Shown here: positions 1 through 64,000 of the stretch, one piece after another
Layout: the number at the start of each line of letters is the position of its first letter
Numbering within the stretch: the first letter of the stretch is position 1
Origin: Myxococcota bacterium
Lineage (GTDB): Bacteria; Myxococcota_A; UBA9160; JAFDET01
Assembly: GCA_028278065.1 (NCBI GenBank)
Contig: JANQFA010000251.1
Location: 11,186 to 75,185 of the forward strand
Direction of reading: 5' to 3'
Length of the DNA stretch: 64,000 nt
Translations under genes and position numbers: made by a program
The notes under the pieces: model-generated
Databases searched by the model: none
What the model was told of the DNA's origin: nothing
The model's input: only the letters and a program-made list of their open reading frames with translations

Positions 1-1
1 C

Positions 2-568
2 GGCGTCATCGTCATGGGACCGCTCGCCGAGCGCAGCGACCACGACTGGCAGTGGGTGATCGACGTCAACCTGCGCGGGGTGGTGAACGGGCTGCAGGCC
101 TTCCTGCCGCGCATGCGCAGCCTCGACGGCGAGCGCCACATCGTCAACACCGCCTCGATCAGCGGATTGATCGCGCTGCCCTGGGTGGGCGTCTACGCGG
201 CGACCAAGTACGGCGTGGTGGCCATCTCCGAGACGCTGCGCGCGGAGCTGGCCCGCGACGGGATCGGCGTCTCGGTTCTGTGTCCGGGCGGCGTGACCAC
301 CCGGATCCTGCAGGCCGAGCGCAACCGCCCGCAGGAGCTGGGCGGCGCGCGCGAGAGGGCGAAGGGGACGATCCGTTCGCTGGCCGCCTCGGCCGACACC
401 GACGCCGACGAGATGCTGGCGCCCGAGGACGTGGCGCGTGCCGTGGTCGCCGGCGTGCGCGAGAACGACGACTACATCTTCACCCACTCGCGCTACCGCG
501 AGCAGATCGAGGCGAAGCACCGCGCGCTCCTGGCCGCCCTCGATCGCGCCGAGGCCCGCGGCTTCTGA
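2..568 (+). CDS. short-chain dehydrogenase/reductase (SDR), 5' end cut by window edge
   Basis: Frame stays open to base 2 (GVIV precedes the first ATG at 14). Catalytic Y-x-x-x-K is seen as VYAATKYGV. Strong GC3 bias. Confidence 0.85.
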   Translation, partial: GVIVMGPLAERSDHDWQWVIDVNLRGVVNGLQAFLPRMRSLDGERHIVNTASISGLIALPWVGVYAATKYGVVAISETLRAELARDGIGVSVLCPGGVTTRILQAERNRPQELGGARERAKGTIRSLAASADTDADEMLAPEDVARAVVAGVRENDDYIFTHSRYREQIEAKHRALLAALDRAEARGF

Positions 569-574
569 GCCGGG

Positions 575-898
575 CTAGCGCTGCGCCTCCATCTGCAGGC
601 GCATGGCGATGGCGCGCTCGTCCTCGGCCTCCGGGATCATCCCCTTCTGCTGGTAGATGATCGATAAGCTGGTATGGGCGAGGGCCTCGTCCGGCTCGAG
701 CTCGACCAGGCGCTTCGCCGCCTCGAGGGCGCCGTCCAGGTCGCCGTCCCGCTGCAGGGCCATGGCCAGCCCGTTCCAGGCGAGGGCGTAGTCCGGGTCC
801 GCCTCCACCGCGCGGCGGTAGCAGGCCGCGGCCTCGGCGTAGCGGGCCTCCACGAAGTGGGCCATGCCCTCCTGGTAGATCGCGCGGACGTCGCTCAT
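575..898 (-). CDS. small TPR-repeat protein
   Basis: 107 aa with TPR-like 34-residue periodicity (YAEAAACYRRAVEADPDYALAWNGLAMAL..GDLDGALEAAKRLVELEPDEA). Good GC3 bias. Confidence 0.7.
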   Translation of the reverse strand: MSDVRAIYQEGMAHFVEARYAEAAACYRRAVEADPDYALAWNGLAMALQRDGDLDGALEAAKRLVELEPDEALAHTSLSIIYQQKGMIPEAEDERAIAMRLQMEAQR

Positions 899-1907
899 GC
901 AGGAAGTATACTGCCCCGCCGTGGAGATCCGGACTCTCGAGAGCCGCGAGCGCGAGGCAGTGCTGGAGCTGCTGGACGCCTGGGAGCTGCCCGACGGGTG
1001 GCGCGGGCGCGACTTCTTCCGCCGCTACATGGAGGACGACCCCTCCTTCCGGGATGAGAACTTCTGGGTGGCCGCGGAGGGGGCGCGGCTGGTCTCGTGT
1101 GTACAGATCTTCCCGCGCAGGCTGCGCCTGAACGGCGGCGAGGTGGGCCTGGGGGGCATCGGCAGCGTCTTCACGCATCCCGAGGGACGCGGCAGCGGCG
1201 CGGCGAGCGCGGTGCTTCGTGCAGCCGAGGACGACATGCGCGGGCGGGGCCTCGCGCTGGGTCTCCTCTTCACCGGCCGCATCCCCTTCTACGAGCGCCT
1301 CGGGTGGATCGCCTGGCCTTTCTCGAATGCCCTCTACATCGCGCAGGAGGCGGACGCGGGCGCCGCGGCGGAGGGCGTGGAGCTCGACGCCTTCGACCTC
1401 GCTCGCGACCTGGCCGACGTCTGCGATCTCCATGCCGGCTACTCGGCGGAGCGCAGCGGGTCGGTCGTGCGCGACGACGCCGCCTGGGAGGGAAACCTGA
1501 AGGTGGCCGGGAATCCCGACGAAGACTTCCGCGTGGCGCGGCGGGACGGCGAGGTGGTGGCGTATGCGCGCTTCATCGCTCTCGAAGGTCATCCCATCCT
1601 GGCCGAGTTCGGGCGCGGGCCGCGGGACGAGGACGCGCTGGCCGCGCTGCTGAGCCGCGCCCTCGCCGAGCGCGGGGGCGGCTACGGCCCCGCCCCCGCG
1701 GACGCTTCCCTCGAGGCCGGCCTCCTGGCGCACGGGGTCGAGGTGCGACCCATGGGCGATCCCAACACCATGCTGCGCTGTCTCGATGCGGAGGCGCTCC
1801 TCGCAGCCGCCGGGGCGGAGCGCGCCGAGGGCGAGAGCGAGGCCGATCTCCTGCGCCGGGTGCTTCCTCCGGAGCGCGCGCTCTTCTGGCCGGCGGACCG
1901 CTTCTGA
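897..1907 (+). CDS. GNAT family N-acetyltransferase (Eis-like length, about 330 aa)
   Basis: Acetyl-CoA pocket motif HPEGRGSGAASAVL followed by FYERLGW. The start may instead be GTG 921 (VEIRTLE...), because ATG 897 overlaps the divergent start at 898. Confidence 0.75.
   Translation: MQEVYCPAVEIRTLESREREAVLELLDAWELPDGWRGRDFFRRYMEDDPSFRDENFWVAAEGARLVSCVQIFPRRLRLNGGEVGLGGIGSVFTHPEGRGSGAASAVLRAAEDDMRGRGLALGLLFTGRIPFYERLGWIAWPFSNALYIAQEADAGAAAEGVELDAFDLARDLADVCDLHAGYSAERSGSVVRDDAAWEGNLKVAGNPDEDFRVARRDGEVVAYARFIALEGHPILAEFGRGPRDEDALAALLSRALAERGGGYGPAPADASLEAGLLAHGVEVRPMGDPNTMLRCLDAEALLAAAGAERAEGESEADLLRRVLPPERALFWPADRF
905..912. promoter_or_regulatory. 8-bp perfect palindrome AGTATACT giving a TATACT -10-like hexamer on both strands
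   Basis: Lies in the 22 bp between the ATG of the minus gene (898) and GTG 921 of the plus gene. The minus-strand hexamer ends 7 nt before A898. Confidence 0.35.
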
Positions 1908-3106
1908 TGGCGCGGATGCGCAGGGCGCTCATGAACAACCTCTTCCTCACGCTGGGGATGCTGCTGGGCGTGATGCAGGTGGTCGTCGGGCACTGGGTGA
2001 CGGTGGTGCTGGCCGGGCGCGAGGGTCCGGGGCTGCTGCTGGGACTCGTTCTGGCCGCCGCGCTGGTGGCCGCCAACGCCAGCGCCCTGCCCGCCCTGCG
2101 TCGCGCACGCCGTGCGGGCGGCTGGGGCGGCGTCGTCGCGCGCGCCTACATGACCGTCGGGATCGCCACCCTCCTGCTGGGCATGACGATCCTGGTCTCG
2201 TGGGCCGGCTACCTGCCCCTCGTCGGCCTGCTGGCCGCCCTCGGCGTCGAGCCGGAAGCCGTCTTCCAGGCCTTCCGCGTGCTCACCATCCCCGTCGTCG
2301 CGGCGCTCGTCTTCATGATCGTCTGGGGCCTCACGGGCGGCCAGAAGAAGATCGATCACACCCGCGTGAGCGTGAGCCTGCGCGATCTCCCCGACGAGCA
2401 TCGGGGCCTGCGCATCGTGCAGATCAGCGATCTCCACATCGGAAACGGGATGGAGGGAGCCGTCCTGGACGCGATGGTCGCGCGGGTGAACGCGCTCGAG
2501 CCGGACCTGATCGCCCTCACGGGCGACATCTTCGACTTCGATCCGCGCTTCGTCGAGGAAGGGGCCCGCGGGCTGTCCGCCCTGCGCGCCCGGCTCGGCG
2601 TCTTCGCCGTCCTCGGGAACCACGATACCTACACCGGCACCGAGCAGGTCGTCGAAGGCCTCGCCCGCCACGCTCCGGGGCTGCGCCTGCTGCGGGACGA
2701 GATCGTCCGGGTGGAGGGGGTCGAGGAGCCCTTCTATGTCGCCGGGATCGAGGACCCGGGCCGGGACTGGACGGCGAAGGGCGTGCAGCTCGAGTCGCTC
2801 GAGCAGGTGGGAAGTCGGCGCCCCGTGGAGGGCACCACGCTCCTCCTGGTGCACCGTCCCGAGCTCTTCCACCAGGCCTCGCGCCTCGGCTTCGAGCTGG
2901 TCCTGGCGGGACACACCCACGGCGGTCAGCTCGCCCTGCCCACACCCGGGGGCCGCTTCAACCTGGCCCGGCTCTTCTTCGACTTCCACCGCGGCGTCTA
3001 CCGCATGAACGGCTCCACCCTCTACGTGAACCGCGGCCTGGGCATGGCGGGTCCCGCGATCCGCTTCAACTGCCCGCGCGAGATCGCGACGATCGAGCTG
3101 GTGTGA
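1907..3106 (+). CDS. membrane-anchored metallophosphoesterase (calcineurin-like)
   Basis: ATG 1907 overlaps the upstream TGA (ATGA). N-terminal hydrophobic segments are followed by motifs DLHIGN, GDIFD, GNHD and GHTHGGQ. Confidence 0.85.
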   Translation: MARMRRALMNNLFLTLGMLLGVMQVVVGHWVTVVLAGREGPGLLLGLVLAAALVAANASALPALRRARRAGGWGGVVARAYMTVGIATLLLGMTILVSWAGYLPLVGLLAALGVEPEAVFQAFRVLTIPVVAALVFMIVWGLTGGQKKIDHTRVSVSLRDLPDEHRGLRIVQISDLHIGNGMEGAVLDAMVARVNALEPDLIALTGDIFDFDPRFVEEGARGLSALRARLGVFAVLGNHDTYTGTEQVVEGLARHAPGLRLLRDEIVRVEGVEEPFYVAGIEDPGRDWTAKGVQLESLEQVGSRRPVEGTTLLLVHRPELFHQASRLGFELVLAGHTHGGQLALPTPGGRFNLARLFFDFHRGVYRMNGSTLYVNRGLGMAGPAIRFNCPREIATIELV

Positions 3107-3126
3107 CTCCCCGCGCGACCCGGCGC

Positions 3127-4221
3127 ATGCTCCCGCAGCTCTCCGCGCTCGCGCTGGCGGCCTGGCTCCTGGGCGGATGCGATGCCTGGCAGGCCAGGAA
3201 GTTCAAGCTGCGCTGTCCGTCCGAGCCGTTCGCGCGCGCTGCCACGCTTCCCTCCTGGCCCGGTGAGCAGTGGCTGCAGGCCGAATCGCCCGAGGCGCTG
3301 GGCTGGTCGAGCGAGACGCTGGAGGCGGCGTACGAGCACGCGGGACGGCTCGGAATGGCGGCCATCCTGGTCGTCGACGACGGGCGGCTGGTCTCCTCCT
3401 GGGGATGCACGCAGAGTCGCTGGTACGTCGCTTCCGTGCGCAAGTCCCTGATGAACGCCGTGCTCGGCCGGCTCGTGGACGCGGGAGAGCTCTCGCTGGA
3501 CGCGACCCTCGAGGATCTGGGCATCGACGAGCATCCCCCGCCCCTGACCCGAGCGCAGCGCCGGACCACCCTCGAAATGCTGCTGCGCTCGAGCTCCGGG
3601 ATCTGCCGTCCTGCGGCGGCCTCGGGTCAGGCGGACTGCGAGCCGGGCCGACGCGTGCCTCCGGGGAGGCGCTTCTTCTACAACAACTGGGACTACAACG
3701 TGCTCGCATCGATCGTCGCCGGGACCGGGCGCGACTTCTTCCGGATCTTCGAGGACGAGGTGGCCCGTCCCATCGGCATGGACTTCTCGGCGGAGCGCGA
3801 CGGGCGTTGGGAGCGCATCGAGGCCTCCAGGCACCCGGCCTACGTGACGCACCTCTCGGCTGCCGACATGGCGCGCTTCGGACTGCTCTACCTGCGCGGC
3901 GGTCGCTGGGAGGATCGCCGGGTGATCCCGGAAGACTGGGTCCGCGAGAGCACCCGCCTGCACATGGACGCCCGCCCCGAGCTGGGCCTCGGCTATGGCC
4001 ACCTCTGGTGGGTGCAGGCCGACGAGTCGCCGCCCGCGGCCCTGCTGCCGGCGCGGAGCTACTCGGCCCAGGGGACCTGGGAGCAGCTCATCCTGGTGGT
4101 GCCGGACGAGAAGGTGGTCCTCGTCTTGCGCGGCAACATCCCGCTCCAGTGGGCCTTCGGCAGCCCGGATCTCGACCAGATGCGTCGGCTCCTCGGACGT
4201 CTCCTGGGGGCTCGGGGTTGA
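3127..4221 (+). CDS. beta-lactamase-related serine hydrolase, probable lipoprotein
   Basis: Signal peptide plus lipobox-like LLGGC. S-x-x-K motif SVRKS and Y-x-N seen as FYNNWDY. An alternative GTG start lies at 3103. Confidence 0.8.
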   Translation: MLPQLSALALAAWLLGGCDAWQARKFKLRCPSEPFARAATLPSWPGEQWLQAESPEALGWSSETLEAAYEHAGRLGMAAILVVDDGRLVSSWGCTQSRWYVASVRKSLMNAVLGRLVDAGELSLDATLEDLGIDEHPPPLTRAQRRTTLEMLLRSSSGICRPAAASGQADCEPGRRVPPGRRFFYNNWDYNVLASIVAGTGRDFFRIFEDEVARPIGMDFSAERDGRWERIEASRHPAYVTHLSAADMARFGLLYLRGGRWEDRRVIPEDWVRESTRLHMDARPELGLGYGHLWWVQADESPPAALLPARSYSAQGTWEQLILVVPDEKVVLVLRGNIPLQWAFGSPDLDQMRRLLGRLLGARG

Positions 4222-4288
4222 CGCTTGCCGCCGCCCCGGACTAATCTCGAACGGTAATTTGCATTCAGAAATTTCATCATTCTATCCT
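4218..4288 (+). promoter_or_regulatory. AT-rich promoter/operator region upstream of the TetR gene
   Basis: TTGACG (4218-4223), 18 nt, TAATCT (4242-4247). A second candidate is TTGCAT (4259-4264), 18 nt, TATCCT (4283-4288). Partial inverted repeat AATTT-N8-AAATT at 4256-4273. Local GC content drops sharply. Confidence 0.3.
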
Positions 4289-4305
4289 GATGGTTAGGAG
4301 ATTCC

Positions 4306-4980
4306 TTGGTCAGGAGTCGCTGGATCTCGGATCTCCACTGGGTGCGGCCCGGGCAGCAGGACCGGAGCCGCAAGACCCAGGAGTCCCTCCTGGACGCGGC
4401 CGAGATCCTCTTCACCGAGAAGGGGGTCGAGGCCACCACGGTGGCCGACGTGGCGGAGCGCGCAGGCTGCTCCGTCGGCTCCGTCTACCACCATTTCCGC
4501 GACAAGAAGGCCCTGCTCTACGCTCTCTTCGATCGCATGAGCGAGGAGTTCCGTGCGACCACGCGGGCGGCTCTGGACCCCGCGCGCTGGCACGGAGCGT
4601 CGATCGCCGACCTGCTGCGCGGCTACCTCGAGTTCTCGATCGAGCTGGGTCGGGAGCGTCCCGGCTTCAAGTACGGCGGCGTCGAGGCGGCGCGCAACGA
4701 TCCGGTGCTGCGCGAGCGCCTCGCCGAGCTGAACGCCGAGCTCAGCGAGGGGCTCAGCGTCCTGCTCCTCGAGCGCGGCCGCGAGATCCGCCACCCCGAC
4801 CCGCCGCTGGCCGTGGCGTTCGTGCTCGACCAGCTCGCCTCGATGGTCAAGACGCGCCTGGACGAGAGGCTGATGGCGACCCGGCTGGCCGCTCGCTCCG
4901 ACGACGAGTTCGTCGGCGAGGCGCTGCGCTCTGCCGCCGCCTACCTCGAGCTGCAGTGGGACGGCGAGCAGGCGCGGTGA
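4306..4980 (+). CDS. TetR family transcriptional regulator
   Basis: N-terminal HTH TTVADVAERAGCSVGSVYHHFRDKKAL. TTG start is preceded by AGGAG (4296-4300). Confidence 0.9.
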   Translation: MVRSRWISDLHWVRPGQQDRSRKTQESLLDAAEILFTEKGVEATTVADVAERAGCSVGSVYHHFRDKKALLYALFDRMSEEFRATTRAALDPARWHGASIADLLRGYLEFSIELGRERPGFKYGGVEAARNDPVLRERLAELNAELSEGLSVLLLERGREIRHPDPPLAVAFVLDQLASMVKTRLDERLMATRLAARSDDEFVGEALRSAAAYLELQWDGEQAR

Positions 4981-5696
4981 GCGCGACGGGCGGACTGCGC
5001 GTCGCGGTCTTCGGCGCCACGGGATTGGCGGGTACGGGAGTGGTGCGTGCATGCCTCGAGGACCCGCGGATCGCGGAGGTCCGGAGCGTGACCCGGCGGC
5101 CGCTGCGCTTCTCGGAGCCGGGTCTGAAGGAAGTGCGTTGTCACGACTTTCTCGACCTGGATCCGGTCGCTCCCGACCTCGAGGGTCTCGACGCCTTGTG
5201 CTTCTGCCTGGGCATCTCGGCCTCCCAGGCGGCGAGCCAGGAGGACTACCGCCGCATCACCCATGACTTTGCCCTGGCGGCGGGACGCGCCACGCGGGCG
5301 GCCAGCCCGCAGGCGGCATTCCACTTCATCAGCGGCTCGGGAGCCGGAGAGCGCAGCTGGATGAGCTGGGCGCGCGTCAAGGCCGAGACTGAGCGAGACC
5401 TGGCGCGCCTGGGGCTGGCGCGTTGCCTCTCCTGGCGCCCGGCCATGATCCTGCCCGAGGAGGCGCCCGACCGGCTCACCTGGGTACAGATGCTCGGAGG
5501 CGCCCTGGCACGGCCGTTGGCGTTCCTTCCCGACTTCTCGGTCGGAAACGTCGCGATCGGAGAGGCCATGATCCAGGCGACCTTCGAAGGCCGGAAGGAC
5601 GGGGTGGTCGAGAACCGGGAGATCCGCGAGCTGGCCGCGCGCCATCGCGCGGCTCCCGGAGCACACCAGCCGGACCAGCGGCGCGGAGGAGGATGA
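4977..5696 (+). CDS. NAD(P)H-binding (atypical SDR/epimerase-like) protein
   Basis: GTG 4977 overlaps the TetR stop (GTGA). Rossmann motif VAVFGATGLAGTGV. Confidence 0.75.
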   Translation: MSATGGLRVAVFGATGLAGTGVVRACLEDPRIAEVRSVTRRPLRFSEPGLKEVRCHDFLDLDPVAPDLEGLDALCFCLGISASQAASQEDYRRITHDFALAAGRATRAASPQAAFHFISGSGAGERSWMSWARVKAETERDLARLGLARCLSWRPAMILPEEAPDRLTWVQMLGGALARPLAFLPDFSVGNVAIGEAMIQATFEGRKDGVVENREIRELAARHRAAPGAHQPDQRRGGG

Positions 5697-6715
5697 GCGT
5701 GGAGTACAGGGCACTCGGACGGACGGGCGTTCAAGTCAGCCAGTTCTGTCTCGGCACGATGATGTTCGGCGGGAAGGCCGACAAGGCGGAGTCGCTCCGC
5801 ATCATCGACCACGCACTCGAGCGCGGGGTCAACTTCATCGACACCGCCGACGTCTACACGGGGAACGAGAGCGAGCGCATCGTGGGCGAGGGGCTCTCGA
5901 GCGGGGCGCGGCGCCAGGAGACCATCCTGGCCACCAAGTTCAACTTTCCCCAGGGCGACGACGTCAACGCGCGCGGCCTGTCCCGCCGGCACCTGATCGC
6001 GGCCTGCGAGGCCTCCCTGCAGCGGCTGCGCACGGACTGGATCGACCTCTACCAGCTCCACCGCTGCAACGCCGACGTTCCCATCGACGAGACCCTCCGC
6101 GCCCTCGACGATCTGATCCGTTCCGGCAAGGTCCGCTACATCGGCTGCAGCATGTTCCCGGGCTGGCAGATGGTGGAGTCGCTCTGGGTGGCGAAGGAGC
6201 TGGGCCTGAACCGCTTCGTCTCCGAGCAGCCTGCCTACCACATGCTGGACCGCACCGTGGAGAGGGAGGTGATCCCCGCGGCGCAGTCCTTCGGCCTGGC
6301 AGTGATTCCGTGGGGGCCCCTGTGCGGCGGCCTCCTCACCGGGAAGTACCAGCGCGACAAGGGGGACGCCGACGGTCGCTGGCAGGAAGGGAAGGACAAC
6401 TTCAACCGGCAGGCCACGCCCCTGGCGTGGGACGTGATCGACCTGCTGCGCGACATGGCCGGCGAGAAGGGCTGCTCGATGTCGCAGCTCGCCCTGGCGT
6501 GGGTGGCGTCGCAGCCCGGCGTGACGGCGCCGATCATCGGCCCGCGCACCCTCGAACAGGTGACCGACAACCTGGGCGCCGTGGACGTCTCGCTCGATAC
6601 CGCCGACTGCGAGCGGATCGACGCCCTGGTGCCCCCGTGCAGCGCGGCGGTGCGATACTACGACGAGGCCATGGGGGCGGACTTCAGGCCCCATGCGAGC
6701 CGGAGCGTCGTCTGA
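5693..6715 (+). CDS. aldo/keto reductase
   Basis: ATG 5693 overlaps the upstream stop (ATGA). AKR hallmarks LGTMMFGG, FIDTADVYTGNESE, YQLHR and IGCSMF. Confidence 0.9.
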   Translation: MSVEYRALGRTGVQVSQFCLGTMMFGGKADKAESLRIIDHALERGVNFIDTADVYTGNESERIVGEGLSSGARRQETILATKFNFPQGDDVNARGLSRRHLIAACEASLQRLRTDWIDLYQLHRCNADVPIDETLRALDDLIRSGKVRYIGCSMFPGWQMVESLWVAKELGLNRFVSEQPAYHMLDRTVEREVIPAAQSFGLAVIPWGPLCGGLLTGKYQRDKGDADGRWQEGKDNFNRQATPLAWDVIDLLRDMAGEKGCSMSQLALAWVASQPGVTAPIIGPRTLEQVTDNLGAVDVSLDTADCERIDALVPPCSAAVRYYDEAMGADFRPHASRSVV

Positions 6716-6737
6716 GCTGGCGCGCGAGGAGGGGATC

Positions 6738-7145
6738 GTGATCAAGTGGCTCCTGATCGTTCTGGCCGTCGGCGTGCTGGTGCTCGGAGCGGGCGCCTGC
6801 GTCTACAACTGGTGGATGAATCCCCGGGTGGCGCGCGAGCTGCGCGAGGATCCGCAGGGGGAGCGCGCCGAGAAGGTCATGCTGCTCACCCTGCCTTCGG
6901 GCCGCGAGCTCCCCGTGAACTACCTGCGCGAGGGCAACACCGTGTACGCGGGAGCCGACGGCCGTTGGTGGCGCGAGCTCCGGGACGGTGGCGGCCGGGG
7001 GAGCGTGTTCATCCAGGGGGAGACGCTGCCGGGCACGATGCGTGCGGTCACGGACGATCCGGAGCTTCGCGAGTCGGTCTTCGAACGCCTGCGCCCGAGC
7101 GCCCCCGGCTTCACCGGGACACTGGTCGTGATCGACCTCGACTGA
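6738..7145 (+). CDS. membrane-anchored hypothetical protein, DUF385/deazaflavin-nitroreductase-like core
   Basis: GTG 6738 follows GAGGAGGGG. One N-terminal TM segment, then LLTLPSGRELPVNYL..GADGRWWRELRDG..VFIQGE, which resembles the split-barrel DUF385 pattern. Function is uncertain. Confidence 0.5.
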   Translation: MIKWLLIVLAVGVLVLGAGACVYNWWMNPRVARELREDPQGERAEKVMLLTLPSGRELPVNYLREGNTVYAGADGRWWRELRDGGGRGSVFIQGETLPGTMRAVTDDPELRESVFERLRPSAPGFTGTLVVIDLD

Positions 7146-7252
7146 AGGAGAGGCCACGTCCCGGGCACGGCTCGACGAGCTCGCCGAGGCCAACCGGGCC
7201 ACGCGCTTCGAACCCGATACCTGAGCGCGCCACCCACAGCGGAGGAAACCCG

Positions 7253-8161
7253 ATGAGCGACTACAGCGAAGCGTCCGTGCCCGATCAGCACGGCAGGACC
7301 GTCTTCGTGACGGGGGCGAATACCGGCATCGGCTACGAGGCCGCGCGGGTCCTCGCCGGCCGGGGCGCGCGCGTGCTGCTGGGCTGCCGCTCCGAGATGA
7401 AGGCGGAGGCGGCGATGGCGAAGATCCGGGCGCTGCATCCGGACGCGGACGTGGCCTGGGTCCCCCTCGACCTGACCAGCCTGAAGTCGGTCGAGGCCGC
7501 AGGGGGAATCGTCTCCAGGGAGCCCCGCCTGGACGTGCTCGTGAACAACGCCGGCGTGATGATCCCGCCCAGGACGCTGACCGAGGACGGCTTCGAGCTG
7601 CAGTTCGGCGTCAACCACCTCGGGCACTTCGCGCTGACGGGGCACCTGCTGGAGCGGCTGGCAGCCACGCCGGCCTCTCGTGTCGTCAACGTCAGCAGCA
7701 AGGCCCACCTGCGCGGGAAGATCGACTTCGACGATCCCCACGCCGAGCGTTCGTACAGTCCGATGCGCCGCTACGAGACGAGCAAGGCGGCCAACCTGTA
7801 CTTCACCTTCGAGCTCGCACGGCGCTGTGAGGCCCGGGGGCTGGACGTCACGGCCGTGGGCTGCCATCCGGGCGTGGCCGATACCGAGCTGTCGCGCACC
7901 TTTCCCGCCTGGTTCTGGATCTTCGCGCCCCTCATGAGGCCGTTCTTCAACACGCCCGCGGAAGGGGCGCTGCCGACCCTGATGGCCGCCACGAAGCCCG
8001 ACGTCGCGCCCACGGACTACTTCGGCCCGGTCAAGCTCGCCGAGATGGCGCGCTCGGCCGGCCCGGCCCAGATCGGGAGGCACGTGCGGGACGAGGCGGT
8101 CGGCGCGAGGCTGTGGGACCTGAGCACCGAGCTGACCGGGGTCTCCTACCTGGCCGACTGA
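7253..8161 (+). CDS. SDR oxidoreductase (retinol-dehydrogenase-like)
   Basis: GGAGGAAA RBS. Motifs TGANTGIGYEAA, NNAGVM and YETSKAAN (YxxxK). Confidence 0.9.
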   Translation: MSDYSEASVPDQHGRTVFVTGANTGIGYEAARVLAGRGARVLLGCRSEMKAEAAMAKIRALHPDADVAWVPLDLTSLKSVEAAGGIVSREPRLDVLVNNAGVMIPPRTLTEDGFELQFGVNHLGHFALTGHLLERLAATPASRVVNVSSKAHLRGKIDFDDPHAERSYSPMRRYETSKAANLYFTFELARRCEARGLDVTAVGCHPGVADTELSRTFPAWFWIFAPLMRPFFNTPAEGALPTLMAATKPDVAPTDYFGPVKLAEMARSAGPAQIGRHVRDEAVGARLWDLSTELTGVSYLAD

Positions 8162-8187
8162 GCCGGCTCGCCCGCAGCGCGCGCGAC

Positions 8188-9150
8188 TCAGAGCGGGAAG
8201 CTCTGGCCCACCAGCTCCTCGGAGAGGCTCCAGAGCCGCTTCGCGGCGTTCGCATCGACCGCGTAGGAACGCACGCCTCCGGGAGCGCCCTCGGCGTCGT
8301 CGATCTCGGCGATGTGGCAGTCCTCCAGGTACAGGCCGCCGCGGCCCTCGAGCTCGGGCGCGGTCGCGGCGTAGACGGAGGTCGCGGCGCCGGCCTCGAC
8401 CGTCTTGAGGCGCAGCTTCCCGCCGGGCTGGCGCTTGCGCATGCGCTCGTAGTCCTCGGGCACCAGGTGTCGCGCCAGGTCGGTGGCGATCACGCCGGGG
8501 TGGACGGCATGGGCGTGGACGTCGCGCTCGCCGAGCCGGCGTTCCAGCTCGACCGCGAAGAGCACGTTGGCGGTCTTCGCCTGACCGTACGACTCCCACT
8601 TGTCGTAGGGGCGCCTCTCGAAGCAGGGGTCGTCCAGGTCCACGCTCCCCTGCTGGTGTCCGCGCGAGCTCAACGAGACGATGCGTGCGGGTGCTCCCTT
8701 CAGGAGGGCGGGCGCCAGGAGACCGGTCATCAGGAAGTGTCCCAGGTGATTGGTGCCGAACTGCAGCTCGAAGCCGTCCTGGGTCCTGGCCAGGGGGCAG
8801 GCCATCACGCCGGCGTTGTTGACCAGGATCTGGAGCGCGTCGTGGCGTGCCAGGAAGCGCTCGGCGAAGGCGCGGATGCTGGCCAGGGAGTCCAGCTCCA
8901 GGTTCTCCACCTCGACGGCGTCGTTGCCTGTGGACTCGCGGATCCTCTTCGCGACCTCCTCCGCCCTGGCCATGTCGCGGGCGGTGAGCACGACCGCCGC
9001 GCCCTTCGAGGCGAGCGCCCGAGCCGTCTCGGCCCCCAGGCCGCCCGAGGCGCCGGTGACCAGTGCCAGCTTGCCCGAGAGATCGATCCCCTCGAGCACC
9101 TGGTCGGTCGTGGTGTCGTGGCCGAACCCGTCGCGCCCGGGCTGACTCAT
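8188..9150 (-). CDS. SDR oxidoreductase, paralogue of 7253..8161
   Basis: Motifs TGASGGLGAETA, NNAGVM and YGQAKTAN. Shares the DGFELQFG.NHLGHF block with the convergent neighbour. Confidence 0.9.
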   Translation of the reverse strand: MSQPGRDGFGHDTTTDQVLEGIDLSGKLALVTGASGGLGAETARALASKGAAVVLTARDMARAEEVAKRIRESTGNDAVEVENLELDSLASIRAFAERFLARHDALQILVNNAGVMACPLARTQDGFELQFGTNHLGHFLMTGLLAPALLKGAPARIVSLSSRGHQQGSVDLDDPCFERRPYDKWESYGQAKTANVLFAVELERRLGERDVHAHAVHPGVIATDLARHLVPEDYERMRKRQPGGKLRLKTVEAGAATSVYAATAPELEGRGGLYLEDCHIAEIDDAEGAPGGVRSYAVDANAAKRLWSLSEELVGQSFPL

Positions 9151-9197
9151 CGCGTCTCTCCTCGTTCCTCGGGACCTGGACCCGGCGTGCAGGATGC

Positions 9198-9216
9198 TCT
9201 AGATTGATGATCTAGA
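9198..9216. promoter_or_regulatory. perfect inverted repeat TCTAGAT-N5-ATCTAGA (TetR-type operator candidate)
   Basis: 7-bp arms with a 5-bp spacer, ending 1 nt before TetR ATG 9218. Contains the -10-like TAGATT (9200-9205). Confidence 0.55.
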
Positions 9217-9217
9217 C

Positions 9218-9790
9218 ATGCCCAGGAACCGACACACCCGCTCCCGCGAGGAGAAGAGCTCGGAGATCGTCGCCATCGCCCAGCGGCTCTTCGTCGAGCG
9301 GGGCTATGCGGGCACGACGATGGCCGCGATCGCCCGCGAGGCCGGCGTCGCCAGCAACGTGGTGCACTGGTACTTCGCGACCAAGGACGAGCTCTTCGTG
9401 GCGGCGCTCGACGCCCTCCAGTCCGAGGGCCTGGCCGAGCTGGGGCGCCGCCTCGCGAAGGCGATCCCCGGCGAGGAGCGGAAGCAGCTCGAGAGGGTCC
9501 TGGCCGAGCTGGCCGGGCGCCTCCTCGGCCTCCACGGAGTGATCGCAACGGTGCACGAGCGAGCCCACGTCTCGCCCGTCGTCGCCGAGTTCCACGAGCG
9601 GGCGCACCGGCGCTACGCCGAGCACCTCGGCCGGGCCGTCGCGTGCTGCGACGTGCCGGAAGCCGAGCAGGCCCTGGTCGTGGACGCCCTCTTCACCGCC
9701 ATCGAGGGGCTCGTCATGCACCGCGCCGGCCGGCGCGAGGCCCGCCGCATGATGTCGTTCCTCGTCCAACGGCTCGTCGGCGCGAGCTGA
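9218..9790 (+). CDS. TetR family transcriptional regulator
   Basis: HTH motif TTMAAIAREAGVASNVVHWYFATKDELF. Confidence 0.9.
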   Translation: MPRNRHTRSREEKSSEIVAIAQRLFVERGYAGTTMAAIAREAGVASNVVHWYFATKDELFVAALDALQSEGLAELGRRLAKAIPGEERKQLERVLAELAGRLLGLHGVIATVHERAHVSPVVAEFHERAHRRYAEHLGRAVACCDVPEAEQALVVDALFTAIEGLVMHRAGRREARRMMSFLVQRLVGAS

Positions 9791-9808
9791 CCACGGGAGG
9801 CAGGACCC

Positions 9809-10984
9809 ATGTCCACGTTCGAATTTCCGATCGGTGTACACGCGTTGCACCGCAACGAAGGCCTCGACTTCCAGCTCAACCGGCTGGCCGGCCTCGGGGG
9901 CGGCGATCTCGACGAGATCCGCGAGGCCGCAGCCCGCATCGACGACCTCGCCGACTGGAAGCGCGAGTTCCTGGCGCTCGGCGACCGGGCCCTCGCCGAG
10001 GGCCGCCTGCGGCAGGCCGGCGCCTACCTGCGCGCCGCCGAGTTCCACATGTCTCCCGGCGACCCCGACAAGGCCGTGGCCTACGAGCGGCAGGCGAAGC
10101 TCTTCGAGGACATCTACGCCGACGATCTGACCACGGGCCGTCTACGGCGGGAGGAGGTCTCGTACGCGGAAGGCCACCTCCCCGCCTGGTGCGTCGCGGT
10201 GCCCGATGGGGAGGCGAGCCGAGGCACGATCGTCCTCCACGGTGGATTCGACTCCTACGCGGAAGAGCTCTACCCGTTGGCCCGGGCAAGCGCGGCCGAG
10301 GGCTACGAGACCGTGCTCTTCGAAGGGCCGGGGCAGGGGAGCGTGATGCGCCGACAGGGCATCCACTTCACGACGGAGTGGGAGCGGCCGGTCCGTGCGC
10401 TGCTCGACCACTTCCATCTCGACGACGTCACCCTGGTCGGACTCTCGCTCGGCGGCTATCTCGCGCCGCGCGCGGCCGCCTTCGAGCCGCGGGTTCGCCG
10501 GGTCGTCGCATTCGGCGTCATGTGGGACTTCTTCGAGGTGCTGCTCTCGAAGCTGCCGCCGCCCGCCCGCCTGCTGCAGCGGTCGCTGCTGGCCGTGGGT
10601 GCAGACGGTGTCGTGGATCGGCTGGTCCGACTGCGCATGCGGCAGGATCCGTTCACCCGCTGGGCCATCGAGCACGGCACCTATGTCTTCGGCGTCGAGC
10701 GGCCGTCGCAGTACATCGCCGCGGTCCGCGGCTTCACCACCCGGGAGATCTCGTCGCAGATCACCCAGGACTTCCTGCTCCTGACGGGCAACGCCGATCA
10801 CTACATCCCGCTGCAGCACTTCCACGCGCAGGCGCGGGCGCTCGAGAACGTGCGCTCCTTCACCGGGCGCATCTTCGGCGCCGAGGAGAGCGCCCAGACC
10901 CACTGCCAGGTGGGGAACGTCGGCCTCGCGCTGCGCGTGATCCTGGACTGGATCGCCGAGCGCACGGCGTCGCTCGCGGCGTGA
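9809..10984 (+). CDS. alpha/beta hydrolase
   Basis: Nucleophile elbow GLSLGG. HGGFDS block. 391 aa with an N-terminal helical lid-like region. Confidence 0.8.
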   Translation: MSTFEFPIGVHALHRNEGLDFQLNRLAGLGGGDLDEIREAAARIDDLADWKREFLALGDRALAEGRLRQAGAYLRAAEFHMSPGDPDKAVAYERQAKLFEDIYADDLTTGRLRREEVSYAEGHLPAWCVAVPDGEASRGTIVLHGGFDSYAEELYPLARASAAEGYETVLFEGPGQGSVMRRQGIHFTTEWERPVRALLDHFHLDDVTLVGLSLGGYLAPRAAAFEPRVRRVVAFGVMWDFFEVLLSKLPPPARLLQRSLLAVGADGVVDRLVRLRMRQDPFTRWAIEHGTYVFGVERPSQYIAAVRGFTTREISSQITQDFLLLTGNADHYIPLQHFHAQARALENVRSFTGRIFGAEESAQTHCQVGNVGLALRVILDWIAERTASLAA

Positions 10985-11047
10985 GGAGGCGCTGGCGAGC
11001 GCGAGGAGCCCAGCGGAGTCGAAGCGGTGGCCCCGGCGGATGTCCGT

Positions 11048-11932
11048 TCAGAGCGTGCGCTCCAGCACGTCGAAGCTGCGGTGGCGGCGGAAGCCGACCT
11101 TCTCGTAGGCGCGGTAGGCGGTGCGGTTGGCGGGCGAGAGCACCAGCAGGGCCTGGTCGGCCTCGCCCTCCCACAAGCGACGCAGTGCCCAGGCGGTCAG
11201 GGCCGAGCCGAGTCCCTCGCCCCGTCGCCCGGGGTCGACGCCGACGAAGGCCACCCAGACGCGGCGCGGCCAGTGGGTCTCGATCTCGCTGAACGCCACG
11301 ACCTCCCCGTCGTGGCGGGCGGCTGCCACTGCGTGGCCTGCGCCGCTCAGCACGGTGTCCATCGTCTCGGGAGTGCGCGGCGCGAAGCCGCACTCGTCGT
11401 AGAGGGCGAGGATCTCGGCCGAGTCGCTCGGCTGGGCCCAGGCGAACTCGAGCTTCGCGTCGGAGATCTCCGGCTCGCGCGGCGGCTCGTCGGAGCGCAT
11501 CAGGAAGTGCTGGCGGACCGGCCGGAAGCCGTGGGCGGCGAGGAGCGAGTAGCCGGCGCGGTTCCGGGTTCCGATTCCCGCCACCACGAGCTGGAGTCCC
11601 AACCCGGGGCCCATCTCCAGGGTGGCGCGAAGGAGCTCGCCGCCCTGTCCGCGCCGTCGTTCGCGTCCGTCGACCACCGGGCAGAGGAGACCCGCGATGC
11701 TCGAGCCGGGGTAGCGCAGGAAGCCCGACATCCCGACCACGCGCCCGTCTTCGCTCTCGGCCACGAGGATGTTCTCTTCGGGGGAGATCCCGTGGCGGCG
11801 ATACTCCGCCACCAGCTCCGCCTCGGTCTCCCAGAGCGGATTCAGCACGAAGTCCGCCTCGCCGCGCAGGCACTCCGCGGAGAGCGCGGCCAGTGCCGTG
11901 GCGTCTTCAGAGCGATAGGAGCGGACGGACAT
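11048..11932 (-). CDS. tandem-GNAT acetyltransferase (two GNAT domains, MshD-like architecture)
   Basis: Two acetyl-CoA motifs, RRRGQGGELL and RRGEGLGSALT. Start taken at ATG 11932 (MSVRSYRSED); the longer ORF to 12010 would run into the promoter region. Confidence 0.75.
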   Translation of the reverse strand: MSVRSYRSEDATALAALSAECLRGEADFVLNPLWETEAELVAEYRRHGISPEENILVAESEDGRVVGMSGFLRYPGSSIAGLLCPVVDGRERRRGQGGELLRATLEMGPGLGLQLVVAGIGTRNRAGYSLLAAHGFRPVRQHFLMRSDEPPREPEISDAKLEFAWAQPSDSAEILALYDECGFAPRTPETMDTVLSGAGHAVAAARHDGEVVAFSEIETHWPRRVWVAFVGVDPGRRGEGLGSALTAWALRRLWEGEADQALLVLSPANRTAYRAYEKVGFRRHRSFDVLERTL

Positions 11933-11985
11933 CGAACACCTCCGAAGGGGCCAGTATACGGTCGGGCCCGCCCGGCGGCGCCCGA

Positions 11986-12015
11986 TTGACACGCGAATCA
12001 GGCCTTCCATAGACT
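11986..12015 (+). promoter_or_regulatory. sigma70-like promoter candidate for the alcohol dehydrogenase gene
   Basis: TTGACA (11986-11991), 18 nt, TAGACT (12010-12015), about 65 nt upstream of ATG 12082. Confidence 0.35.
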
Positions 12016-12081
12016 CACGGCCTCGACCGGTTCGGCCCCCCTTCTGGCGGTCTCCGGTGAGAGGGACGAGGAGAGATCACC

Positions 12082-13191
12082 ATGGGTTACAAGGGCAAGG
12101 CCGTCGTGTGCCGCGTGCCGAACGAGCCGGTCAGCGTCGAGGAGATCGAGGTCGACTCCCCCGGCCCCAACCAGGTCACCATCCAGATGGAGGCCGCCGG
12201 CGTCTGCCACAGCGACCTGTCGGCCACGAACCTCACGATGCCGCTGCCGCTGCCGATCGTGCTGGGTCACGAGGCCTGCGGCAAGGTCGTGGAGGTGGGC
12301 GAGGGCGTCACCGGCTACGCGGTCGGGGACAAGATCATCCCCTGCTGGATCCCGATCTGCGGTCAGTGCAGCTTCTGCCAGGAAGGCCGTACGACCCTGT
12401 GCGACGACTGGGCGAAGGGCTTCGTCGGGCCGAAGGACGGCACCATGCCGCGCCGTGACGCGGGCGGGAATACCCTGAACGCCTTCTCCGGGGTCGGCGT
12501 GATGGCCGAGTACTCGACGATGCACGTGGACAACCTGATCAAGATCGACCCGGACACGCCGTCGGACAAGGCCGCCCTGGTCGGCTGCGGCGTGATGACC
12601 GGCGTGGGCGCGGCGGTGAACCGGGCCAAGGTGACGCCCGGCTCTTCGTGCGTGGTGATCGGCGCCGGCGGCGTCGGGCTCAACGTGATCCAGGGCTGCG
12701 CCGTGGCCGGAGCCGAGACGATCATCGCGGTGGACATGGTCGACAAGAAGCTCGAGTTCGCCCAGACGTTCGGCGCCACCCACACCATCAACCCCAGCAC
12801 CGACGGCGACGTGGTCGGCAAGGTGAAGGAGCTGACCGGCGGCCGCGGCGCGGACTTCGCCTTCGAGGCGATCGGGCTCGGCGAGACGATCGTCCAGGCC
12901 TACCAGGCCACCCGCAAGGGCGGGACGTCGGTGAACATCGGTGTGCCGCGTATGGACGCGATGGCCAACTTCCCCGCCGCGATGATGTGGATGGAGGAGA
13001 AGGCGATCCTGGGCTCCGCGTACGGCTCGGGCGCGCCCAAGACGGACATCCCCAAGCTGATCAAGCTCTACCAGCGGGGCCGCCTCAAGCTGGACGAGCT
13101 GATCACCCAGACCTATTCGATCGACGAGGCGGCCCGCGCCTTCGACGATCTCGAGAAGGGCGTGAACGCCCGGGGCGTGATCCTCTTCTAG
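12082..13191 (+). CDS. Zn-dependent alcohol dehydrogenase (class III-like)
   Basis: Motifs GVCHSD and GHEACG. Structural Zn site CGQCSFCQEGRTTLC. Rossmann motif GAGGVGL. Confidence 0.9.
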   Translation: MGYKGKAVVCRVPNEPVSVEEIEVDSPGPNQVTIQMEAAGVCHSDLSATNLTMPLPLPIVLGHEACGKVVEVGEGVTGYAVGDKIIPCWIPICGQCSFCQEGRTTLCDDWAKGFVGPKDGTMPRRDAGGNTLNAFSGVGVMAEYSTMHVDNLIKIDPDTPSDKAALVGCGVMTGVGAAVNRAKVTPGSSCVVIGAGGVGLNVIQGCAVAGAETIIAVDMVDKKLEFAQTFGATHTINPSTDGDVVGKVKELTGGRGADFAFEAIGLGETIVQAYQATRKGGTSVNIGVPRMDAMANFPAAMMWMEEKAILGSAYGSGAPKTDIPKLIKLYQRGRLKLDELITQTYSIDEAARAFDDLEKGVNARGVILF

Positions 13192-13210
13192 CGGCGCCGA
13201 CCGGCGCGGG

Positions 13211-13230
13211 CAGCGAGGGTTTCCTCGCTG
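13211..13230 (+). terminator. hairpin CAGCGAGG-GTTT-CCTCGCTG downstream of the ADH gene
   Basis: Perfect 8-bp stem with a 4-nt loop, 20 nt after the stop. No U-tract, so terminator function is uncertain. Confidence 0.35.
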
Positions 13231-13278
13231 GCGGCAGCGGGAAATCGTCGTTCTCGCGGAGCCGCTACCCTCCGGGCG

Positions 13279-14835
13279 ATGGGGGGAGCGGCTCCGCGGC
13301 GAGAGCGTCCCGCCCGGGCCGCCGTGATCGACCTGGGCAGCAACGCCCTGCGCCTCCAGATCGCGGAGGCGCGCGAGCCGCGCGGCTCGGTGCTCCTGAC
13401 CCGCGAGCGCGCGCCGGTGCGCCTGGGTCGGGGCGTCTACGAGAGCGGGCGCATCGACGACGCCGCGATCGCCGATGCCGAGCAGGCGCTGCTCCGCTTC
13501 GGGGAGCTCTGCGAGCAGTACGGGGTGCAGCGCGTCCGCGCGGTGGCGACGGCGGCGTTGCGCGAGGCCGACAACCGCGACGCCGTACTGGCGCGGCTCT
13601 CGGCGGCGGCACCCGCTCCGATCGAGGTGATCTCCGGAACCGAGGAGGCGTGGCTCCTGGCCCGCGCCGTCACCAGCCGGCTGGACATGTCGCAGGGTCG
13701 CGCGCTCCTGCTCGACGTGGGAGGAGGCAGCGTCGAGGTGACCCTGCTGCAGGACGGGGTGGCGGTCCTGGCCGACTCCCACCCGCTGGGCGCCGTGCGG
13801 CTGCTCGAGACCGCGCGCCGGCGCTCGGGGTCCGATCACGGCGCGCCCTTCCTCGACGCGCTGGAGGCCGAGGTCGGACGCCACGACTGGCGTCTGCGCG
13901 ATCGCCTGGGCGCGGGAGAGGTGTCGCTCCTGGCCGCGTGCGGAGGCAACGTGGAGACGCTCGCCGACATCGGCGCGGTGGCAGGCGAGGGCTTCGAGGT
14001 GCTCGACGTGGTCTCCCTCGATGCCGTGCTCGACGACCTGGGTCACGTGTCGCCCGCGGAGCGCGCCCGCCGCCACGGCCTCACGCCCGACCGGGCCGAC
14101 GTGATCGTTCCCGCCGCGGTGGTCCTGCGCCGGATGGCGTCGCTGGTAGATGTGAAGCGCCTGCTGGTCCCACGGGTGGGGATCCGCGACGGCATCGAGG
14201 TGGATCTCCTGCCTGGGGAGGCGGGGCGGGATCCGCGCGCCGACTGGCGTCACACCCTGGTTGCTTCGGCACGTGCGCTCGCCCAGCGCTACCGATGCGA
14301 TCCCGACCACTCCGAGTGCGTGCGTCGACACGCCGCCGCGCTCTTCGATGCCACCGCGGCCCTGCACGGCCGCGGACCCGACGAGCGCGCGCTGCTCGAG
14401 GCGGCCGCGATGCTGCACGACGCCGGGAGCTTCGTCTCGTGCGAGGACCACCACGCCCACGGCGCCTATCTGATCGGAGCGAGCGACGTGGTGGGGCTGG
14501 GCGACGCCGAGCGGCTGCGCCTGGCGCTGGTGGCCCGCTATCACCGCGGCCCGCATCCCGCCGAGGACGATCCCGACTACCGGGATCTCGATCCCGGATC
14601 GCGGGCCGGAGTGTGCGTGCTGGCCGCCCTGCTGCGACTGGCCGACGCCCTGGACGCCACCCACCGCGGGGTCGTCGCCGACCTCTCGGTGCGCACCGGC
14701 GAAGAGCCGGGTCGCATGGCGCTGGAGCTCGTCGCCGCCGATGGCACCTCGCTCGCTGCCGAGCTCGAGACGGCCCGGTCGAAGGGTCGTCTCCTCGAAG
14801 AGGTCCTCGGCGTAGCCCTCGAGCTGAGGTCCTAG
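13279..14835 (+). CDS. Ppx/GppA family phosphatase with C-terminal HD domain
   Basis: ASKHA-fold motifs VIDLGSNALRL, ISGTEEA and LLDVGGGS. HD-type LHDAG..HH region. Confidence 0.85.
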   Translation: MGGAAPRRERPARAAVIDLGSNALRLQIAEAREPRGSVLLTRERAPVRLGRGVYESGRIDDAAIADAEQALLRFGELCEQYGVQRVRAVATAALREADNRDAVLARLSAAAPAPIEVISGTEEAWLLARAVTSRLDMSQGRALLLDVGGGSVEVTLLQDGVAVLADSHPLGAVRLLETARRRSGSDHGAPFLDALEAEVGRHDWRLRDRLGAGEVSLLAACGGNVETLADIGAVAGEGFEVLDVVSLDAVLDDLGHVSPAERARRHGLTPDRADVIVPAAVVLRRMASLVDVKRLLVPRVGIRDGIEVDLLPGEAGRDPRADWRHTLVASARALAQRYRCDPDHSECVRRHAAALFDATAALHGRGPDERALLEAAAMLHDAGSFVSCEDHHAHGAYLIGASDVVGLGDAERLRLALVARYHRGPHPAEDDPDYRDLDPGSRAGVCVLAALLRLADALDATHRGVVADLSVRTGEEPGRMALELVAADGTSLAAELETARSKGRLLEEVLGVALELRS

Positions 14836-14839
14836 GCGC

Positions 14840-16708
14840 TCAGCGCCCGCGGTAGCGGTGGATCTCCATGTGGCCGCGCGGCTCGAAGCCGTAGAGCGTC
14901 GCGACGGGCTCGAAGAGGTCCCTGCGCTCGACCAGCGCCTTGAGGTCCGGGTGGCGCTTGATCGCCTGATGGGGGCGCCCGACGTTGACGTAGAGTGGGC
15001 GGCCGCTGCGATCCGCCTCGGCCATCAGCTGGTGGAGCTGCTCGGCCGTTCCGATCTTCCGCACGTTGGGGTCGTAGTAGAAGGGTGTGCGCGCCCAGGA
15101 GACGGTGAGGATCTCGCGGTTCTCGCGGGAGTGGGGATCGAGATGCGGCCGGGTGAGGAGCACGGCCTCGCGCGTGGGCTGGACCGAGCGCGTGCGCAGG
15201 GCGTGACGTACGGGCGCGGTCAGCACGGCGTGGCCGGCCAGCAGCGCCGCGAGCAGGGTCGCCGAGAGGGACCCGGCCAGCCGGGGCGGGCGCACGCCGG
15301 CGAAGACGGCGTCCGCTCCCGTGCAGACCAGGATCGCGACGGAAGGCAGCGCGAAGATCACGTACCACTCGTGAATGAGCGTCTCGCGCAGGGCCACCCC
15401 GACGAGGGTCAGCGGCGCAGGCAGCACCAGGACGCAGGCGATCACCCAGCCGCCCGGACGCCGACACAGGCGCAGCGCTCCGAGCGCGGCGGCGGCGCAG
15501 CTCGTCCACACGATGGCGCCGAAGAGGCGCGGCGTCGCTGCGAGGAGATCGCGGCCCTCCACGTAGTGCTCCTGGAATCGCCTGACTCCCCAGGCGACGC
15601 CCGCCAGCAGGTGGCTGGCCACCTCGCGCAGGAAGCGGGCGTCCAGGACGTCGCGATCCCACTCGATGTGGAAGAGGAACATGAAGAGGTTGGGTCCCAT
15701 GAGCGTCATGAAGAGCCCGGCCGCCAGGGCGCTGGCCACCGCCCAGCGGGTGAGTTGGTCGCGCAGCGCGGCAGAGCCGCGTCGCCGTCGCCAGGTCTCG
15801 ACGACCAGGGCCGCATTGGCGACGCCGAGGATCGCCGCGCCGCCGGGATACACCCAGAGCAGCAGCACCTGCACCCCGCCGAGCGCGACCCATGCGCGCC
15901 AGCGCCCCGTGCGCAGCACCTCGAGCAGCGCAGCGCAGAGCAGCGGGATGCAGAGCAGCAGGAGCGAGTAGCCGCGCGCCTCCGATGCGTAGCGGATCGC
16001 CCAGGGGTGGAGCGCCAGGCACAGGGCAGCGGCCACTCCGGCGCGCGGCATCCCCATGCGTCCCAGCAGGAATCCCGCGGCTGCGATGGCTCCCATCCCG
16101 AAGAGCCAGGCGGGCAGTCGTACCGCGGCCTCGTCCGCGAAGCGGAGCTCGGGGCGGGCGAGCGCGCGCCACCCCGCCAGCGAGGCGCGCGCGGCGAGGC
16201 TGAAGGGCACGTGGTTGTTGGGGCGATTCAGCGTGTACAGCCACGTGTCGCGCGAGCGCACCTCGCGGAAGCGGACCTCGCCGTCGGCCTGGAGCACGTA
16301 GAGACCGTCCACGGAGCGCCTCACCGTGTACTGCTCGTCGTCCCAGAAGGAGAGCGACATGCGCGGCCAGGTCATCCATGCGCCCAGGGCCACCGCGACG
16401 AGAACGCCCACCCAGAGCCAGCGCCTTCCCTCGGGCGAGGGAGCCAGGTCGGCGCAGGGCGCGGGATCGGGCGCGCCCGCCCAGCGTCGGGCCGTCGCCA
16501 GCAGGCCCGCCAAGAGGGCGGCGTTGGCCAGCGCGATCCACCAGCGGTAGTAGCGCGCGTAGTCGATGGGGCGGGGCGGGTGTCCGTCGGCGATGCGCTC
16601 GACCAGCCCCTCGCTCCAGGGCTTGTCGCCGGCGACGAGCGCGATGACGAGCAGGGCCAGGAGCGCGCCCAGCAGCCGGCGCACGAGCCTCACGCGGGCC
16701 TCATACAC
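14840..16708 (-). CDS. polytopic membrane protein, GT-C/glycosyltransferase-39-like
   Basis: 622 aa with more than 10 hydrophobic segments and a C-terminal soluble domain. The family call is pattern-based only. Confidence 0.6.
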   Translation of the reverse strand: MYEARVRLVRRLLGALLALLVIALVAGDKPWSEGLVERIADGHPPRPIDYARYYRWWIALANAALLAGLLATARRWAGAPDPAPCADLAPSPEGRRWLWVGVLVAVALGAWMTWPRMSLSFWDDEQYTVRRSVDGLYVLQADGEVRFREVRSRDTWLYTLNRPNNHVPFSLAARASLAGWRALARPELRFADEAAVRLPAWLFGMGAIAAAGFLLGRMGMPRAGVAAALCLALHPWAIRYASEARGYSLLLLCIPLLCAALLEVLRTGRWRAWVALGGVQVLLLWVYPGGAAILGVANAALVVETWRRRRGSAALRDQLTRWAVASALAAGLFMTLMGPNLFMFLFHIEWDRDVLDARFLREVASHLLAGVAWGVRRFQEHYVEGRDLLAATPRLFGAIVWTSCAAAALGALRLCRRPGGWVIACVLVLPAPLTLVGVALRETLIHEWYVIFALPSVAILVCTGADAVFAGVRPPRLAGSLSATLLAALLAGHAVLTAPVRHALRTRSVQPTREAVLLTRPHLDPHSRENREILTVSWARTPFYYDPNVRKIGTAEQLHQLMAEADRSGRPLYVNVGRPHQAIKRHPDLKALVERRDLFEPVATLYGFEPRGHMEIHRYRGR

Positions 16709-16712
16709 CCGT

Positions 16713-18308
16713 TCAGGCCGCCTCGCCGCCGCGGACGCGCTGCCGGATGGCCTTCACCAGCCGCCCCATGTCGAAGCTGCGGCCGCGCGGGATCTGGAAG
16801 TAGTGGCCGCCGTCGTCCTTGACCAGGAGCCGCACGCGTCTTCCGGCCAGCATCTCCTCGAGCGGCTCGTTCTCGTCGGGCGCGTGGTCGAGGGTGGCGA
16901 AGACCCTGCTTCCGCCCAGCGAGAGCAGCGCCACGTGCACCGGCTCGGCGCCCTCGTCGCCGGTCACGTGAATCGTGGTCGCGCCCTCGACCACGGCGCG
17001 GGCCCCGTGCAGGCTGGCTTCCTCCTCGTCGCCGCGGACCCGGGGCTCCCAGGAGAGCCTCGGCGTCGGCACCCGGGCTCGCTGGCGGCGCGAGCCGGAG
17101 GCCTCGAGAAGGGTCACGTAGACGTTGTTGCCCGGTCCGCCGATCGAGTGGGCGAGGCCCATCCGCGCCCCGCGCACCTGGGCACGAGGGTTGGGGAAGC
17201 GCTCCGTGATCTGGAGATAGGTCTCCGCGATCTGGAAGAGGCCGGTGCCGCCGACCGGGTGTCCGCGCGCCTTCAGCCCGCCGGAGAGGTTGGTGGGGAT
17301 CGTGCCCCGTACGCCCGTCACCGGGTGGTCGAGGGGGTCGCGCGGCTCTTCGTCCAGATCCCCGATCAGGGCCCCCACCGCGTCGTCCGGGTCGCACAGG
17401 CCCAGGTCCCCCAGGTCGATGGGCAGCAGGCTGTTGAAGGCGTCGTGCACCTCGGCCACCAGGCCCTCCACCTCGCGCGGGCCACTCACCCCCGCCCGCC
17501 AGTAGGCGACGGCCGCAGCCTGTCGGGTGGCCTCGAGGCAGCCGAGCTCCTTGCGGTCGAGGATCGAGGACGTCTCGGTCGCGGAGCCCAGTCCCGCGAC
17601 CCGCACCGGCTGGGGCCGGGCCGTGAGGATCACCGCGGCGGCGCCGTCGCAGATCGGGGAGCAGTCCTTGCGCATCAGCGGCGTGGCCACAGCCATGTTC
17701 CGCTCGCTGTCGAAGTAGGCGCCGAGCTCCTCGCGCCGGCCGTGGAACGCGGCCAGTGGATTCTCGGCGCCGAGCGCGTGCGCTCGCACCATCAGCCGCG
17801 ACATCACGTCCGCCACGCGGTCGCGGCGGATGCGCCGCTGGCGCAGCCACGCCTGGGTCACCAGCGCGATCAGCGCGGGCATGGTGAAGCCGAAACGTCG
17901 CTCCACCGGGTCCACCGTCTTCGACATGATGGTGGTGGCCACCTGGGTCGTGACGGTCTTCATGCGCTCGCCGGCCAGCACCAGCACGCTGTCGCACCCG
18001 CCGGAGGCCACCTTGTGGTGCGCCTCGTGGAAGGCGGCCGCTCCGGACGACGAGGCCGTCTCGCTGCGCACCGCGGGAATCCCCACCATGCCCAGGCGGT
18101 CGGCCACCTTGGCTGCGATGTTCGCGCGGTTCTCGAACTCCTCGGTTCCCATGATCCCGATCTGGAGCGCATCGAAGCCGTGGATCGGCGAATCCTCGAG
18201 CGCGCGCTGGCACGCCTCCGAGAAGAGGTCGAACACCGTGGTGAAGATGCGTCCGGTGAGGTCGACCTTGGTCAGGCCCACCCCCGCGACGTAGACCTCC
18301 CTGGGCAT
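16713..18308 (-). CDS. thiolase-fold (SCP-x/Ltp-like) protein with fused C-terminal OB-fold (DUF35-like) domain
   Basis: Start at ATG 18308 (MPREVYVAGVG). Motifs NLSGGLKARGHPVGGTG and HSIGGPG. The expected nucleophile motif reads ETASSSGAAAF (Ser where thiolases have Cys). About 130 aa extra follow the thiolase core. Confidence 0.8.
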   Translation of the reverse strand: MPREVYVAGVGLTKVDLTGRIFTTVFDLFSEACQRALEDSPIHGFDALQIGIMGTEEFENRANIAAKVADRLGMVGIPAVRSETASSSGAAAFHEAHHKVASGGCDSVLVLAGERMKTVTTQVATTIMSKTVDPVERRFGFTMPALIALVTQAWLRQRRIRRDRVADVMSRLMVRAHALGAENPLAAFHGRREELGAYFDSERNMAVATPLMRKDCSPICDGAAAVILTARPQPVRVAGLGSATETSSILDRKELGCLEATRQAAAVAYWRAGVSGPREVEGLVAEVHDAFNSLLPIDLGDLGLCDPDDAVGALIGDLDEEPRDPLDHPVTGVRGTIPTNLSGGLKARGHPVGGTGLFQIAETYLQITERFPNPRAQVRGARMGLAHSIGGPGNNVYVTLLEASGSRRQRARVPTPRLSWEPRVRGDEEEASLHGARAVVEGATTIHVTGDEGAEPVHVALLSLGGSRVFATLDHAPDENEPLEEMLAGRRVRLLVKDDGGHYFQIPRGRSFDMGRLVKAIRQRVRGGEAA

Positions 18309-18341
18309 AGGCGATAGCCTAGCGTTCCCCCGGAGGACGCG

Positions 18342-20048
18342 ATGCGCCTGTTCGGCCGACTCATCATCCTGGCCCTGCTCCTTGCGGTGGTCTGGTCCCT
18401 GTTCTTCCAGGAGCGCAGCCCGGACGTGAACCCGGGAAGCGTCCTGGTTCTCGATGTGGGTGGGGACTACGTGGAGGCGCCCGCACCCAATGCCCTCGCC
18501 CGGCTGCTGGGCGAGGCGCGCACTCCGCTGCTCTCCCTCTACTCCGAGCTGCGCAAGGCCGAGCGCGATCCGCGCATCCACGCCGTCGTCCTGCGCATCT
18601 CGCCGACGGGCATGGCCTGGGCGAAGGCCCAGGAGGTGCGCGACGCCCTCGTGCGCTTGAAGGAGGCGGGCAAGGAGACGGTGGCGTACATCGAGATGGA
18701 GCCCCTGGGCGGGGCCGTCGAGTACTACATCGCCAGCGCCGCCGAGAAGATCTGGATGGCGCCCGGATCGCGCATTCCCTTCGTCGGACTCGCGGCCGAG
18801 TACCTCTTCCTCGGCGGGATGTTCGAGAAGATCGGCGTCGACCTCGAGGTGGAACGCGTGGGCCCGCACAAGACCGCGGCCGACTTCCTGGCCGGGCGCG
18901 GCATGACCGACGCGAACCGGGAGATGGCCAACTGGCTCCTCGACTCGGTCGAGGAGCAGTTCATCGGCGGGATCGCCACGGGGCGCGGCCTCGATCCCGA
19001 GGCCGTGCGCGCGGCTCGCGACTACACGCCGTCCTCGCCGGATCAGCTCATCGCTGCCGGTCTCGCGGATGCCGTCGGCTTCCTGGACGACGTGCTGGAC
19101 GACCTCGGACCGGAGCGCGACGTGCTCTACCGGGAGGACTGGGCGCTCGTGGAGGTGGCCGGCTTCGCGCCGCTCGCGACCGTGGCGCTGGTCTACGGCT
19201 CGGGGAACGTGGTCACCGGCGACTTCGAGCGCACCCGGGGCGGGGCGCCGGTCCTGGCGGGTACGACGGTGGCGCGCAACATCCGCGACGCCGCCGACGA
19301 TCCCGAGATCGACGCGATCCTCTTCCGGGTGGACAGCCCGGGCGGCTCGGCGCTGGCCTCGGACCTCGTCTGGCACGCCACCCAGGAGGCCCGCAAGGAG
19401 AAGCCCGTCGTGGTCTCCTTCTCGGATGTGGCGGCGTCGGGAGGCTACTACGTGGCCTCGGGCGCCGACGCGATCCTGGCCCAGCCGGGCACCGTGACCG
19501 GCTCGATCGGGGTGCTGATGGTGCGCCCGGTGGTCGGCAGGCTGTACGAGAAGCTCGGCATCGCCCACGAGGTGCTGACGCGGGGTGACTACTCCCGGCT
19601 CTTCACCACCAGCGAGCCCCTGGATGCGGACGCGCGCAAGAAGCTGGGCGAAGAGGTGGAGGGCACCTATCAGCTCTTCCTCGACCGCGTGGAGGCGGGG
19701 CGCGAGCTGCCGCGCGAGGCCATCGACAAGGTGGCCCGCGGTCGGGTCTGGACGGGGGCGCAGGCCAAGGACCACGGTCTCGTGGACGAGCTGGGGGGGA
19801 TCTACGCATCGGTCGCGTGGATCCGCGAGAGGCTCGAGCTCTCCGAGAACGCCGACGTGGCCATGGTGGTGTACCCGCCGCCGCGCCCGCTGGCGGACCA
19901 GCTGGCCGAAGCCCTGCGCCAGGGAGTGCAGATCGCCGCTCCCCGGGTCACGCTGCCCCGCTCGCTGGAGCAGGCGCTGCTCTGGCTCGAGACGGTCGCC
20001 ACCGGAGCCCCGGTGCTCGTTCCCGAGTTCACGATCGAGATCCGCTGA
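18342..20048 (+). CDS. sppA: signal peptide peptidase SppA (67K type, two-domain)
   Basis: N-terminal TM segment, two ClpP/crotonase-like halves, and the catalytic Ser context FSDVAASGGYYVASGAD. Confidence 0.85.
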   Translation: MRLFGRLIILALLLAVVWSLFFQERSPDVNPGSVLVLDVGGDYVEAPAPNALARLLGEARTPLLSLYSELRKAERDPRIHAVVLRISPTGMAWAKAQEVRDALVRLKEAGKETVAYIEMEPLGGAVEYYIASAAEKIWMAPGSRIPFVGLAAEYLFLGGMFEKIGVDLEVERVGPHKTAADFLAGRGMTDANREMANWLLDSVEEQFIGGIATGRGLDPEAVRAARDYTPSSPDQLIAAGLADAVGFLDDVLDDLGPERDVLYREDWALVEVAGFAPLATVALVYGSGNVVTGDFERTRGGAPVLAGTTVARNIRDAADDPEIDAILFRVDSPGGSALASDLVWHATQEARKEKPVVVSFSDVAASGGYYVASGADAILAQPGTVTGSIGVLMVRPVVGRLYEKLGIAHEVLTRGDYSRLFTTSEPLDADARKKLGEEVEGTYQLFLDRVEAGRELPREAIDKVARGRVWTGAQAKDHGLVDELGGIYASVAWIRERLELSENADVAMVVYPPPRPLADQLAEALRQGVQIAAPRVTLPRSLEQALLWLETVATGAPVLVPEFTIEIR

Positions 20049-20488
20049 TGCAGATCCGCCGCCGCTTCAACGTACGCTGCCCGCGCGATACGGTGGTCGA
20101 GCTGGCCGCACGGGAGGAGACCCTGCTCGGCCTCTTCCCCGAGACCAAGACCGAGATCGTCGAGCGCAAGGGCGATCGCATCACCCTGCGTTCGCACTAC
20201 ACGGCGCTGGGGCGCGACGGTGTCGCCACCTTCCACTTCGACTTCCTGATGGACGGCAACGTGCGCTTCGAGAAGGTCTGCGACGGGCAGGTGTGGCGTG
20301 AGCTGCGCGGCGACCTGGAGTTCGAGGAGCGGGGTGACGACGAGACCGAGGTGGCCATCTACATGGATGGCCGCACCAGGACCCTGGTCCCCGAGATCAC
20401 CATCAAGGGCCCCATGGAGGACCAGGTCACCGCGATGGAGAAGGCCCTGCGGAGCCGCTTCGAGGCCGCCGCGGGCGGCGAGGGGTGA
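20048..20488 (+). CDS. SRPBCC (START/polyketide-cyclase-like) family protein
   Basis: 146 aa. ATG overlaps the sppA stop (TGATG). Beta-rich pattern typical of the family; no catalytic motif. Confidence 0.6.
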   Translation: MQIRRRFNVRCPRDTVVELAAREETLLGLFPETKTEIVERKGDRITLRSHYTALGRDGVATFHFDFLMDGNVRFEKVCDGQVWRELRGDLEFEERGDDETEVAIYMDGRTRTLVPEITIKGPMEDQVTAMEKALRSRFEAAAGGEG

Positions 20489-21303
20489 CCCGGGTCGAGG
20501 CGTCCGACGGGGTGCGCCTGCACGCCGAGTTCCACGGCGACGGGGTCCCCGTCGTGCTGTCGTGCGGGTACGCGACGACCCACGAGAACTTCCGTCCCCA
20601 GGTGAAGCCTCTCATGGAGGCGGGCGCGCGGGTCGTGCTCTGGGACTATCGGGGACACGGCCGCTCCGCGGCGGCGGCGCCCGGGAGCTACACCCTCGAG
20701 CAGGTGGTGGACGATCTCGGCCGGGTGCTCGACGCGGCGTCGCCCGGCGTCCCCGCGGTGGTGGGAGGCCTCTCGCTGGGTGGGCTGGTGTCGCTCCACT
20801 TCGCGCTGGCCCATCCCGGGCGCGTGCGCGCGCTCCTCCTGATCGACAGCGGGCCGGGCTTCAAGAACCCGGAAGCCGCTGCCCGCTGGCAGGGGCAGGT
20901 CGAGAAGACCGCTGCGATCCTCCGCGAGAAGGGAATGGCGGCGCTCACCTCCGGTCGGGCCGCCTCCACCACCGTCGGGCGCGATCCGGATCTCCCCGCC
21001 GCGCGCGCCGCGGCAGCGGCAATCGAGGCCCAGGACCCGGAGGCGGTGGCCGAGTTCGGGCGTCGTGTGGCCGGACCCGCGCCCGCGGTGATCGACGAGC
21101 TGGCCGGGATCGACGTTCCCGCTCTCGTCCTCGTGGGCGAGGAGGACCAGGCCTACCTGCGCGCGGGCGAGGTGATGGCGGCGCGCCTGCCCCGCGCGTC
21201 CCACGTGGTGCTCCCCGGGGCCGGTCACATCAGCAACATCGAGGCCGAAGCGGCCTTCAACGCTGCGGTCGTTCGGTTTCTGCGCGATCAGGGAGTCGGC
21301 TGA
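20485..21303 (+). CDS. alpha/beta hydrolase
   Basis: GTG overlaps the upstream stop. Motifs WDYRGHGRS and nucleophile elbow GLSLGG, plus C-terminal GAGHISNIE. Confidence 0.85.
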   Translation: MTRVEASDGVRLHAEFHGDGVPVVLSCGYATTHENFRPQVKPLMEAGARVVLWDYRGHGRSAAAAPGSYTLEQVVDDLGRVLDAASPGVPAVVGGLSLGGLVSLHFALAHPGRVRALLLIDSGPGFKNPEAAARWQGQVEKTAAILREKGMAALTSGRAASTTVGRDPDLPAARAAAAAIEAQDPEAVAEFGRRVAGPAPAVIDELAGIDVPALVLVGEEDQAYLRAGEVMAARLPRASHVVLPGAGHISNIEAEAAFNAAVVRFLRDQGVG

Positions 21304-21404
21304 GGGGTTCGCACTGGCCCCTGGGGGTCCGGTCCCGGAGCCGCCGACGGGGGATTCGGGGTGGGGGGCCGCAACCATCCAGCCCCGGAGCGGTTTCACC
21401 TGCG

Positions 21405-21980
21405 ATGGAGGCGCGCTTGCGCGAGGACGAGGACGTCCGGCTGATGCTGGCGTTTCGCGACGGCGACGGCGCCGCCTTCGATCGGCTCTTCGAGCGCTGG
21501 GCCGCCAGGGTGCTGCGCTACCTCGAGAGGATGGTGCGCGACGCCGGCGCGGCCGAGGAGCTGGCCCAGGAGGTCTTCGTGCGCGTGTTCCGAGCCCGAG
21601 AGAGCTATCGCCCCGAGGCGCGCTTCTCCACCTGGCTCTACACGATCGCCACGCGGCTGGCGCTGAACGAGCTGCGCAGGCCACACCGCAGGCGGCCGCA
21701 CGACAGCGCCGACGACGAGGAAGGGCGCGGGCTGCGGCTGGCCGGCGAGCTGCCCTCTGCGGAGTCGGTGGCGGCGGCACGCGAGCGGGGAGACGCCGTG
21801 GACGCGGCCCTGGCCACCCTTCCCGAGCGCCAGCGCAGCGCACTCTGGCTTGCCGCGGTCGAGGGACGGTCCTATGCCGAGGTGGCCGAGATGCTCGACA
21901 CTTCGCAGAAGTCGGTGAAGGCGCTGGTGCACCGGGCGCGCAGCGCGCTGGTGCGGGCGTTGGAGGAGGAGGCGGCATGA
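21405..21980 (+). CDS. ECF (group IV) sigma-70 factor
   Basis: Region 2 (FDRLFERWAARVLRYL, WLYTIATRLALNELRR) and region 4 HTH (YAEVAEMLDTSQKSVKALVHRAR). Confidence 0.9.
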   Translation: MEARLREDEDVRLMLAFRDGDGAAFDRLFERWAARVLRYLERMVRDAGAAEELAQEVFVRVFRARESYRPEARFSTWLYTIATRLALNELRRPHRRRPHDSADDEEGRGLRLAGELPSAESVAAARERGDAVDAALATLPERQRSALWLAAVEGRSYAEVAEMLDTSQKSVKALVHRARSALVRALEEEAA

Positions 21981-22522
21981 GCGAGCGCGAGCGCAGGGAC
22001 GAGGTGCTGGACGAGGCGCTCTCCGCGCTGCTGGACGGAGAGCTCGACGAAGCCGCGGAGGCCGAGCTGCGCCGACGACTGGCGAGCGAGCCCGAGCTGG
22101 CCGCGCGGCTCGAGGCGCTGCGCGGGGTGGACACGATCCTGCGCGAGACGCCCGAGCCTGGGGTGCCCGCGGATCTGCTGGCGCGGGTGCGCGCCGAGGC
22201 CGAGGCCCCCGCGCCGCGTGTCGGCGTTCGTCCCCGCGCACCGCGCCGCGCGCGCCGCCTGGCCATCGCCGGGGCCCTGGCCGCGTCGGCCGCCGCCGCC
22301 CTGCTGGCCCTCTCGCTGCTGCCCGGTCTGCGACCCCGGCCCGAGGCCCCTGCCCCGCCTGCGCAGGCGCAGGCCCCGGCAGCGCCGCTGGATCTGGAGG
22401 GTGCCAGCGAGGAGGAGATCCTCCTGGCCATGGACCTGGAAGCCCTCGAGGAGCTCGAGCTGATCGAGCACCTCGATCTCCTCGAGCGACTCGACGCGCT
22501 CGACGCATCGGGGCAGGGATAG
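21977..22522 (+). CDS. anti-sigma factor (single TM, no zinc-finger Cys)
   Basis: ATGA overlap with the sigma gene. N-terminal LSALLDGELD motif, one TM segment (LAIAGALAASAAAALLALSLL), and an acidic Leu-rich C-tail. Confidence 0.65.
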   Translation: MSERERRDEVLDEALSALLDGELDEAAEAELRRRLASEPELAARLEALRGVDTILRETPEPGVPADLLARVRAEAEAPAPRVGVRPRAPRRARRLAIAGALAASAAAALLALSLLPGLRPRPEAPAPPAQAQAPAAPLDLEGASEEEILLAMDLEALEELELIEHLDLLERLDALDASGQG

Positions 22523-22523
22523 G

Positions 22524-23162
22524 GTGAAGCGCCTCGCCGCCATCGCGCTCGTTCTCGCCGCCGCGCTCGCGGCGCCGGGTCCGCTGCGCGCCGCGGAGCG
22601 CGATGTCCCGCAGCCGCCGGAGGGGATCGAGCTGCCCCCGGCCGGCGAGTGGCGGCGTGGCTGGTGGCGCGACCTCCCGGCGCAGGACCAGCGCCGGCTG
22701 CGCGCCTGGCACGACTCGCTCTCCGAGGAGCAGCGGCGCGCCCTGCGAGGGCGCTACGAGCGTGAGGGTCGTGCCGCGCGTCGAGAGTTCCTGGAGGGCC
22801 TGCCCGCCGACGAGCGTCGCGAGCTGCGTCGGCGCTTCGAGAGCATGAGTCCCGCCCAGCGTCGTGGCCTGCGCCGCGAGCTGCAACGCCTTCCCCCGGA
22901 CCAGCGTCGCGAGCTGGCCGAGAACATCGCCCGCTTCCGCAAGCTCCCGCCCGAGGAGCAGCGCGCCCTGCGCGAGCGGCTGGACGGGCTGCGCGGGCGC
23001 ACGCCCCAGGAGCGCGAGCGCATCCTCCGCAACGCCGAGCGCTGGAGGGAGATGACGCCGGCCGAGCGCGAGCGCATGCGCCGCCGCTGGAAGGAGTACA
23101 ACGCGCTGACTCCCGAGGAGCGCAGCGCGTTGCGCCGCAAACACCGCCCGGACCCGCCCTGA
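22524..23162 (+). CDS. secreted Arg-rich repeat protein, DUF3106-like
   Basis: Signal peptide, then five or more repeats of the L/M-(S/T/P)-P-x-(E/Q)-R-x-x-(L/M)-R-R type (LSEEQRRALRGRY, MSPAQRRGLRREL, LPPEEQRALRERL, MTPAERERMRRRW, LTPEERSALRRK). Confidence 0.6.
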   Translation: MKRLAAIALVLAAALAAPGPLRAAERDVPQPPEGIELPPAGEWRRGWWRDLPAQDQRRLRAWHDSLSEEQRRALRGRYEREGRAARREFLEGLPADERRELRRRFESMSPAQRRGLRRELQRLPPDQRRELAENIARFRKLPPEEQRALRERLDGLRGRTPQERERILRNAERWREMTPAERERMRRRWKEYNALTPEERSALRRKHRPDPP

Positions 23163-23172
23163 GCGGCGGGTC

Positions 23173-24669
23173 TCAGGGGAGATCCGGCGGGGCGTGCCCC
23201 CGGGTCTCGGCGTGCCGGACCAGGGGCTTCAGGCCGCCGCGGAAGCTCCAGGCCTCGAGACCGAGCGCGCGCATCTTCTCGGCGAGATGGGTGCTCTTGA
23301 GCCCGAACTCACAGACCAGCACGTAGCGCTTGTCGGCATCGAACTTCTCGTACGCCGCGAGGGCGTGGGCGAAGTCGAGGTGCAGCGACCCCGGCCAGTG
23401 CCAGCCGGCGAACGCGGCCTTCGAGCGCAGGTCGAGGATGACCGCGTCGGCGGGGATCGTGTCCACCTCGAGGCCCGGGACGGCCATCGCCTCCGGGTCC
23501 AGGACACGGAGATCGAACACCGCCCGTTCGGCCACGGCTCGCTCCAGCAGCGCCGGGTCGATGCGCGCCTCCTCGTGCGCGATGGCCTCGTGGGTGGCCG
23601 CGGTGGCGGGCTTGCGCGGCACCAACGCGCAGTACTCGTCCACGGTGGCGGAGATCGCCCCGGTTCCGACGTGATCGGCGAGGGCGATGATCTCGTCCTT
23701 GTTGAAGGCGACCAGGGGCCGCAGGATCGGCATGCGGGTCGCCTCGGAGATCACGGCCAGGTTGGTGAGGGTCTGCGAGCTCACCTGGCCGACGGCCTCT
23801 CCCGTCACGATCGCCTCCGCGCGCACGTCCCGGGCCACCGCCTCGGCCGCGCGCAGCATGAGTCGCTTCAGGAGCACCTGCCAGTAGCGGGGCTCACCGC
23901 CCGCGCGCAGGTCGGCGCTCACCGCCTCGAAGTCGACGGCGTGCAGCTTGGGCCGCGTGCCGTAGGACCAGGAGTCGGCGATCACCTTCATCACCCGCAG
24001 CACGCCGAGCTGGTGGCTGGCGCCGCCGAGGTTGCAGAAGACGTAGTGCTGGGCGACGCCGCGCTTCAGGAGCTGCCAGGCGGCCACGGCCGAATCGAAG
24101 CCGCCGGAGACCAGCGCCACGGCGCGTCCCTCGACGCCGATGGGAAGCCCGCCCGGACCCGGGAGCCGCTCGGCGAAGAACCAGGTGGCGTCGGGCATCA
24201 GCTCGATCCAGGCCGTCGCCTCGGGACGGGCCAGGTCGACCCCGGCGGACTCGGCCAGCAGGGCGGTGCCGAGCTGGACTTGCACGTCCCGGGACGATGC
24301 GGCGATCCTGGAGCGCTCGCCCACGCGCCGGCAGCGCACCGCGAAGCGGCGGCCGCGCGTGTGATCGGCGAAGAGCCGGGCGCCCGCGGCCACGACGTCC
24401 GCGGTGGCGGTCACCGGGCGCACCACGGCGGGTGACACCGTCTGCACTCCGAAGACGCGAGCGACGATCTCGCCCGCAGCCGGGTCCGCGGCCTCCACGA
24501 AGATGCGCTCGTGGGTGGTGCGGACCTTCGCCTCGACGCCCTCCGATTCCAGGGCGTCGCGCAGGTTGTCCGTCAGCCGCCGGGCGAAGCGGCCGCGCGT
24601 GAAGCGCGCCTTGGTGCCGAGCTCACCGGAGAGGCGCACCAGGAAGGCGTGGGCGAGCGGGGTGGCCAC
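23173..24669 (-). CDS. thiI: tRNA 4-thiouridine synthase ThiI with C-terminal rhodanese domain
   Basis: PP-loop SGGFDSAVAAW with a THUMP-like N-terminus. Rhodanese active-site Cys in VLVCEFGLKS. Confidence 0.9.
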   Translation of the reverse strand: MATPLAHAFLVRLSGELGTKARFTRGRFARRLTDNLRDALESEGVEAKVRTTHERIFVEAADPAAGEIVARVFGVQTVSPAVVRPVTATADVVAAGARLFADHTRGRRFAVRCRRVGERSRIAASSRDVQVQLGTALLAESAGVDLARPEATAWIELMPDATWFFAERLPGPGGLPIGVEGRAVALVSGGFDSAVAAWQLLKRGVAQHYVFCNLGGASHQLGVLRVMKVIADSWSYGTRPKLHAVDFEAVSADLRAGGEPRYWQVLLKRLMLRAAEAVARDVRAEAIVTGEAVGQVSSQTLTNLAVISEATRMPILRPLVAFNKDEIIALADHVGTGAISATVDEYCALVPRKPATAATHEAIAHEEARIDPALLERAVAERAVFDLRVLDPEAMAVPGLEVDTIPADAVILDLRSKAAFAGWHWPGSLHLDFAHALAAYEKFDADKRYVLVCEFGLKSTHLAEKMRALGLEAWSFRGGLKPLVRHAETRGHAPPDLP

Positions 24670-24761
24670 GGCCGGCCAAGCTACCGAAACGTCGACGGGG
24701 CTGCCGCGCGCTATCCTCGGCCGGTCTCCGGCTCCCGGAGACGGATCGGAACCACTCTCCC

Positions 24762-25502
24762 ATGACGCGACTCCCCGACGGCAGCCGGATCCGGGCCGTG
24801 CTCCTGGACCTCGACGACACCCTTCTCGACAATCGAAGTGGGGTCGCCGGCGCGTGGGATCACATCTCCGCGATGCTGGCCGCCGACCACCCGTTCTCGG
24901 TGGAGGACGCGCGCACGGAGATCGACCGCGTCACCGACTGGTTCTGGGACGACCCGGAGCGGCACCGGACCGGGCGTCTGGACCTGCTCGCGGCTCGTCG
25001 CGTGATCCTGGGGCGGGTGCTCGACACGCTCGGCGTCGAGGATCCGGCGCTCGTCGAGCGCGCGGCCTGGGAGTACGGCGAGCACCGCTTCGCGAACCTG
25101 CGTCTGGAGGACGAGGCACTCGATGTCCTGTCCGAGGTGCGCCGACGCGTGGGACGCGTCGGGCTGGTCACCAACGGGGCGTCGGACGCCCAGCGCCGCA
25201 AGCTGGAGCGCTTCTCGCTCGAGCGGCACTTCGACCACGTGCAGATCGAGGGAGAGCTCGGCGTCGGCAAGCCGGAGTCGGAGGCCTACGCCCATGCGCT
25301 CCGCTGCGTGGAGGCGCGACCCGACGAGACGCTCATGGTGGGTGACAGCTTCGAGGCCGACGTGCTGGGCGCTCTCGGCGCAGGTCTGCACGCCGCCTGG
25401 ATCGACGCCCACGGGCGCGGCCGCCCGCCGGGCGAGGCCCCGCGCGCGTTCCACACGCTCGCGTCGATCGGGGATCTCCTCGCGCTGCTCTCGCCCGCCT
25501 GA
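24762..25502 (+). CDS. HAD family hydrolase
   Basis: Motif I LLDLDDTLL, motif II VTNG, and motif IV GDSFEADV. Confidence 0.85.
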   Translation: MTRLPDGSRIRAVLLDLDDTLLDNRSGVAGAWDHISAMLAADHPFSVEDARTEIDRVTDWFWDDPERHRTGRLDLLAARRVILGRVLDTLGVEDPALVERAAWEYGEHRFANLRLEDEALDVLSEVRRRVGRVGLVTNGASDAQRRKLERFSLERHFDHVQIEGELGVGKPESEAYAHALRCVEARPDETLMVGDSFEADVLGALGAGLHAAWIDAHGRGRPPGEAPRAFHTLASIGDLLALLSPA

Positions 25503-25547
25503 GCGGAGGCGCTCCTCGCGCTGCTCTCGCCCGCCTGAGCGGAGGCG
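25476..25547. repeat. perfect 36-bp tandem duplication (2 copies) spanning the HAD stop codon
   Basis: CTCCTCGCGCTGCTCTCGCCCGCCTGAGCGGAGGCG occurs at 25476-25511 and again at 25512-25547 with no mismatch. Confidence 0.95.
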
Positions 25548-25564
25548 CTCGCCTGAAGGACGCT

Positions 25565-26842
25565 CTAGGCGGCGCGTCGGAAGGCGCGCAGGGGCACGAT
25601 CGCCACGAGGATCGCGACGGCGCTCGCCACGTAGAGGCCGCGGTAGAGCGGCAGGGCCTCCCAGCCCTGCGCGAGGAGCAGCTCGAGCGCGATGCCGACG
25701 AGGAGCGGCGCCAGACCGCGGACCAGGCTGTCGATCACGCGGGCGACCACCAGGGTCCGGGCCGGGGCGTCACCGGGCGCCAGCTCGAAGAGCACGTGGG
25801 TGTCGGCCACGTCGAAGCCGGCGGAGAGGGCCTGTAGCGCGAAGAAGAGGAGCCCGGCGAGCGCGAGGTTGGAGGGGTCGTCGGCTCGCACGCCCATGAA
25901 CCCCAGGAAGACCAGCGCCAGTCCGATCGCGGTCCAGCGGAAGACCGGCTCGGGGCCGGTCGCGTCGACGACCCGTCCCCACAGCCAGAGCGTGCTCAGG
26001 CCGCCGGCGTAGAAGGCCACGGGTGCGTACAGGGTGCTCGCATCGCTGAAGCCGATCACCTTGCGCATCATCACGAGTGCGAAGGTGGTCACCACGACCC
26101 GGGCCGAGCCTGCGATCGTGATGCCCGCCAGGTACAGGCGGATCCGGGGTCCCGCGAGAACCCGTACGGCTTCGCGCACGTGGATGGTCTGGCCCGTCCG
26201 CTCGCTCCGCTCGGGCAGCCGCGCGATCATCACCACGCGCAGGCAGCCCAACGCGAAGGCCACCGCGAAGAGCGTTCCGAAGGCCCCCGGGCTGGCCGCC
26301 AGCCAGCGTTGAGCGGCGAAGAAGTACACGATGAGGGTGAAGTGCCAGCCGGTGCGCAGGATCGCGAAGAAGCGCCCGATGCGGGCGTCCTCCTGGTAGC
26401 CGTGCAGGAGCGGGAACCAGACGGCCTCGCCGATCGAGAAGCCCGCCGCAGCCACCGCGAACGAGGAGAGCGCGATCCCGACCGCGAGGCTGCCGCCCAG
26501 CTCCTGCAGGCCCGGGAAGAAGACGAGCGGCAGGGTTCCCAGGATGGCGACGATCTGCCCGGCCACCAGGATGCTGCGCTTCCGTGTGCGTCCGACCCGG
26601 CGCAGCGCCGGAAGCTGGAGCAGCACACCCACGTAGGTGAACATCCGCTGCAGCCCGACCACGCCCTCGCTCGCGCCCAGCGCCAGCAACGCCAGCGTGG
26701 GCAGGTGATCCGTGACCACCATGCGGTGGGTCATCCCGGCCGGATGGCTGGCGATGGCCAGGCGGCGGCCGCGCCGGCGTTCGTCGGCCGAGAGCGGAGG
26801 CGCGGTCTGGGGCATCGGATCGGAAGGAGGGCTGGCGCTCAT
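25565..26842 (-). CDS. MFS-type transporter
   Basis: About 12 hydrophobic segments. Start taken at ATG 26842 (MSASPPSDP), which leaves 34 nt to the divergent gene; the longer ORF to 27118 would overlap that gene. Confidence 0.7.
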   Translation of the reverse strand: MSASPPSDPMPQTAPPLSADERRRGRRLAIASHPAGMTHRMVVTDHLPTLALLALGASEGVVGLQRMFTYVGVLLQLPALRRVGRTRKRSILVAGQIVAILGTLPLVFFPGLQELGGSLAVGIALSSFAVAAAGFSIGEAVWFPLLHGYQEDARIGRFFAILRTGWHFTLIVYFFAAQRWLAASPGAFGTLFAVAFALGCLRVVMIARLPERSERTGQTIHVREAVRVLAGPRIRLYLAGITIAGSARVVVTTFALVMMRKVIGFSDASTLYAPVAFYAGGLSTLWLWGRVVDATGPEPVFRWTAIGLALVFLGFMGVRADDPSNLALAGLLFFALQALSAGFDVADTHVLFELAPGDAPARTLVVARVIDSLVRGLAPLLVGIALELLLAQGWEALPLYRGLYVASAVAILVAIVPLRAFRRAA

Positions 26843-26876
26843 GGGGCGGCGCCAGTGTGGTAGAAAGGGCTTCGTC

Positions 26877-27296
26877 ATGCGAGCGCGCGCGTATCGCATC
26901 CTGTGCGGCGGGGTCGGGGGGCTGCTGGTGGTCGCGGGGCTGGCGCTGCTGCAGCTCTTTCTCCGCTTCCACTCGGCCGGGTTCTCGGGCGAGCAGCCGG
27001 AGCTGCCCGTCCCGTTCGACGCCTGGGCCGTGTACATGGCGGCGATGGCGGGCTGCGCGTGCGTCGGCTGGGGAGGGAGCCTGCTGGGCGCCGTGCGAGG
27101 TGGGCCCGCGGCCCGCACCGTCGGGTCCTTCAGCGCCCTGGCGTTCGCCCTGATGGCGATCTACCGCATGATCGGCTGGATCGTCGGCGAGTACGCGGGC
27201 TTCGCGCGCCTCCTCCGCATGGAGGCCGTCCTCTTCCTGCTGATCGCGCTGGCCTTCGTGTGGCTGCGGCCCCCGCGCGCCGGGATGGAGGCCTGA
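26877..27296 (+). CDS. small 4-TM membrane protein with a CxC motif
   Basis: 139 aa with strong GC3 bias. Cys residues at ILCGG and AGCACVGW. The stop overlaps the next start. Confidence 0.65.
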   Translation: MRARAYRILCGGVGGLLVVAGLALLQLFLRFHSAGFSGEQPELPVPFDAWAVYMAAMAGCACVGWGGSLLGAVRGGPAARTVGSFSALAFALMAIYRMIGWIVGEYAGFARLLRMEAVLFLLIALAFVWLRPPRAGMEA

Positions 27297-27907
27297 TGGC
27301 ACGCCTGCTGGGCAGCCTCGTGCTCCTCCTGCTGCTGGCTCTCGCGGTGGGGCTGCCGCGCGTGCCGATGTTCCGGCAAGGGGCGGAGGAGGGCGTCGCC
27401 CGCGCCGATGTCGCGGGCGCGGTCGGCACGGTGGGAGAGCGGCTACCGGACTTCACCCTCCACACGCTGGACGGTGCTCGGCTGCGCCTCGAGGACCTGC
27501 GCGGGCATCGCGTCCTGCTCGCCTTCGAACGCAGCCTCGACTGGTGACCCTTCACCAAGACGCGGCTCGTGGAGCTGCGCGACGTCTTTCGGGAGGGCGG
27601 TGTGCTCGACGACGTGGTGATCGTCTACGTCGTGGCGGGAAACCAGATGACGCCGAAGACCTCCCAGTTCCTGGCGAGCCACGGACTCGAGGACGCGGTG
27701 CGTCTGGCGATCGATCCGGAGAGCGCCGCGATCGACCGGCTGGGCCTGCGGCGCCCGGATCCCGAACCGATCGAGGCCGGCGTCCCGCACCCGGCCACCT
27801 ACGTGCTCGACCGCGAGGGGGTGGTCCGCTTCGTGGACGTGCGGGAGGACTTCCACTTCTGGCTGGATCCCGAGCTGCCCCTGCGCGCCCTCGCCGAGAT
27901 CCCCTGA
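27296..27907 (+). CDS. exported thioredoxin-fold (AhpC/TSA / redoxin-like) protein with in-frame TGA at 27545-27547, candidate selenocysteine
   Basis: ORFs 26903..27547 and 27569..27907 share one frame. Read through, the junction is VLLAFERSLDW-TGA-PFTKTRLVEL, placing the TGA at the catalytic Cys position. LPDFTL, HPATYVLDREGVV and a signal peptide are present. GC3 bias is continuous across the TGA. Confidence 0.6.
27561..27579 (+). promoter_or_regulatory. SECIS-like stem-loop downstream of the in-frame TGA
   Basis: cgcggctc-gtg-gagctgcg forms 8 bp (one G-U) with a G/U apical loop and starts 13 nt after the TGA. An optional lower helix pairs aaga (27557-60) with tctt (27585-88). Confidence 0.4.
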
Positions 27908-27986
27908 CCCGGGCGGCTCGGAGTCCTTCGCCGGAATCTCCATGACTGGGAAGGCTCTCGCCCTGCGCCTTCCCGACCCGGACGGC

Positions 27987-28730
27987 TCAGAGCAGGCCGG
28001 CGCTTCTCTGGGGGTCGAGCTCGTTGAAGTTCTGCAGGGACCAGACGTGGCCGGCCTGGCCGAGGGGCCGGGCCTGGCTGACCGAGTAGGCGCCGAGGGC
28101 GCTCTCGAAGCGCAGCCACTCCCAGGGAACCGGGCGGATGTCCAGCAGGTGCGTGAGCAGCACGGCGTTGGTCCCGCCGTGGGCCACGACGACGACGCTC
28201 GGCGCGGTGCCCTCGGGCACGTGCCACACGGTGAAGTCCTTCTCGCGCGTGGGGGTGATGCCGTGCCGGCCGAGGACTCCCTCGAGCGCACCGACGGCTC
28301 GCTCGTGGAAGCCGGTGAAGTTCTCGCCTCCAGGCCAGCCGTCCCAGTGCTCTTCGAGGGGACGGCGCGAGGCCTCCACGAACATGCGGTCCACCTCGTC
28401 CTGGGTGAGGCCGTCGAAGCGTACGCCGATCTCGCGCAGGTCCTCGACCGTGACCGGATCGAGCCCGGTCAGCTCGGCCAGCGGACGTGCCGTCTCCTGG
28501 GCCCGCGGGTACGGGCTGACGTAGATGGCATCGACCCCGTCGCGGGCGATCGCTTCGGCCGAGGCACGGGCCTGCTTGCGGCCGTAGGGCGTGAGGCCCG
28601 GGTGGCGCACCGTGGGTCCGTCCTCGGGGGCCCAGTCGGGCTCGCCGTGCCGGAGCAGGGTGATGCGCGGCAGGCGCTGGGCGCGGACCTGCACCTCACG
28701 GCGTGCCGAGGGTCCGGGATCGGCGGGCAT
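27987..28730 (-). CDS. histidine phosphatase (phosphoglycerate-mutase-like) family protein
   Basis: RHG motif in TLLRHGEPDW. Second catalytic His in VVVAHGGTN. Confidence 0.85.
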   Translation of the reverse strand: MPADPGPSARREVQVRAQRLPRITLLRHGEPDWAPEDGPTVRHPGLTPYGRKQARASAEAIARDGVDAIYVSPYPRAQETARPLAELTGLDPVTVEDLREIGVRFDGLTQDEVDRMFVEASRRPLEEHWDGWPGGENFTGFHERAVGALEGVLGRHGITPTREKDFTVWHVPEGTAPSVVVVAHGGTNAVLLTHLLDIRPVPWEWLRFESALGAYSVSQARPLGQAGHVWSLQNFNELDPQRSAGLL

Positions 28731-28814
28731 CGTCTTCCTCCGCAGGAGGGCGGGAGACTAACGGACGCCCTTGGGGACGCGAGCGGCGCGCGGGCTCCGC
28801 TACCCTGGCTCGCC

Positions 28815-29600
28815 ATGGCTGGACGGATTCGAATCGAGAAGGAGGACGGGCTCGGGTGGATCGTGTTCGATCACCCGGAGCGACGGAACGCGATCTCCGT
28901 GGAGATGTGGCGGGACATCCCCAAGGCGACCGCAGAGCTCGCCGACGATCCCGACGTGCGCGTCGTGGTGATGCGCGGCGCGGGCGACGTGGCCTTCGTG
29001 TCGGGCGCCGACATCTCGGAGTTCGGACAGACGCGCACCGGAGCCGAGGCCGCCCGCACCTACGACGCGGGCAATGCCGCCGCCTTCGTGGCGCTGGCCA
29101 CCCTGGAGAAGCCGCTGATCGCGATGATCCACGGCTTCTGCGTCGGCGGGGGCTGTGCCATCTCGCTGAACGCGGACCTCCGCTTCGCGGCGGAGGACGC
29201 CATCTTCGCCATCCCCGCCGCGCGGCTGGGCCTGGGCTACGCCATGGGCGGGATCCAGGCGCTGGTCGACCTCGTGGGGCCGAGCCGAGCCAAGGAGATC
29301 TTCTTCACGGCACGCCGCTTCGACGCCGCGGAAGCGGCGGACATGGGTCTGGTGAACGCGGTGCTTCCCAAGGCCGAGCTCGAGGGCCACGTGCGCGCGG
29401 TCGCCGCGCAGATCGCCGGCAACGCACCGCTGACGGTGCGGGCGGTCAAGCGATCCGTGACCGAGCTGGCGAAGGCGCCCGACCAGCGGGACTACGACGC
29501 CGTGAGCGAGATGGTGCGGGCCTGCTTCGAGAGCGACGACTACAAGGAGGGCGTGAAGGCCTTCCTCGAGAAGCGCCCGCCGCGCTTCCGGGGCCGCTAG
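28815..29600 (+). CDS. enoyl-CoA hydratase/isomerase (crotonase) family protein
   Basis: Motifs GAGDVAFVSGADISEF and GFCVGGGCAI. C-terminal EGVKAFLEKRPPRF. Confidence 0.9.
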   Translation: MAGRIRIEKEDGLGWIVFDHPERRNAISVEMWRDIPKATAELADDPDVRVVVMRGAGDVAFVSGADISEFGQTRTGAEAARTYDAGNAAAFVALATLEKPLIAMIHGFCVGGGCAISLNADLRFAAEDAIFAIPAARLGLGYAMGGIQALVDLVGPSRAKEIFFTARRFDAAEAADMGLVNAVLPKAELEGHVRAVAAQIAGNAPLTVRAVKRSVTELAKAPDQRDYDAVSEMVRACFESDDYKEGVKAFLEKRPPRFRGR

Positions 29601-29603
29601 CCG

Positions 29604-30782
29604 TTGCGCCCGCCTCCCCTTGCGGGCGTTCGCGTCCTGGACCTGACCCGCTACCTGGCGGGTCCCTTCTGCACGATGCTGCTCGGCGACTACGGCGCCG
29701 ACGTGGTGAAGGTGGAGCCCCGCAGCGGCCGCGAGTTCCGTCCGGCCGGCGCGACGCGCGACTCCTACTTCTTCCTCTCCGCGAACCGCAACAAGCGCTC
29801 GATGACGCTCGACCTCAAGCGGGACGCGGGGCGTGCGCTCTTCCTCCGCATGCTGCCGCACTTCGACGTGGTGGTGGAGAACTTCCGGCCGGGGGTGATG
29901 CAGGGGCTGGGGCTCGGGCCGGACACCCTGCGCGAGCGCCACCGGCGGCTCGTCTACTGTGGGATCTCCGGCTATGGCCCGGACGGCCCCTACGCCGCAC
30001 GACCCGGCTTCGATCAGATCGCCCAGGGAATGAGCGGCTTCATGAGCGTGACCGGAACCGAGGAGAGCGGGCCGACGCGCGCCGGCGTCGCCATCGGTGA
30101 CCTCCTCGGCGGGATGTTCGCGGCCCAGGGCATCCAGCTCGCCCTCCTCGAGCGCGAGCGCAGTGGCGAGGGGCAGGTGGTGGACGCCTCGCTCCTCGAG
30201 AGCATGATCGGGATCCTGAGCTGGTCGGCCGGGCTCTACTTCGACTCGGGCCAGGCCCCGGGACCGGCAGGACAACACCACCCGCTCTCCTCACCCTACG
30301 GCCGCTTCCGCGCGCGCGACGGGTACATCAACATCGCGGCGGGTCGCCCGTCGATGTTCGAGCACCTGGCCGACGCCCTCGGCCGTCCCGACTGGAAGAC
30401 CGACGAGCGTTTCCGCGACGTGGTGCCGCGCCTCGCCAATCGCGACGCCCTCACCGCCGAGATCGAGGCCGCTCTGGCAGGCGACGACGTGGCCCACTGG
30501 GTGGAGGTCATCAACGCGGCCGGCGTCCCCGCCGGCCCGGTCCTCGACCTGGAGCAGGTCTTCTCCGACCCGCAGGTCCTCGCGCGCGAGATGCTGGTCG
30601 AGATGCCCCACCCGGAGGTCGGCATCTTCAAGACCACCGGCCTCCCCGTGAAGCTGGGCGGCAGCCCCGGCAGCATCCGTCGCGCGCCCCCGCTGCTGGG
30701 CGAGCACACCGAGGCGGTGCTGGGGGAGTGCGGGCTGGCGCCGGAGGAGATCGCGGAGCTGCGCGAGCGGGAGGTGGTCTAG
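29604..30782 (+). CDS. family III CoA-transferase (CaiB/BaiF)
   Basis: GVRVLDLTRYLAGPFCTMLLGDYGADVVKVE. Catalytic Asp context GVAIGDLLGG. C-terminal PLLGEHT. TTG start. Confidence 0.9.
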   Translation: MRPPPLAGVRVLDLTRYLAGPFCTMLLGDYGADVVKVEPRSGREFRPAGATRDSYFFLSANRNKRSMTLDLKRDAGRALFLRMLPHFDVVVENFRPGVMQGLGLGPDTLRERHRRLVYCGISGYGPDGPYAARPGFDQIAQGMSGFMSVTGTEESGPTRAGVAIGDLLGGMFAAQGIQLALLERERSGEGQVVDASLLESMIGILSWSAGLYFDSGQAPGPAGQHHPLSSPYGRFRARDGYINIAAGRPSMFEHLADALGRPDWKTDERFRDVVPRLANRDALTAEIEAALAGDDVAHWVEVINAAGVPAGPVLDLEQVFSDPQVLAREMLVEMPHPEVGIFKTTGLPVKLGGSPGSIRRAPPLLGEHTEAVLGECGLAPEEIAELREREVV

Positions 30783-30805
30783 CTCGCGGCGCCGCCGGGA
30801 AGGGC

Positions 30806-31429
30806 TCAGTCCAGCCGCGCCAGCAGGGCGTCCCGCGGGCCCGACGGCAGGCGGGCCGCCGTGCGGCCCGCGCTGCGGGCGAGGGCCTGGGTTCCAGCGG
30901 TGCCGACGCCCAGGGCGCGCAGCGCCGCGCTGGCGCGACCGGCGCGCTCGAAGGCGTCGCCGGCGCGCGAGAGCTCGCCGTCGCGCGACTTCTCGGGGAG
31001 CTCGGCGGCACGAGCTCGGCGGATCTCCATGGCGGCGACACCGCGCGCCGTGGCGCGACGCAGCCGGCGGATGCCAGCCAGACGGTGGCCTGCCGGGCCC
31101 AGATGGAGTCGCGCTCGCGCGCCCGCCGCGGCCACCAGGGCGAGCCATGGCGCCAGGGCGGCGCCGGCGGGCAGGGCGGCCAGCGACACCGCCAGGCCCG
31201 CCGGTGCAGCCAGGCGTGGGGCCGGATCGAAGAGCGCGGCCAGCCCCACCAGCGTGAAGGCCACACGCAGCGGAGCCTCGGGTAGCAACGCAGCCGGCGC
31301 GCCCAGCACGGAGAGCCCCAGCCAGGCGGCGGCCAGGCCCCAGCGCAGGATGCGGTCCAGACCGGCAACCGCGGCCCCCAGGTCCGCGTCGTCGGGGGTG
31401 CCGGGCAGATCGAGCACCTCGTGGGTCAT
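30806..31429 (-). CDS. hypothetical membrane protein
   Basis: 207 aa from ATG 31429 (MTHEVLDLPG). Three to four hydrophobic segments, and better GC3 bias than the overlapping plus-strand Arg/Ala-rich ORFs. No recognisable motif. Confidence 0.45.
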   Translation of the reverse strand: MTHEVLDLPGTPDDADLGAAVAGLDRILRWGLAAAWLGLSVLGAPAALLPEAPLRVAFTLVGLAALFDPAPRLAAPAGLAVSLAALPAGAALAPWLALVAAAGARARLHLGPAGHRLAGIRRLRRATARGVAAMEIRRARAAELPEKSRDGELSRAGDAFERAGRASAALRALGVGTAGTQALARSAGRTAARLPSGPRDALLARLD

Positions 31430-31498
31430 GCGAACGAGGATACAGGCACGTGGCCGGTCCTCCGAAAATCCGGTAGACGTTCGCGCAAGGAGTCCTCC

Positions 31499-32587
31499 AT
31501 GTCTTCGAATCCCCGTTGGCGGGTCGCCGTGGTAGGCGCCACGGGCATGGCCGGCCAGCAGTTCCTGGTCTCGCTCTCGAATCATCCCTGGTTCGAGCTG
31601 ACCACCCTCGCTGCGAGCGAGCGGAGCGCGGGGAAGCCCTACCGCGAGGCCATCGCCCGTAGCGACGGGTCCTCCACCTGGCTCTGCGACGAGGTCTTCC
31701 CGGAGCAGTTCGCCGACCGGAAGGTGGTGGCAGCGCCGGAGCTGGATCTCTCCAACGTGGACCTGGTCTTCTCGGCGGTGGAGTCCGACGCGGCGCGCCA
31801 GCTCGAGCCGATCTACGCGGCCGAGGTGCCGGTCATCTCGACGGCCTCGGCCTTCCGCTACGAGGACGACGTGCCCGTGCTGATCCCGGGCGTCAACCTG
31901 GAGCAGGCCGCCCTGCTGAAGCGCCAGCAGCGCGAGCGGGGCTGGAAGGGATGGATCACGCCCCAGCCCAACTGCACGACGATCGGACTGGTCATCGCGC
32001 TGGCCCCGCTGGTTCGCCAGTTCGGCCTCGAGCGGGTCTTCATGACCTCCATGCAGGCCCTCTCCGGCGCCGGCAAGAGCCCTGGCATCGCGGCCATGGA
32101 CGTCCTCGACAACGTGATTCCCTACATCCCCCAGGAGGAGGAGAAGGTCGAGAAGGAGACGCGAAAGGTCCTCGGCCGCCTCGAGGGCGAGGCGATCGTT
32201 CCGCTCGATCTCCCGGTCTCGGCAACCTGTACGCGGGTGAACGTCCGCGACGGCCACTTCGAGTCGGTCGTGGCCGCGCTCGCCCGTGAGGCGTCACTGG
32301 ACGAGGTGGCGGGAGCGCTCGCCGCCTTCGGGCGCGAGTTCACCGACCTCGGACTGCCCTCGTCGCCGCCCGAGCTGATCCGCGTGCTGGACGATCCCTA
32401 CCGGCCCCAGCCGCGCCTGGACCGCGATCTGAACGACGGCATGACCACCGTCGTCGGCCGGCTCAGGGAGGACCACGCCCTGGAGCGCGGCGTGAAGTTC
32501 TGCCTCCTTTCGCACAACACCAAGATGGGTGCGGCCAAGGGGGCGGTCCTGCTTGCGGAGTACCTGGTCCAGCAGGGCATTTCGTAG
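31499..32587 (+). CDS. asd: aspartate-semialdehyde dehydrogenase (archaeal/fungal-type branch)
   Basis: AAGGAG RBS. Motif VVGATGMAGQQF, active-site Cys in QPNCTTIG, and SGAG plus the C-terminal HNTKMGAAKGAV. Confidence 0.9.
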   Translation: MSSNPRWRVAVVGATGMAGQQFLVSLSNHPWFELTTLAASERSAGKPYREAIARSDGSSTWLCDEVFPEQFADRKVVAAPELDLSNVDLVFSAVESDAARQLEPIYAAEVPVISTASAFRYEDDVPVLIPGVNLEQAALLKRQQRERGWKGWITPQPNCTTIGLVIALAPLVRQFGLERVFMTSMQALSGAGKSPGIAAMDVLDNVIPYIPQEEEKVEKETRKVLGRLEGEAIVPLDLPVSATCTRVNVRDGHFESVVAALAREASLDEVAGALAAFGREFTDLGLPSSPPELIRVLDDPYRPQPRLDRDLNDGMTTVVGRLREDHALERGVKFCLLSHNTKMGAAKGAVLLAEYLVQQGIS

Positions 32588-32593
32588 GAAAAA

Positions 32594-32608
32594 GGACCCA
32601 TAGGGTCC
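32594..32608. terminator. hairpin GGACCC-ATA-GGGTCC after asd
   Basis: 6-bp stem preceded by AAAAA (a U-tract if read on the minus strand). A TTTTT run lies 12 nt downstream on the plus strand. Confidence 0.3.
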
Positions 32609-32641
32609 GCTCGCTCGGGTTTTTCGCCCCCCAAACAGAAA

Positions 32642-32670
32642 TTGCTTTCAGGGCCTTGAGTTTCCATACT
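32642..32670 (+). promoter_or_regulatory. sigma70-like promoter candidate for the pal-like gene
   Basis: TTGCTT (32642-32647), 17 nt, CATACT (32665-32670), inside a locally AT-rich stretch. Confidence 0.3.
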
Positions 32671-32762
32671 CAAATGCCGATAGGCCCGAACGGCGCATGG
32701 AAATCGCGCCCGGGCCCGCTCGGAAGCGGCCGGCGGACGGGATCAAGGGGGAGGATCCGATC

Positions 32763-33242
32763 GTGCGAGGACTGACGAAGCTATCCGGAACCGTGGGTGT
32801 TGCGGCCCTGATGCTGGCCGTGGGCTGCGCCTCGGGCAGCCAGCAGGCCGGCAAGGGCGGGGCCTTCCGCGAGGGCGGGGCCGGTCGTCCGATCGCCACC
32901 AAGCCTGCGCCGGGTCTCGACACCGTGTACTTCGACTACGACCGCGCGGACATCCGCAGCGACGCACGCAGCTCGCTGCAGACCAACGCATCCGTGATCA
33001 AGGACAAGAACTGGGACGAGGTCGTGGTCGAGGGTCACTGTGACGAGCGGGGCAGCGAGGAGTACAACCTCGCGCTCGGCGAGCGCCGCGCCAACTCGGT
33101 CAAGCGCTACCTGATGAACCTGGGCGTGCCCGGCTCGAAGATCACCACGGTGAGCTACGGCGAGTCGCGCCCGGCCAAGCCGGGCCATGCGGAGAACGCC
33201 TGGCAGTACAACCGGCGCGTGGAGTTCGGTCTCCCGCGCTAG
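32763..33242 (+). CDS. pal: peptidoglycan-associated lipoprotein (Pal/OmpA family)
   Basis: GTG 32763 follows GGGGGAGGA. Lipobox LAVGCAS. OmpA-like domain motifs VYFDYDRADIR, GHCDERGSEEYNLALGERRA and YGESRP. The ORF could extend to ATG 32697. Confidence 0.8.
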   Translation: MRGLTKLSGTVGVAALMLAVGCASGSQQAGKGGAFREGGAGRPIATKPAPGLDTVYFDYDRADIRSDARSSLQTNASVIKDKNWDEVVVEGHCDERGSEEYNLALGERRANSVKRYLMNLGVPGSKITTVSYGESRPAKPGHAENAWQYNRRVEFGLPR

Positions 33243-33270
33243 CTCTTCTGCGAGTCGACGGAGGCTCTCG

Positions 33271-33308
33271 ACGGGGCGGTCCCATCCGGGGCCGCCCCGT
33301 TTCGTTGT
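33271..33308 (+). terminator. Rho-independent terminator after pal
   Basis: 13-bp GC-rich stem acggggcggtccc/ggggccgccccgt (one G-U), loop atcc, followed by tttcgttgt. Confidence 0.75.
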
Positions 33309-33353
33309 GGTACCGTGCCCCCGTCGGCAACCCCCACCTTCCGAGGTACCCCC

Positions 33354-35003
33354 ATGGCTTCTCTTCACGGCGGCAAGCTGGCCGCCAAGGCGCTCAAGGA
33401 AGCGGGCGTCGAGGTCGTCTTCACCCTCTCGGGCGGCCACATCATGCCCCTCTACGACGGCTGCATCGACGAGGGGATCAAGATCGTCGACGTGCGCCAC
33501 GAGCAGGCCGCCGTCCACGCGGCCGACGCCTGGGCGCGCTGCAATCCGGGCTCGATCGGCGTCGCGGCGATCACCGCGGGACCGGGCGTGACCGATGGCG
33601 TCACCGGCATCGCCAACGCCTGGCGCGCCAACTCGCCCATCCTCGTCTTCGGCGGGCAGGGTCCCTTCGAGAACCTGCGCCGCGGCTCGCTCCAGGAGAT
33701 GGACCACCTCGGCGTGGTCCGTCCCATCACCAAGTACTGCGACGCGATCTACCAGACTAAGCGCATCCCCGAGTACATCGAGCTGGCCATCCGCCACGCG
33801 GTGTCCGGAATCCCCGGTCCGGCCTATCTGGAGATCCCCATGGACGTGTTCATGGGGCAGGCGGAGGAGGCCGAGGCGCCGGTCCCGCGCATCCGCACCG
33901 AGCCGCCGCGCCTCTCGCCCGACAAGGTCGAGGTGCGCAAGGCCATCGAGATCCTGGCCGCCGCCGAGCGCCCCATGCTGATGGCGGGAACCAGCGTGAA
34001 GTGGTCGCACGCCTCCGCGGAGATGAACCGCTTCATCTCCGAGACCCACATCCCCACCTACACCAACGGGATGGGGCGGGGCTCCGTCCCCTACGACTCA
34101 GCCGAGTTCCTGAACCGCTCGCGGCGCGAGGCGCTCAAGCGGATCGACTGCATCATCCTGGCCGGCACCCTGCTGGACTTCCGCATGCGCTTCGGACAGA
34201 CGATTCCGGCCGACGCCAAGATCATCCAGCTCGACATGGACGCGACCCTGATCGGTCAGAACCGGCAGGCCGACGTGCCGCTGGTCGGAAACCTGGCCTG
34301 CACCTTCGAGCAGCTTCTCGACGAGATGAAGAACCAGGGCGTTTCCCTCGACTTCACGCCGTGGCGAGACGAGCTGCGCGAGGTGGAGAACGAGGCCGAG
34401 GCCAAGGTGGAGGCGGCCCTCAACAGCGACGAGGTTCCGATCGACCCCCAGCGCATGTGCCGCGAGGTGCGCGACTGGCTCGAGACCCAGAGCGATCCGA
34501 TCGTGATCGGCGACGGCGGCGACATCGTGGCGACCGCCGCGAAGATCCTGCCGGTCAAGGGCGAGGGCGCCTGGATGGATCCGGGGCCGCTGGGCACCCT
34601 CGGCGTGGGCATGCCCTTCGCGCTGGCCGCCAAGCTGGCTCACCCGGACCGTCCGGTGGTGATCATCTACGGCGACGGCTCGTTCGGGTTCAACGGCTTC
34701 GAGTTCGATACCGCCGTGCGCTTCGGACTGCCGATCATCGGGATCGTGGGCAACGACGCGGCCTGGGGCCAGATGATGCGACCGCAGGGCGCCATCTACG
34801 GGTGGGACCGCCTCGAGGGCGTGATCCTGAACCGCACCCGCTACGACAAGGTGGTCGAAGCGCTGGGCGGCCACGGAGAGCACTGCGAGAAGCCCGACGA
34901 GATCCGGCCCGCCCTGGAGCGCGCTGCCGCCAGCGGCAAGCCCGCCCTGATCAACGTCGAGATCCGCCAGGACCGCGACTACAAGGGCGGGATCTACGTA
35001 TAG
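33354..35003 (+). CDS. thiamine-diphosphate-dependent enzyme (oxalyl-CoA decarboxylase / 2-hydroxyacyl-CoA lyase / acetolactate-synthase-like)
   Basis: N-terminal HEQAAVHAAD and GPGVTDG. ThDP motif GDGSFGFNGFEFDTAVRFGLPIIGIVGNDAAWG. Exact substrate is unknown. Confidence 0.85.
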   Translation: MASLHGGKLAAKALKEAGVEVVFTLSGGHIMPLYDGCIDEGIKIVDVRHEQAAVHAADAWARCNPGSIGVAAITAGPGVTDGVTGIANAWRANSPILVFGGQGPFENLRRGSLQEMDHLGVVRPITKYCDAIYQTKRIPEYIELAIRHAVSGIPGPAYLEIPMDVFMGQAEEAEAPVPRIRTEPPRLSPDKVEVRKAIEILAAAERPMLMAGTSVKWSHASAEMNRFISETHIPTYTNGMGRGSVPYDSAEFLNRSRREALKRIDCIILAGTLLDFRMRFGQTIPADAKIIQLDMDATLIGQNRQADVPLVGNLACTFEQLLDEMKNQGVSLDFTPWRDELREVENEAEAKVEAALNSDEVPIDPQRMCREVRDWLETQSDPIVIGDGGDIVATAAKILPVKGEGAWMDPGPLGTLGVGMPFALAAKLAHPDRPVVIIYGDGSFGFNGFEFDTAVRFGLPIIGIVGNDAAWGQMMRPQGAIYGWDRLEGVILNRTRYDKVVEALGGHGEHCEKPDEIRPALERAAASGKPALINVEIRQDRDYKGGIYV

Positions 35004-35087
35004 AGAGAACGCGGCTCGGAGCCTCCCCCGCAAGCCCGCGAGGACAAGAAGGCGCTCTACACCGGATATGTCAGGGCGCGCAGCGAG

Positions 35088-35114
35088 CTCACCGCAGGCG
35101 AAGCCTGCGGTGAG
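35088..35114. repeat. perfect 12-bp inverted repeat CTCACCGCAGGC-GAA-GCCTGCGGTGAG
   Basis: Lies in the longest non-coding gap of the window (35004-35266). Flanked by GCGAG on both sides. No U-tract. Confidence 0.9.
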
Positions 35115-35266
35115 GCGAGCGAAGTCAGGAAGTTTGGAACCCGAGCCCGCGTCCATCTTCGCCGCCCTACGAGCCGGGGGACGCCACGTCTGACCTAGCG
35201 CCGCTCGAACTCCGCACCTCCTCCCCCGGCGAGCTCGGTCTCGACGGCGGCGTCCTGGCACGCCTC

Positions 35267-37987
35267 GTGGAGCGCAACGGCCCCGTCGCCGTGATCGACC
35301 TCGAGACCACGGGCCTCTCCGGAGATCCGGGCGCCGAGGTGATCGAGCTGGGTGCGGTCCTGCTCGACCCGGGCGTCGAGAGGGTCACCACGGCCCACAG
35401 CTTCCTGCGTCCGTCGCAGCCGCTGCCGCGCGTGATCAAGCGGCTGACCGGGCTCGACGACGGGGACCTGGTGGATGCGCCGCTCGCGGGCGAAGTGAGC
35501 GGTCCGCTGGGCGAGCTCCTCTCGGGTCGCGTGCTGGTGGCGCACAATGCGCCCTTCGAGCGCTGGTTCCTGGCGCGCAGGCTGTGCAGCGAGCTCGACG
35601 ACGCGGAGTACCTGGACACACAGGACGTCCTCGCCCTCACCCACCCCGACTCGCCGGACCTGAGGCTCGAGACCTTCACGCGCGGCCTGCTCGGCACCGA
35701 CGAGCGCCATCGCGCCCTGGACGATGCCCTCGACACGGCGCGGGTCCTCTCGCGGCTGGGGCGCGGCGGTGACGCGGGCGAGGCCCGCTACGCCACCGCG
35801 CGAGCCGCGCTGGAGACCTGGGCGCCGGAATCGCCCTGGCTCTCGCTGCTGGGCAAGGAAGTGGGGCTTCCCGAGCGCGAGGCGCGCCCCGCCTACGTCG
35901 CGATCGCGGAGAGCGGCGAGCGCCCGGTTCCCTTCGACGAGGAGGCCATCGTCGCCGTCCTCGCGGACGAGGCCCGCTGCCGTCGCCATCTGCCGGGATA
36001 CAGGGCGCGCTCGCCCCAGCTCGAGCTGGCGCGCCACTTCGTGCGGGCCCTGCGCGACGGGGGGACCTTCCTGCTCGAAGGGGGGACCGGCGTCGGCAAG
36101 TCGCTGGCGTACCTGTCCGCGGCGATCCCGTTCGCGCTGGAGCGCGCCGCGTCCGGCGAGCGCGCGCCGCTGGTGGTCTCCACCCGTACCAAGCTCCTGC
36201 AGGACCAGCTTCTCGAGAAGGACATCCCCGCCGCGGCGCGTATCCTCGGCTACCCGAGCCTGCGCGCTCTCTCCATCAAGGGGCGCGCCAACTACGTCTG
36301 CCAGCGCCGCCTCGAGGCCGTGCTCGCCGAGGGTCGCGAGCCGCGCCTCTTCGCCGAGGATCGCCTGGCGTACGCCGCCCTCTTCGCCTGCGCACGCACG
36401 CGTCCCTTCGGAGAGATCGGAGCGCTTCCCCCCGCGCTGCTGCGGCGCTTCCAGGCGCTCCACGGTCTGCGTCGCCGCTCGGTGTCGCCGCGGGCGCAGC
36501 ACTGCAGCCGCGAGGACTGCGCGCGGCAGCCGGACTGTCCCTTCGGCCGCCGCCGCGCCGCCCTGGGCGACGCGCACCTGGTCGTGGCCAATCACGATCT
36601 CCTGCTGCGCTGGCCGCCCGACTACCCCCCGTTCGAGCACGTCGTCGTGGACGAGGCCCACGAGCTGGTCGACGTGGCGGACGAGGTCTTCGCAGTCGAG
36701 GTCCGGCCCGAGGAGGTGCTCGACCGCTTCGACGAGGTGTTCGGTCCGCCCGGACAGAAGGGGGGCGCCGCGCTCCTCTCCGCCAGACGTCGGCGCAGCT
36801 CGGCGAAGGATGCCCAGGCCTGGCGTCGCGCCCTGGCCCTGGACATGCGCGAGCTGGGGCGCTCCCTCGCCGCCCGCTCGGGTGAGTGGGGCGACATCCA
36901 GCTTCCGGACCCGCCCGGGGAGGGCTTCGAGGACGCCATCGAGACGGCGGACACCGCGGCGCGACGGCTCGACGAGGTGGCCGACGCCATCGACGGGATG
37001 GCGGACGAGGAGCGCGAGGAGCGCGGGGCCGCGCTCCTGCGCGTGACCGAGGAGCTGCGCGAGGCCGCACGCGGGCTGCGGCTGGCCTTCACGGGCAGCG
37101 ACGGCGAGGCCGTCGCCGCCTTCGAGCGGGTGCTGCCGCCCTACGATCGCTGGCGGCTCGCGGTGCGCCCGGTCTCGCCGGCCGATCCCTTCCACGAGCG
37201 CTTCCTCGAGGGGCTCACCACGTTCGCGGGCGTGTCCGCCAGCCTCTTCGTGGCCGACGATGCGTTCCCCGCCGTGGGCCTCCTCGAGCTGGAGGAGCGC
37301 AGCCCGGAGCCGGTGCAGCGCTTCTCCGTGCCGAGCCCGTTTCCCTATGCCGAGCACATGCGTGCGGTGGCCATGGACCCCGAGGGCGATCTCGTCGAGG
37401 AGACGGCCGCGGTCCTCGGCGATCTCGCCCTGCGCCTGGGCGGGCGCACTCTGGGGCTCTTCACCAGCCTGGCGCGCATGAACAGGGTGGCGGAGCTGCT
37501 CAGCGAGCGCCTGCGGCCACACGGCATCGAGGTGCTCGCCCCGCGCAGCGGCGCCGACGATCCCAACGCCCTCGTCGAGCGCTTCCGACGCGGAGGCGAG
37601 GCGGTGCTGCTGGGAGCGCGCACCTTCTGGCAGGGCCTCGACATCCCGGGCCCCGATCTGCAGGCGCTGGTGATCGAGAAGCTGCCCTTCGAGGTGCCCA
37701 CCCAGCTTCGCAAGCGTCGCGAGGCGCGCATGAAGGCGGCGGGGATCGACGCCTTCGGACGCGATACGCTGGGCAAGATGCTCCTCTACCTGAAGCAGAT
37801 GGTGGGGCGTCTCGTCCGCAGCGAAGAAGATCGGGGCATCGTGGTGATCGTCGAGGGACGCACGGACCGTCGCTACTTCCGTCGCCTGCGGGATGCGCTC
37901 CCGCCGGGTGTGGAGTTCCGGGTGGCGCGCCGCGAGGAGCTGCCGGCCATCCTGGCGGAGGTCGGCGTAGAGGAGGTAGCGGAATGA
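35267..37987 (+). CDS. dinG: DinG-family ATP-dependent helicase with N-terminal DnaQ-like 3'-5' exonuclease domain
   Basis: Exonuclease motifs VIDLETTGL and AHNAPFE. Walker A GGTGVGKSLAY and DEAH box VVDEAHEL. Cys cluster (C-x..CARTR..HCSREDCARQPDCPF) consistent with a 4Fe-4S domain. GTG start. Confidence 0.85.
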   Translation: MERNGPVAVIDLETTGLSGDPGAEVIELGAVLLDPGVERVTTAHSFLRPSQPLPRVIKRLTGLDDGDLVDAPLAGEVSGPLGELLSGRVLVAHNAPFERWFLARRLCSELDDAEYLDTQDVLALTHPDSPDLRLETFTRGLLGTDERHRALDDALDTARVLSRLGRGGDAGEARYATARAALETWAPESPWLSLLGKEVGLPEREARPAYVAIAESGERPVPFDEEAIVAVLADEARCRRHLPGYRARSPQLELARHFVRALRDGGTFLLEGGTGVGKSLAYLSAAIPFALERAASGERAPLVVSTRTKLLQDQLLEKDIPAAARILGYPSLRALSIKGRANYVCQRRLEAVLAEGREPRLFAEDRLAYAALFACARTRPFGEIGALPPALLRRFQALHGLRRRSVSPRAQHCSREDCARQPDCPFGRRRAALGDAHLVVANHDLLLRWPPDYPPFEHVVVDEAHELVDVADEVFAVEVRPEEVLDRFDEVFGPPGQKGGAALLSARRRRSSAKDAQAWRRALALDMRELGRSLAARSGEWGDIQLPDPPGEGFEDAIETADTAARRLDEVADAIDGMADEEREERGAALLRVTEELREAARGLRLAFTGSDGEAVAAFERVLPPYDRWRLAVRPVSPADPFHERFLEGLTTFAGVSASLFVADDAFPAVGLLELEERSPEPVQRFSVPSPFPYAEHMRAVAMDPEGDLVEETAAVLGDLALRLGGRTLGLFTSLARMNRVAELLSERLRPHGIEVLAPRSGADDPNALVERFRRGGEAVLLGARTFWQGLDIPGPDLQALVIEKLPFEVPTQLRKRREARMKAAGIDAFGRDTLGKMLLYLKQMVGRLVRSEEDRGIVVIVEGRTDRRYFRRLRDALPPGVEFRVARREELPAILAEVGVEEVAE

Positions 37988-38742
37988 GGGGGCGCAACGC
38001 CGTGGTGACCGGAGCCGGAACCGGGATCGGGCGGGCGATCGCGCTGCGCCTCTCGGCGGACGGTGCCCGGGTCGCCCTGCTCGGTCGCAGGACCGAGCTC
38101 CTCGAGGAGACGGCTCGCGAGGCGAAGGGCGAGACCCTCGTCCTGGGCACCGACGTCACCGACCAGGACGCCCTCGAGAACGCCTTCGGCACGGCTGCGC
38201 GCGAATGGGGCCCGCTGCACGCCCTCGTCGCCAACGCCGGGATCGGGGGACCCAACGCACCCGGACCCGACGACCGCTGGGACGCGGTGGTGCGCACCAA
38301 CCTGGACGGCTCCTACTTCTCGATGCGCGCCTTCGAACGTCATCTGGCGGACGGGCCCGAGGCGCGCCACTGCATCTTCATCTCGTCGTGCGTGGCCCGC
38401 TTCGGGGTACCCGGCTTCACCGCGTACTGTGCCGCGAAGGCGGGCCTCCTGGGCATGACCCGGGCGCTCGCGCTCGAGTGGTCCGATCGGGGGGTGCTCG
38501 TCAATGCCATCTGCCCCGGCTGGGTCGAGACCGATATGGCGCGCGCAAGCTGGCAGGGGATGGCCGACGCGAGCGGACAGACCCTGGAGGCCGCGCGTGC
38601 CGAAGCCCTGGAGGTGGTGCCCATCGGGCGCGCGGCGGAGCCCGACGAGATCGCCGCCCTGGTGGCCTTCCTGCTGGGCCCCGGCGGCGGACCGTTCACG
38701 GGACAGGCCTTCGATCCGAACGGTGGATCGTGGATGGGCTAG
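37984..38742 (+). CDS. SDR oxidoreductase (FabG-like)
   Basis: ATGA overlap with dinG. Motifs TGAGTGIGRAIA, NAGIGG and YCAAKAG. Confidence 0.9.
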   Translation: MRGRNAVVTGAGTGIGRAIALRLSADGARVALLGRRTELLEETAREAKGETLVLGTDVTDQDALENAFGTAAREWGPLHALVANAGIGGPNAPGPDDRWDAVVRTNLDGSYFSMRAFERHLADGPEARHCIFISSCVARFGVPGFTAYCAAKAGLLGMTRALALEWSDRGVLVNAICPGWVETDMARASWQGMADASGQTLEAARAEALEVVPIGRAAEPDEIAALVAFLLGPGGGPFTGQAFDPNGGSWMG

Positions 38743-40691
38743 GCGCCGCGCGCCGGCTCCTTCTCGCGCTGGCCCTGGCGGCGGGGCCGGCCGGGGTGGT
38801 CGACGCCCTGGAAGAGGTGCCGCGCTTCGAGGAGGCGCCGTGTCCGATGAAGGGCGTGAGTGGGGCCGCCGCGGGCACCGTCTCGTGTGGCTTCCTCGTG
38901 GTACGCGAGGATCGGGAGGACGCGGAGAGCCGGCTCCTGCGCCTGGCCGTGGCACGCATTCCCGCGCGCGGCGACGAGCCCCGGCCCGATCCGGTGATCT
39001 ACCTGCACGGCGGTCCGGGTGGCAGCGCCACCGAGTACTGGGAGGACTGGCTGGACGATCCCTTCCTGGAGCAGCGCGAGCTGATCCTCCTGGACCAGCG
39101 CGGCACCGGCCACTCGCGGCCCGCGCTGTGTCCGGACCTGGGCGTCGAGGACTACCGTCTCCTGGCGGCGGATCTCTCGCCCGGGGCCGAGATGGCGGCG
39201 CGGGTGGAGACCGCGCTGGCCTGCCGCAACGAGCTGGCCGAGGCGGGCTTCGACCTCGGCGCCTACAACAGCGAGGCCAGCGCGCGCGACGTGGCCGAGC
39301 TGCGCCACGTGCTGGGCTTCGACAGCTGGAACGTCGTGGGGATCTCCTATGGGACGAAGCTCGCGCTCACGCTGCTGCGGGACGCGCCCGAGGGAGTCCG
39401 CGCGGTCGTGCTCGACTCGGTGTATCCGCCCGGAATCCCGGGGAACGTCCAGTTCAAGGAGCTCGAGCGCGCCTTCGGCGAGCTGCTGGAGGGCTGCGCC
39501 GCCGACGAGTCCTGCCGGGCGGCCCATCCGGACCTGGCCGGCGAGCTCCTCGCGGCGCTGCGCGACCTCGAAGCCGACCCGCTCGAGGTGCCGGTCAGCG
39601 ACCGCGAGGTGGTGCCGTCCGGGTCCTACTTCATGAATGCCCAGGATCTCGCGATCGGACTGCACCAGGGTCTGTATGATCGGCGCGTGATCCCGCTCCT
39701 CCCCCACATGCTGCGCATCGCAGGGGAGCGGGACGCCGAAGTGCTGGCCGCGGTCGTGGAGAGCGGTGTCCATCGGGCCAGGGGCATCAACCGCGCGGTC
39801 TACCACTCGGTGGAATGCTACGAGCGCGGGCCCTTCATGCTCCCGCCCCAGCCGGGCAGGCGTTTTCCGGAGATCCGGCCCTACGCGATCTACTTCGACG
39901 TCGACCGGCCGGTCTGCCGTGAGTGGTGGGACGTGCAGGCGGGGCCGGAGGAGGCGCGGCCGGTGAAGAGCGACCTTCCCATCCTGATCCTGGCGGGACA
40001 GTACGATCCCATCACGCCGCCCGCCTGGGGGCGCATGGCCGGGGAGACGCTCCCGAACAGCCACTACCTCGAGTTCCCCGGCGTCGGCCACGCGGCCCTG
40101 CGCAGCGGCGACTGCGCCGAGTCGATCCTGGTGTCCTTCCTCGAAGAGCCGGGCGCGCCCGTGGACGCGGGCTGCATCGCCGAGATGTCGGGGCCGGAGT
40201 TCGTGACCGAGCTCCTGCGCGAGCCCGGCGTCTACCGGCTGGTCAAGGCGCTGGCGATCGAGCCCAGTCGCGTCGCGCGCTTCGCGCTGGCGCTGGTGGT
40301 GACCGGGCTCCTGGTGGGCGCGCTCGGCTGGCCCATGGCGGGCGCGACCCGCGGACGCCGCGGGACACCGCGGCCCAGCTCTCCCGACCGCCGCGCGCGT
40401 GCGCTCTTCTGTGTCGCGTCGCTCCTGGCCTTCGCGTTCCTGGCGGGGCTCTTCGCGATGCTCTCCCAGGTGTCGGCGCAGAATCCCTTCGTGCTGGGGT
40501 TCGGCGTTCCTCCGGCCTGGGCCCCGCTCTTCTGGCTTCCCGCCGGGGTGGCGGCGGTGTCCCTGCTCGGCCTCTTCGTCCTGCTGCCCGCCTGGCGGAG
40601 CGCCCGCCCGCCGGCGCGCGCGATGCACCTGGCCGCGGTCGCCGCCTGTGCCGGATTCCTTCTGTTCTTCGCGTGGTTCGGGCTCCTGTAG
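38730..40691 (+). CDS. secreted alpha/beta hydrolase (prolyl/tripeptidyl aminopeptidase-like) with a C-terminal 4-TM region
   Basis: HGGPGGS and nucleophile elbow GISYGT. C-terminal hydrophobic segments. The only in-frame start is GTG 38730, which overlaps the upstream gene by 13 nt, so the start is uncertain. Confidence 0.75.
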   Translation: MDGLGAARRLLLALALAAGPAGVVDALEEVPRFEEAPCPMKGVSGAAAGTVSCGFLVVREDREDAESRLLRLAVARIPARGDEPRPDPVIYLHGGPGGSATEYWEDWLDDPFLEQRELILLDQRGTGHSRPALCPDLGVEDYRLLAADLSPGAEMAARVETALACRNELAEAGFDLGAYNSEASARDVAELRHVLGFDSWNVVGISYGTKLALTLLRDAPEGVRAVVLDSVYPPGIPGNVQFKELERAFGELLEGCAADESCRAAHPDLAGELLAALRDLEADPLEVPVSDREVVPSGSYFMNAQDLAIGLHQGLYDRRVIPLLPHMLRIAGERDAEVLAAVVESGVHRARGINRAVYHSVECYERGPFMLPPQPGRRFPEIRPYAIYFDVDRPVCREWWDVQAGPEEARPVKSDLPILILAGQYDPITPPAWGRMAGETLPNSHYLEFPGVGHAALRSGDCAESILVSFLEEPGAPVDAGCIAEMSGPEFVTELLREPGVYRLVKALAIEPSRVARFALALVVTGLLVGALGWPMAGATRGRRGTPRPSSPDRRARALFCVASLLAFAFLAGLFAMLSQVSAQNPFVLGFGVPPAWAPLFWLPAGVAAVSLLGLFVLLPAWRSARPPARAMHLAAVAACAGFLLFFAWFGLL

Positions 40692-40739
40692 GGCCCGTCG
40701 TGAGGGCGCCCTTGACGAAAAAGTGACTGTGAGTCACCT

Positions 40740-41750
40740 ATGGGTGGGAGGGGGGTCTTCTTGAGCCTGTACGTCCACGCCCTGGGTCACGCGCACCCGG
40801 CCACCGAGATCAGCAACGGCTTCCTCGAATCGCTCGACATCGGGACGAGCGACGACTGGATCCTGGAGCGGGTGGGGATCCGCTCGCGTCGCACCGTGCT
40901 GCCCCTCGACTACATCAGGGACACCCGCAATCGCGATACGCGCGGCGTCCACGAGGCGGCGCTGGAGACGCAGGCGGAGCTGGGTGCCCGCGCTGCGGAG
41001 ATGGCGCTCGCTCGCGCCGGCCTGGAGCCTTCGGACATCGGGATGGTGGTCGCGGGGACGTCCTGCCCGGACATGGTGGCCCCCGCGCAGGCCGCTCAGG
41101 TGGCGCGGGCGCTCGGCCTCGAGGTGCCGGTCTTCGACGTCGCCTCGGCATGCACGTCGTTCTTCGCGCAGATGAAGCTCCTCTCCGGAATGGGGGCGGG
41201 CGCCCTGCCCGCATTCGTCCTGGTGGTGGCCGCGGACACGCTGACCCGCACGGTCGACTACGACGATCGTTCCGCGGCAGTACTGTGGGGCGACGGAGCT
41301 GCGGCCGCGATCGTCTCGGGCAGCGAGCCGGGTCACGCCTGCGTCCTGCAGCCCCGACTCGACTCGAGCCCGGAGGGCGCGATGAAGGTGTCGGTGCCCT
41401 GGGCCCTCCACTTCGACCAGGAGGGCCACGCGGTCCAGAAGTTCGCCATCAAGAAGACGGTGGATGGGGTCGCGCGGCTTCGCGACACGGTGACCGAGCC
41501 GGAGCGTGACTTCCACTTCGTGGGCCACCAGGCGAACCTGCGCATGCTCGAGGTGGTCTGTCGCCAGTCCGAGCTGCCGCCCGAGCGGCATCACAGCAAC
41601 GTGGAGTGGTACGGCAACACGGGTGCGGCCAGCGCCGCGTCCGTCGTCTCCATGGGCTGGGAGAAGTGGACCGCTGCGGCCGACGTCGCGCTGGTGGGGG
41701 TGGGAGCGGGGCTCACCTGGGCGAGCTTCCTGCTGCGCTTCGGACCATGA
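40740..41750 (+). CDS. 3-oxoacyl-ACP synthase III (KAS III, FabH-like)
   Basis: Cys-His-Asn triad contexts ASACTSF, GHQANLRM and YGNTGAAS. A TTG at 40761 is an alternative start. Confidence 0.85.
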   Translation: MGGRGVFLSLYVHALGHAHPATEISNGFLESLDIGTSDDWILERVGIRSRRTVLPLDYIRDTRNRDTRGVHEAALETQAELGARAAEMALARAGLEPSDIGMVVAGTSCPDMVAPAQAAQVARALGLEVPVFDVASACTSFFAQMKLLSGMGAGALPAFVLVVAADTLTRTVDYDDRSAAVLWGDGAAAAIVSGSEPGHACVLQPRLDSSPEGAMKVSVPWALHFDQEGHAVQKFAIKKTVDGVARLRDTVTEPERDFHFVGHQANLRMLEVVCRQSELPPERHHSNVEWYGNTGAASAASVVSMGWEKWTAAADVALVGVGAGLTWASFLLRFGP

Positions 41751-44700
41751 TCCCGGCTCGGACGATCCGACGCCTGGCCGTGGTCAACCGTGGCGAGGCC
41801 GCGCTCCGCTGCATCCGTGCCGTGAAGTCGCTGCGCGCCCGGGAGGGGAGCGGCCTCTCGGTCGTGGCGCTCTACACAGCCGGCGAACGCCATGCGCCCT
41901 TCGTGCGCCAGGCGGACGCCGCGGCGGAGCTGCCCGGGGCGGCCGGTGCCGTCGCCGCCTACCTCGACCACGCGGTGGTGCTCGATGCCCTGCGCCGGCT
42001 CGAGGCCGATGCGGTGTGGCCGGGCTGGGGATTCGTGTCCGAGGACCCGGTCTTCGTGGAGCGGCTCGCGGGTGAGGGCATCACCTTCCTCGGACCGTCG
42101 GCCGACGTGATGCGCTCGCTCGGCGACAAGATCGCGGCAAAGCGGCTGGCGGAGAGCCTGGGCTGCCCGGTCTCGCCCTGGAGCGGCGGCGCCCTCGAGG
42201 ACGAGGAGCACGCCCGGCGGGCCGCGGAGTCCATCGGCTACCCGGTGGTGCTGAAGGCCTCGGCCGGCGGGGGCGGTCGCGGGATCCGGCTGATCCACGG
42301 ACCCGAGGACCTCGCGGCCGGGTGGCGTGGCGCGCGTGCCGAGGCGCAGATCGCCTTTGGCGACGACCGCCTCTTCGTCGAGCGGCTGGTGCGCGGCGGG
42401 CGCCACATCGAGGTGCAGGTCGCCGCGGATCGCCACGGCCACGTGCTCTCGCTCGGCTGCCGCGATTGCTCGGTGCAGCGCCGCCACCAGAAGGTGATCG
42501 AGGAGACCCCGCCGCCGGGGATGCCCGAGAGCCTGCTGGGCGACCTCGAGTCCGCCGCCGCCGACATCGCGGCCAAGGTCGGCTACTGCGGCGTGGGTAC
42601 GGTCGAGTTCCTGGTGGAGGGCAGCGCCTTCTACTTCCTCGAGGTGAATCCGCGCCTCCAGGTCGAGCACGGCATCACCGAGGCGGTGACCGGCGCGGAC
42701 CTCGTGGAGTGGCAGATCCGCATCGCCCGCGGCGAGCGCCTTCCGCAGCGCGGCTGGAGCCCGAGAGGGGCGGCCATGGAGGTGCGTCTCTGCGCGGAGG
42801 ACCCGGACGCCGGCTTCCTTCCGGCACCGGGGCGCGTCGGCCGTTTCGACGCGGCTCTCGGTCCTCAGGTGCGCGTCGACAGCGGCGTGGTCGCGGGCAG
42901 CGTGGTCCCTGCCGACTTCGACTCGATGCTGGCCAAGGTGATGGCCTGGGGCGACACCCGGGAGGAGGCCCGCGCGCGCCTGGCCTGCGCGCTCTCCGAC
43001 CTGGAGGTGGTGATCGAGGGGGGCGCCACCAACAAGGGCTTCCTCCTCGACCTGCTCGAGGATGCCGAGTTCCGTGGCGGCGGCGTCGACACCGGCTGGC
43101 TGGACCAGCGCGGGCCCGCGGGCGCCGGCGAGTACGGGGTGGAGGCCCTCGCGGTGGCGGCCATCCTCGCCTACCAGCGTGCGCGCCGCGCGGCGCGCAC
43201 CAACTTCTTCGCCGATCCCGCCGGCGCGTCGGGCGCGGTGGCACCCCCGTCGGAGGGACAGGAGATCGACCTCTCCCACCGCGGCGACGCCTACCGCCTG
43301 CGCGTCTACGCGATCGGCTCCTGGACCTACCGCATCCACCTGGACGCGCGCGTCACGACGGCTCGCCTGGTGGAGGACGGCGCGGGCGGCGCACGCCTCG
43401 AGCTGGGCGGGCGCACCTTCCGCGTCCTGCACGACGCGGGCGAGGCGGGGCTGCGGGTGGAGGTGGAGGGGCGCGTCCACCGCTTCGACTGGCAGGCGGC
43501 TGGCCGCGTGCGCGCCGGCTCGCCAGCGGTGGTCGTGGCCCTGCACGTCGAGCCGGGACAGCGGGTATCGGCCGGACAGGCCGTCGCGGTGCTCGAGGCG
43601 ATGAAGATGGAGATCGCCGTCGAAGCGCCGGTGGACGGCGTGGTCCAGGAGGTGGCGGCGCGACGCGGCCAGCAGGTCGCGGCGGGCGACGTCCTGCTGG
43701 TGATCGAGCCCGACGAGGAGGGGGGTGCGGCCGCGCCCTCGCAGCGCCTCGCACTCCCCGACGAGGTGGATCCCCTGCGCGTGTTCTTCCGTCCCGACGG
43801 CAGCGTCGATCTGGTGGGCGTGGAGGGCGAGCCTCCGGGCCGCCGTCACGCCTCGGTGCGTGCGGTGGGCGACGAGATCCGACGCGTGCTCCTGGGCTAC
43901 GATGCGGATCCCGAGCGGGTCGACGAGCTCCTCGCCTTCCTCGACGCTCCCCTGCCCGACTCCCTCTCCGCCGGCTTCCGCGCGCAGCTCGCGCTCGTGC
44001 GCCGCGAGGTGGTCCTCCTCGCCGACGTGGACGAGCCCTTCCTGCGCGCGCCCCGCGCCAGCGTGGCCGGGGCCCCCGGGCCGTCCAACGCGGCGCGCAC
44101 GCGCATGTTCGTGCGCCGCATGCGCGCGTCGGGTGCGGGCGTGGCGCCCGAGCACCTCGATCTCCTGCAGCGCGCCCTCTCTCACTACGGGGTGGAGGGG
44201 CTCGAGCCGAGCGACGAGCTCGAGCGCGCGGTCATGCGCCTCTTCGCCTCGCAGCGCTCGCCCGCGGTGAGGCAGCGCATGAGCATGGCCATCCTGCGCC
44301 GGCTGGCCACGCTGGCGGCCAGCGGGATCGCGCTCGGTCGCGACGAGGCGTTGCGCGATGGCCTCGGCCGCCTCGCCGGGATGCGCGGACACGTTCCCGA
44401 CGCGCTCGCGGACCTGGCTTCCGAGCTGCGCTGGGCGCTCTTCGAGGGGCCGGAGACCGAGGCGCGGGCCGAGGAGGGCACCCGTCGCCTGGAGCGATGG
44501 CTGGAGGCGGCCGACACGGGCGCCTCCGAGATCCCGGAGGACGTGCTCCTCGAGATCGCCGACGTCCCGCGGCGCGTGTTCGACCGGGTGGGTCGCTGGC
44601 TGGGCGATCCCGATCCCCGCCGCCGCGCCCTGGCGCTCGGCGCCCACCTGCGGCGCCTCTACAGCCCGCGCACTCCCTCCGGCCACGCGCTGCGCGGAAG

Positions 44701-47317
44701 CGACGGGGAGCCCCTCGAGCTGCTGGTGCTCGATGACGGCCGGGTGGTCCTGGCGGTCGTGGCGGCGGGCCGCAATGTGGCGCGCGCGGCCCGCGACCTG
44801 TGTGTGCGCGCCGAGGCGGCCCGGGCCAGCGATGGCAGCTCCGGGGTGGACGCTCTCGAGGTGCTCGTCCCCGTCTCCGACGAGGCGCTGCTGCCCTGGA
44901 TGGAGGACCAGATCCTGGCACTGCTCGGCGAGCGCTTCCCCGCCGAGCGCCTCACCCTCACCCTGATCCGCGATGCCGCGCCGGACGAGCACCGCACCTG
45001 GCTGCGCACCGACCGCGCGCCGCGAGGCGCCGAAGAGCTCCACGGTCTCCACCCGGAGACCGCGGCGCGCCTCGACCTGGATCGCCTCCAGGGCTTTCAC
45101 CTCACGCCACTGCCGGGCGCCGAGGATGTGCACGTCTTCCAGGGGCGGGCGCGGGAGGTGGAAGAGGACGAGCGCATCTTCGTGCTGGCGGAGGTGCGCG
45201 GGCGGGGCGGCGGCGAGCAGGCGGACGCCGAGCCCTGGATCCCCGCGTTCGTGCGCGCCTTCAACCAGGCGGCGCGCACCCTGCGCGCCACCCTGGCGGC
45301 CCGGGACGAGCGGCGCCGGCTGCAGTGGAACCGCCTCTCGGTGGTGGTGCATCCGCGCGTCGTGCTGGGTCCCGAGGTGGCGCAGCGCCTCGCCGTCGAT
45401 CTCTTCCCCGCCACCCGCCATCTGGGCCTCGATCGCGTGGTCGTGCGCCTGAACCTCCTGGACCCGGAGTCGCCCTCGGAGCCGGCGCGGGCGATGGAGG
45501 TGGTGATCGCCGACCCGACGGGCAGCCGGATCGACATCGCCTGGCGCGACCCGCGGCGCGCCCCCCTGCAGCCCGTGGGGAGCTACGAGCGGAAGCTGGT
45601 CGAGGCCCGGCGGCGCAGCCTCGTCTACCCGTACGAGATCGTGCGCATGCTCACCGGAGGTGGCGTGCCCGCGAACGGCGCGCGGGCCGAAGGCGAGCTG
45701 CCGCCCGGGACCTTCGAGGAGTACGACCTGGATCCCGCTGCGGACCGGCCGACGGCGGTGCGGGTGGTGCGCCCCTACGGCGAGAACGCGAGCGCGATCG
45801 TGTTCGGGATCATCACCACCCCCACCGACCGCGTACCCGAGGGCATGCGTCGCGTCCTCATCCTCTCCGATCCGACCCGTGGGCTGGGCTCCCTGGCGGA
45901 CGCGGAGTGCGACCGGGTGGTGGCGGCCATCGATCTCGCCGAGGCGCAGGGGATCCCGGTCGAGTGGGTGCCCGTCTCGAGCGGCGCGCGGATCTCGATG
46001 GACAGCGGGACCGAGAATCTCGACGCGACCGCGCGAGTCGTGCGCCGTATCGTCACCTTCACCCAGGCGGAAGGCGTCATCCACCTGGTGGTGTACGGGA
46101 TCAACGTGGGCGCCCAGAGCTACTGGAACGCCCTGGCCACGATGCTGATGCACACGCGCGGCGCGCTGGTGATGACGCCGGGCGCCTCGATGGTGCTGAC
46201 CGGGCGGGCGGCCCTGGAAGCCTCGGGGAGCGTCGCGGCGGCCGATGAGGTGGCGATCGGCGGCTTCGAGGGCGTGATGGGGCCGAACGGCGAGGCGCAC
46301 TACTACGCGCCGAGCCTCGCTGCCGCTTTCGGGGTCCTGCACGACCATCATCGCTACACCTACGTGGTACCAGGCGAGGGCGGACCGCGCAGATTCGCCA
46401 CCTCCGACACCGACGACCGGGACGTGCGCGAATCGCCCTGCCAGCCGGAGGACGGCGGGGACTTCGCGAGCGTCGGCGAGATCCTGGACGAGGACACGAA
46501 CCCCGACCGCAAGCGTCCCTTCCCCATGCGGGCCCTGATGCGCGCGGTGATCGACGCGGACGGCGCTCACCTGGAGCGCTGGGCCGCCTGGGAGGGCGCC
46601 GAGACCGCGATCGTGTGGGACGCCTTCCTGGGGGGCGAGCCCGTCTGCCTGGTGGGGATCGAGAGCCGCAACCTCCCGCGCCTCGGCTACCGCCCCGCCG
46701 ACGGTCCCGAGAGCTGGAGCGGCGGGACGCTCTTCCCGAGATCCTCGCGCAAGGTGGCCCGCGCCCTGAACGCGTCCAGCGGGAACCGACCGGCCGTGAT
46801 CCTGGCCAACCTCTCGGGATTCGACGGCTCGCCGGAATCGATGCGCAAGCTCCAGCTCGAGTTCGGCGCCGAGATCGCCCGCGCCGTGGTGAACTTCCGC
46901 GGTCCGCTCGTCTTCCTGGTGGTCTCCCGCTACCACGGCGGCGCCTACGTCGTGTTCTCGCGCGCACTCAATCCGCGGCTGCGCGCCTCCGCACTGGAGG
47001 GATCGTACGCGTCGGTCATCGGGGGCGCGCCGGCGGCCAAGGTGGTCTTCGGCCGCGAGGTGCGCGCGCGGGCGCTGGCCGATCCGCGCCTCACCGGACT
47101 GGCGGGAGAGGCCCGCGAGCGCCGCTTCGCCGAGCTCCTGCTGGAGAAGCAGGCCGAGATCGCCGCCGAGTTCGACGCGGTGCACACGGTGGAGCGCGCG
47201 CGCCAGGTGGGCTCCCTCGAGCGGATCGTCGCCCCGCAGCGCATGCGCCCCTACCTGATCGAGGAGCTGCGCGCCGCGCGCAGCGACGGCGACGATCTCA
47301 CCAAGTTCCGCGAGTGA
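41747..47317 (+). CDS. single-chain multidomain biotin-dependent acyl-CoA carboxylase (BC, BT-like, BCCP, central region, CT), 1856 aa
   Basis: ATGA overlap with KAS III. ATP-grasp motifs GYPVVLKASAGGGGRGIR and EVNPRLQVEH. Biotinylation motif EAMKME (Lys codon 43604-43606). CT half with VYPYEIVRML, GIPVEWVPVSSGARI and FSGGTLFP-type blocks. Confidence 0.9.
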   Translation: MIPARTIRRLAVVNRGEAALRCIRAVKSLRAREGSGLSVVALYTAGERHAPFVRQADAAAELPGAAGAVAAYLDHAVVLDALRRLEADAVWPGWGFVSEDPVFVERLAGEGITFLGPSADVMRSLGDKIAAKRLAESLGCPVSPWSGGALEDEEHARRAAESIGYPVVLKASAGGGGRGIRLIHGPEDLAAGWRGARAEAQIAFGDDRLFVERLVRGGRHIEVQVAADRHGHVLSLGCRDCSVQRRHQKVIEETPPPGMPESLLGDLESAAADIAAKVGYCGVGTVEFLVEGSAFYFLEVNPRLQVEHGITEAVTGADLVEWQIRIARGERLPQRGWSPRGAAMEVRLCAEDPDAGFLPAPGRVGRFDAALGPQVRVDSGVVAGSVVPADFDSMLAKVMAWGDTREEARARLACALSDLEVVIEGGATNKGFLLDLLEDAEFRGGGVDTGWLDQRGPAGAGEYGVEALAVAAILAYQRARRAARTNFFADPAGASGAVAPPSEGQEIDLSHRGDAYRLRVYAIGSWTYRIHLDARVTTARLVEDGAGGARLELGGRTFRVLHDAGEAGLRVEVEGRVHRFDWQAAGRVRAGSPAVVVALHVEPGQRVSAGQAVAVLEAMKMEIAVEAPVDGVVQEVAARRGQQVAAGDVLLVIEPDEEGGAAAPSQRLALPDEVDPLRVFFRPDGSVDLVGVEGEPPGRRHASVRAVGDEIRRVLLGYDADPERVDELLAFLDAPLPDSLSAGFRAQLALVRREVVLLADVDEPFLRAPRASVAGAPGPSNAARTRMFVRRMRASGAGVAPEHLDLLQRALSHYGVEGLEPSDELERAVMRLFASQRSPAVRQRMSMAILRRLATLAASGIALGRDEALRDGLGRLAGMRGHVPDALADLASELRWALFEGPETEARAEEGTRRLERWLEAADTGASEIPEDVLLEIADVPRRVFDRVGRWLGDPDPRRRALALGAHLRRLYSPRTPSGHALRGSDGEPLELLVLDDGRVVLAVVAAGRNVARAARDLCVRAEAARASDGSSGVDALEVLVPVSDEALLPWMEDQILALLGERFPAERLTLTLIRDAAPDEHRTWLRTDRAPRGAEELHGLHPETAARLDLDRLQGFHLTPLPGAEDVHVFQGRAREVEEDERIFVLAEVRGRGGGEQADAEPWIPAFVRAFNQAARTLRATLAARDERRRLQWNRLSVVVHPRVVLGPEVAQRLAVDLFPATRHLGLDRVVVRLNLLDPESPSEPARAMEVVIADPTGSRIDIAWRDPRRAPLQPVGSYERKLVEARRRSLVYPYEIVRMLTGGGVPANGARAEGELPPGTFEEYDLDPAADRPTAVRVVRPYGENASAIVFGIITTPTDRVPEGMRRVLILSDPTRGLGSLADAECDRVVAAIDLAEAQGIPVEWVPVSSGARISMDSGTENLDATARVVRRIVTFTQAEGVIHLVVYGINVGAQSYWNALATMLMHTRGALVMTPGASMVLTGRAALEASGSVAAADEVAIGGFEGVMGPNGEAHYYAPSLAAAFGVLHDHHRYTYVVPGEGGPRRFATSDTDDRDVRESPCQPEDGGDFASVGEILDEDTNPDRKRPFPMRALMRAVIDADGAHLERWAAWEGAETAIVWDAFLGGEPVCLVGIESRNLPRLGYRPADGPESWSGGTLFPRSSRKVARALNASSGNRPAVILANLSGFDGSPESMRKLQLEFGAEIARAVVNFRGPLVFLVVSRYHGGAYVVFSRALNPRLRASALEGSYASVIGGAPAAKVVFGREVRARALADPRLTGLAGEARERRFAELLLEKQAEIAAEFDAVHTVERARQVGSLERIVAPQRMRPYLIEELRAARSDGDDLTKFRE

Positions 47318-47323
47318 GTCGGG

Positions 47324-47425
47324 TCAGTCTCGCGGCCAGTCCGGCGGGCGCTTCTCGAGAAAAGCCCTCATCCCCTCCACCATCTCGGGCGAGAGGATGG
47401 CCCGGCGGAACACGACCTCCCCCAT
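47324..47425 (-). pseudogene. 33-codon remnant matching only the C-terminus of an enoyl-CoA hydratase
   Basis: MGEVVFRRAILSPEMVEGMRAFLEKRPPDWPRD matches the crotonase tail (compare EGVKAFLEKRPPRF at the end of 28815..29600). There is no upstream crotonase body; the upstream frame is occupied by the CoA-transferase. Confidence 0.4.
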
Positions 47426-47427
47426 CT

Positions 47428-49809
47428 TCAGGCGCCGTCCGGGCGTGTCCCGATCACGCCGGCCTGTGCGAGCGCCGCGATGGTGTCGTCGTCCATCCCC
47501 GCGACCTCGCGCAGCACCTCGTGGTTGTGCTGGCCCAGGGTGGGCGCAGGAGCCCTCATCCAGCGCTCGACGCTCGCGTAGCGGAACGGGACGGTCGGAA
47601 CGGGAAGGCTGCCCAGGACCGGGTGGTCGGAGGTCTCGTAGAACCCTCGTGCGCTCATCTGGGGATCCTCGGAGCAGGCGCGCGGATCCGCCACCGGCGC
47701 GGCCGGGACGCCGGCATCGAGAAGCACCTTCAGCGCCTCTTCGCGCTCGCGGGTGGAGAGCCAGGACGAGAGCTTCGCGTCGAGCGCGTCGTGGGCCGCC
47801 CGGCGCCCGGCGCGGCCGTCCAGCGCGGACTCGGTGGCCCAGGCGGGTCGTCCCAGGACCTCCACCAGCGCGCGCCACTGGCGTTCATCCTCGACGGAGA
47901 GAGCCAGCCAGCGCGGACTCGTGGTCGGATCGTGGCCGCGGCACGCGTACAGACCCTGGGGTGCGGCGCCGGGAGAGCGGTTGCCCTCGCGCTCGAGCAG
48001 GTTGCCATAGGCGCTGAACTCGACGAGCTGCTCGGCAGCGGCATTGAGTGCGCCCTCCACCATGGTGCACTCGACGTGGACACCCCGGCCGCGCGTCGCG
48101 CGCTCCTGCAGCGCGACGAGGAAGGCGAAGGCGGCGTGCATGCCCGAGAGCGGGTCGCAGGGGCCGCGCTGGATGCGGGGCTGGTCGTCCCGGTGTCCGG
48201 TCAGCCAGGCCAGCCCGGTGAGCTGCTCCATGGTCTGGGCGAAGCCGGTGTTGTCGCGCCACGGCCCCGAGAGCCCGAACGCCGGCATGCGCACGAAGAT
48301 CGCGCCGGGATTGAGCTCGTGGATGCGCTCCCAGGTGAGCCCGAAGCCGTCGAGCACCCGCGGCGTGAAGTTGTCGAAGACGGCGTCGGACCTGCGGATG
48401 AGGCGCTCCATGGCCTCGATTCCGCGCGGATCGGTGAGGTCGATCGCCAGGCCGCGCTTGTTCGCGTTGGCGGCCAGGAAGAAGTGGCTCGCCTCCCACC
48501 ACTCGGAGTGGAGACTGGCGAACATGCCGCCCACCATGCGCATCCCGTCGGGCCGGCGGGTGCTCTCCACGTGGACCACGTCGGCTCCGAGGGCCGCGAG
48601 CATGTGGGTGGCGGAGGGTCCCGCCCACCAGGCGGTGAGGTCGAGGATGCGCACACCGGCCAGCGGGAGCTCGGCAGCGCCGTGGGGCACCGCTCGCGAC
48701 GGCGTGCGGGACTCGATGCGTCCGTCGTGCTCGCCGAGTCGCGGCGCGGGGCGGAAGGCCGGAGCCTCGCGGTCGTCGATCCGGTACGGGGGGCGCGGGT
48801 GGACGAAGCTCCCGGTCGGGTCCTCGCGGAAGACCCCGCGTGCCACCAGCTGTTCGTGCTGCTGCACCGTCTCGCCGTTGCAGATGGGTGCCACCGGAAT
48901 GCGCAGGAGCGAGGCCAGCTCGATCACTTCGGCGGTGGTCTTCGTCTCGGTCCAGGTGCGCACGATCGCGGTCCACTCGTCGTAGCGCGCCGTGCGACCC
49001 GCGATGAAGGCGAGGTCCGCGTCGTCCGCCAGGTCGGTACGCTCGATCATCACCAGGAAGTCGGAGAACTGCTGGGGCGTGTTGGTGCAGAAGCCCACGT
49101 AGCCGTCCCGGGTGGTCTCGATGGAGGGCGTCTCGACCGTCGCCGGCAAGGGCCCCTCCGCGGGCGGCCCGACGCCGAGGACGCGCGACACCAGGTCCAT
49201 GTAGTTGGTGCCGGCGATGGTCATCACCTCGTGCAGCGAGAAGTCCACCTGCTCGCCGTGGCCGCTGCGGCGGGCGCGGTGGAGGGCGGCCAGGGCGGCG
49301 ACGGACGCGAAGGTGCCGCCCACCCACTCGGTCGTGCGCCCGCCTGCCTGGAAGGGCTCCTGCCCGGCGAGCCCACGGGTGCCGATCGAGCCGCAGCCGG
49401 CCTGGATGGTGAACTCGGTCGCCGGGCGGCCGTCCCAGGGTCCACCGCGGCCGAACGGCGTGATCGAGAGCACGACCAGTCCCGGGAAGCGGTCGCACCA
49501 GGCGGCGGGATCGATCTCGCCGCAGCGGAAGCCCTCGACCACCAGATCCGCCGAGGCCACCAGCTCGAGGATCGCATCATCGTCTGGGAGGCCCGTGACC
49601 GAGCGCTTGTTCTGGTGCAGGAAGCGGAACAGGGCTCCGTCCTGCGCGCCGGGATCGGCCCCGCTCGCGGACCAGCGCCGCAGGGGATCGCCCTGAGCGG
49701 GCTCGACCTTGACCACATCCGCTCCTGCGTCGGCGAGGAGCTTGGTGCAGTAGGACCCTGCGATGCCGCTGGAGAAGTCGACGACGCGAAAGTCCGCGAG
49801 TCCCTGCAT
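47428..49809 (-). CDS. tandem-fused family III CoA-transferase (two CaiB/BaiF domains in one 793-aa chain)
   Basis: Two N-terminal signatures: FRVVDFSSGIAGSYCTKLLADAGADVVKVE and GVRILDLTAWWAGPSATHMLAALGADVVHVE. The catalytic Asp context is present in the second half (GPCDPLSGM); the first half reads TTEWVGG. Confidence 0.85.
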   Translation of the reverse strand: MQGLADFRVVDFSSGIAGSYCTKLLADAGADVVKVEPAQGDPLRRWSASGADPGAQDGALFRFLHQNKRSVTGLPDDDAILELVASADLVVEGFRCGEIDPAAWCDRFPGLVVLSITPFGRGGPWDGRPATEFTIQAGCGSIGTRGLAGQEPFQAGGRTTEWVGGTFASVAALAALHRARRSGHGEQVDFSLHEVMTIAGTNYMDLVSRVLGVGPPAEGPLPATVETPSIETTRDGYVGFCTNTPQQFSDFLVMIERTDLADDADLAFIAGRTARYDEWTAIVRTWTETKTTAEVIELASLLRIPVAPICNGETVQQHEQLVARGVFREDPTGSFVHPRPPYRIDDREAPAFRPAPRLGEHDGRIESRTPSRAVPHGAAELPLAGVRILDLTAWWAGPSATHMLAALGADVVHVESTRRPDGMRMVGGMFASLHSEWWEASHFFLAANANKRGLAIDLTDPRGIEAMERLIRRSDAVFDNFTPRVLDGFGLTWERIHELNPGAIFVRMPAFGLSGPWRDNTGFAQTMEQLTGLAWLTGHRDDQPRIQRGPCDPLSGMHAAFAFLVALQERATRGRGVHVECTMVEGALNAAAEQLVEFSAYGNLLEREGNRSPGAAPQGLYACRGHDPTTSPRWLALSVEDERQWRALVEVLGRPAWATESALDGRAGRRAAHDALDAKLSSWLSTREREEALKVLLDAGVPAAPVADPRACSEDPQMSARGFYETSDHPVLGSLPVPTVPFRYASVERWMRAPAPTLGQHNHEVLREVAGMDDDTIAALAQAGVIGTRPDGA

Positions 49810-49815
49810 CCAGGC

Positions 49816-50979
49816 CTACTCGATCCCGTACAGGGCGGCCGCGTTGTCGTGCAGGACCCGGCCCAGGATGGCGTCGTCCACCTCGGCGAGCGCCTCCTCG
49901 GCGTAGATTCCCGGACGTTGCGCCGGCGTGTAGTCACTCTCGGCCATGCAGGTCGGATGGGGGTAGTCGGTCTCGTACATGAAGTTGTCGGGGTACTGGG
50001 TGAGGGCGCCCGCGATTCCGTCCCGCTCGAACCAGAAGGAGCCGTAGATCTGGCGGCGGAAGTAGTCGCTCGGCAGGAGGTCGTACTCCGGGTGCTCCTC
50101 CCGGATGCCGCTGTTCTGCCACTGCCAGTCCATGGCCTCGAGAAACGGCGGCACCCAGCCCGCCCCGCTCTCGACGGACACGAAGCGCAGCTCGGGAAAG
50201 CGGTGACAGATGCCGCCGAACGTGAGGTCGGCCAGGCAGCGCGAGTTGTCGATGAACATCAGCGACGAGACGCGTCCGAAGTTCGTCTTCATGCCGATCC
50301 CGCCCGGATCCTCGGTCAGCTCGCTCAGATCGCCGCCCCCCACGTGGAAGGAGATCGACAGGCCTGCGTCCTGGGCAGCGGCCCAGATCGGATCCCAGTG
50401 AGGTCTCGGAAGGTGGGGCAGCCCGAACGACTGGGGCTGTCCGCACATGAGGACGGCTCGATGGCCGAGGGCGGCGCAGCGCTCGATCTCCTGCACCGCG
50501 GCTCCGATGTCCCAGAAGGGCGTGGCCATCACCGGGACGAGCCGCTTCGGATCCGCGCTGCACCAGTCCACCAGGAAGTCGTTGTAGGCCCGCACGCAGG
50601 CCAGCTTGATCTCCGGGTCCTTCATCTCGAGGAAGCGGCCCGAGCCGAAGCCGCCCACGTTGGGGTAGAGGACCTGCGCGTGGATGGCCTCGCGATCCAT
50701 GTAGGCGAGCCGCGCGCCGGCGTCGTAGGCCGCCGCGGGAACGTCGTCGTAGGTATCGGGGAACTCGGGGATGGTTCCGTGGAAGCCGGCCATGGAGAAG
50801 ATCCCCGGGAAGCCGACTGTCTGGTCGCCGATCACCCACACGTCCTTGGGCCCCATGCGCTTCACCTGGGGCACCTGGTCGCGCCACTTCGCGGGCACCC
50901 GCGACGTCCAGACGTCCGCCGGCTCCGTGACGTGGCTGTCCATGTCGATCACACGGTGTCGCTCGAAGATCCTGCTCAC
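49816..50979 (-). CDS. amidohydrolase_2 (ACMSD-like metal-dependent hydrolase/decarboxylase) family protein
   Basis: GTG 50979 follows AAGGAG. Motifs VIDMDSHV, FHVGGG and TDYPHP. Ends in LYGIE like its paralogue at 61633. Confidence 0.85.
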   Translation of the reverse strand: MSRIFERHRVIDMDSHVTEPADVWTSRVPAKWRDQVPQVKRMGPKDVWVIGDQTVGFPGIFSMAGFHGTIPEFPDTYDDVPAAAYDAGARLAYMDREAIHAQVLYPNVGGFGSGRFLEMKDPEIKLACVRAYNDFLVDWCSADPKRLVPVMATPFWDIGAAVQEIERCAALGHRAVLMCGQPQSFGLPHLPRPHWDPIWAAAQDAGLSISFHVGGGDLSELTEDPGGIGMKTNFGRVSSLMFIDNSRCLADLTFGGICHRFPELRFVSVESGAGWVPPFLEAMDWQWQNSGIREEHPEYDLLPSDYFRRQIYGSFWFERDGIAGALTQYPDNFMYETDYPHPTCMAESDYTPAQRPGIYAEEALAEVDDAILGRVLHDNAAALYGIE

Positions 50980-51186
50980 GGCGGCTCCTTGTCCCCCAGG
51001 GGCGCCCGCTCGGCCCAGCTCCTGATCGTAAGCGCGGCCCGGTGCCGGATCCAGGCCCTCAGGACCCGGCGGCGGGGGCGCAGAATCGCGCTCAAGGCGG
51101 CGCCGGGAGCGGACGATGGGAAGCACGAAACCCGGGCGCACACACCCCCTTCTGGCGAATCCCGGACTCTGAGGGAAGAAAGATCG

Positions 51187-51504
51187 ATGGCAGACGCTGC
51201 GGCTTTCGACTGGGTGTGCGCCGAGCTCGAGCAGAGCACGTCACTCGATCGCCTCGAGGCGCGCGGCACGGTCCGGATCGCCCTGAAGGAAGCCGGTCTC
51301 GACTCGCGCACCCTGACCCCGGCGCAGATGAAGGTGGTGCTCGAGAAGGTCCTTCCCAAGGAGCTCGAGTCGCGCGGCGTCCAGGATGCTTCGGACGTGT
51401 GCAGCAGCCTGGCCACGGGCATCGCCTCCCTGGCCGACGGCGGCTCGGGTGTGGAGACGCCCGAGGAGGTGTTCAGGCGTCTCGCCGGCGCGTCCGCGTC
51501 CTGA
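51187..51504 (+). CDS. small soluble hypothetical protein (105 aa)
   Basis: GC3-biased with a GAGGGA upstream. Helical, acidic, with no recognisable motif. Confidence 0.55.
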   Translation: MADAAAFDWVCAELEQSTSLDRLEARGTVRIALKEAGLDSRTLTPAQMKVVLEKVLPKELESRGVQDASDVCSSLATGIASLADGGSGVETPEEVFRRLAGASAS

Positions 51505-51507
51505 CCC

Positions 51508-52266
51508 GTGGCGGAGACCGCGGCTCCCCACCCGCTCGTGTGGGTGGGCTTCCTCGCGTTCTTCTTCGTCGCCCTCGCGGTCGGCGTGCGCCTGCTGCTC
51601 CTCGCGCGACGCACGCGGCAGCTCCCGGAGCTGTGCATGGGGATCGGAGTCCTGGGGATCGGACCCGTTGGCTTCGGGCTCATGGTCCTGGCGCAGGAGC
51701 TGCGGGCGGGCTCGCCCGCCCTGTACGCGCCGATCGTGGCGGCGGGGATGGCGGCGGTCGCGGCCGGTGTCATCGCGAAGCTGATCTTCAACTGGCGTGT
51801 CTACCATCCGACCCGCTCGCGCGTCGCGGCACTCGTCGCCCTGGCCGCCGCCGTCCATGTCGCCGCGTTCGGCTACACGGCCGTCGTGGGATTCGAGACC
51901 TTCAACCGGCTCGATTCCAGCTACCTGCTGCGGACGGCCCTGCAGATCGGGGCACTCCTCTGGGGATCGGTCGAGTCACTGCGCTACGGGCGGCTCATGG
52001 GTCGCCGCGTGCGCCTCGGGCTGGCCGACCCTGCCGTCGCGAACCGCTTCACGCTCTGGGGGATCGGGGCCTTCGCGGCGGGGTTCGGAACGCTGGTCGG
52101 AACCGGGGCGCAGCTCTGGTACGGCCAGCCCGAGGCCCAGGTCCCCTGGGTGCTGGCCAGCTCGTCGGCCCACGGGCTGGTCGCCGCGATCGCGATCGCG
52201 CTGGCGTTCATGCCGCCGCCGGCGTACGTGCGTTTCGTCCAGCGGCGCGCGGCCCGGGCCACCTAG
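51508..52266 (+). CDS. 7-TM hypothetical membrane protein
   Basis: GTG start 3 nt after the upstream TGA. Seven hydrophobic segments. No family motif recognised. Confidence 0.65.
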   Translation: MAETAAPHPLVWVGFLAFFFVALAVGVRLLLLARRTRQLPELCMGIGVLGIGPVGFGLMVLAQELRAGSPALYAPIVAAGMAAVAAGVIAKLIFNWRVYHPTRSRVAALVALAAAVHVAAFGYTAVVGFETFNRLDSSYLLRTALQIGALLWGSVESLRYGRLMGRRVRLGLADPAVANRFTLWGIGAFAAGFGTLVGTGAQLWYGQPEAQVPWVLASSSAHGLVAAIAIALAFMPPPAYVRFVQRRAARAT

Positions 52267-52269
52267 CAG

Positions 52270-53568
52270 CTAGCTGTCGCCGTCGGCCAGGTGGCGCGCG
52301 TCGAGCTCCGCCCGGATCCGGGCATGCTCGGCGGCGTCCAGCCGGAAGCCGCGGAAGATCGCCGCGCCGATCAGGTTGGCGACCAGCGGGGCGCCTCCGA
52401 AGAGGCCCTTCAAGGTCCACAGCGCCAGCGGTGTCTGCTGCTCGTTGGGGACGAAGCCGGCAGCATCGATCGCAAAGCCCGTCAGCGCCACCGTGCAGCC
52501 GGCGGCAGCCTTGAAGCAGAACCCGGCAGCTGCGGAGTAGGCGCCCTCCTTGCGCTCGCCGGTCTCGTACTCGTCGAAGTCCATGATGTCCGCGAGGACC
52601 GACTGGGAGACCGCGCCGCCCGCTCCGGCGAAGATCCCGGCCACGAGGAGCAGGCCGGCGGTGAGGGCCACGTCGCCCGGCCCCACCGTCATGGTGGACC
52701 CGAAGGCCAGGCCGTTTCCGACCATCGCGAAGAGCCAGACCGGGTGCTTCCCGAAGCGCCGCGAGAGCCTCACCCACATGGGCACCGACCCCACCGAGGC
52801 CGCGACGTAGAACGCCGGGAGCAGGGCCACCGCGTGGGGCGCCTCCAGGACGTACTTGGCCAGGAAGGGTGCGAGCACGCCGATGGTGGCGCCGCCCAGG
52901 GCTTCGACGAAGAGAACCGTCAGGAGGAGCCGAGCGTGGGGATTGCGCCAGACGTCTCGCGCGGCCTGCAGCGGGCGGCCGCTGCCACGGCCCTGGTACT
53001 CGACCCGCTCGCGCAGGGCCAGGGGGGGAATCGCGAGGATCAGGGCGGCGAGGGGAACGAAGAGGAAGACCACCGCCCTGGCTGCCTCGCGCGGCGCGGG
53101 CGCGTTCTGGACGAACTGGAGCGCGGCAAACGCCCCGACGATCCCGACCGTGAGCGCGATGTGGCGCACGGCGAAGATGCGCGTGCGGTCGTGATGGCCC
53201 TTGGAGAGCTCGGCTCCGAGCGATGCGTGTGGAATCGAGTAGAGCGTGTAGGCGGTGTAGAAGCCGAACAGGGCGATGCCCACCCATGCGACGAGGCGGC
53301 CGCCGGCGAGCGTGGCCGGCGGCATCCACAGCATCGCGAAGAAGGCCATGAGGAGGGGGAGCGCGGCCAGCATCCAGGGCCTGCGCCGGCCCAGGCGCGT
53401 GCGGGTGCGGTCCGAGAGGAACCCCACGATGGGGTCGGTCACCGCATCCCAGAGTCTCCCGATCGCGAAGAGGCCGCCGACCACCGCGGGAGCCACCAGC
53501 AGGACGTCGGTGGCGTAGTTCAGGAAGTAGACCTGGACGAAGAAGAGGGGCACCGACAGCCCCAGCAC
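52270..53568 (-). CDS. GPH-family (glycoside-pentoside-hexuronide) cation symporter
   Basis: Signature GRLWDAVTDPIVGFLSDRTRTRLGRRRPW. The only canonical in-frame start after the P450 stop is GTG 53568. The hydrophobic segment continues upstream (in-frame CTG 53604 and ATC 53589), so the start is uncertain. Confidence 0.75.
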   Translation of the reverse strand: MLGLSVPLFFVQVYFLNYATDVLLVAPAVVGGLFAIGRLWDAVTDPIVGFLSDRTRTRLGRRRPWMLAALPLLMAFFAMLWMPPATLAGGRLVAWVGIALFGFYTAYTLYSIPHASLGAELSKGHHDRTRIFAVRHIALTVGIVGAFAALQFVQNAPAPREAARAVVFLFVPLAALILAIPPLALRERVEYQGRGSGRPLQAARDVWRNPHARLLLTVLFVEALGGATIGVLAPFLAKYVLEAPHAVALLPAFYVAASVGSVPMWVRLSRRFGKHPVWLFAMVGNGLAFGSTMTVGPGDVALTAGLLLVAGIFAGAGGAVSQSVLADIMDFDEYETGERKEGAYSAAAGFCFKAAAGCTVALTGFAIDAAGFVPNEQQTPLALWTLKGLFGGAPLVANLIGAAIFRGFRLDAAEHARIRAELDARHLADGDS

Positions 53569-53642
53569 CGGGACGCCCCACGACAGGATGGGGCGCCACG
53601 GCAGACGCTCGTCGAGCGACGAGGGGTGGGGGGGAGACGCGG

Positions 53643-54992
53643 CTATCTGATCGGCTCGAGGGCGACGGGCAGCCCGTCCATCGGTTTGGAGATCGGTGCC
53701 TGCTGAAGCGGCATCCGGTAGCCCGGGTCGACCCGCCAGCGATAGCGCAGCACCAGCTGGTGCATGATCCCCTTGATCTGGGCTTCCGCGAACTTGAAGC
53801 CCAGGCAGTGGTGGGGGCCCCCGCCGAACGGGATCCACATGAACGTGTGGCGCTTCGACTCGTCGCGACCCGGGGAGAAGCGCTCGGGATCGAAGGTCCA
53901 GGGGGCGGTCCACCACTCCGCCATGTGGTGGGTGTGGATCGGCGAGACGACCACCATGCTCCCGCTGGGGATCTCGTAGCCGCACCACTCGAAGTCGTCC
54001 GTGGTGACGCGGGGGATCACGGGAAGCGGCGGGTAGCGCCGCAGCGTCTCTCGCATGACCCAGGTGAGAGCCTCGCGCTCCTCGACGTCCTCGAAGTCGA
54101 GGACGGCCTTGCCCAGGCCCAGAGCCTCCTCGCGCACGCGCTCCTGCCACTCGGGATGGCGCGCCAGCTCGTAGATCATCGACGTGAGGGTGCTCGTGCT
54201 GGTGTCGTGGGCGGCCATCATCAGGAAGATCATGTGATCGATGATGGCCTGGTCGTCGAGGCGGCTCCCGTCCTCGTCCTCGGCGCGGCAGAGCTCGCTG
54301 AACATGTCGCTGCCGTCGCCTTCGCGCCGAGCCGGGATCAGCTCGCAGAGGAAGGCGGACAGGGTCTCGCGGCCCTTCAGGCCCGCCTGGAACTCGAGGC
54401 CGGGGATGGGCAGGCGGATGCGCGACATCGATGCGGCCACCATGTCCTCGAAGGCGCGGTTCAGGCGCCGGGTCTCCGGACCCAGGTCGACTCCGAGGAA
54501 GATCGACGCCGCCATGTCGAGGGTCAGCTCCTTGACCGCGTCGAAGGCGAGGAAGTCGCCCATCCCACCCCACTCGGCGATGCCTCGCTCGATCATCGGG
54601 GTCATGCGCTCGACGTAGGTGCGCAGGACCGGGCGCCGGAACGCCTGATGCATGATGCGCCGGTGCTTGCGGTGCTCGTCGCCGTCCTTGAGGAGGAGGC
54701 CGTTGGGGAAGATCCTCCCCATGATCTGGGTCCACGGCCTCTCCGCCGAGAAGATCCCGTCGCGGTCCATCAGGACGGTCTGGCACGCATCGGGACCGAA
54801 CAGGTTCACCATCCGAAAGGGGCCTGCGGGCTGACGCACCAGCGGGCCCAGCTCGCGGTAGTGCCGATCCAGCGGGCCCAGCATGTCGATGCGGCCGCCC
54901 TTGCCGCCGAGGATCTGCCTCAGCATGGTCAGGGTGCCGACGGACGGGATTTCGTCGAAGGGCCGGAGTCTCGATGCGGAGGTCGCGGTCAT
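53643..54992 (-). CDS. cytochrome P450
   Basis: Heme loop FGGGPHHCLG, ExxR in ETLRRYPP, and I-helix MMAAHDTST. Confidence 0.9.
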   Translation of the reverse strand: MTATSASRLRPFDEIPSVGTLTMLRQILGGKGGRIDMLGPLDRHYRELGPLVRQPAGPFRMVNLFGPDACQTVLMDRDGIFSAERPWTQIMGRIFPNGLLLKDGDEHRKHRRIMHQAFRRPVLRTYVERMTPMIERGIAEWGGMGDFLAFDAVKELTLDMAASIFLGVDLGPETRRLNRAFEDMVAASMSRIRLPIPGLEFQAGLKGRETLSAFLCELIPARREGDGSDMFSELCRAEDEDGSRLDDQAIIDHMIFLMMAAHDTSTSTLTSMIYELARHPEWQERVREEALGLGKAVLDFEDVEEREALTWVMRETLRRYPPLPVIPRVTTDDFEWCGYEIPSGSMVVVSPIHTHHMAEWWTAPWTFDPERFSPGRDESKRHTFMWIPFGGGPHHCLGFKFAEAQIKGIMHQLVLRYRWRVDPGYRMPLQQAPISKPMDGLPVALEPIR

Positions 54993-55052
54993 CGCTCTCG
55001 GGCGGGGAGGATAGCCGAGGCTCCCGGTGCGTCGCGTGTGTAGACTCCCGAG

Positions 55053-57083
55053 ATGTCGCGCGCCGTGTTCGGACTGGTTTCCGGGGCTCTCTTCGTCGTC
55101 GGGCTGGGCTCGCTGGGCCTGACTGCGTGGATCTGGTTCGGCGACTGGCCGCAGGCGACGCGGGAGGTCGTCGACTACGAGCGCTCGGCGCGGGAGAATG
55201 CGGGGCGCGCTCCCGATCCGCTGCTGGCGAGCCCCCGCCAGCGCGAGGTGCAGTCGCTGAACGGCACCTGGGCGGCCGTGATCGATCCCTACGGCCGAGC
55301 CGGGACCCTCGGCATGGCACCGCGCGACGTCAAGCCCGGCTCGCCTTCGGACCTGGCCGAGTTCTCCTTCGACGGCGGCCTCACCCTCGAGGTCCCCGGC
55401 GACTGGAACACCCAGGACCCGCGTCTCGTCTTCTACACGGGGACCGTGTGGTACCGGCGCGTGTTCGAGCGCCCGGCGGTGGTGGACGGACGCACCTTCC
55501 TGTGGTTCGGGGCGGCTCACTACCGCGCCTCCGTCTATCTGAACGGGAAGCTCCTCGGCGTACACGAGGGTGGCTTCACTCCCTTCAACTTCGATGTAAC
55601 CGGACGCCTGCGTCCCGGCGAGAACCTCCTCGTGGTCCGAGTGGACAACGACAAGCGGCCCGAGGACGTCCCCACGCCGACGACCGACTGGCTCAACTAC
55701 GGGGGGCTCACCCGCGACGTCCTGCTGGTGGACGTTCCCCGGGTCTTCGTGCGCAGCTGGCGGGTGGGGCTCGTCGGAGAGCAGCCGGGGAGGATCGAGG
55801 CCGAGGTGATCGTCGCCGGAAGCGGTCCGGGAGAGGACGTGACGCTCACGATCCCGGACCTGGGCATCGAGGCCACCGCATCCACGGACGAGGTCGGTGT
55901 CGCCCGCTTCGGCTTCGAGGCGACTCCGGAGCGCTGGTCGCCGGAGACGCCTCGGCTCTACCGGGTGGAGATCGCCGCCGGGGACGACCGGGTCTCGGAC
56001 GAGATCGGCTTCCGCACCGTGAGCGTGCGCGGCCGCGAGATCCTGCTCAACGGCGCACCGGTCTTCCTGCGCGGGATCTCGATCCACGACGAGGAGGGCA
56101 TGGGGGGTGGACGGATCCACGACGAGGAGGGCGCGCGCCGCGTGCTCGGATGGGCGCGCGAGCTCGGCTGCAACTTCGTGCGCCTCTCCCACTATCCCCA
56201 CCCGGAGGTCACCGTCCGGCTGGCCGACGAGCTGGGGCTCCTGGTGTGGTCGGAGATCCCGGTCTACTGGAACGTCCGCTTCGAGAGCGAGCGCACCCTG
56301 GCGGTGGCGCGCACTCAGCTCGCGGAGATGATCGAGCGGGACCGCAACCGCGCCTCGGTCGTGATCTGGAGCATCGGCAACGAGACGCCGGAGAACGCAC
56401 CGCGCCATCGTTTCATGCGCACACTGGCCGAGCGCGCCCGCGAGCTCGATCCGACGCGGCTCGTGTCCGCGGCCCTCCTCACGGGGCCCGAGACCCTGGT
56501 TCCGTTCATGACGCGCTACTACGTCCCGGCCCTGCTCGGCCTGGTGCGCGGCGAGTGGCCGTTCGTCGTGAAGGACCCCCTCGTGGACGCCGTGGACGTG
56601 GCCGCCCTCAACGAGTACTTCGGCTGGTACTACTCGGGAGCGGTGGGGCTGGTCGGTCCCTGGTCGAGCCGGCACACGCGGCGGGTGATGCTCGACAACA
56701 TGGATCGCATCCGCTTCCGGATCCCGTCCGCGAAGCCGCTGATCGTGAGCGAGATGGGCGCCGGCGCGAAGCGGGGCCTGCACGCGCCCGAGGAGGAGCT
56801 GGCGGTCTACAGCGAGGAGTACCAGGCCCTGGTCTACCGCAGGCAGCTCGCGATGCTGGAGCACCAGGAGGGCCTGGCCGGCCTCTCTCCCTGGGTCCTC
56901 AAGGACTTCCGCACTCCGATACGGCTCTACCAGGGCGTGCAGGACCACTGGAACCGCAAGGGCCTCGTCTCCGACGATGGCGGGAAGAAGGCCGCGTTCT
57001 TCGTGCTGCGCGACCACTATCGCGAGCGCGCAGGGGGCGACGACGCTGGCAGCGCGGGAGCTCGCGACGCGGGAGGAGCTTGA
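55053..57083 (+). CDS. glycoside hydrolase family 2 (beta-glucuronidase/galactosidase-like) with N-terminal TM anchor
   Basis: Sugar-binding domain motifs (YRASVYLNG, GGFTPFNFDVT). Acid/base context WSIGNE and nucleophile context VSEMGAG. Confidence 0.85.
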   Translation: MSRAVFGLVSGALFVVGLGSLGLTAWIWFGDWPQATREVVDYERSARENAGRAPDPLLASPRQREVQSLNGTWAAVIDPYGRAGTLGMAPRDVKPGSPSDLAEFSFDGGLTLEVPGDWNTQDPRLVFYTGTVWYRRVFERPAVVDGRTFLWFGAAHYRASVYLNGKLLGVHEGGFTPFNFDVTGRLRPGENLLVVRVDNDKRPEDVPTPTTDWLNYGGLTRDVLLVDVPRVFVRSWRVGLVGEQPGRIEAEVIVAGSGPGEDVTLTIPDLGIEATASTDEVGVARFGFEATPERWSPETPRLYRVEIAAGDDRVSDEIGFRTVSVRGREILLNGAPVFLRGISIHDEEGMGGGRIHDEEGARRVLGWARELGCNFVRLSHYPHPEVTVRLADELGLLVWSEIPVYWNVRFESERTLAVARTQLAEMIERDRNRASVVIWSIGNETPENAPRHRFMRTLAERARELDPTRLVSAALLTGPETLVPFMTRYYVPALLGLVRGEWPFVVKDPLVDAVDVAALNEYFGWYYSGAVGLVGPWSSRHTRRVMLDNMDRIRFRIPSAKPLIVSEMGAGAKRGLHAPEEELAVYSEEYQALVYRRQLAMLEHQEGLAGLSPWVLKDFRTPIRLYQGVQDHWNRKGLVSDDGGKKAAFFVLRDHYRERAGGDDAGSAGARDAGGA

Positions 57084-57207
57084 GATGCCGGGTCCCATGA
57101 ACGGCGCGCGGGAGATCGTCGCGTAACACGCTGTCCCACTCGGCTCCCGCCCGGCGTCTATACTCAGCGTCGACGCTGCCCTTCCCATGCGGCCGAGGTG
57201 GAGCGAG

Positions 57208-58272
57208 ATGCAGGTCGGAGTCCTCCAGATTTTCCAGAACTACCTCGGTCGGGGACAGGACGCGGACGTCGTCGAGGGCGAGCGTCAGCTGGCGGTTCTG
57301 GCCGACGAGCTGGGCTACGACCGCCTCTGGGCGGTCGAGCATCACTTCACCGACTACGCCGCATGCCCCGACAACGTGGCGTACCTCTCCTGGCTGGCCG
57401 GGCGCACCGAGCGCATCCGGCTCGGCACGGGCGCGGTGATCGTGCCCTGGAACGATCCCCTGCGCGTGGCCGAGAAGTTCACGCTGCTCGACCACCTCTC
57501 GGACGGCCGCGCGGAGCTGGGCCTGGGCCGGGGCCTCTCGCGCATCGAGTACGCGCACTTCGGGATCGACATGGGCACCTCGCGCGAGCGCTTCGACGAG
57601 GGTGCGGACATGATCGTCGAGGCCCTCGAGAGCGGCGTGATCGAAGGAGACGGCCCGTTCTACCCGCAGCCGCGCACGGAGATCCGCCCGCGTCCTCTCG
57701 CCCCCGTGCGCGACCGCCTCTACTGCGTCGGCATGTCCCCCGACTCGGTCCAGGCGGCGGCGCGCCTGGGCGGACGGCTCACCACCTTCACCCAGACGGC
57801 CTGGGAGCTCTACGCCGACGGCCCGCTCCAGGAGTTCCGCGAGGCCTGGAAGCGCCATCACGACGGAGATCCGCCCGCGCCCCTGACCGGCGACCTCATG
57901 TACTGCCACCCGGACCCGGCCCAGGCCGAGGAGAAGGGCCTCGAGTACATGACCAACTACTTCCTCACGATCGTGAAGCACTACGAGATCATGAGCGACC
58001 ACTTCAAGGACACGAAGGGCTACGACTCGTACGCGAGCGCCTCCGAAGCCTTCAAGGCCGTCGGGCTGGAGACTGCGGCGCGGGCCTACTGCGCGGTCAA
58101 CTCGTGGGGAGACCCGGCGCGCATCCTCTCCGAGCTGGAGAAGAGACGAAAGCTCGTCGGCGACTTCCAGCTCAACCTGATCTCCTTCTACGGGGGCATG
58201 AGCCTGGCCGAGGCCGAGGAGAGCCTGCGTCTCTTCGCGGCGGAGGTGCTGCCGGTCGTCCACAGCTGGTAG
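57208..58272 (+). CDS. LLM-class (luciferase-like) flavin-dependent oxidoreductase
   Basis: Motifs FDRLWAVEHHF, RIRLGTGAVI and LDHLSDGRAELGLGRG. Start taken at ATG 57208 (MQVGVLQ). Confidence 0.85.
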   Translation: MQVGVLQIFQNYLGRGQDADVVEGERQLAVLADELGYDRLWAVEHHFTDYAACPDNVAYLSWLAGRTERIRLGTGAVIVPWNDPLRVAEKFTLLDHLSDGRAELGLGRGLSRIEYAHFGIDMGTSRERFDEGADMIVEALESGVIEGDGPFYPQPRTEIRPRPLAPVRDRLYCVGMSPDSVQAAARLGGRLTTFTQTAWELYADGPLQEFREAWKRHHDGDPPAPLTGDLMYCHPDPAQAEEKGLEYMTNYFLTIVKHYEIMSDHFKDTKGYDSYASASEAFKAVGLETAARAYCAVNSWGDPARILSELEKRRKLVGDFQLNLISFYGGMSLAEAEESLRLFAAEVLPVVHSW

Positions 58273-58281
58273 GATCGGGGC

Positions 58282-60681
58282 ATGCCCCCCACTCCCGACG
58301 AGCTCCTGGCAGAGCTGACCCTGGAGGAGAAGGTGACCCTTCTCTCCGGGTCCGACATGTGGCACGCGGCCGGCGTCGCGCGTCTGGACATCCCGCCCCT
58401 CAAGGTCAGCGACGGCCCCCACGGTGCGCGTGGAGCGGACTTCTCGGGCTCCGTCTCGGCTGCGTGCTTCCCCTGCGGCACCGCGATGGGAGCGACCTGG
58501 AACCCGGCTCTGATCGAAGAGGTCGGCGCCGCGATCGGCGACGAGGCGCTCACCAAGAGCGCCCACGTGGTGCTCGGTCCCACGGTCAACCTGCACCGCA
58601 CGCCCATCGCCGGCCGCAACTTCGAGTGCTACTCGGAGGACCCGCACCTCTCGGCCCGCATGGGAGTGGCCTGGGTGCGCGGCGTGCAGAGCCGCGGGGT
58701 GGGCGGCTGCGTCAAGCACTTCGTGGCCAACGACTCCGAGTTCGAGCGCCACACGATCAGCTCGGAGGTGGGAGAGCGGGCGCTGCGCGAGCTCTATCTG
58801 GCGCCCTTCGAGGCCGTGGTGCGCGAGGCCGATCCCTGGTCGGTGATGACCGCCTACAACCGCATCAACGGAACCTACGCGTGCGATCATCCCCTGCTCG
58901 CCGACGTGCTGCGCGGGGAGTGGGGCTTCGGCGGCTTCGTCGTCTCCGACTGGTTCGGGCTGCAGAGCACCGAGGCGGGAGTGGTCGCCGGGAACGACCT
59001 GGAGATGCCCGGCCCGGGTCGCCACCGGGGCGAGAAGCTGCTGGAGGCGGTGAGGGGCGGGCGTCTCGACGAGAAGGACCTGGACACCTGCGTGCGCCGC
59101 ATGCTCGAGGTCCGCGAGCGCGCGGGCATCCTCACCGGCGAGGTCGACGACGTCGAGGAGGCGATCGATCGGCCGGAGCATCGCGCCGTCGCGCGGCGCG
59201 CCGCGGCCGAGGGGATCGTCCTCCTCAAGAACGAGGGCGACCTGCTGCCCTTGCGGGACGCGGGCCGGATCGCGGTGATCGGACCCAACGCGCCGAAGAA
59301 GGCGATGATCGGCGGGGGGAGCTCCAAGATGCGGCCGCACTACGGGGTCTCGCCGCTCGCGGGCATCCGGGCGCGCGCCGGCGAGGGCGTCGAGGTCCTG
59401 TTCGAGCCGGGCTGCACCAACCACAAGGACACGCCGGTCCTCTCCGGCGACTTCGAGATCGCCTTCCACGATGGCCTGGCGCTGGAAGGGGATCCCATCA
59501 AGACGCAGAAGACGACCCAGGTCGAGTGCATGTGGCTCTCGAAGTTCGACGACGCGGTCGACCACGAGAGCTTCAGCGCCCGGATCCGCGGTCGCGTCGA
59601 GCCCCAGCACGAGGGCCGCTACCGGTTCGGCCTCACCAGTGCGGGGAAGAGCCGACTGCTGGTCGACGGCGAGCTGCTGATCGACAACTGGGACGCCCAG
59701 CAGAAGGGGAAGTCCTTCTACGGAGCGGGCAGCACCGAGAAGACGGCCGTCTACGACGCCGACGGGCCGTTCGAGGTGACGATCGAGTACAGCAAGGAGG
59801 GGGCGCCCGTGCTGGGGGGCGTGAAGGTCGGCTGCATCGAGCCGCTCCCCGAGGACGCCATGGCGCGCGCGGAGGCCGCCGCACGACTGGCCGACGTGGC
59901 GGTCGTGGTCGTCGGTCTGAACGGGGACTGGGAGACGGAGGGGCGCGACCGCGTGGACATGCTCCTTCCCGGCGACCAGGCCGAGCTGGTGGAGCGGGTG
60001 GTGGCTGCGAATCCGCGCACCGTGGTGGCGGTGAACGCGGGAAGCCCCATCGGCGGGGAGTGGATGGGTGCGGCGCCGGCCATCCTGGCGCTCTGGTATG
60101 CCGGCCAGGAGGGCGGCAACGCACTCGCCGACGTCCTCTTCGGCGACGTCTGTCCCAGCGGGCGCCTGCCCCAGACCTGGCCGCTGCGCGAGGAGGACAA
60201 CCCGGCCCACGTCGGCTACCCGGGCGAGCGCGGCAAGGTGCACTACGGCGAGGGCATCTTCATGGGCTACCGCTGGTACGAGAAGAAGAAGCTCGCTCCG
60301 CGCTTCGCGTTCGGCCACGGGCTCTCCTACACGAGCTTCGCCTACGGAGAGCTGTCGGCGACGGTCTCCGGGGACGTGGTGCACGTCTCGATTCCGGTCA
60401 CCAATACCGGCGCGCGCAGCGGCCAGGAGGTCGTCCAGCTCTACGTGCGCGACGACGAGGCGAGCGTGCTCAGGCCCGAGAAGGAGCTGCGCGCCTTCCA
60501 GAAGCTCTCCCTCGAGCCCGGACAGACGCGCAACGCGGAGTTCACGCTGGAGCGTCGCGACTTCTCGTTCTGGGATCCCGAGGCGCACGACTGGTGCCTC
60601 GAGCCCGGCGACTTCACGCTGCTCGCCGGCAGCTCGTCGGCAGACATCCGCGCCACGCAAGCCATCCGCATCGACGAGTGA
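58282..60681 (+). CDS. glycoside hydrolase family 3 beta-glucosidase with inserted PA14-like domain
   Basis: Motifs SDGPHGAR, KHFVANDSE and nucleophile GFVVSDW. A PA14-like insert (GRYRFGLTSAGKSRLLVDGELLIDNW) and a C-terminal Fn3-like domain. Confidence 0.9.
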   Translation: MPPTPDELLAELTLEEKVTLLSGSDMWHAAGVARLDIPPLKVSDGPHGARGADFSGSVSAACFPCGTAMGATWNPALIEEVGAAIGDEALTKSAHVVLGPTVNLHRTPIAGRNFECYSEDPHLSARMGVAWVRGVQSRGVGGCVKHFVANDSEFERHTISSEVGERALRELYLAPFEAVVREADPWSVMTAYNRINGTYACDHPLLADVLRGEWGFGGFVVSDWFGLQSTEAGVVAGNDLEMPGPGRHRGEKLLEAVRGGRLDEKDLDTCVRRMLEVRERAGILTGEVDDVEEAIDRPEHRAVARRAAAEGIVLLKNEGDLLPLRDAGRIAVIGPNAPKKAMIGGGSSKMRPHYGVSPLAGIRARAGEGVEVLFEPGCTNHKDTPVLSGDFEIAFHDGLALEGDPIKTQKTTQVECMWLSKFDDAVDHESFSARIRGRVEPQHEGRYRFGLTSAGKSRLLVDGELLIDNWDAQQKGKSFYGAGSTEKTAVYDADGPFEVTIEYSKEGAPVLGGVKVGCIEPLPEDAMARAEAAARLADVAVVVVGLNGDWETEGRDRVDMLLPGDQAELVERVVAANPRTVVAVNAGSPIGGEWMGAAPAILALWYAGQEGGNALADVLFGDVCPSGRLPQTWPLREEDNPAHVGYPGERGKVHYGEGIFMGYRWYEKKKLAPRFAFGHGLSYTSFAYGELSATVSGDVVHVSIPVTNTGARSGQEVVQLYVRDDEASVLRPEKELRAFQKLSLEPGQTRNAEFTLERRDFSFWDPEAHDWCLEPGDFTLLAGSSSADIRATQAIRIDE

Positions 60682-60698
60682 CCCGCGTCGGCGCGTGG

Positions 60699-60810
60699 TC
60701 CGGATCGGCAATGGACCCGCACCGAGATGCGCTCCGGATCGGCAACGGATCCGCACCGAGATGCGCTCCGGATCGGCAACGGATCCGCACGGAGATGCGC
60801 TCCGGATCGC
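60699..60810. repeat. 34-bp tandem repeat, 3.3 copies, each unit hairpin-capable
   Basis: Units lie at 60699-60732, 60733-60766 and 60767-60800, with a 10-bp partial unit to 60810. Consensus TCCGGATCGGCAACGGATCCGCACCGAGATGCGC. One to two substitutions separate neighbouring units. Internal inverted repeat CGGATC-N7-GATCCG. Confidence 0.95.
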
Positions 60811-60867
60811 GTGTGATTCGGGTCGCGGTCGGCGTCACCGTGCCGGCCGATTCCGGCACTCACGGGC

Positions 60868-61569
60868 ATGGCGAACCTCCCCCTGCGCCGCGCCGCCCGG
60901 CGTGCGCTGCGTCCTGCTTCCCTCCTGCTGCTCGGCTGCGTGCTGGCTGCCTGCTCGTCCACCCAGCCGCCGCCGGTGGCGCTGGGACCGTCCTCCTCGC
61001 AGGAGCTCGAGCAGCGGGCCTTCGCCGAGTTCGATCGCGGCCTCGACCTGGCTTCCGAGGGTCGCCTCGCCGAGGCCGAGCGGGCCCAGCGCCACGCGGT
61101 CGACCTGGCCGAGCAGCTCACCGATCCCGCCCATCCGGCGCTCGCCTCCGCGCTCTTCGGCCTGGCGGCCGTGCACGCGGAGCAGGGCCGCTACGGCGAG
61201 GCCGAGCTGGCCCTCTCCCGCTCGGTGCAGGCGCTCCTCGCGGGCGGCCTCGAGATGCAGGTGCTGCTCCCGGAGGCAGCGGTCCTGGCCGGCATGATCG
61301 CGCTCGAGCAGGGGCGGCTCCTCGACTCGGAGCTGGCCTTCCGCGAGGGCTGCAGGATGCGCCGCGCCTTCTTCGGCGCCGAGAGCGTCGAGATGGCGGA
61401 GTGCTCCCTCTTCTTCGCGCGGCTCGCCTACGAGCGCGCCTACTACGACGAGAGCCGCGCCCACCTGGTGGAGGCGCGCCGCATCGCCTCCGCCCGGGTC
61501 GCTCCCAATCACCCCCTGCACGGGGAGCTCGACGACCTGGGCGACGCGCTCGACCGCGCCGCGCACTAG
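60868..61569 (+). CDS. TPR-like lipoprotein
   Basis: Signal peptide with lipobox (LLLGCVLAAC). Helical repeats of the AEAERAQRHAVDLAEQL / YGEAELALSRSVQALL type. Confidence 0.7.
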   Translation: MANLPLRRAARRALRPASLLLLGCVLAACSSTQPPPVALGPSSSQELEQRAFAEFDRGLDLASEGRLAEAERAQRHAVDLAEQLTDPAHPALASALFGLAAVHAEQGRYGEAELALSRSVQALLAGGLEMQVLLPEAAVLAGMIALEQGRLLDSELAFREGCRMRRAFFGAESVEMAECSLFFARLAYERAYYDESRAHLVEARRIASARVAPNHPLHGELDDLGDALDRAAH

Positions 61570-61632
61570 CCGCTTCCCCGTCGGCTTCGTCGCGTCTCCC
61601 CGCTCCCCGCGGCGGGACCTGCTCGAGCGGGA

Positions 61633-62718
61633 CTACTCGATCCCGTACAACCTCGCGCAGTTGTCGGCGATGATCTTGCGCATGGCTTCGTCGCCGAGGC
61701 TGGCGATGGGCGACTCCTCGATGGCCTTGCGGGACTCGGGCCAGGTGCTGTCGCCGTGGGGGTAGTCGGAGGCCCACATCACGTTGTCGACTCCGATGTG
61801 GGGGATCAGCTCGACGCCGATCTTCTCGTCCTCGTAGGTGACGAAGATCTGCCGCGCGAAGATCTCGCTGGGCTTCATTTCGAGGCGATGATCCTCGATG
61901 GTGTCCCAGTACTTCACCAGCTCGTGGTCGAGGCGTTCCACCACGTACGGGATCCAGCCGAGTCCGGCCTCGCCCAGGACCAGCTTCACGTTGGGTCGCT
62001 TCTCGAGGATGCCCGAGAAGACCATCCCCGAGAGCACCTCGTCGAGCTGCATGGGGATGACCGCCACGAAGGCGGGCATGCGCCACGAGCCGAGCTGCGG
62101 CTTCAGGCTGTGCATGCCCGGCCCGAGGTGGATCGAGATGGGAAGGCGGGTCTCCTCGACGGCGTCCCAGAAGGGGTGCCACACGTCCTCGAAGATCGGC
62201 TGCTCGCCGTGGAACTGGTGGATGATGGCGCCGCGGTGACCCATCTTGGCCGCGCGCAGGATCTCGTCGCGGGCCTCGCCGGGATCGTGGCTCGGGATGT
62301 CCGCGAGGCACACGAGGCGGTTGGGGTCGGCGGCGTTGAACTCCGCCGCCCAGTCGTTGTAGGCACGCTGGCAGGCCGCGCGGAGGATGGGCTCCTCGAT
62401 GCGCATCTGCGTCGTGGTCGGGCTGTAGATGACGTGGGTGTGGACCCCGTCCCGGTCCATGTCCTCGAGGCGCGTCTCGGCGGCGCCCGGACGGAAGCCG
62501 TGTGCCTCGGCGCGGATGTAGCCGGCCTGCTTGCGGCCGCTCGGAGAGACGCGCTGGCCGTCGATCTCCCAGAAGGGCCCGTCGTCGGTCTCCACCACCC
62601 GCGGCCCGCGCTCGCGCAGCTCCTCGGGCAGGCGCTGCTGGTAGAGGTCGGGGGGAAGGACGTGGATGTCCATGTGGTCGTCGGCCGAGACGATGCGCTG
62701 ATCGGGGGCGAGGGCCAT
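61633..62718 (-). CDS. amidohydrolase_2 family protein
   Basis: Start at ATG 62718. Motifs VSADDHMDIHV, SIHLG and ASDYPHGD. The C-terminus LYGIE and the first 17 nt on the plus strand match the 49816 paralogue. Confidence 0.85.
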   Translation of the reverse strand: MALAPDQRIVSADDHMDIHVLPPDLYQQRLPEELRERGPRVVETDDGPFWEIDGQRVSPSGRKQAGYIRAEAHGFRPGAAETRLEDMDRDGVHTHVIYSPTTTQMRIEEPILRAACQRAYNDWAAEFNAADPNRLVCLADIPSHDPGEARDEILRAAKMGHRGAIIHQFHGEQPIFEDVWHPFWDAVEETRLPISIHLGPGMHSLKPQLGSWRMPAFVAVIPMQLDEVLSGMVFSGILEKRPNVKLVLGEAGLGWIPYVVERLDHELVKYWDTIEDHRLEMKPSEIFARQIFVTYEDEKIGVELIPHIGVDNVMWASDYPHGDSTWPESRKAIEESPIASLGDEAMRKIIADNCARLYGIE

Positions 62719-62784
62719 GCGGGAATCTCCTGTGGACGCCGTCCAGAAATCTGACGGTGCGTCAGATATGCTACCACAGGGGCC

Positions 62785-63882
62785 GTGGAGTTCGAGCTGA
62801 CGCCGGATCAGGAGCAGCTGCGCGACGCCGTGCGCGAGGTGCTCGACGTCGAGAGCCCGCCGGAGGCGGCCCGGCGGGTGGCGGAGACGGGGCAGCCCGC
62901 CGCCGAGCCCTGGGCCAGCGCCGTGCGCCTGGGCTGGCCCGCCATCAGCGTGCCGGAGGCCCAGGGCGGGCTGGGCCTGGGCATGGAGGAGCTGGGGCTG
63001 GTCTTCGAGGAGCTCGGCGCGCACCTGGCGCCCGGGCCCTTCCTGGCCACGCTGGGCCTCTTCGCGCCCCTGGTCCGCGAGGCCGGGAGCCCCGCGCAGC
63101 GCGAGCGCTGGCTGGCTCCCCTGGCGGCGGGCGAGCTGCGCGCCGCCGCAGCTCCGCTGCCGGGAGCCTTGTGGGCGCGACCCGAGGGCGACGGCTGGCG
63201 GCTGCGAGGCGAAGCGCGCTTCGTCCTCGATGGGGGCGACGCGGAGGAGCTGGCGGTGGTCGCGCGGCTCGAGGCGGGCGACGGCCTGGGCCTCTTCGTC
63301 GCCCCGGCCTCCGCGGTCCGGGCGGAGTCGGTGGAAGCCCTCGATCCGAGCCGCCCGCTGGCCCATCTGTTCTTCGACGACGTCGCGCTCCCGGCGGATC
63401 GCGCGCTGGGTGCGGCGGGGGGCGCGGCCGACGCCGTCGCGCGTGCACGCGACGAGGCCCTGGTGGCCGTGTCCATGGAGACCGTCGGCGTGTGCCGGAC
63501 ACTCTTCGAGATCACTCTCGAGCACGCGAAGCAGCGTCATCAGTTCGGTGTGCCGATCGGATCGTTCCAGGCCGTGCAGCACAAGTGCGCAGACATGTTC
63601 GTCGCGCTCGAGAAGGCCCGGGCCACCGGCTGGTTCGCCATGATGTGCATCGCCGAGGACGACCCGCGCCGCGGCATCGCCTCCGCCATGGCCAAGGCTG
63701 CGGCGGGCGCCTGCCAGCGCCTGGTCTGCAAGGAGGGGATCCAGATCCACGGCGGCATGGGCTTCACCTGGGAGAGCGATGTCCATCTCTATGTGAAGCG
63801 GGCCAAGACGGGTGACCTCCTGCTCGGGAGCGCGCGCGAGCATCGCGCCCGCATCGGCGAGCTGCTGCTGGGGGTGGCGTGA
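62785..63882 (+). CDS. acyl-CoA dehydrogenase family protein
   Basis: GTG start. Motifs MEFELTPDQEQLRDAVRE, QFGVPIGSFQAVQH and IHGGMGFTWESDVHLYVKRA. Confidence 0.8.
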   Translation: MEFELTPDQEQLRDAVREVLDVESPPEAARRVAETGQPAAEPWASAVRLGWPAISVPEAQGGLGLGMEELGLVFEELGAHLAPGPFLATLGLFAPLVREAGSPAQRERWLAPLAAGELRAAAAPLPGALWARPEGDGWRLRGEARFVLDGGDAEELAVVARLEAGDGLGLFVAPASAVRAESVEALDPSRPLAHLFFDDVALPADRALGAAGGAADAVARARDEALVAVSMETVGVCRTLFEITLEHAKQRHQFGVPIGSFQAVQHKCADMFVALEKARATGWFAMMCIAEDDPRRGIASAMAKAAAGACQRLVCKEGIQIHGGMGFTWESDVHLYVKRAKTGDLLLGSAREHRARIGELLLGVA

Positions 63883-64000
63883 AGCTCCACTACGACCCTG
63901 CAACCGAGGCGTTCCGCGCGGAGCTGCGCGCCTGGCTCGACGAGAATCGTCCGACCCGGGGAGCGATGGAGAGCGAGCCCTCGCGTTCGTCGGCGCACAT
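63879..64000 (+). CDS. acyl-CoA dehydrogenase family protein, 3' end cut by window edge
   Basis: GTGA overlap with the upstream ACAD. The N-terminus VKLHYDPATEAFRAELRAWLDEN is typical of FadE-type proteins. Confidence 0.65.
   Translation, partial: MKLHYDPATEAFRAELRAWLDENRPTRGAMESEPSRSSAH

Follow-up and report, generated by a model that had tools for sequence, protein, structure and literature searches.

A gene at positions 27296 to 27907 of the window, i.e. the whole 64,000-nucleotide (64-kb) stretch of DNA analysed, in all probability encodes a selenoprotein whose selenocysteine (Sec) codon, an in-frame UGA, has been taken for a stop codon in public annotation. The full reading, in which UGA 27545-27547 is recoded via a downstream hairpin to give one 203-residue selenoprotein, is also considered very likely. 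The region is a single gene with Sec or Cys at the same column among its orthologues, and its hairpin is conserved specifically in the TGA-containing forms. The features on which these conclusions draw are as follows.

26841..27296, + strand: upstream partner gene, a small four-helix membrane protein that belongs to no known family (called as a gene in L001 and P0084)
27296..27907, + strand: complete gene of the probable selenoprotein, 203 codons including the UGA-Sec at codon 84, with an AhpC/TSA (thioredoxin-fold) domain
27296..27361, + strand: N-terminal hydrophobic helix (MARLLGSLVLLLLLALAVGLPR), a putative signal anchor or signal peptide (AF2 helix; natural fusion)
27545..27547, + strand: in-frame UGA, probably read as selenocysteine, residue 84 (orthologue column and alignment to Etrx2)
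27545..27556, + strand: predicted active-site motif U-P-F-T (UxxT), with Thr replacing the second (resolving) Cys of CxxC (motif counts; HMM alignment to 2yp6)
27561..27579, + strand: candidate SECIS hairpin within the coding sequence (codons T-R-L-V-E-L-R), stem 27561-27568/27572-27579, loop GUG 27569-27571
27905..27907, + strand: true stop codon, TGA (frame translation)

Gene structure and split annotation

The first-pass annotation had proposed that two listed open reading frames, 26903..27547 and 27569..27907, belong to one frame interrupted by a single TGA, that the flanks form one AhpC/TSA-like domain with uninterrupted codon bias, that the joined protein is devoid of Cys and that automated annotation would truncate it, and all of these points were borne out. 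Between the two frames lie only TGA 27545-27547 and the seven codons PFTKTRL, and the junction reads ...GHRVLLAFERSLDW-[TGA]-PFTKTRLVELRDVF. The true start is ATG 27296, which shares one base with the stop codon of the upstream gene (TGA 27294-27296). Pfam AhpC-TSA matches residues 46-179 of the read-through protein as a single stretch over the TGA (E 5.9e-17; 62.2 bits, gathering threshold 26), and Redoxin PF08534 also exceeds its threshold (42.2 versus 26.6). In the flanking 150-nt stretches, GC3 is 0.86 upstream of the TGA and 0.92 downstream. No Cys is encoded anywhere in the read-through frame.

The public products are pieces of 83 and 112 aa, and in the window's own record and dozens of metagenome-assembled genomes (MAGs) the gene is stored as two fragments or as the C-terminal half alone, a systematic annotation error that the present reading corrects. 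The 112-aa call begins at a false GTG start, 27569-27571, which is the loop GUG of the hairpin.

Conservation of the TGA column

Orthologues were collected from 58 loci in species-representative MAGs (Myxococcota or ‘Deltaproteobacteria’) at 45-68% protein identity. The column of the TGA, which had been suggested to be a catalytic Cys position, holds TGA at 43 of the 58 loci, TGC or TGT (Cys) at 14 and TCC (Ser) at one (L010). CP070734.1 and OZ245817.1 are examples of genomes with the TGA form, and OZ252299.1 of one with a Cys form. The Cys orthologues are single proteins of 199-200 aa, and many full-length homologues carry DW-C-P at this position. Ser is also present in P0004-6, P0011 and P0037, indicating that some lineages of the family can dispense with a redox-active residue.

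The 44 Sec forms contain no other in-frame stops. Among them, differences per site for codon positions 1/2/3 amount to 0.34/0.29/0.51 N-terminal to the TGA and 0.23/0.14/0.50 C-terminal to it. By this measure both flanks are evidently evolving as coding sequence under purifying selection.

Active site and fold

The motif U-x-x-T is present in all 44 Sec forms (W-U-P-F-T in the window protein), and Thr at +3 is found in 42 of the 42 Sec forms scored, while the Cys/Ser forms have Thr in 11 cases and Ser in four; CxxS is confined to these four Cys/Ser-form loci. The proposal that the TGA marks the first Cys of a redoxin or peroxiredoxin-like motif holds in part, as the Sec aligns to the first Cys of the WCxxC motif of TlpA/ResA/Etrx-type proteins (WCGPC in Etrx2; profile search of solved structures, E 3.7e-11) but does not correspond to the peroxidatic Cys of true peroxiredoxins. 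Given the absence of any other Cys and the Thr in place of a resolving Cys, the enzyme is most likely a single-selenol oxidoreductase.

An AF2 model of the Cys homologue P0003 forms one compact thioredoxin-like domain (pLDDT 91). Foldseek ranks the 1-Cys peroxiredoxin AhpE and Tpx at the top (E about 2e-10), with ResA, TlpA and Etrx2 nearly as good. This ranking, together with AhpC-TSA being the best Pfam family, could potentially indicate that the selenoprotein is a classical peroxiredoxin, i.e. a 1-Sec enzyme reducing peroxides at the peroxidatic site of that family. Such an assignment is nevertheless unlikely: the peroxiredoxin signature PxxxT/SxxC(U) is absent from F-E-R-S-L-D-W-U-P-F-T, which has Leu at U-3 and Phe at U-7, the Sec and the Thr occupy the first- and second-Cys positions of a CxxC motif, the ResA, TlpA and Etrx2 structures match almost equally well, and the AhpE match in the sequence-profile search is confined to the C-terminal 30 residues. 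Membership of the TlpA/ResA group is not indicated either, as the protein has no WCxxC dithiol and scores 28.9 bits against a cut-off of 170 for the NCBIfam ResA model and 11.3 against 230 for TlpA; none of the curated NCBIfam models reaches its cut-off for the window protein.

The downstream hairpin

A SECIS-like hairpin of 8 bp, starting 13 nt past the UGA and with its loop 21 nt from it, had been described from the letters alone, and it was recovered in exactly that place with a dG of -11.8 kcal/mol. The geometry agrees with the published rules for bacterial SECIS elements (bSECIS), having a 3-nt loop starting G-U, an 8-bp stem, the 21-nt distance and the dG of -11.8. In a 66-nt fold of the window sequence, which is 72% G+C, there was no extra stability relative to shuffles (z = 0.08); a single sequence therefore leaves the hairpin unproven, and it is the comparative data that prove it. 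The optional lower helix that had also been suggested is present in the fold of the window sequence but is not conserved among the orthologues. Rfam searches of the whole window at gathering thresholds and of 27400-27750 at E <= 10 returned a chance snoRNA (E 0.95) alone, which means that no Rfam family matched and nothing more.

Across the orthologues, all eight stem pairs are standard in 38 of the 42 Sec forms scored, compared with one of the 15 Cys/Ser forms, and 98.9% of stem cells pair, against 32-47% when the partners are slid. At the stem codons (+5, +6, +7, +9 and +10), third-position entropy is 0-0.28 bit among Sec forms, as against 0.97-1.69 among Cys forms. The loop codon (+8) varies at its third position in Sec forms too (GUG/GUC; 0.98 bit versus 0.72 in Cys forms), its whole-codon entropy being 1.14 bits in Sec forms and 2.53 in Cys forms, and the codons flanking the hairpin are equally variable in both sets. 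From these alignments, the synonymous sites of the hairpin are evidently frozen wherever the column is TGA and vary freely where it is Cys. Two compensatory changes were observed, C-G to G-C in L014 and C-G to U-A in L021; six of the eight stem pairs are invariant, such that true covariation rests on these two single-sequence events. A relic hairpin persists in two Cys forms, which, with the overall set of 44 Sec, 14 Cys and 1 Ser forms, makes the family natural material for the study of Sec-versus-Cys exchange.

Decoding of the UGA

Read-through without selenium, whether through a reassigned code (UGA as Trp or Gly), near-cognate suppression or Cys insertion by the Sec machinery, would be consistent with the failure to find selA, selB, selD or tRNA-Sec either in the 64-kb window or in related loci totalling about 430 kb. 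Over the same approximately 430 kb, neither motif scans nor tblastn with SelD and SelB queries from E. coli gave a match. ARAGORN identified no tRNA in the 64-kb window, and a tRNA-Pro was all that it returned from 60 loci. However, the genes for Sec incorporation are expected elsewhere in the genome, so an empty scan of this extent is a weak test. The redoxin gene and its upstream neighbour both end in TGA, indicating that UGA is not generally reassigned in the organism. Elsewhere in the 64-kb window, a same-frame TGA flanked on each side by coding signal occurs just once, at 51502; it was rejected as a second candidate, being an ordinary stop after which the next gene begins with a GTG in the same frame. 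Further, the orthologues have Cys at the column and neither Trp nor Gly, the SECIS-type hairpin lies at the canonical distance and is frozen in TGA forms only, and occasional Cys insertion via the Sec pathway would itself require Sec machinery. Taken together, selenium-free read-through appears very unlikely.

Smaller still is the probability that the UGA is a genuine stop, leaving an 83-residue N-terminal fragment and a separate 112-residue protein translated from GTG 27569. These are exactly the two products that gene callers predict, but neither would comprise a complete thioredoxin fold, the Pfam domain and the AF2 model both span the junction, and the Cys orthologues are undivided. The seven codons between the TGA and the GTG (PFTKxRL) are highly conserved as protein, and the supposed start is the hairpin loop, which is GUC or GGU instead of GUG in some orthologues (GTC or GGT, not start codons, in 12 of the 42 Sec forms scored). 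A pseudogene or a sequencing or assembly error, i.e. a recent nonsense mutation or a miscalled TGC/TGT, would also produce two short gene calls, but is effectively refuted by the recurrence of the identical TGA across 43 genomes assembled independently and by its presence in a second assembly from the same lineage (Logan contig L001 from run SRR20820740, which matches window 25521-29021 with one mismatch in 3501 nt), as well as by purifying selection on both halves and a hairpin conserved specifically with the TGA.

Membrane association and the upstream partner

The AF2 model of P0003 shows residues 2-22 as a helix, and in one contig (L066/P0009) the upstream partner is fused in frame to the redoxin, whose N-terminal helix then forms the fifth helix after the four of the partner. 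By the positive-inside rule, the redox domain would lie outside the cytoplasm. The partner is 151 aa as called, with an alternative start at 26877 possible (MRARAYR..., 139 aa). A partner homologue sits beside the redoxin in 55 of 60 loci, in most of which the stop and start codons overlap by 1 or 4 nt, and from this arrangement the four-transmembrane (4-TM) protein is evidently translationally coupled to the redoxin. Searches of Pfam, NCBIfam and the PDB gave no relative of the partner, its sole homologues being named ‘hypothetical protein’. A defined thiol relay within the partner was considered and not adopted, as its Cys residues are at non-conserved positions. The neighbouring genes (ThiI, HAD hydrolase, MFS transporter, histidine phosphatase, enoyl-CoA hydratase, CoA-transferase and others) offered no clue to function or substrate.

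Proposed mechanism

Bacterial SECIS elements are bound by SelB-GTP-Sec-tRNA(Sec), and the hairpin 13 nt downstream of UGA 27545-27547 would, on this established mechanism, be bound by the same complex and direct recoding of the UGA to selenocysteine. The product would be a thioredoxin-fold domain of the AhpC/TSA superfamily, anchored to the membrane via its N-terminal helix and made together with the coupled 4-TM partner, with which it may form a complex. In catalysis, the selenolate would attack an oxidised substrate (a peroxide, sulfenate or disulfide), giving a selenenic acid or selenenylsulfide, and an external thiol or partner would then have to resolve this intermediate, by analogy with UxxT glutathione peroxidases and monothiol thioredoxin-like proteins. 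This specific chemistry, selenolate attack followed by external resolution, is proposed tentatively.

A possible joint explanation is that the 4-TM protein and the membrane-anchored U-x-x-T redoxin constitute an uncatalogued extracytoplasmic selenoenzyme system, ancestral in a large uncultured Myxococcota clade, in which Sec was the original residue and was replaced by Cys at least four to five independent times and by Ser once, with the partner supplying or accepting the redox equivalents that a lone selenol is unable to resolve. This reading is plausible but is held with reserve. As a whole, the observations suggest that uncultured Myxococcota use selenium in their cell envelope.

Relationship to known selenoproteins and redox families

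Selenoproteins that have a thioredoxin fold and Sec at the catalytic Cys position are long established, as had been stated at the outset, so the present gene does not represent a new class and overturns no concept; its contribution to the bacterial selenoproteome is a well-supported additional family. Among catalogued families, the Prx-like thiol:disulfide oxidoreductase selenoproteins (PF00578, UxxC/UxxU, e.g. Geobacter WP_010940744.1; PMC9312934, PMC13188914) are likewise bacterial, with an AhpC/TSA domain, Sec as the first residue of a CxxC-derived motif, a SECIS element directly downstream inside the coding sequence and Cys-containing homologues. The window family differs from these in having UxxT, without a resolving Cys, in all Sec forms where they have UxxC or UxxU, and in its N-terminal membrane helix and 4-TM partner gene. 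The AhpC/TSA family selenoprotein with UxxS (PF13911/cd02970), first found in an Olavius symbiont metagenome and catalogued with sequences such as CAB1081847.1 and MDX2448127.1 (PMC9312934, PMC13188914), resembles the window protein in its single Sec and in a hydroxyl residue instead of Cys at +3. Compared with this UxxS family by motif and domain description, however, the window protein has FERSxDW-U-PFTK as opposed to FYRGxW-C/U-PYC/S, and PF13911 (AhpC-TSA_2) gave no match to it in a Pfam search even at E <= 1. Outside its own clade, the nearest named relatives of the family, at about 30% identity, are ‘peroxiredoxin-like family proteins’ that carry FYRGxWCPYC. The published selenoprotein catalogues, whose classification rule treats the same domain with a different Sec motif as a separate subfamily, have no entry for PF00578 with UxxT (PMC9312934, PMC13188914), and a literature search on selenoproteins in Myxococcota returned nothing relevant. 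The family appears to be uncatalogued within the thioredoxin-fold selenoproteins, and apparently set apart from the UxxS family by description.

Among solved structures, the best profile matches are TlpA/ResA/Etrx proteins (PDB 2yp6/4hqz Etrx2, 1st9 ResA, 1jfu TlpA), which share a similar fold, membrane or lipid anchoring and an active-site W-C that aligns with W-U. These proteins, however, use a CxxC dithiol recharged by CcdA/DsbD, whereas the window protein has Thr for the second Cys and an unrelated 4-TM partner.

Glutathione peroxidase (GPx, PF00255) offers a parallel of a different kind, with U-x-x-T, Sec as the sole redox residue and regeneration by an external thiol. PF00255 (GSHPx) gave no Pfam match to the window protein, GPx was absent from the top 50 Foldseek matches, and no residue obviously corresponds to the Asn of the GPx tetrad. 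Two invariant residues, a Gln (Q117) and a Trp (W189), lie 33 and 105 residues from the Sec, spacings which we take to resemble those of the GPx Gln and Trp by GPx1 numbering and which serve as a lead only.

Reading frame and coding continuity

The mechanical ORF list separated two open reading frames, 26903..27547 and 27569..27907, which share a frame and lie seven codons apart, as the first-pass annotation had observed in proposing that they form one gene with a selenocysteine (Sec) codon. The features of the locus are as follows.

26841-27296, + strand: upstream partner gene, approximately 140-150 aa with four hydrophobic helices
27296-27907, + strand: predicted selenoprotein gene, ATG at 27296 to TGA at 27905-27907, the sole interruption being TGA at 27545-27547
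27561-27568/27572-27579, + strand: hairpin stem, CGCGGCUC / GAGCUGCG, eight pairs including one G-U
27569-27571, + strand: apical loop GUG, between the stem arms

The ATG at 27296 shares a base with the TGA stop of the upstream gene (27294-27296), and the read-through product comprises 203 residues with no cysteine, leaving no alternative redox residue of that kind. When this protein was searched against Pfam with Cys put in at the TGA, the AhpC-TSA match ran unbroken across the junction (residues 46-179, E 5.9e-17, 62.2 bits against a cut-off of 26) and the Redoxin model was likewise above threshold, bearing out the proposal of a single AhpC/TSA-like domain over both halves. Codon bias also continues uninterrupted through the TGA, with GC3 of 0.86 upstream and 0.92 downstream. 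A Logan assembly (L001, run SRR20820740) differs from window 25521-29021 at just one of 3501 positions and carries the TGA as well.

Codon usage at the TGA column

Protein searches returned two kinds of homologue, namely full-length proteins of ~199-200 aa, which align with DW-C-P or in a few cases DW-S-P at the TGA column, and many 112-aa pieces starting exactly at the start of the window's second ORF. One genome per species was scanned, yielding 60 loci whose MAGs are almost all assigned to Myxococcota or "Deltaproteobacteria"; protein identities to the window are 45-68%. The column codon was read at the motif FERS[LVI]DW-x-P[FY]TKxR, present in 58 loci, and was TGA in 43, TGC or TGT (Cys) in 14 and TCC (Ser) in one. 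The Ser members (L010:3247, with TCC, and proteins P0004, P0005, P0006, P0011 and P0037) are otherwise fully conserved, and these lineages consequently have no redox-active residue at the site, which argues that the redox chemistry is dispensable in some lineages.

Both sides of the TGA evolve in a coding pattern across the 44 Sec forms (the 43 TGA loci plus the window), with pairwise differences at codon positions 1/2/3 of 0.34/0.29/0.51 over the 36 upstream codons and 0.23/0.14/0.50 over 30 downstream codons around GVPHP. The Cys forms give matching values, and no other stop occurs. This pattern rules out a pseudogene and an assembly error, and also two separate small genes. A reassigned code or generic read-through of UGA is very unlikely, given that UGA serves as an ordinary terminator for both the studied gene and its upstream neighbour, that the orthologues carry Cys rather than Trp or Gly at the column, and that just one further same-frame TGA junction in the 64 kb is flanked on either side by strong coding signal and is itself an ordinary stop. 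This second junction, at 51502-51510 (...GASAS-TGA-P-GTG...), was rejected as a Sec candidate, being a plain stop with a GTG-initiated gene (51508-52266) opening three bases further on in the same frame. No Sec machinery was found within the 64-kb window or the fetched related loci.

One MAG (isolate 07C-BC-St03_bin.17.orig, GCA_964194905.1) contains two diverged paralogues, L005 on CAXMOD010000119.1 and L027 on CAXMOD010000237.1, which share 68% and 46% identity with the window protein and each have TGA and the same hairpin. Five loci carry Spirochaetaceae or Spirochaetales labels (L041, L042, L047, L054, L058) and two Binatia (L057, L060), the gene pair being otherwise restricted to Myxococcota. 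The submitter taxonomy of these MAGs looks inconsistent, and one Spirochaetaceae-labelled MAG has the isolate name HK-STAS-MYXO-51.

A SECIS-like hairpin under RNA-level constraint

The SECIS-like hairpin previously noted at 27561-27579 was confirmed in position and geometry, beginning 13 nt past the UGA with a UGA-to-loop distance of 21 nt and a dG of -11.8 kcal/mol. It falls within all four limits of the published bacterial consensus, i.e. a stem of 4-16 bp, a loop of 3-9 nt starting with G and usually then G or U, a UGA-to-loop distance of 16-37 nt and an MFE of -7.5 kcal/mol or lower (PMC13188914). The window fold alone is no more stable than shuffled sequence (z = 0.08), as expected at 72% G+C, and the case for the hairpin is a comparative one. 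Across loci, all eight standard pairs are present in 38 of 42 non-redundant Sec forms versus 1 of 15 Cys/Ser forms, and in a 44-sequence alignment 98.9% of cells pair, a figure that drops to 32-47% once the 3' partners are shifted by 1-3 columns. Formal covariation is thin, since six of the eight pairs are invariant and the two variable pairs show one compensatory double change each (C-G to G-C in L014, C-G to U-A in L021).

The freezing of synonymous sites is a stronger argument for the hairpin than covariation. The codons under the hairpin encode A/T-R-L-V-E-L-R, and the stem codons (+5, +6, +7, +9 and +10 from the TGA) have a third-position entropy of 0-0.28 bit in Sec forms versus 0.97-1.69 bit in Cys forms, which mostly encode identical amino acids there. 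The exception is loop codon +8, where the third position varies in Sec forms (GUG/GUC; 0.98 bit versus 0.72 in Cys forms), with whole-codon entropy of 1.14 bits versus 2.53. The two sets vary to the same degree at the ten codons preceding the TGA, at +1 to +3 and at +11 to +15. Confinement of the freezing to the stem codons of Sec forms shows an RNA-level constraint on exactly the predicted helix, acting only with TGA.

The loop GUG is also the GTG start assigned to the 112-aa fragment by ORF finders and public gene calls, explaining why the C-terminal truncated products (P0001, P0019, P0035, P0040, P0042, P0044 and others) share one first residue; automated annotation does split the gene, as had been anticipated. 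Among the 42 Sec forms scored, 12 have GUC or GGU in the loop, neither of which is a start codon.

Evolution of the Sec, Cys and Ser forms

A neighbour-joining tree built from the read-through proteins has TGA forms on all its major branches and spreads the Cys forms over at least four or five distinct groups, the Ser form lying in one of them. The hairpin is retained in two Cys forms, L035:868 (TGC, 8/8 pairs) and L048:3154 (TGT, 7/8), which look like recent Sec-to-Cys replacements with a relic SECIS, and is lost in the other 13 Cys/Ser forms. These hairpin-bearing Cys forms indicate that Sec is probably the ancestral state. The position of the Ser locus inside a Cys clade suggests the route TGA to TGC to TCC.

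Active site and relationship to known selenoproteins

The best match of the family profile to solved structures was Etrx2/Etrx1 of Streptococcus pneumoniae (2yp6, E 3.7e-11), which are surface lipoproteins of the thioredoxin family, with other thioredoxin-family proteins, ResA and TlpA ranking next. In the active-site alignment, "FERSLDW-C-PFTK" lies against "FWAS--W-C-GPCK", placing Sec at the first, nucleophilic Cys of WCxxC and Thr at the second. AF2 modelled the Cys orthologue P0003 with confidence (pLDDT 91), giving a helix at the N terminus (residues 2-22) and then a thioredoxin-like domain, for which Foldseek scored AhpE, Tpx, Etrx2, ResA, Bcp and TlpA nearly equally (E 1e-10 to 1e-8); the modelled fold leaves the peroxiredoxin and TlpA branches undiscriminated. 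The peroxiredoxin signature PxxxT/SxxC is absent from the read-through sequence, and no NCBIfam model, curated selenoprotein families included, reached cut-off (best ResA, 28.9 bits against 170).

In the established bacterial pathway, SelB binds the hairpin and brings Sec-tRNA(Sec) to the UGA, and the anatomy of the locus suggests that recoding would proceed in this way. The protein would then carry a lone selenolate at the nucleophilic position, with Thr replacing the resolving Cys and no other Cys, and most likely works as a peroxidase or reductase with a single selenol, to be recycled after oxidation by the partner or an external thiol.

All Sec forms share the motif U-x-x-T, an arrangement like that of glutathione peroxidase, but the window protein has no GPx domain match. 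Two prokaryotic selenoprotein catalogues (PMC9312934, 2022; PMC13188914, 2026) list TxxU (Prx), UxxC/UxxU and UGC for PF00578 (AhpC-TSA), UxxC for PF08534 (Redoxin) and for cd02966 or PF13905 (thiol-disulfide isomerase-like), UxxS for PF13911 / cd02970 (AhpC/TSA family) and UxxT for PF00255 (GPx); the combination of PF00578 with UxxT is in neither. The UxxS family, possibly a close relative, is set apart by domain and motif descriptions, the window protein having UxxT and no PF13911 match. Under the rule of the 2022 catalogue (PMC9312934), by which one domain with another Sec motif counts as its own subfamily, the present proteins form an unlisted subfamily, though one of a thoroughly familiar type. 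The first-pass annotation had placed it in an established class and not regarded the family as new. The finding is real and correctly interpreted, the family being new and apparently uncatalogued inside a well-known class, and of moderate interest.

The membrane partner and neighbouring genes

Of the 60 loci, 55 have a homologue of this small four-helix partner directly before the redoxin gene, and in most of them the partner's stop codon overlaps the redoxin start. Pfam, NCBIfam and PDB yielded no relative of the partner, and the database relatives that it does have are all 'hypothetical protein'. On one contig, partner and redoxin (here a Cys form) are joined in frame without an intervening stop codon (L066:3001-4017, Logan SRR21547727; P0009, 338 aa), and AF2 models this fusion with five helices ahead of the redox domain (pTM 0.72). 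This may be a genuine gene fusion supporting physical association, or a single-contig indel artefact. By the positive-inside rule, the partner would be N-in and C-in, with the redox domain outside the cytoplasm. The remaining neighbours are metabolic or housekeeping genes. In 26 of the 60 loci the gene pair has, no more than a few kb away, a gene for ThiI, a tRNA 4-thiouridine synthase with a rhodanese domain (23173-24669, - strand, in the window), a proximity that probably reflects shared ancestry and may represent conserved synteny or a sulfur/selenium-related link.
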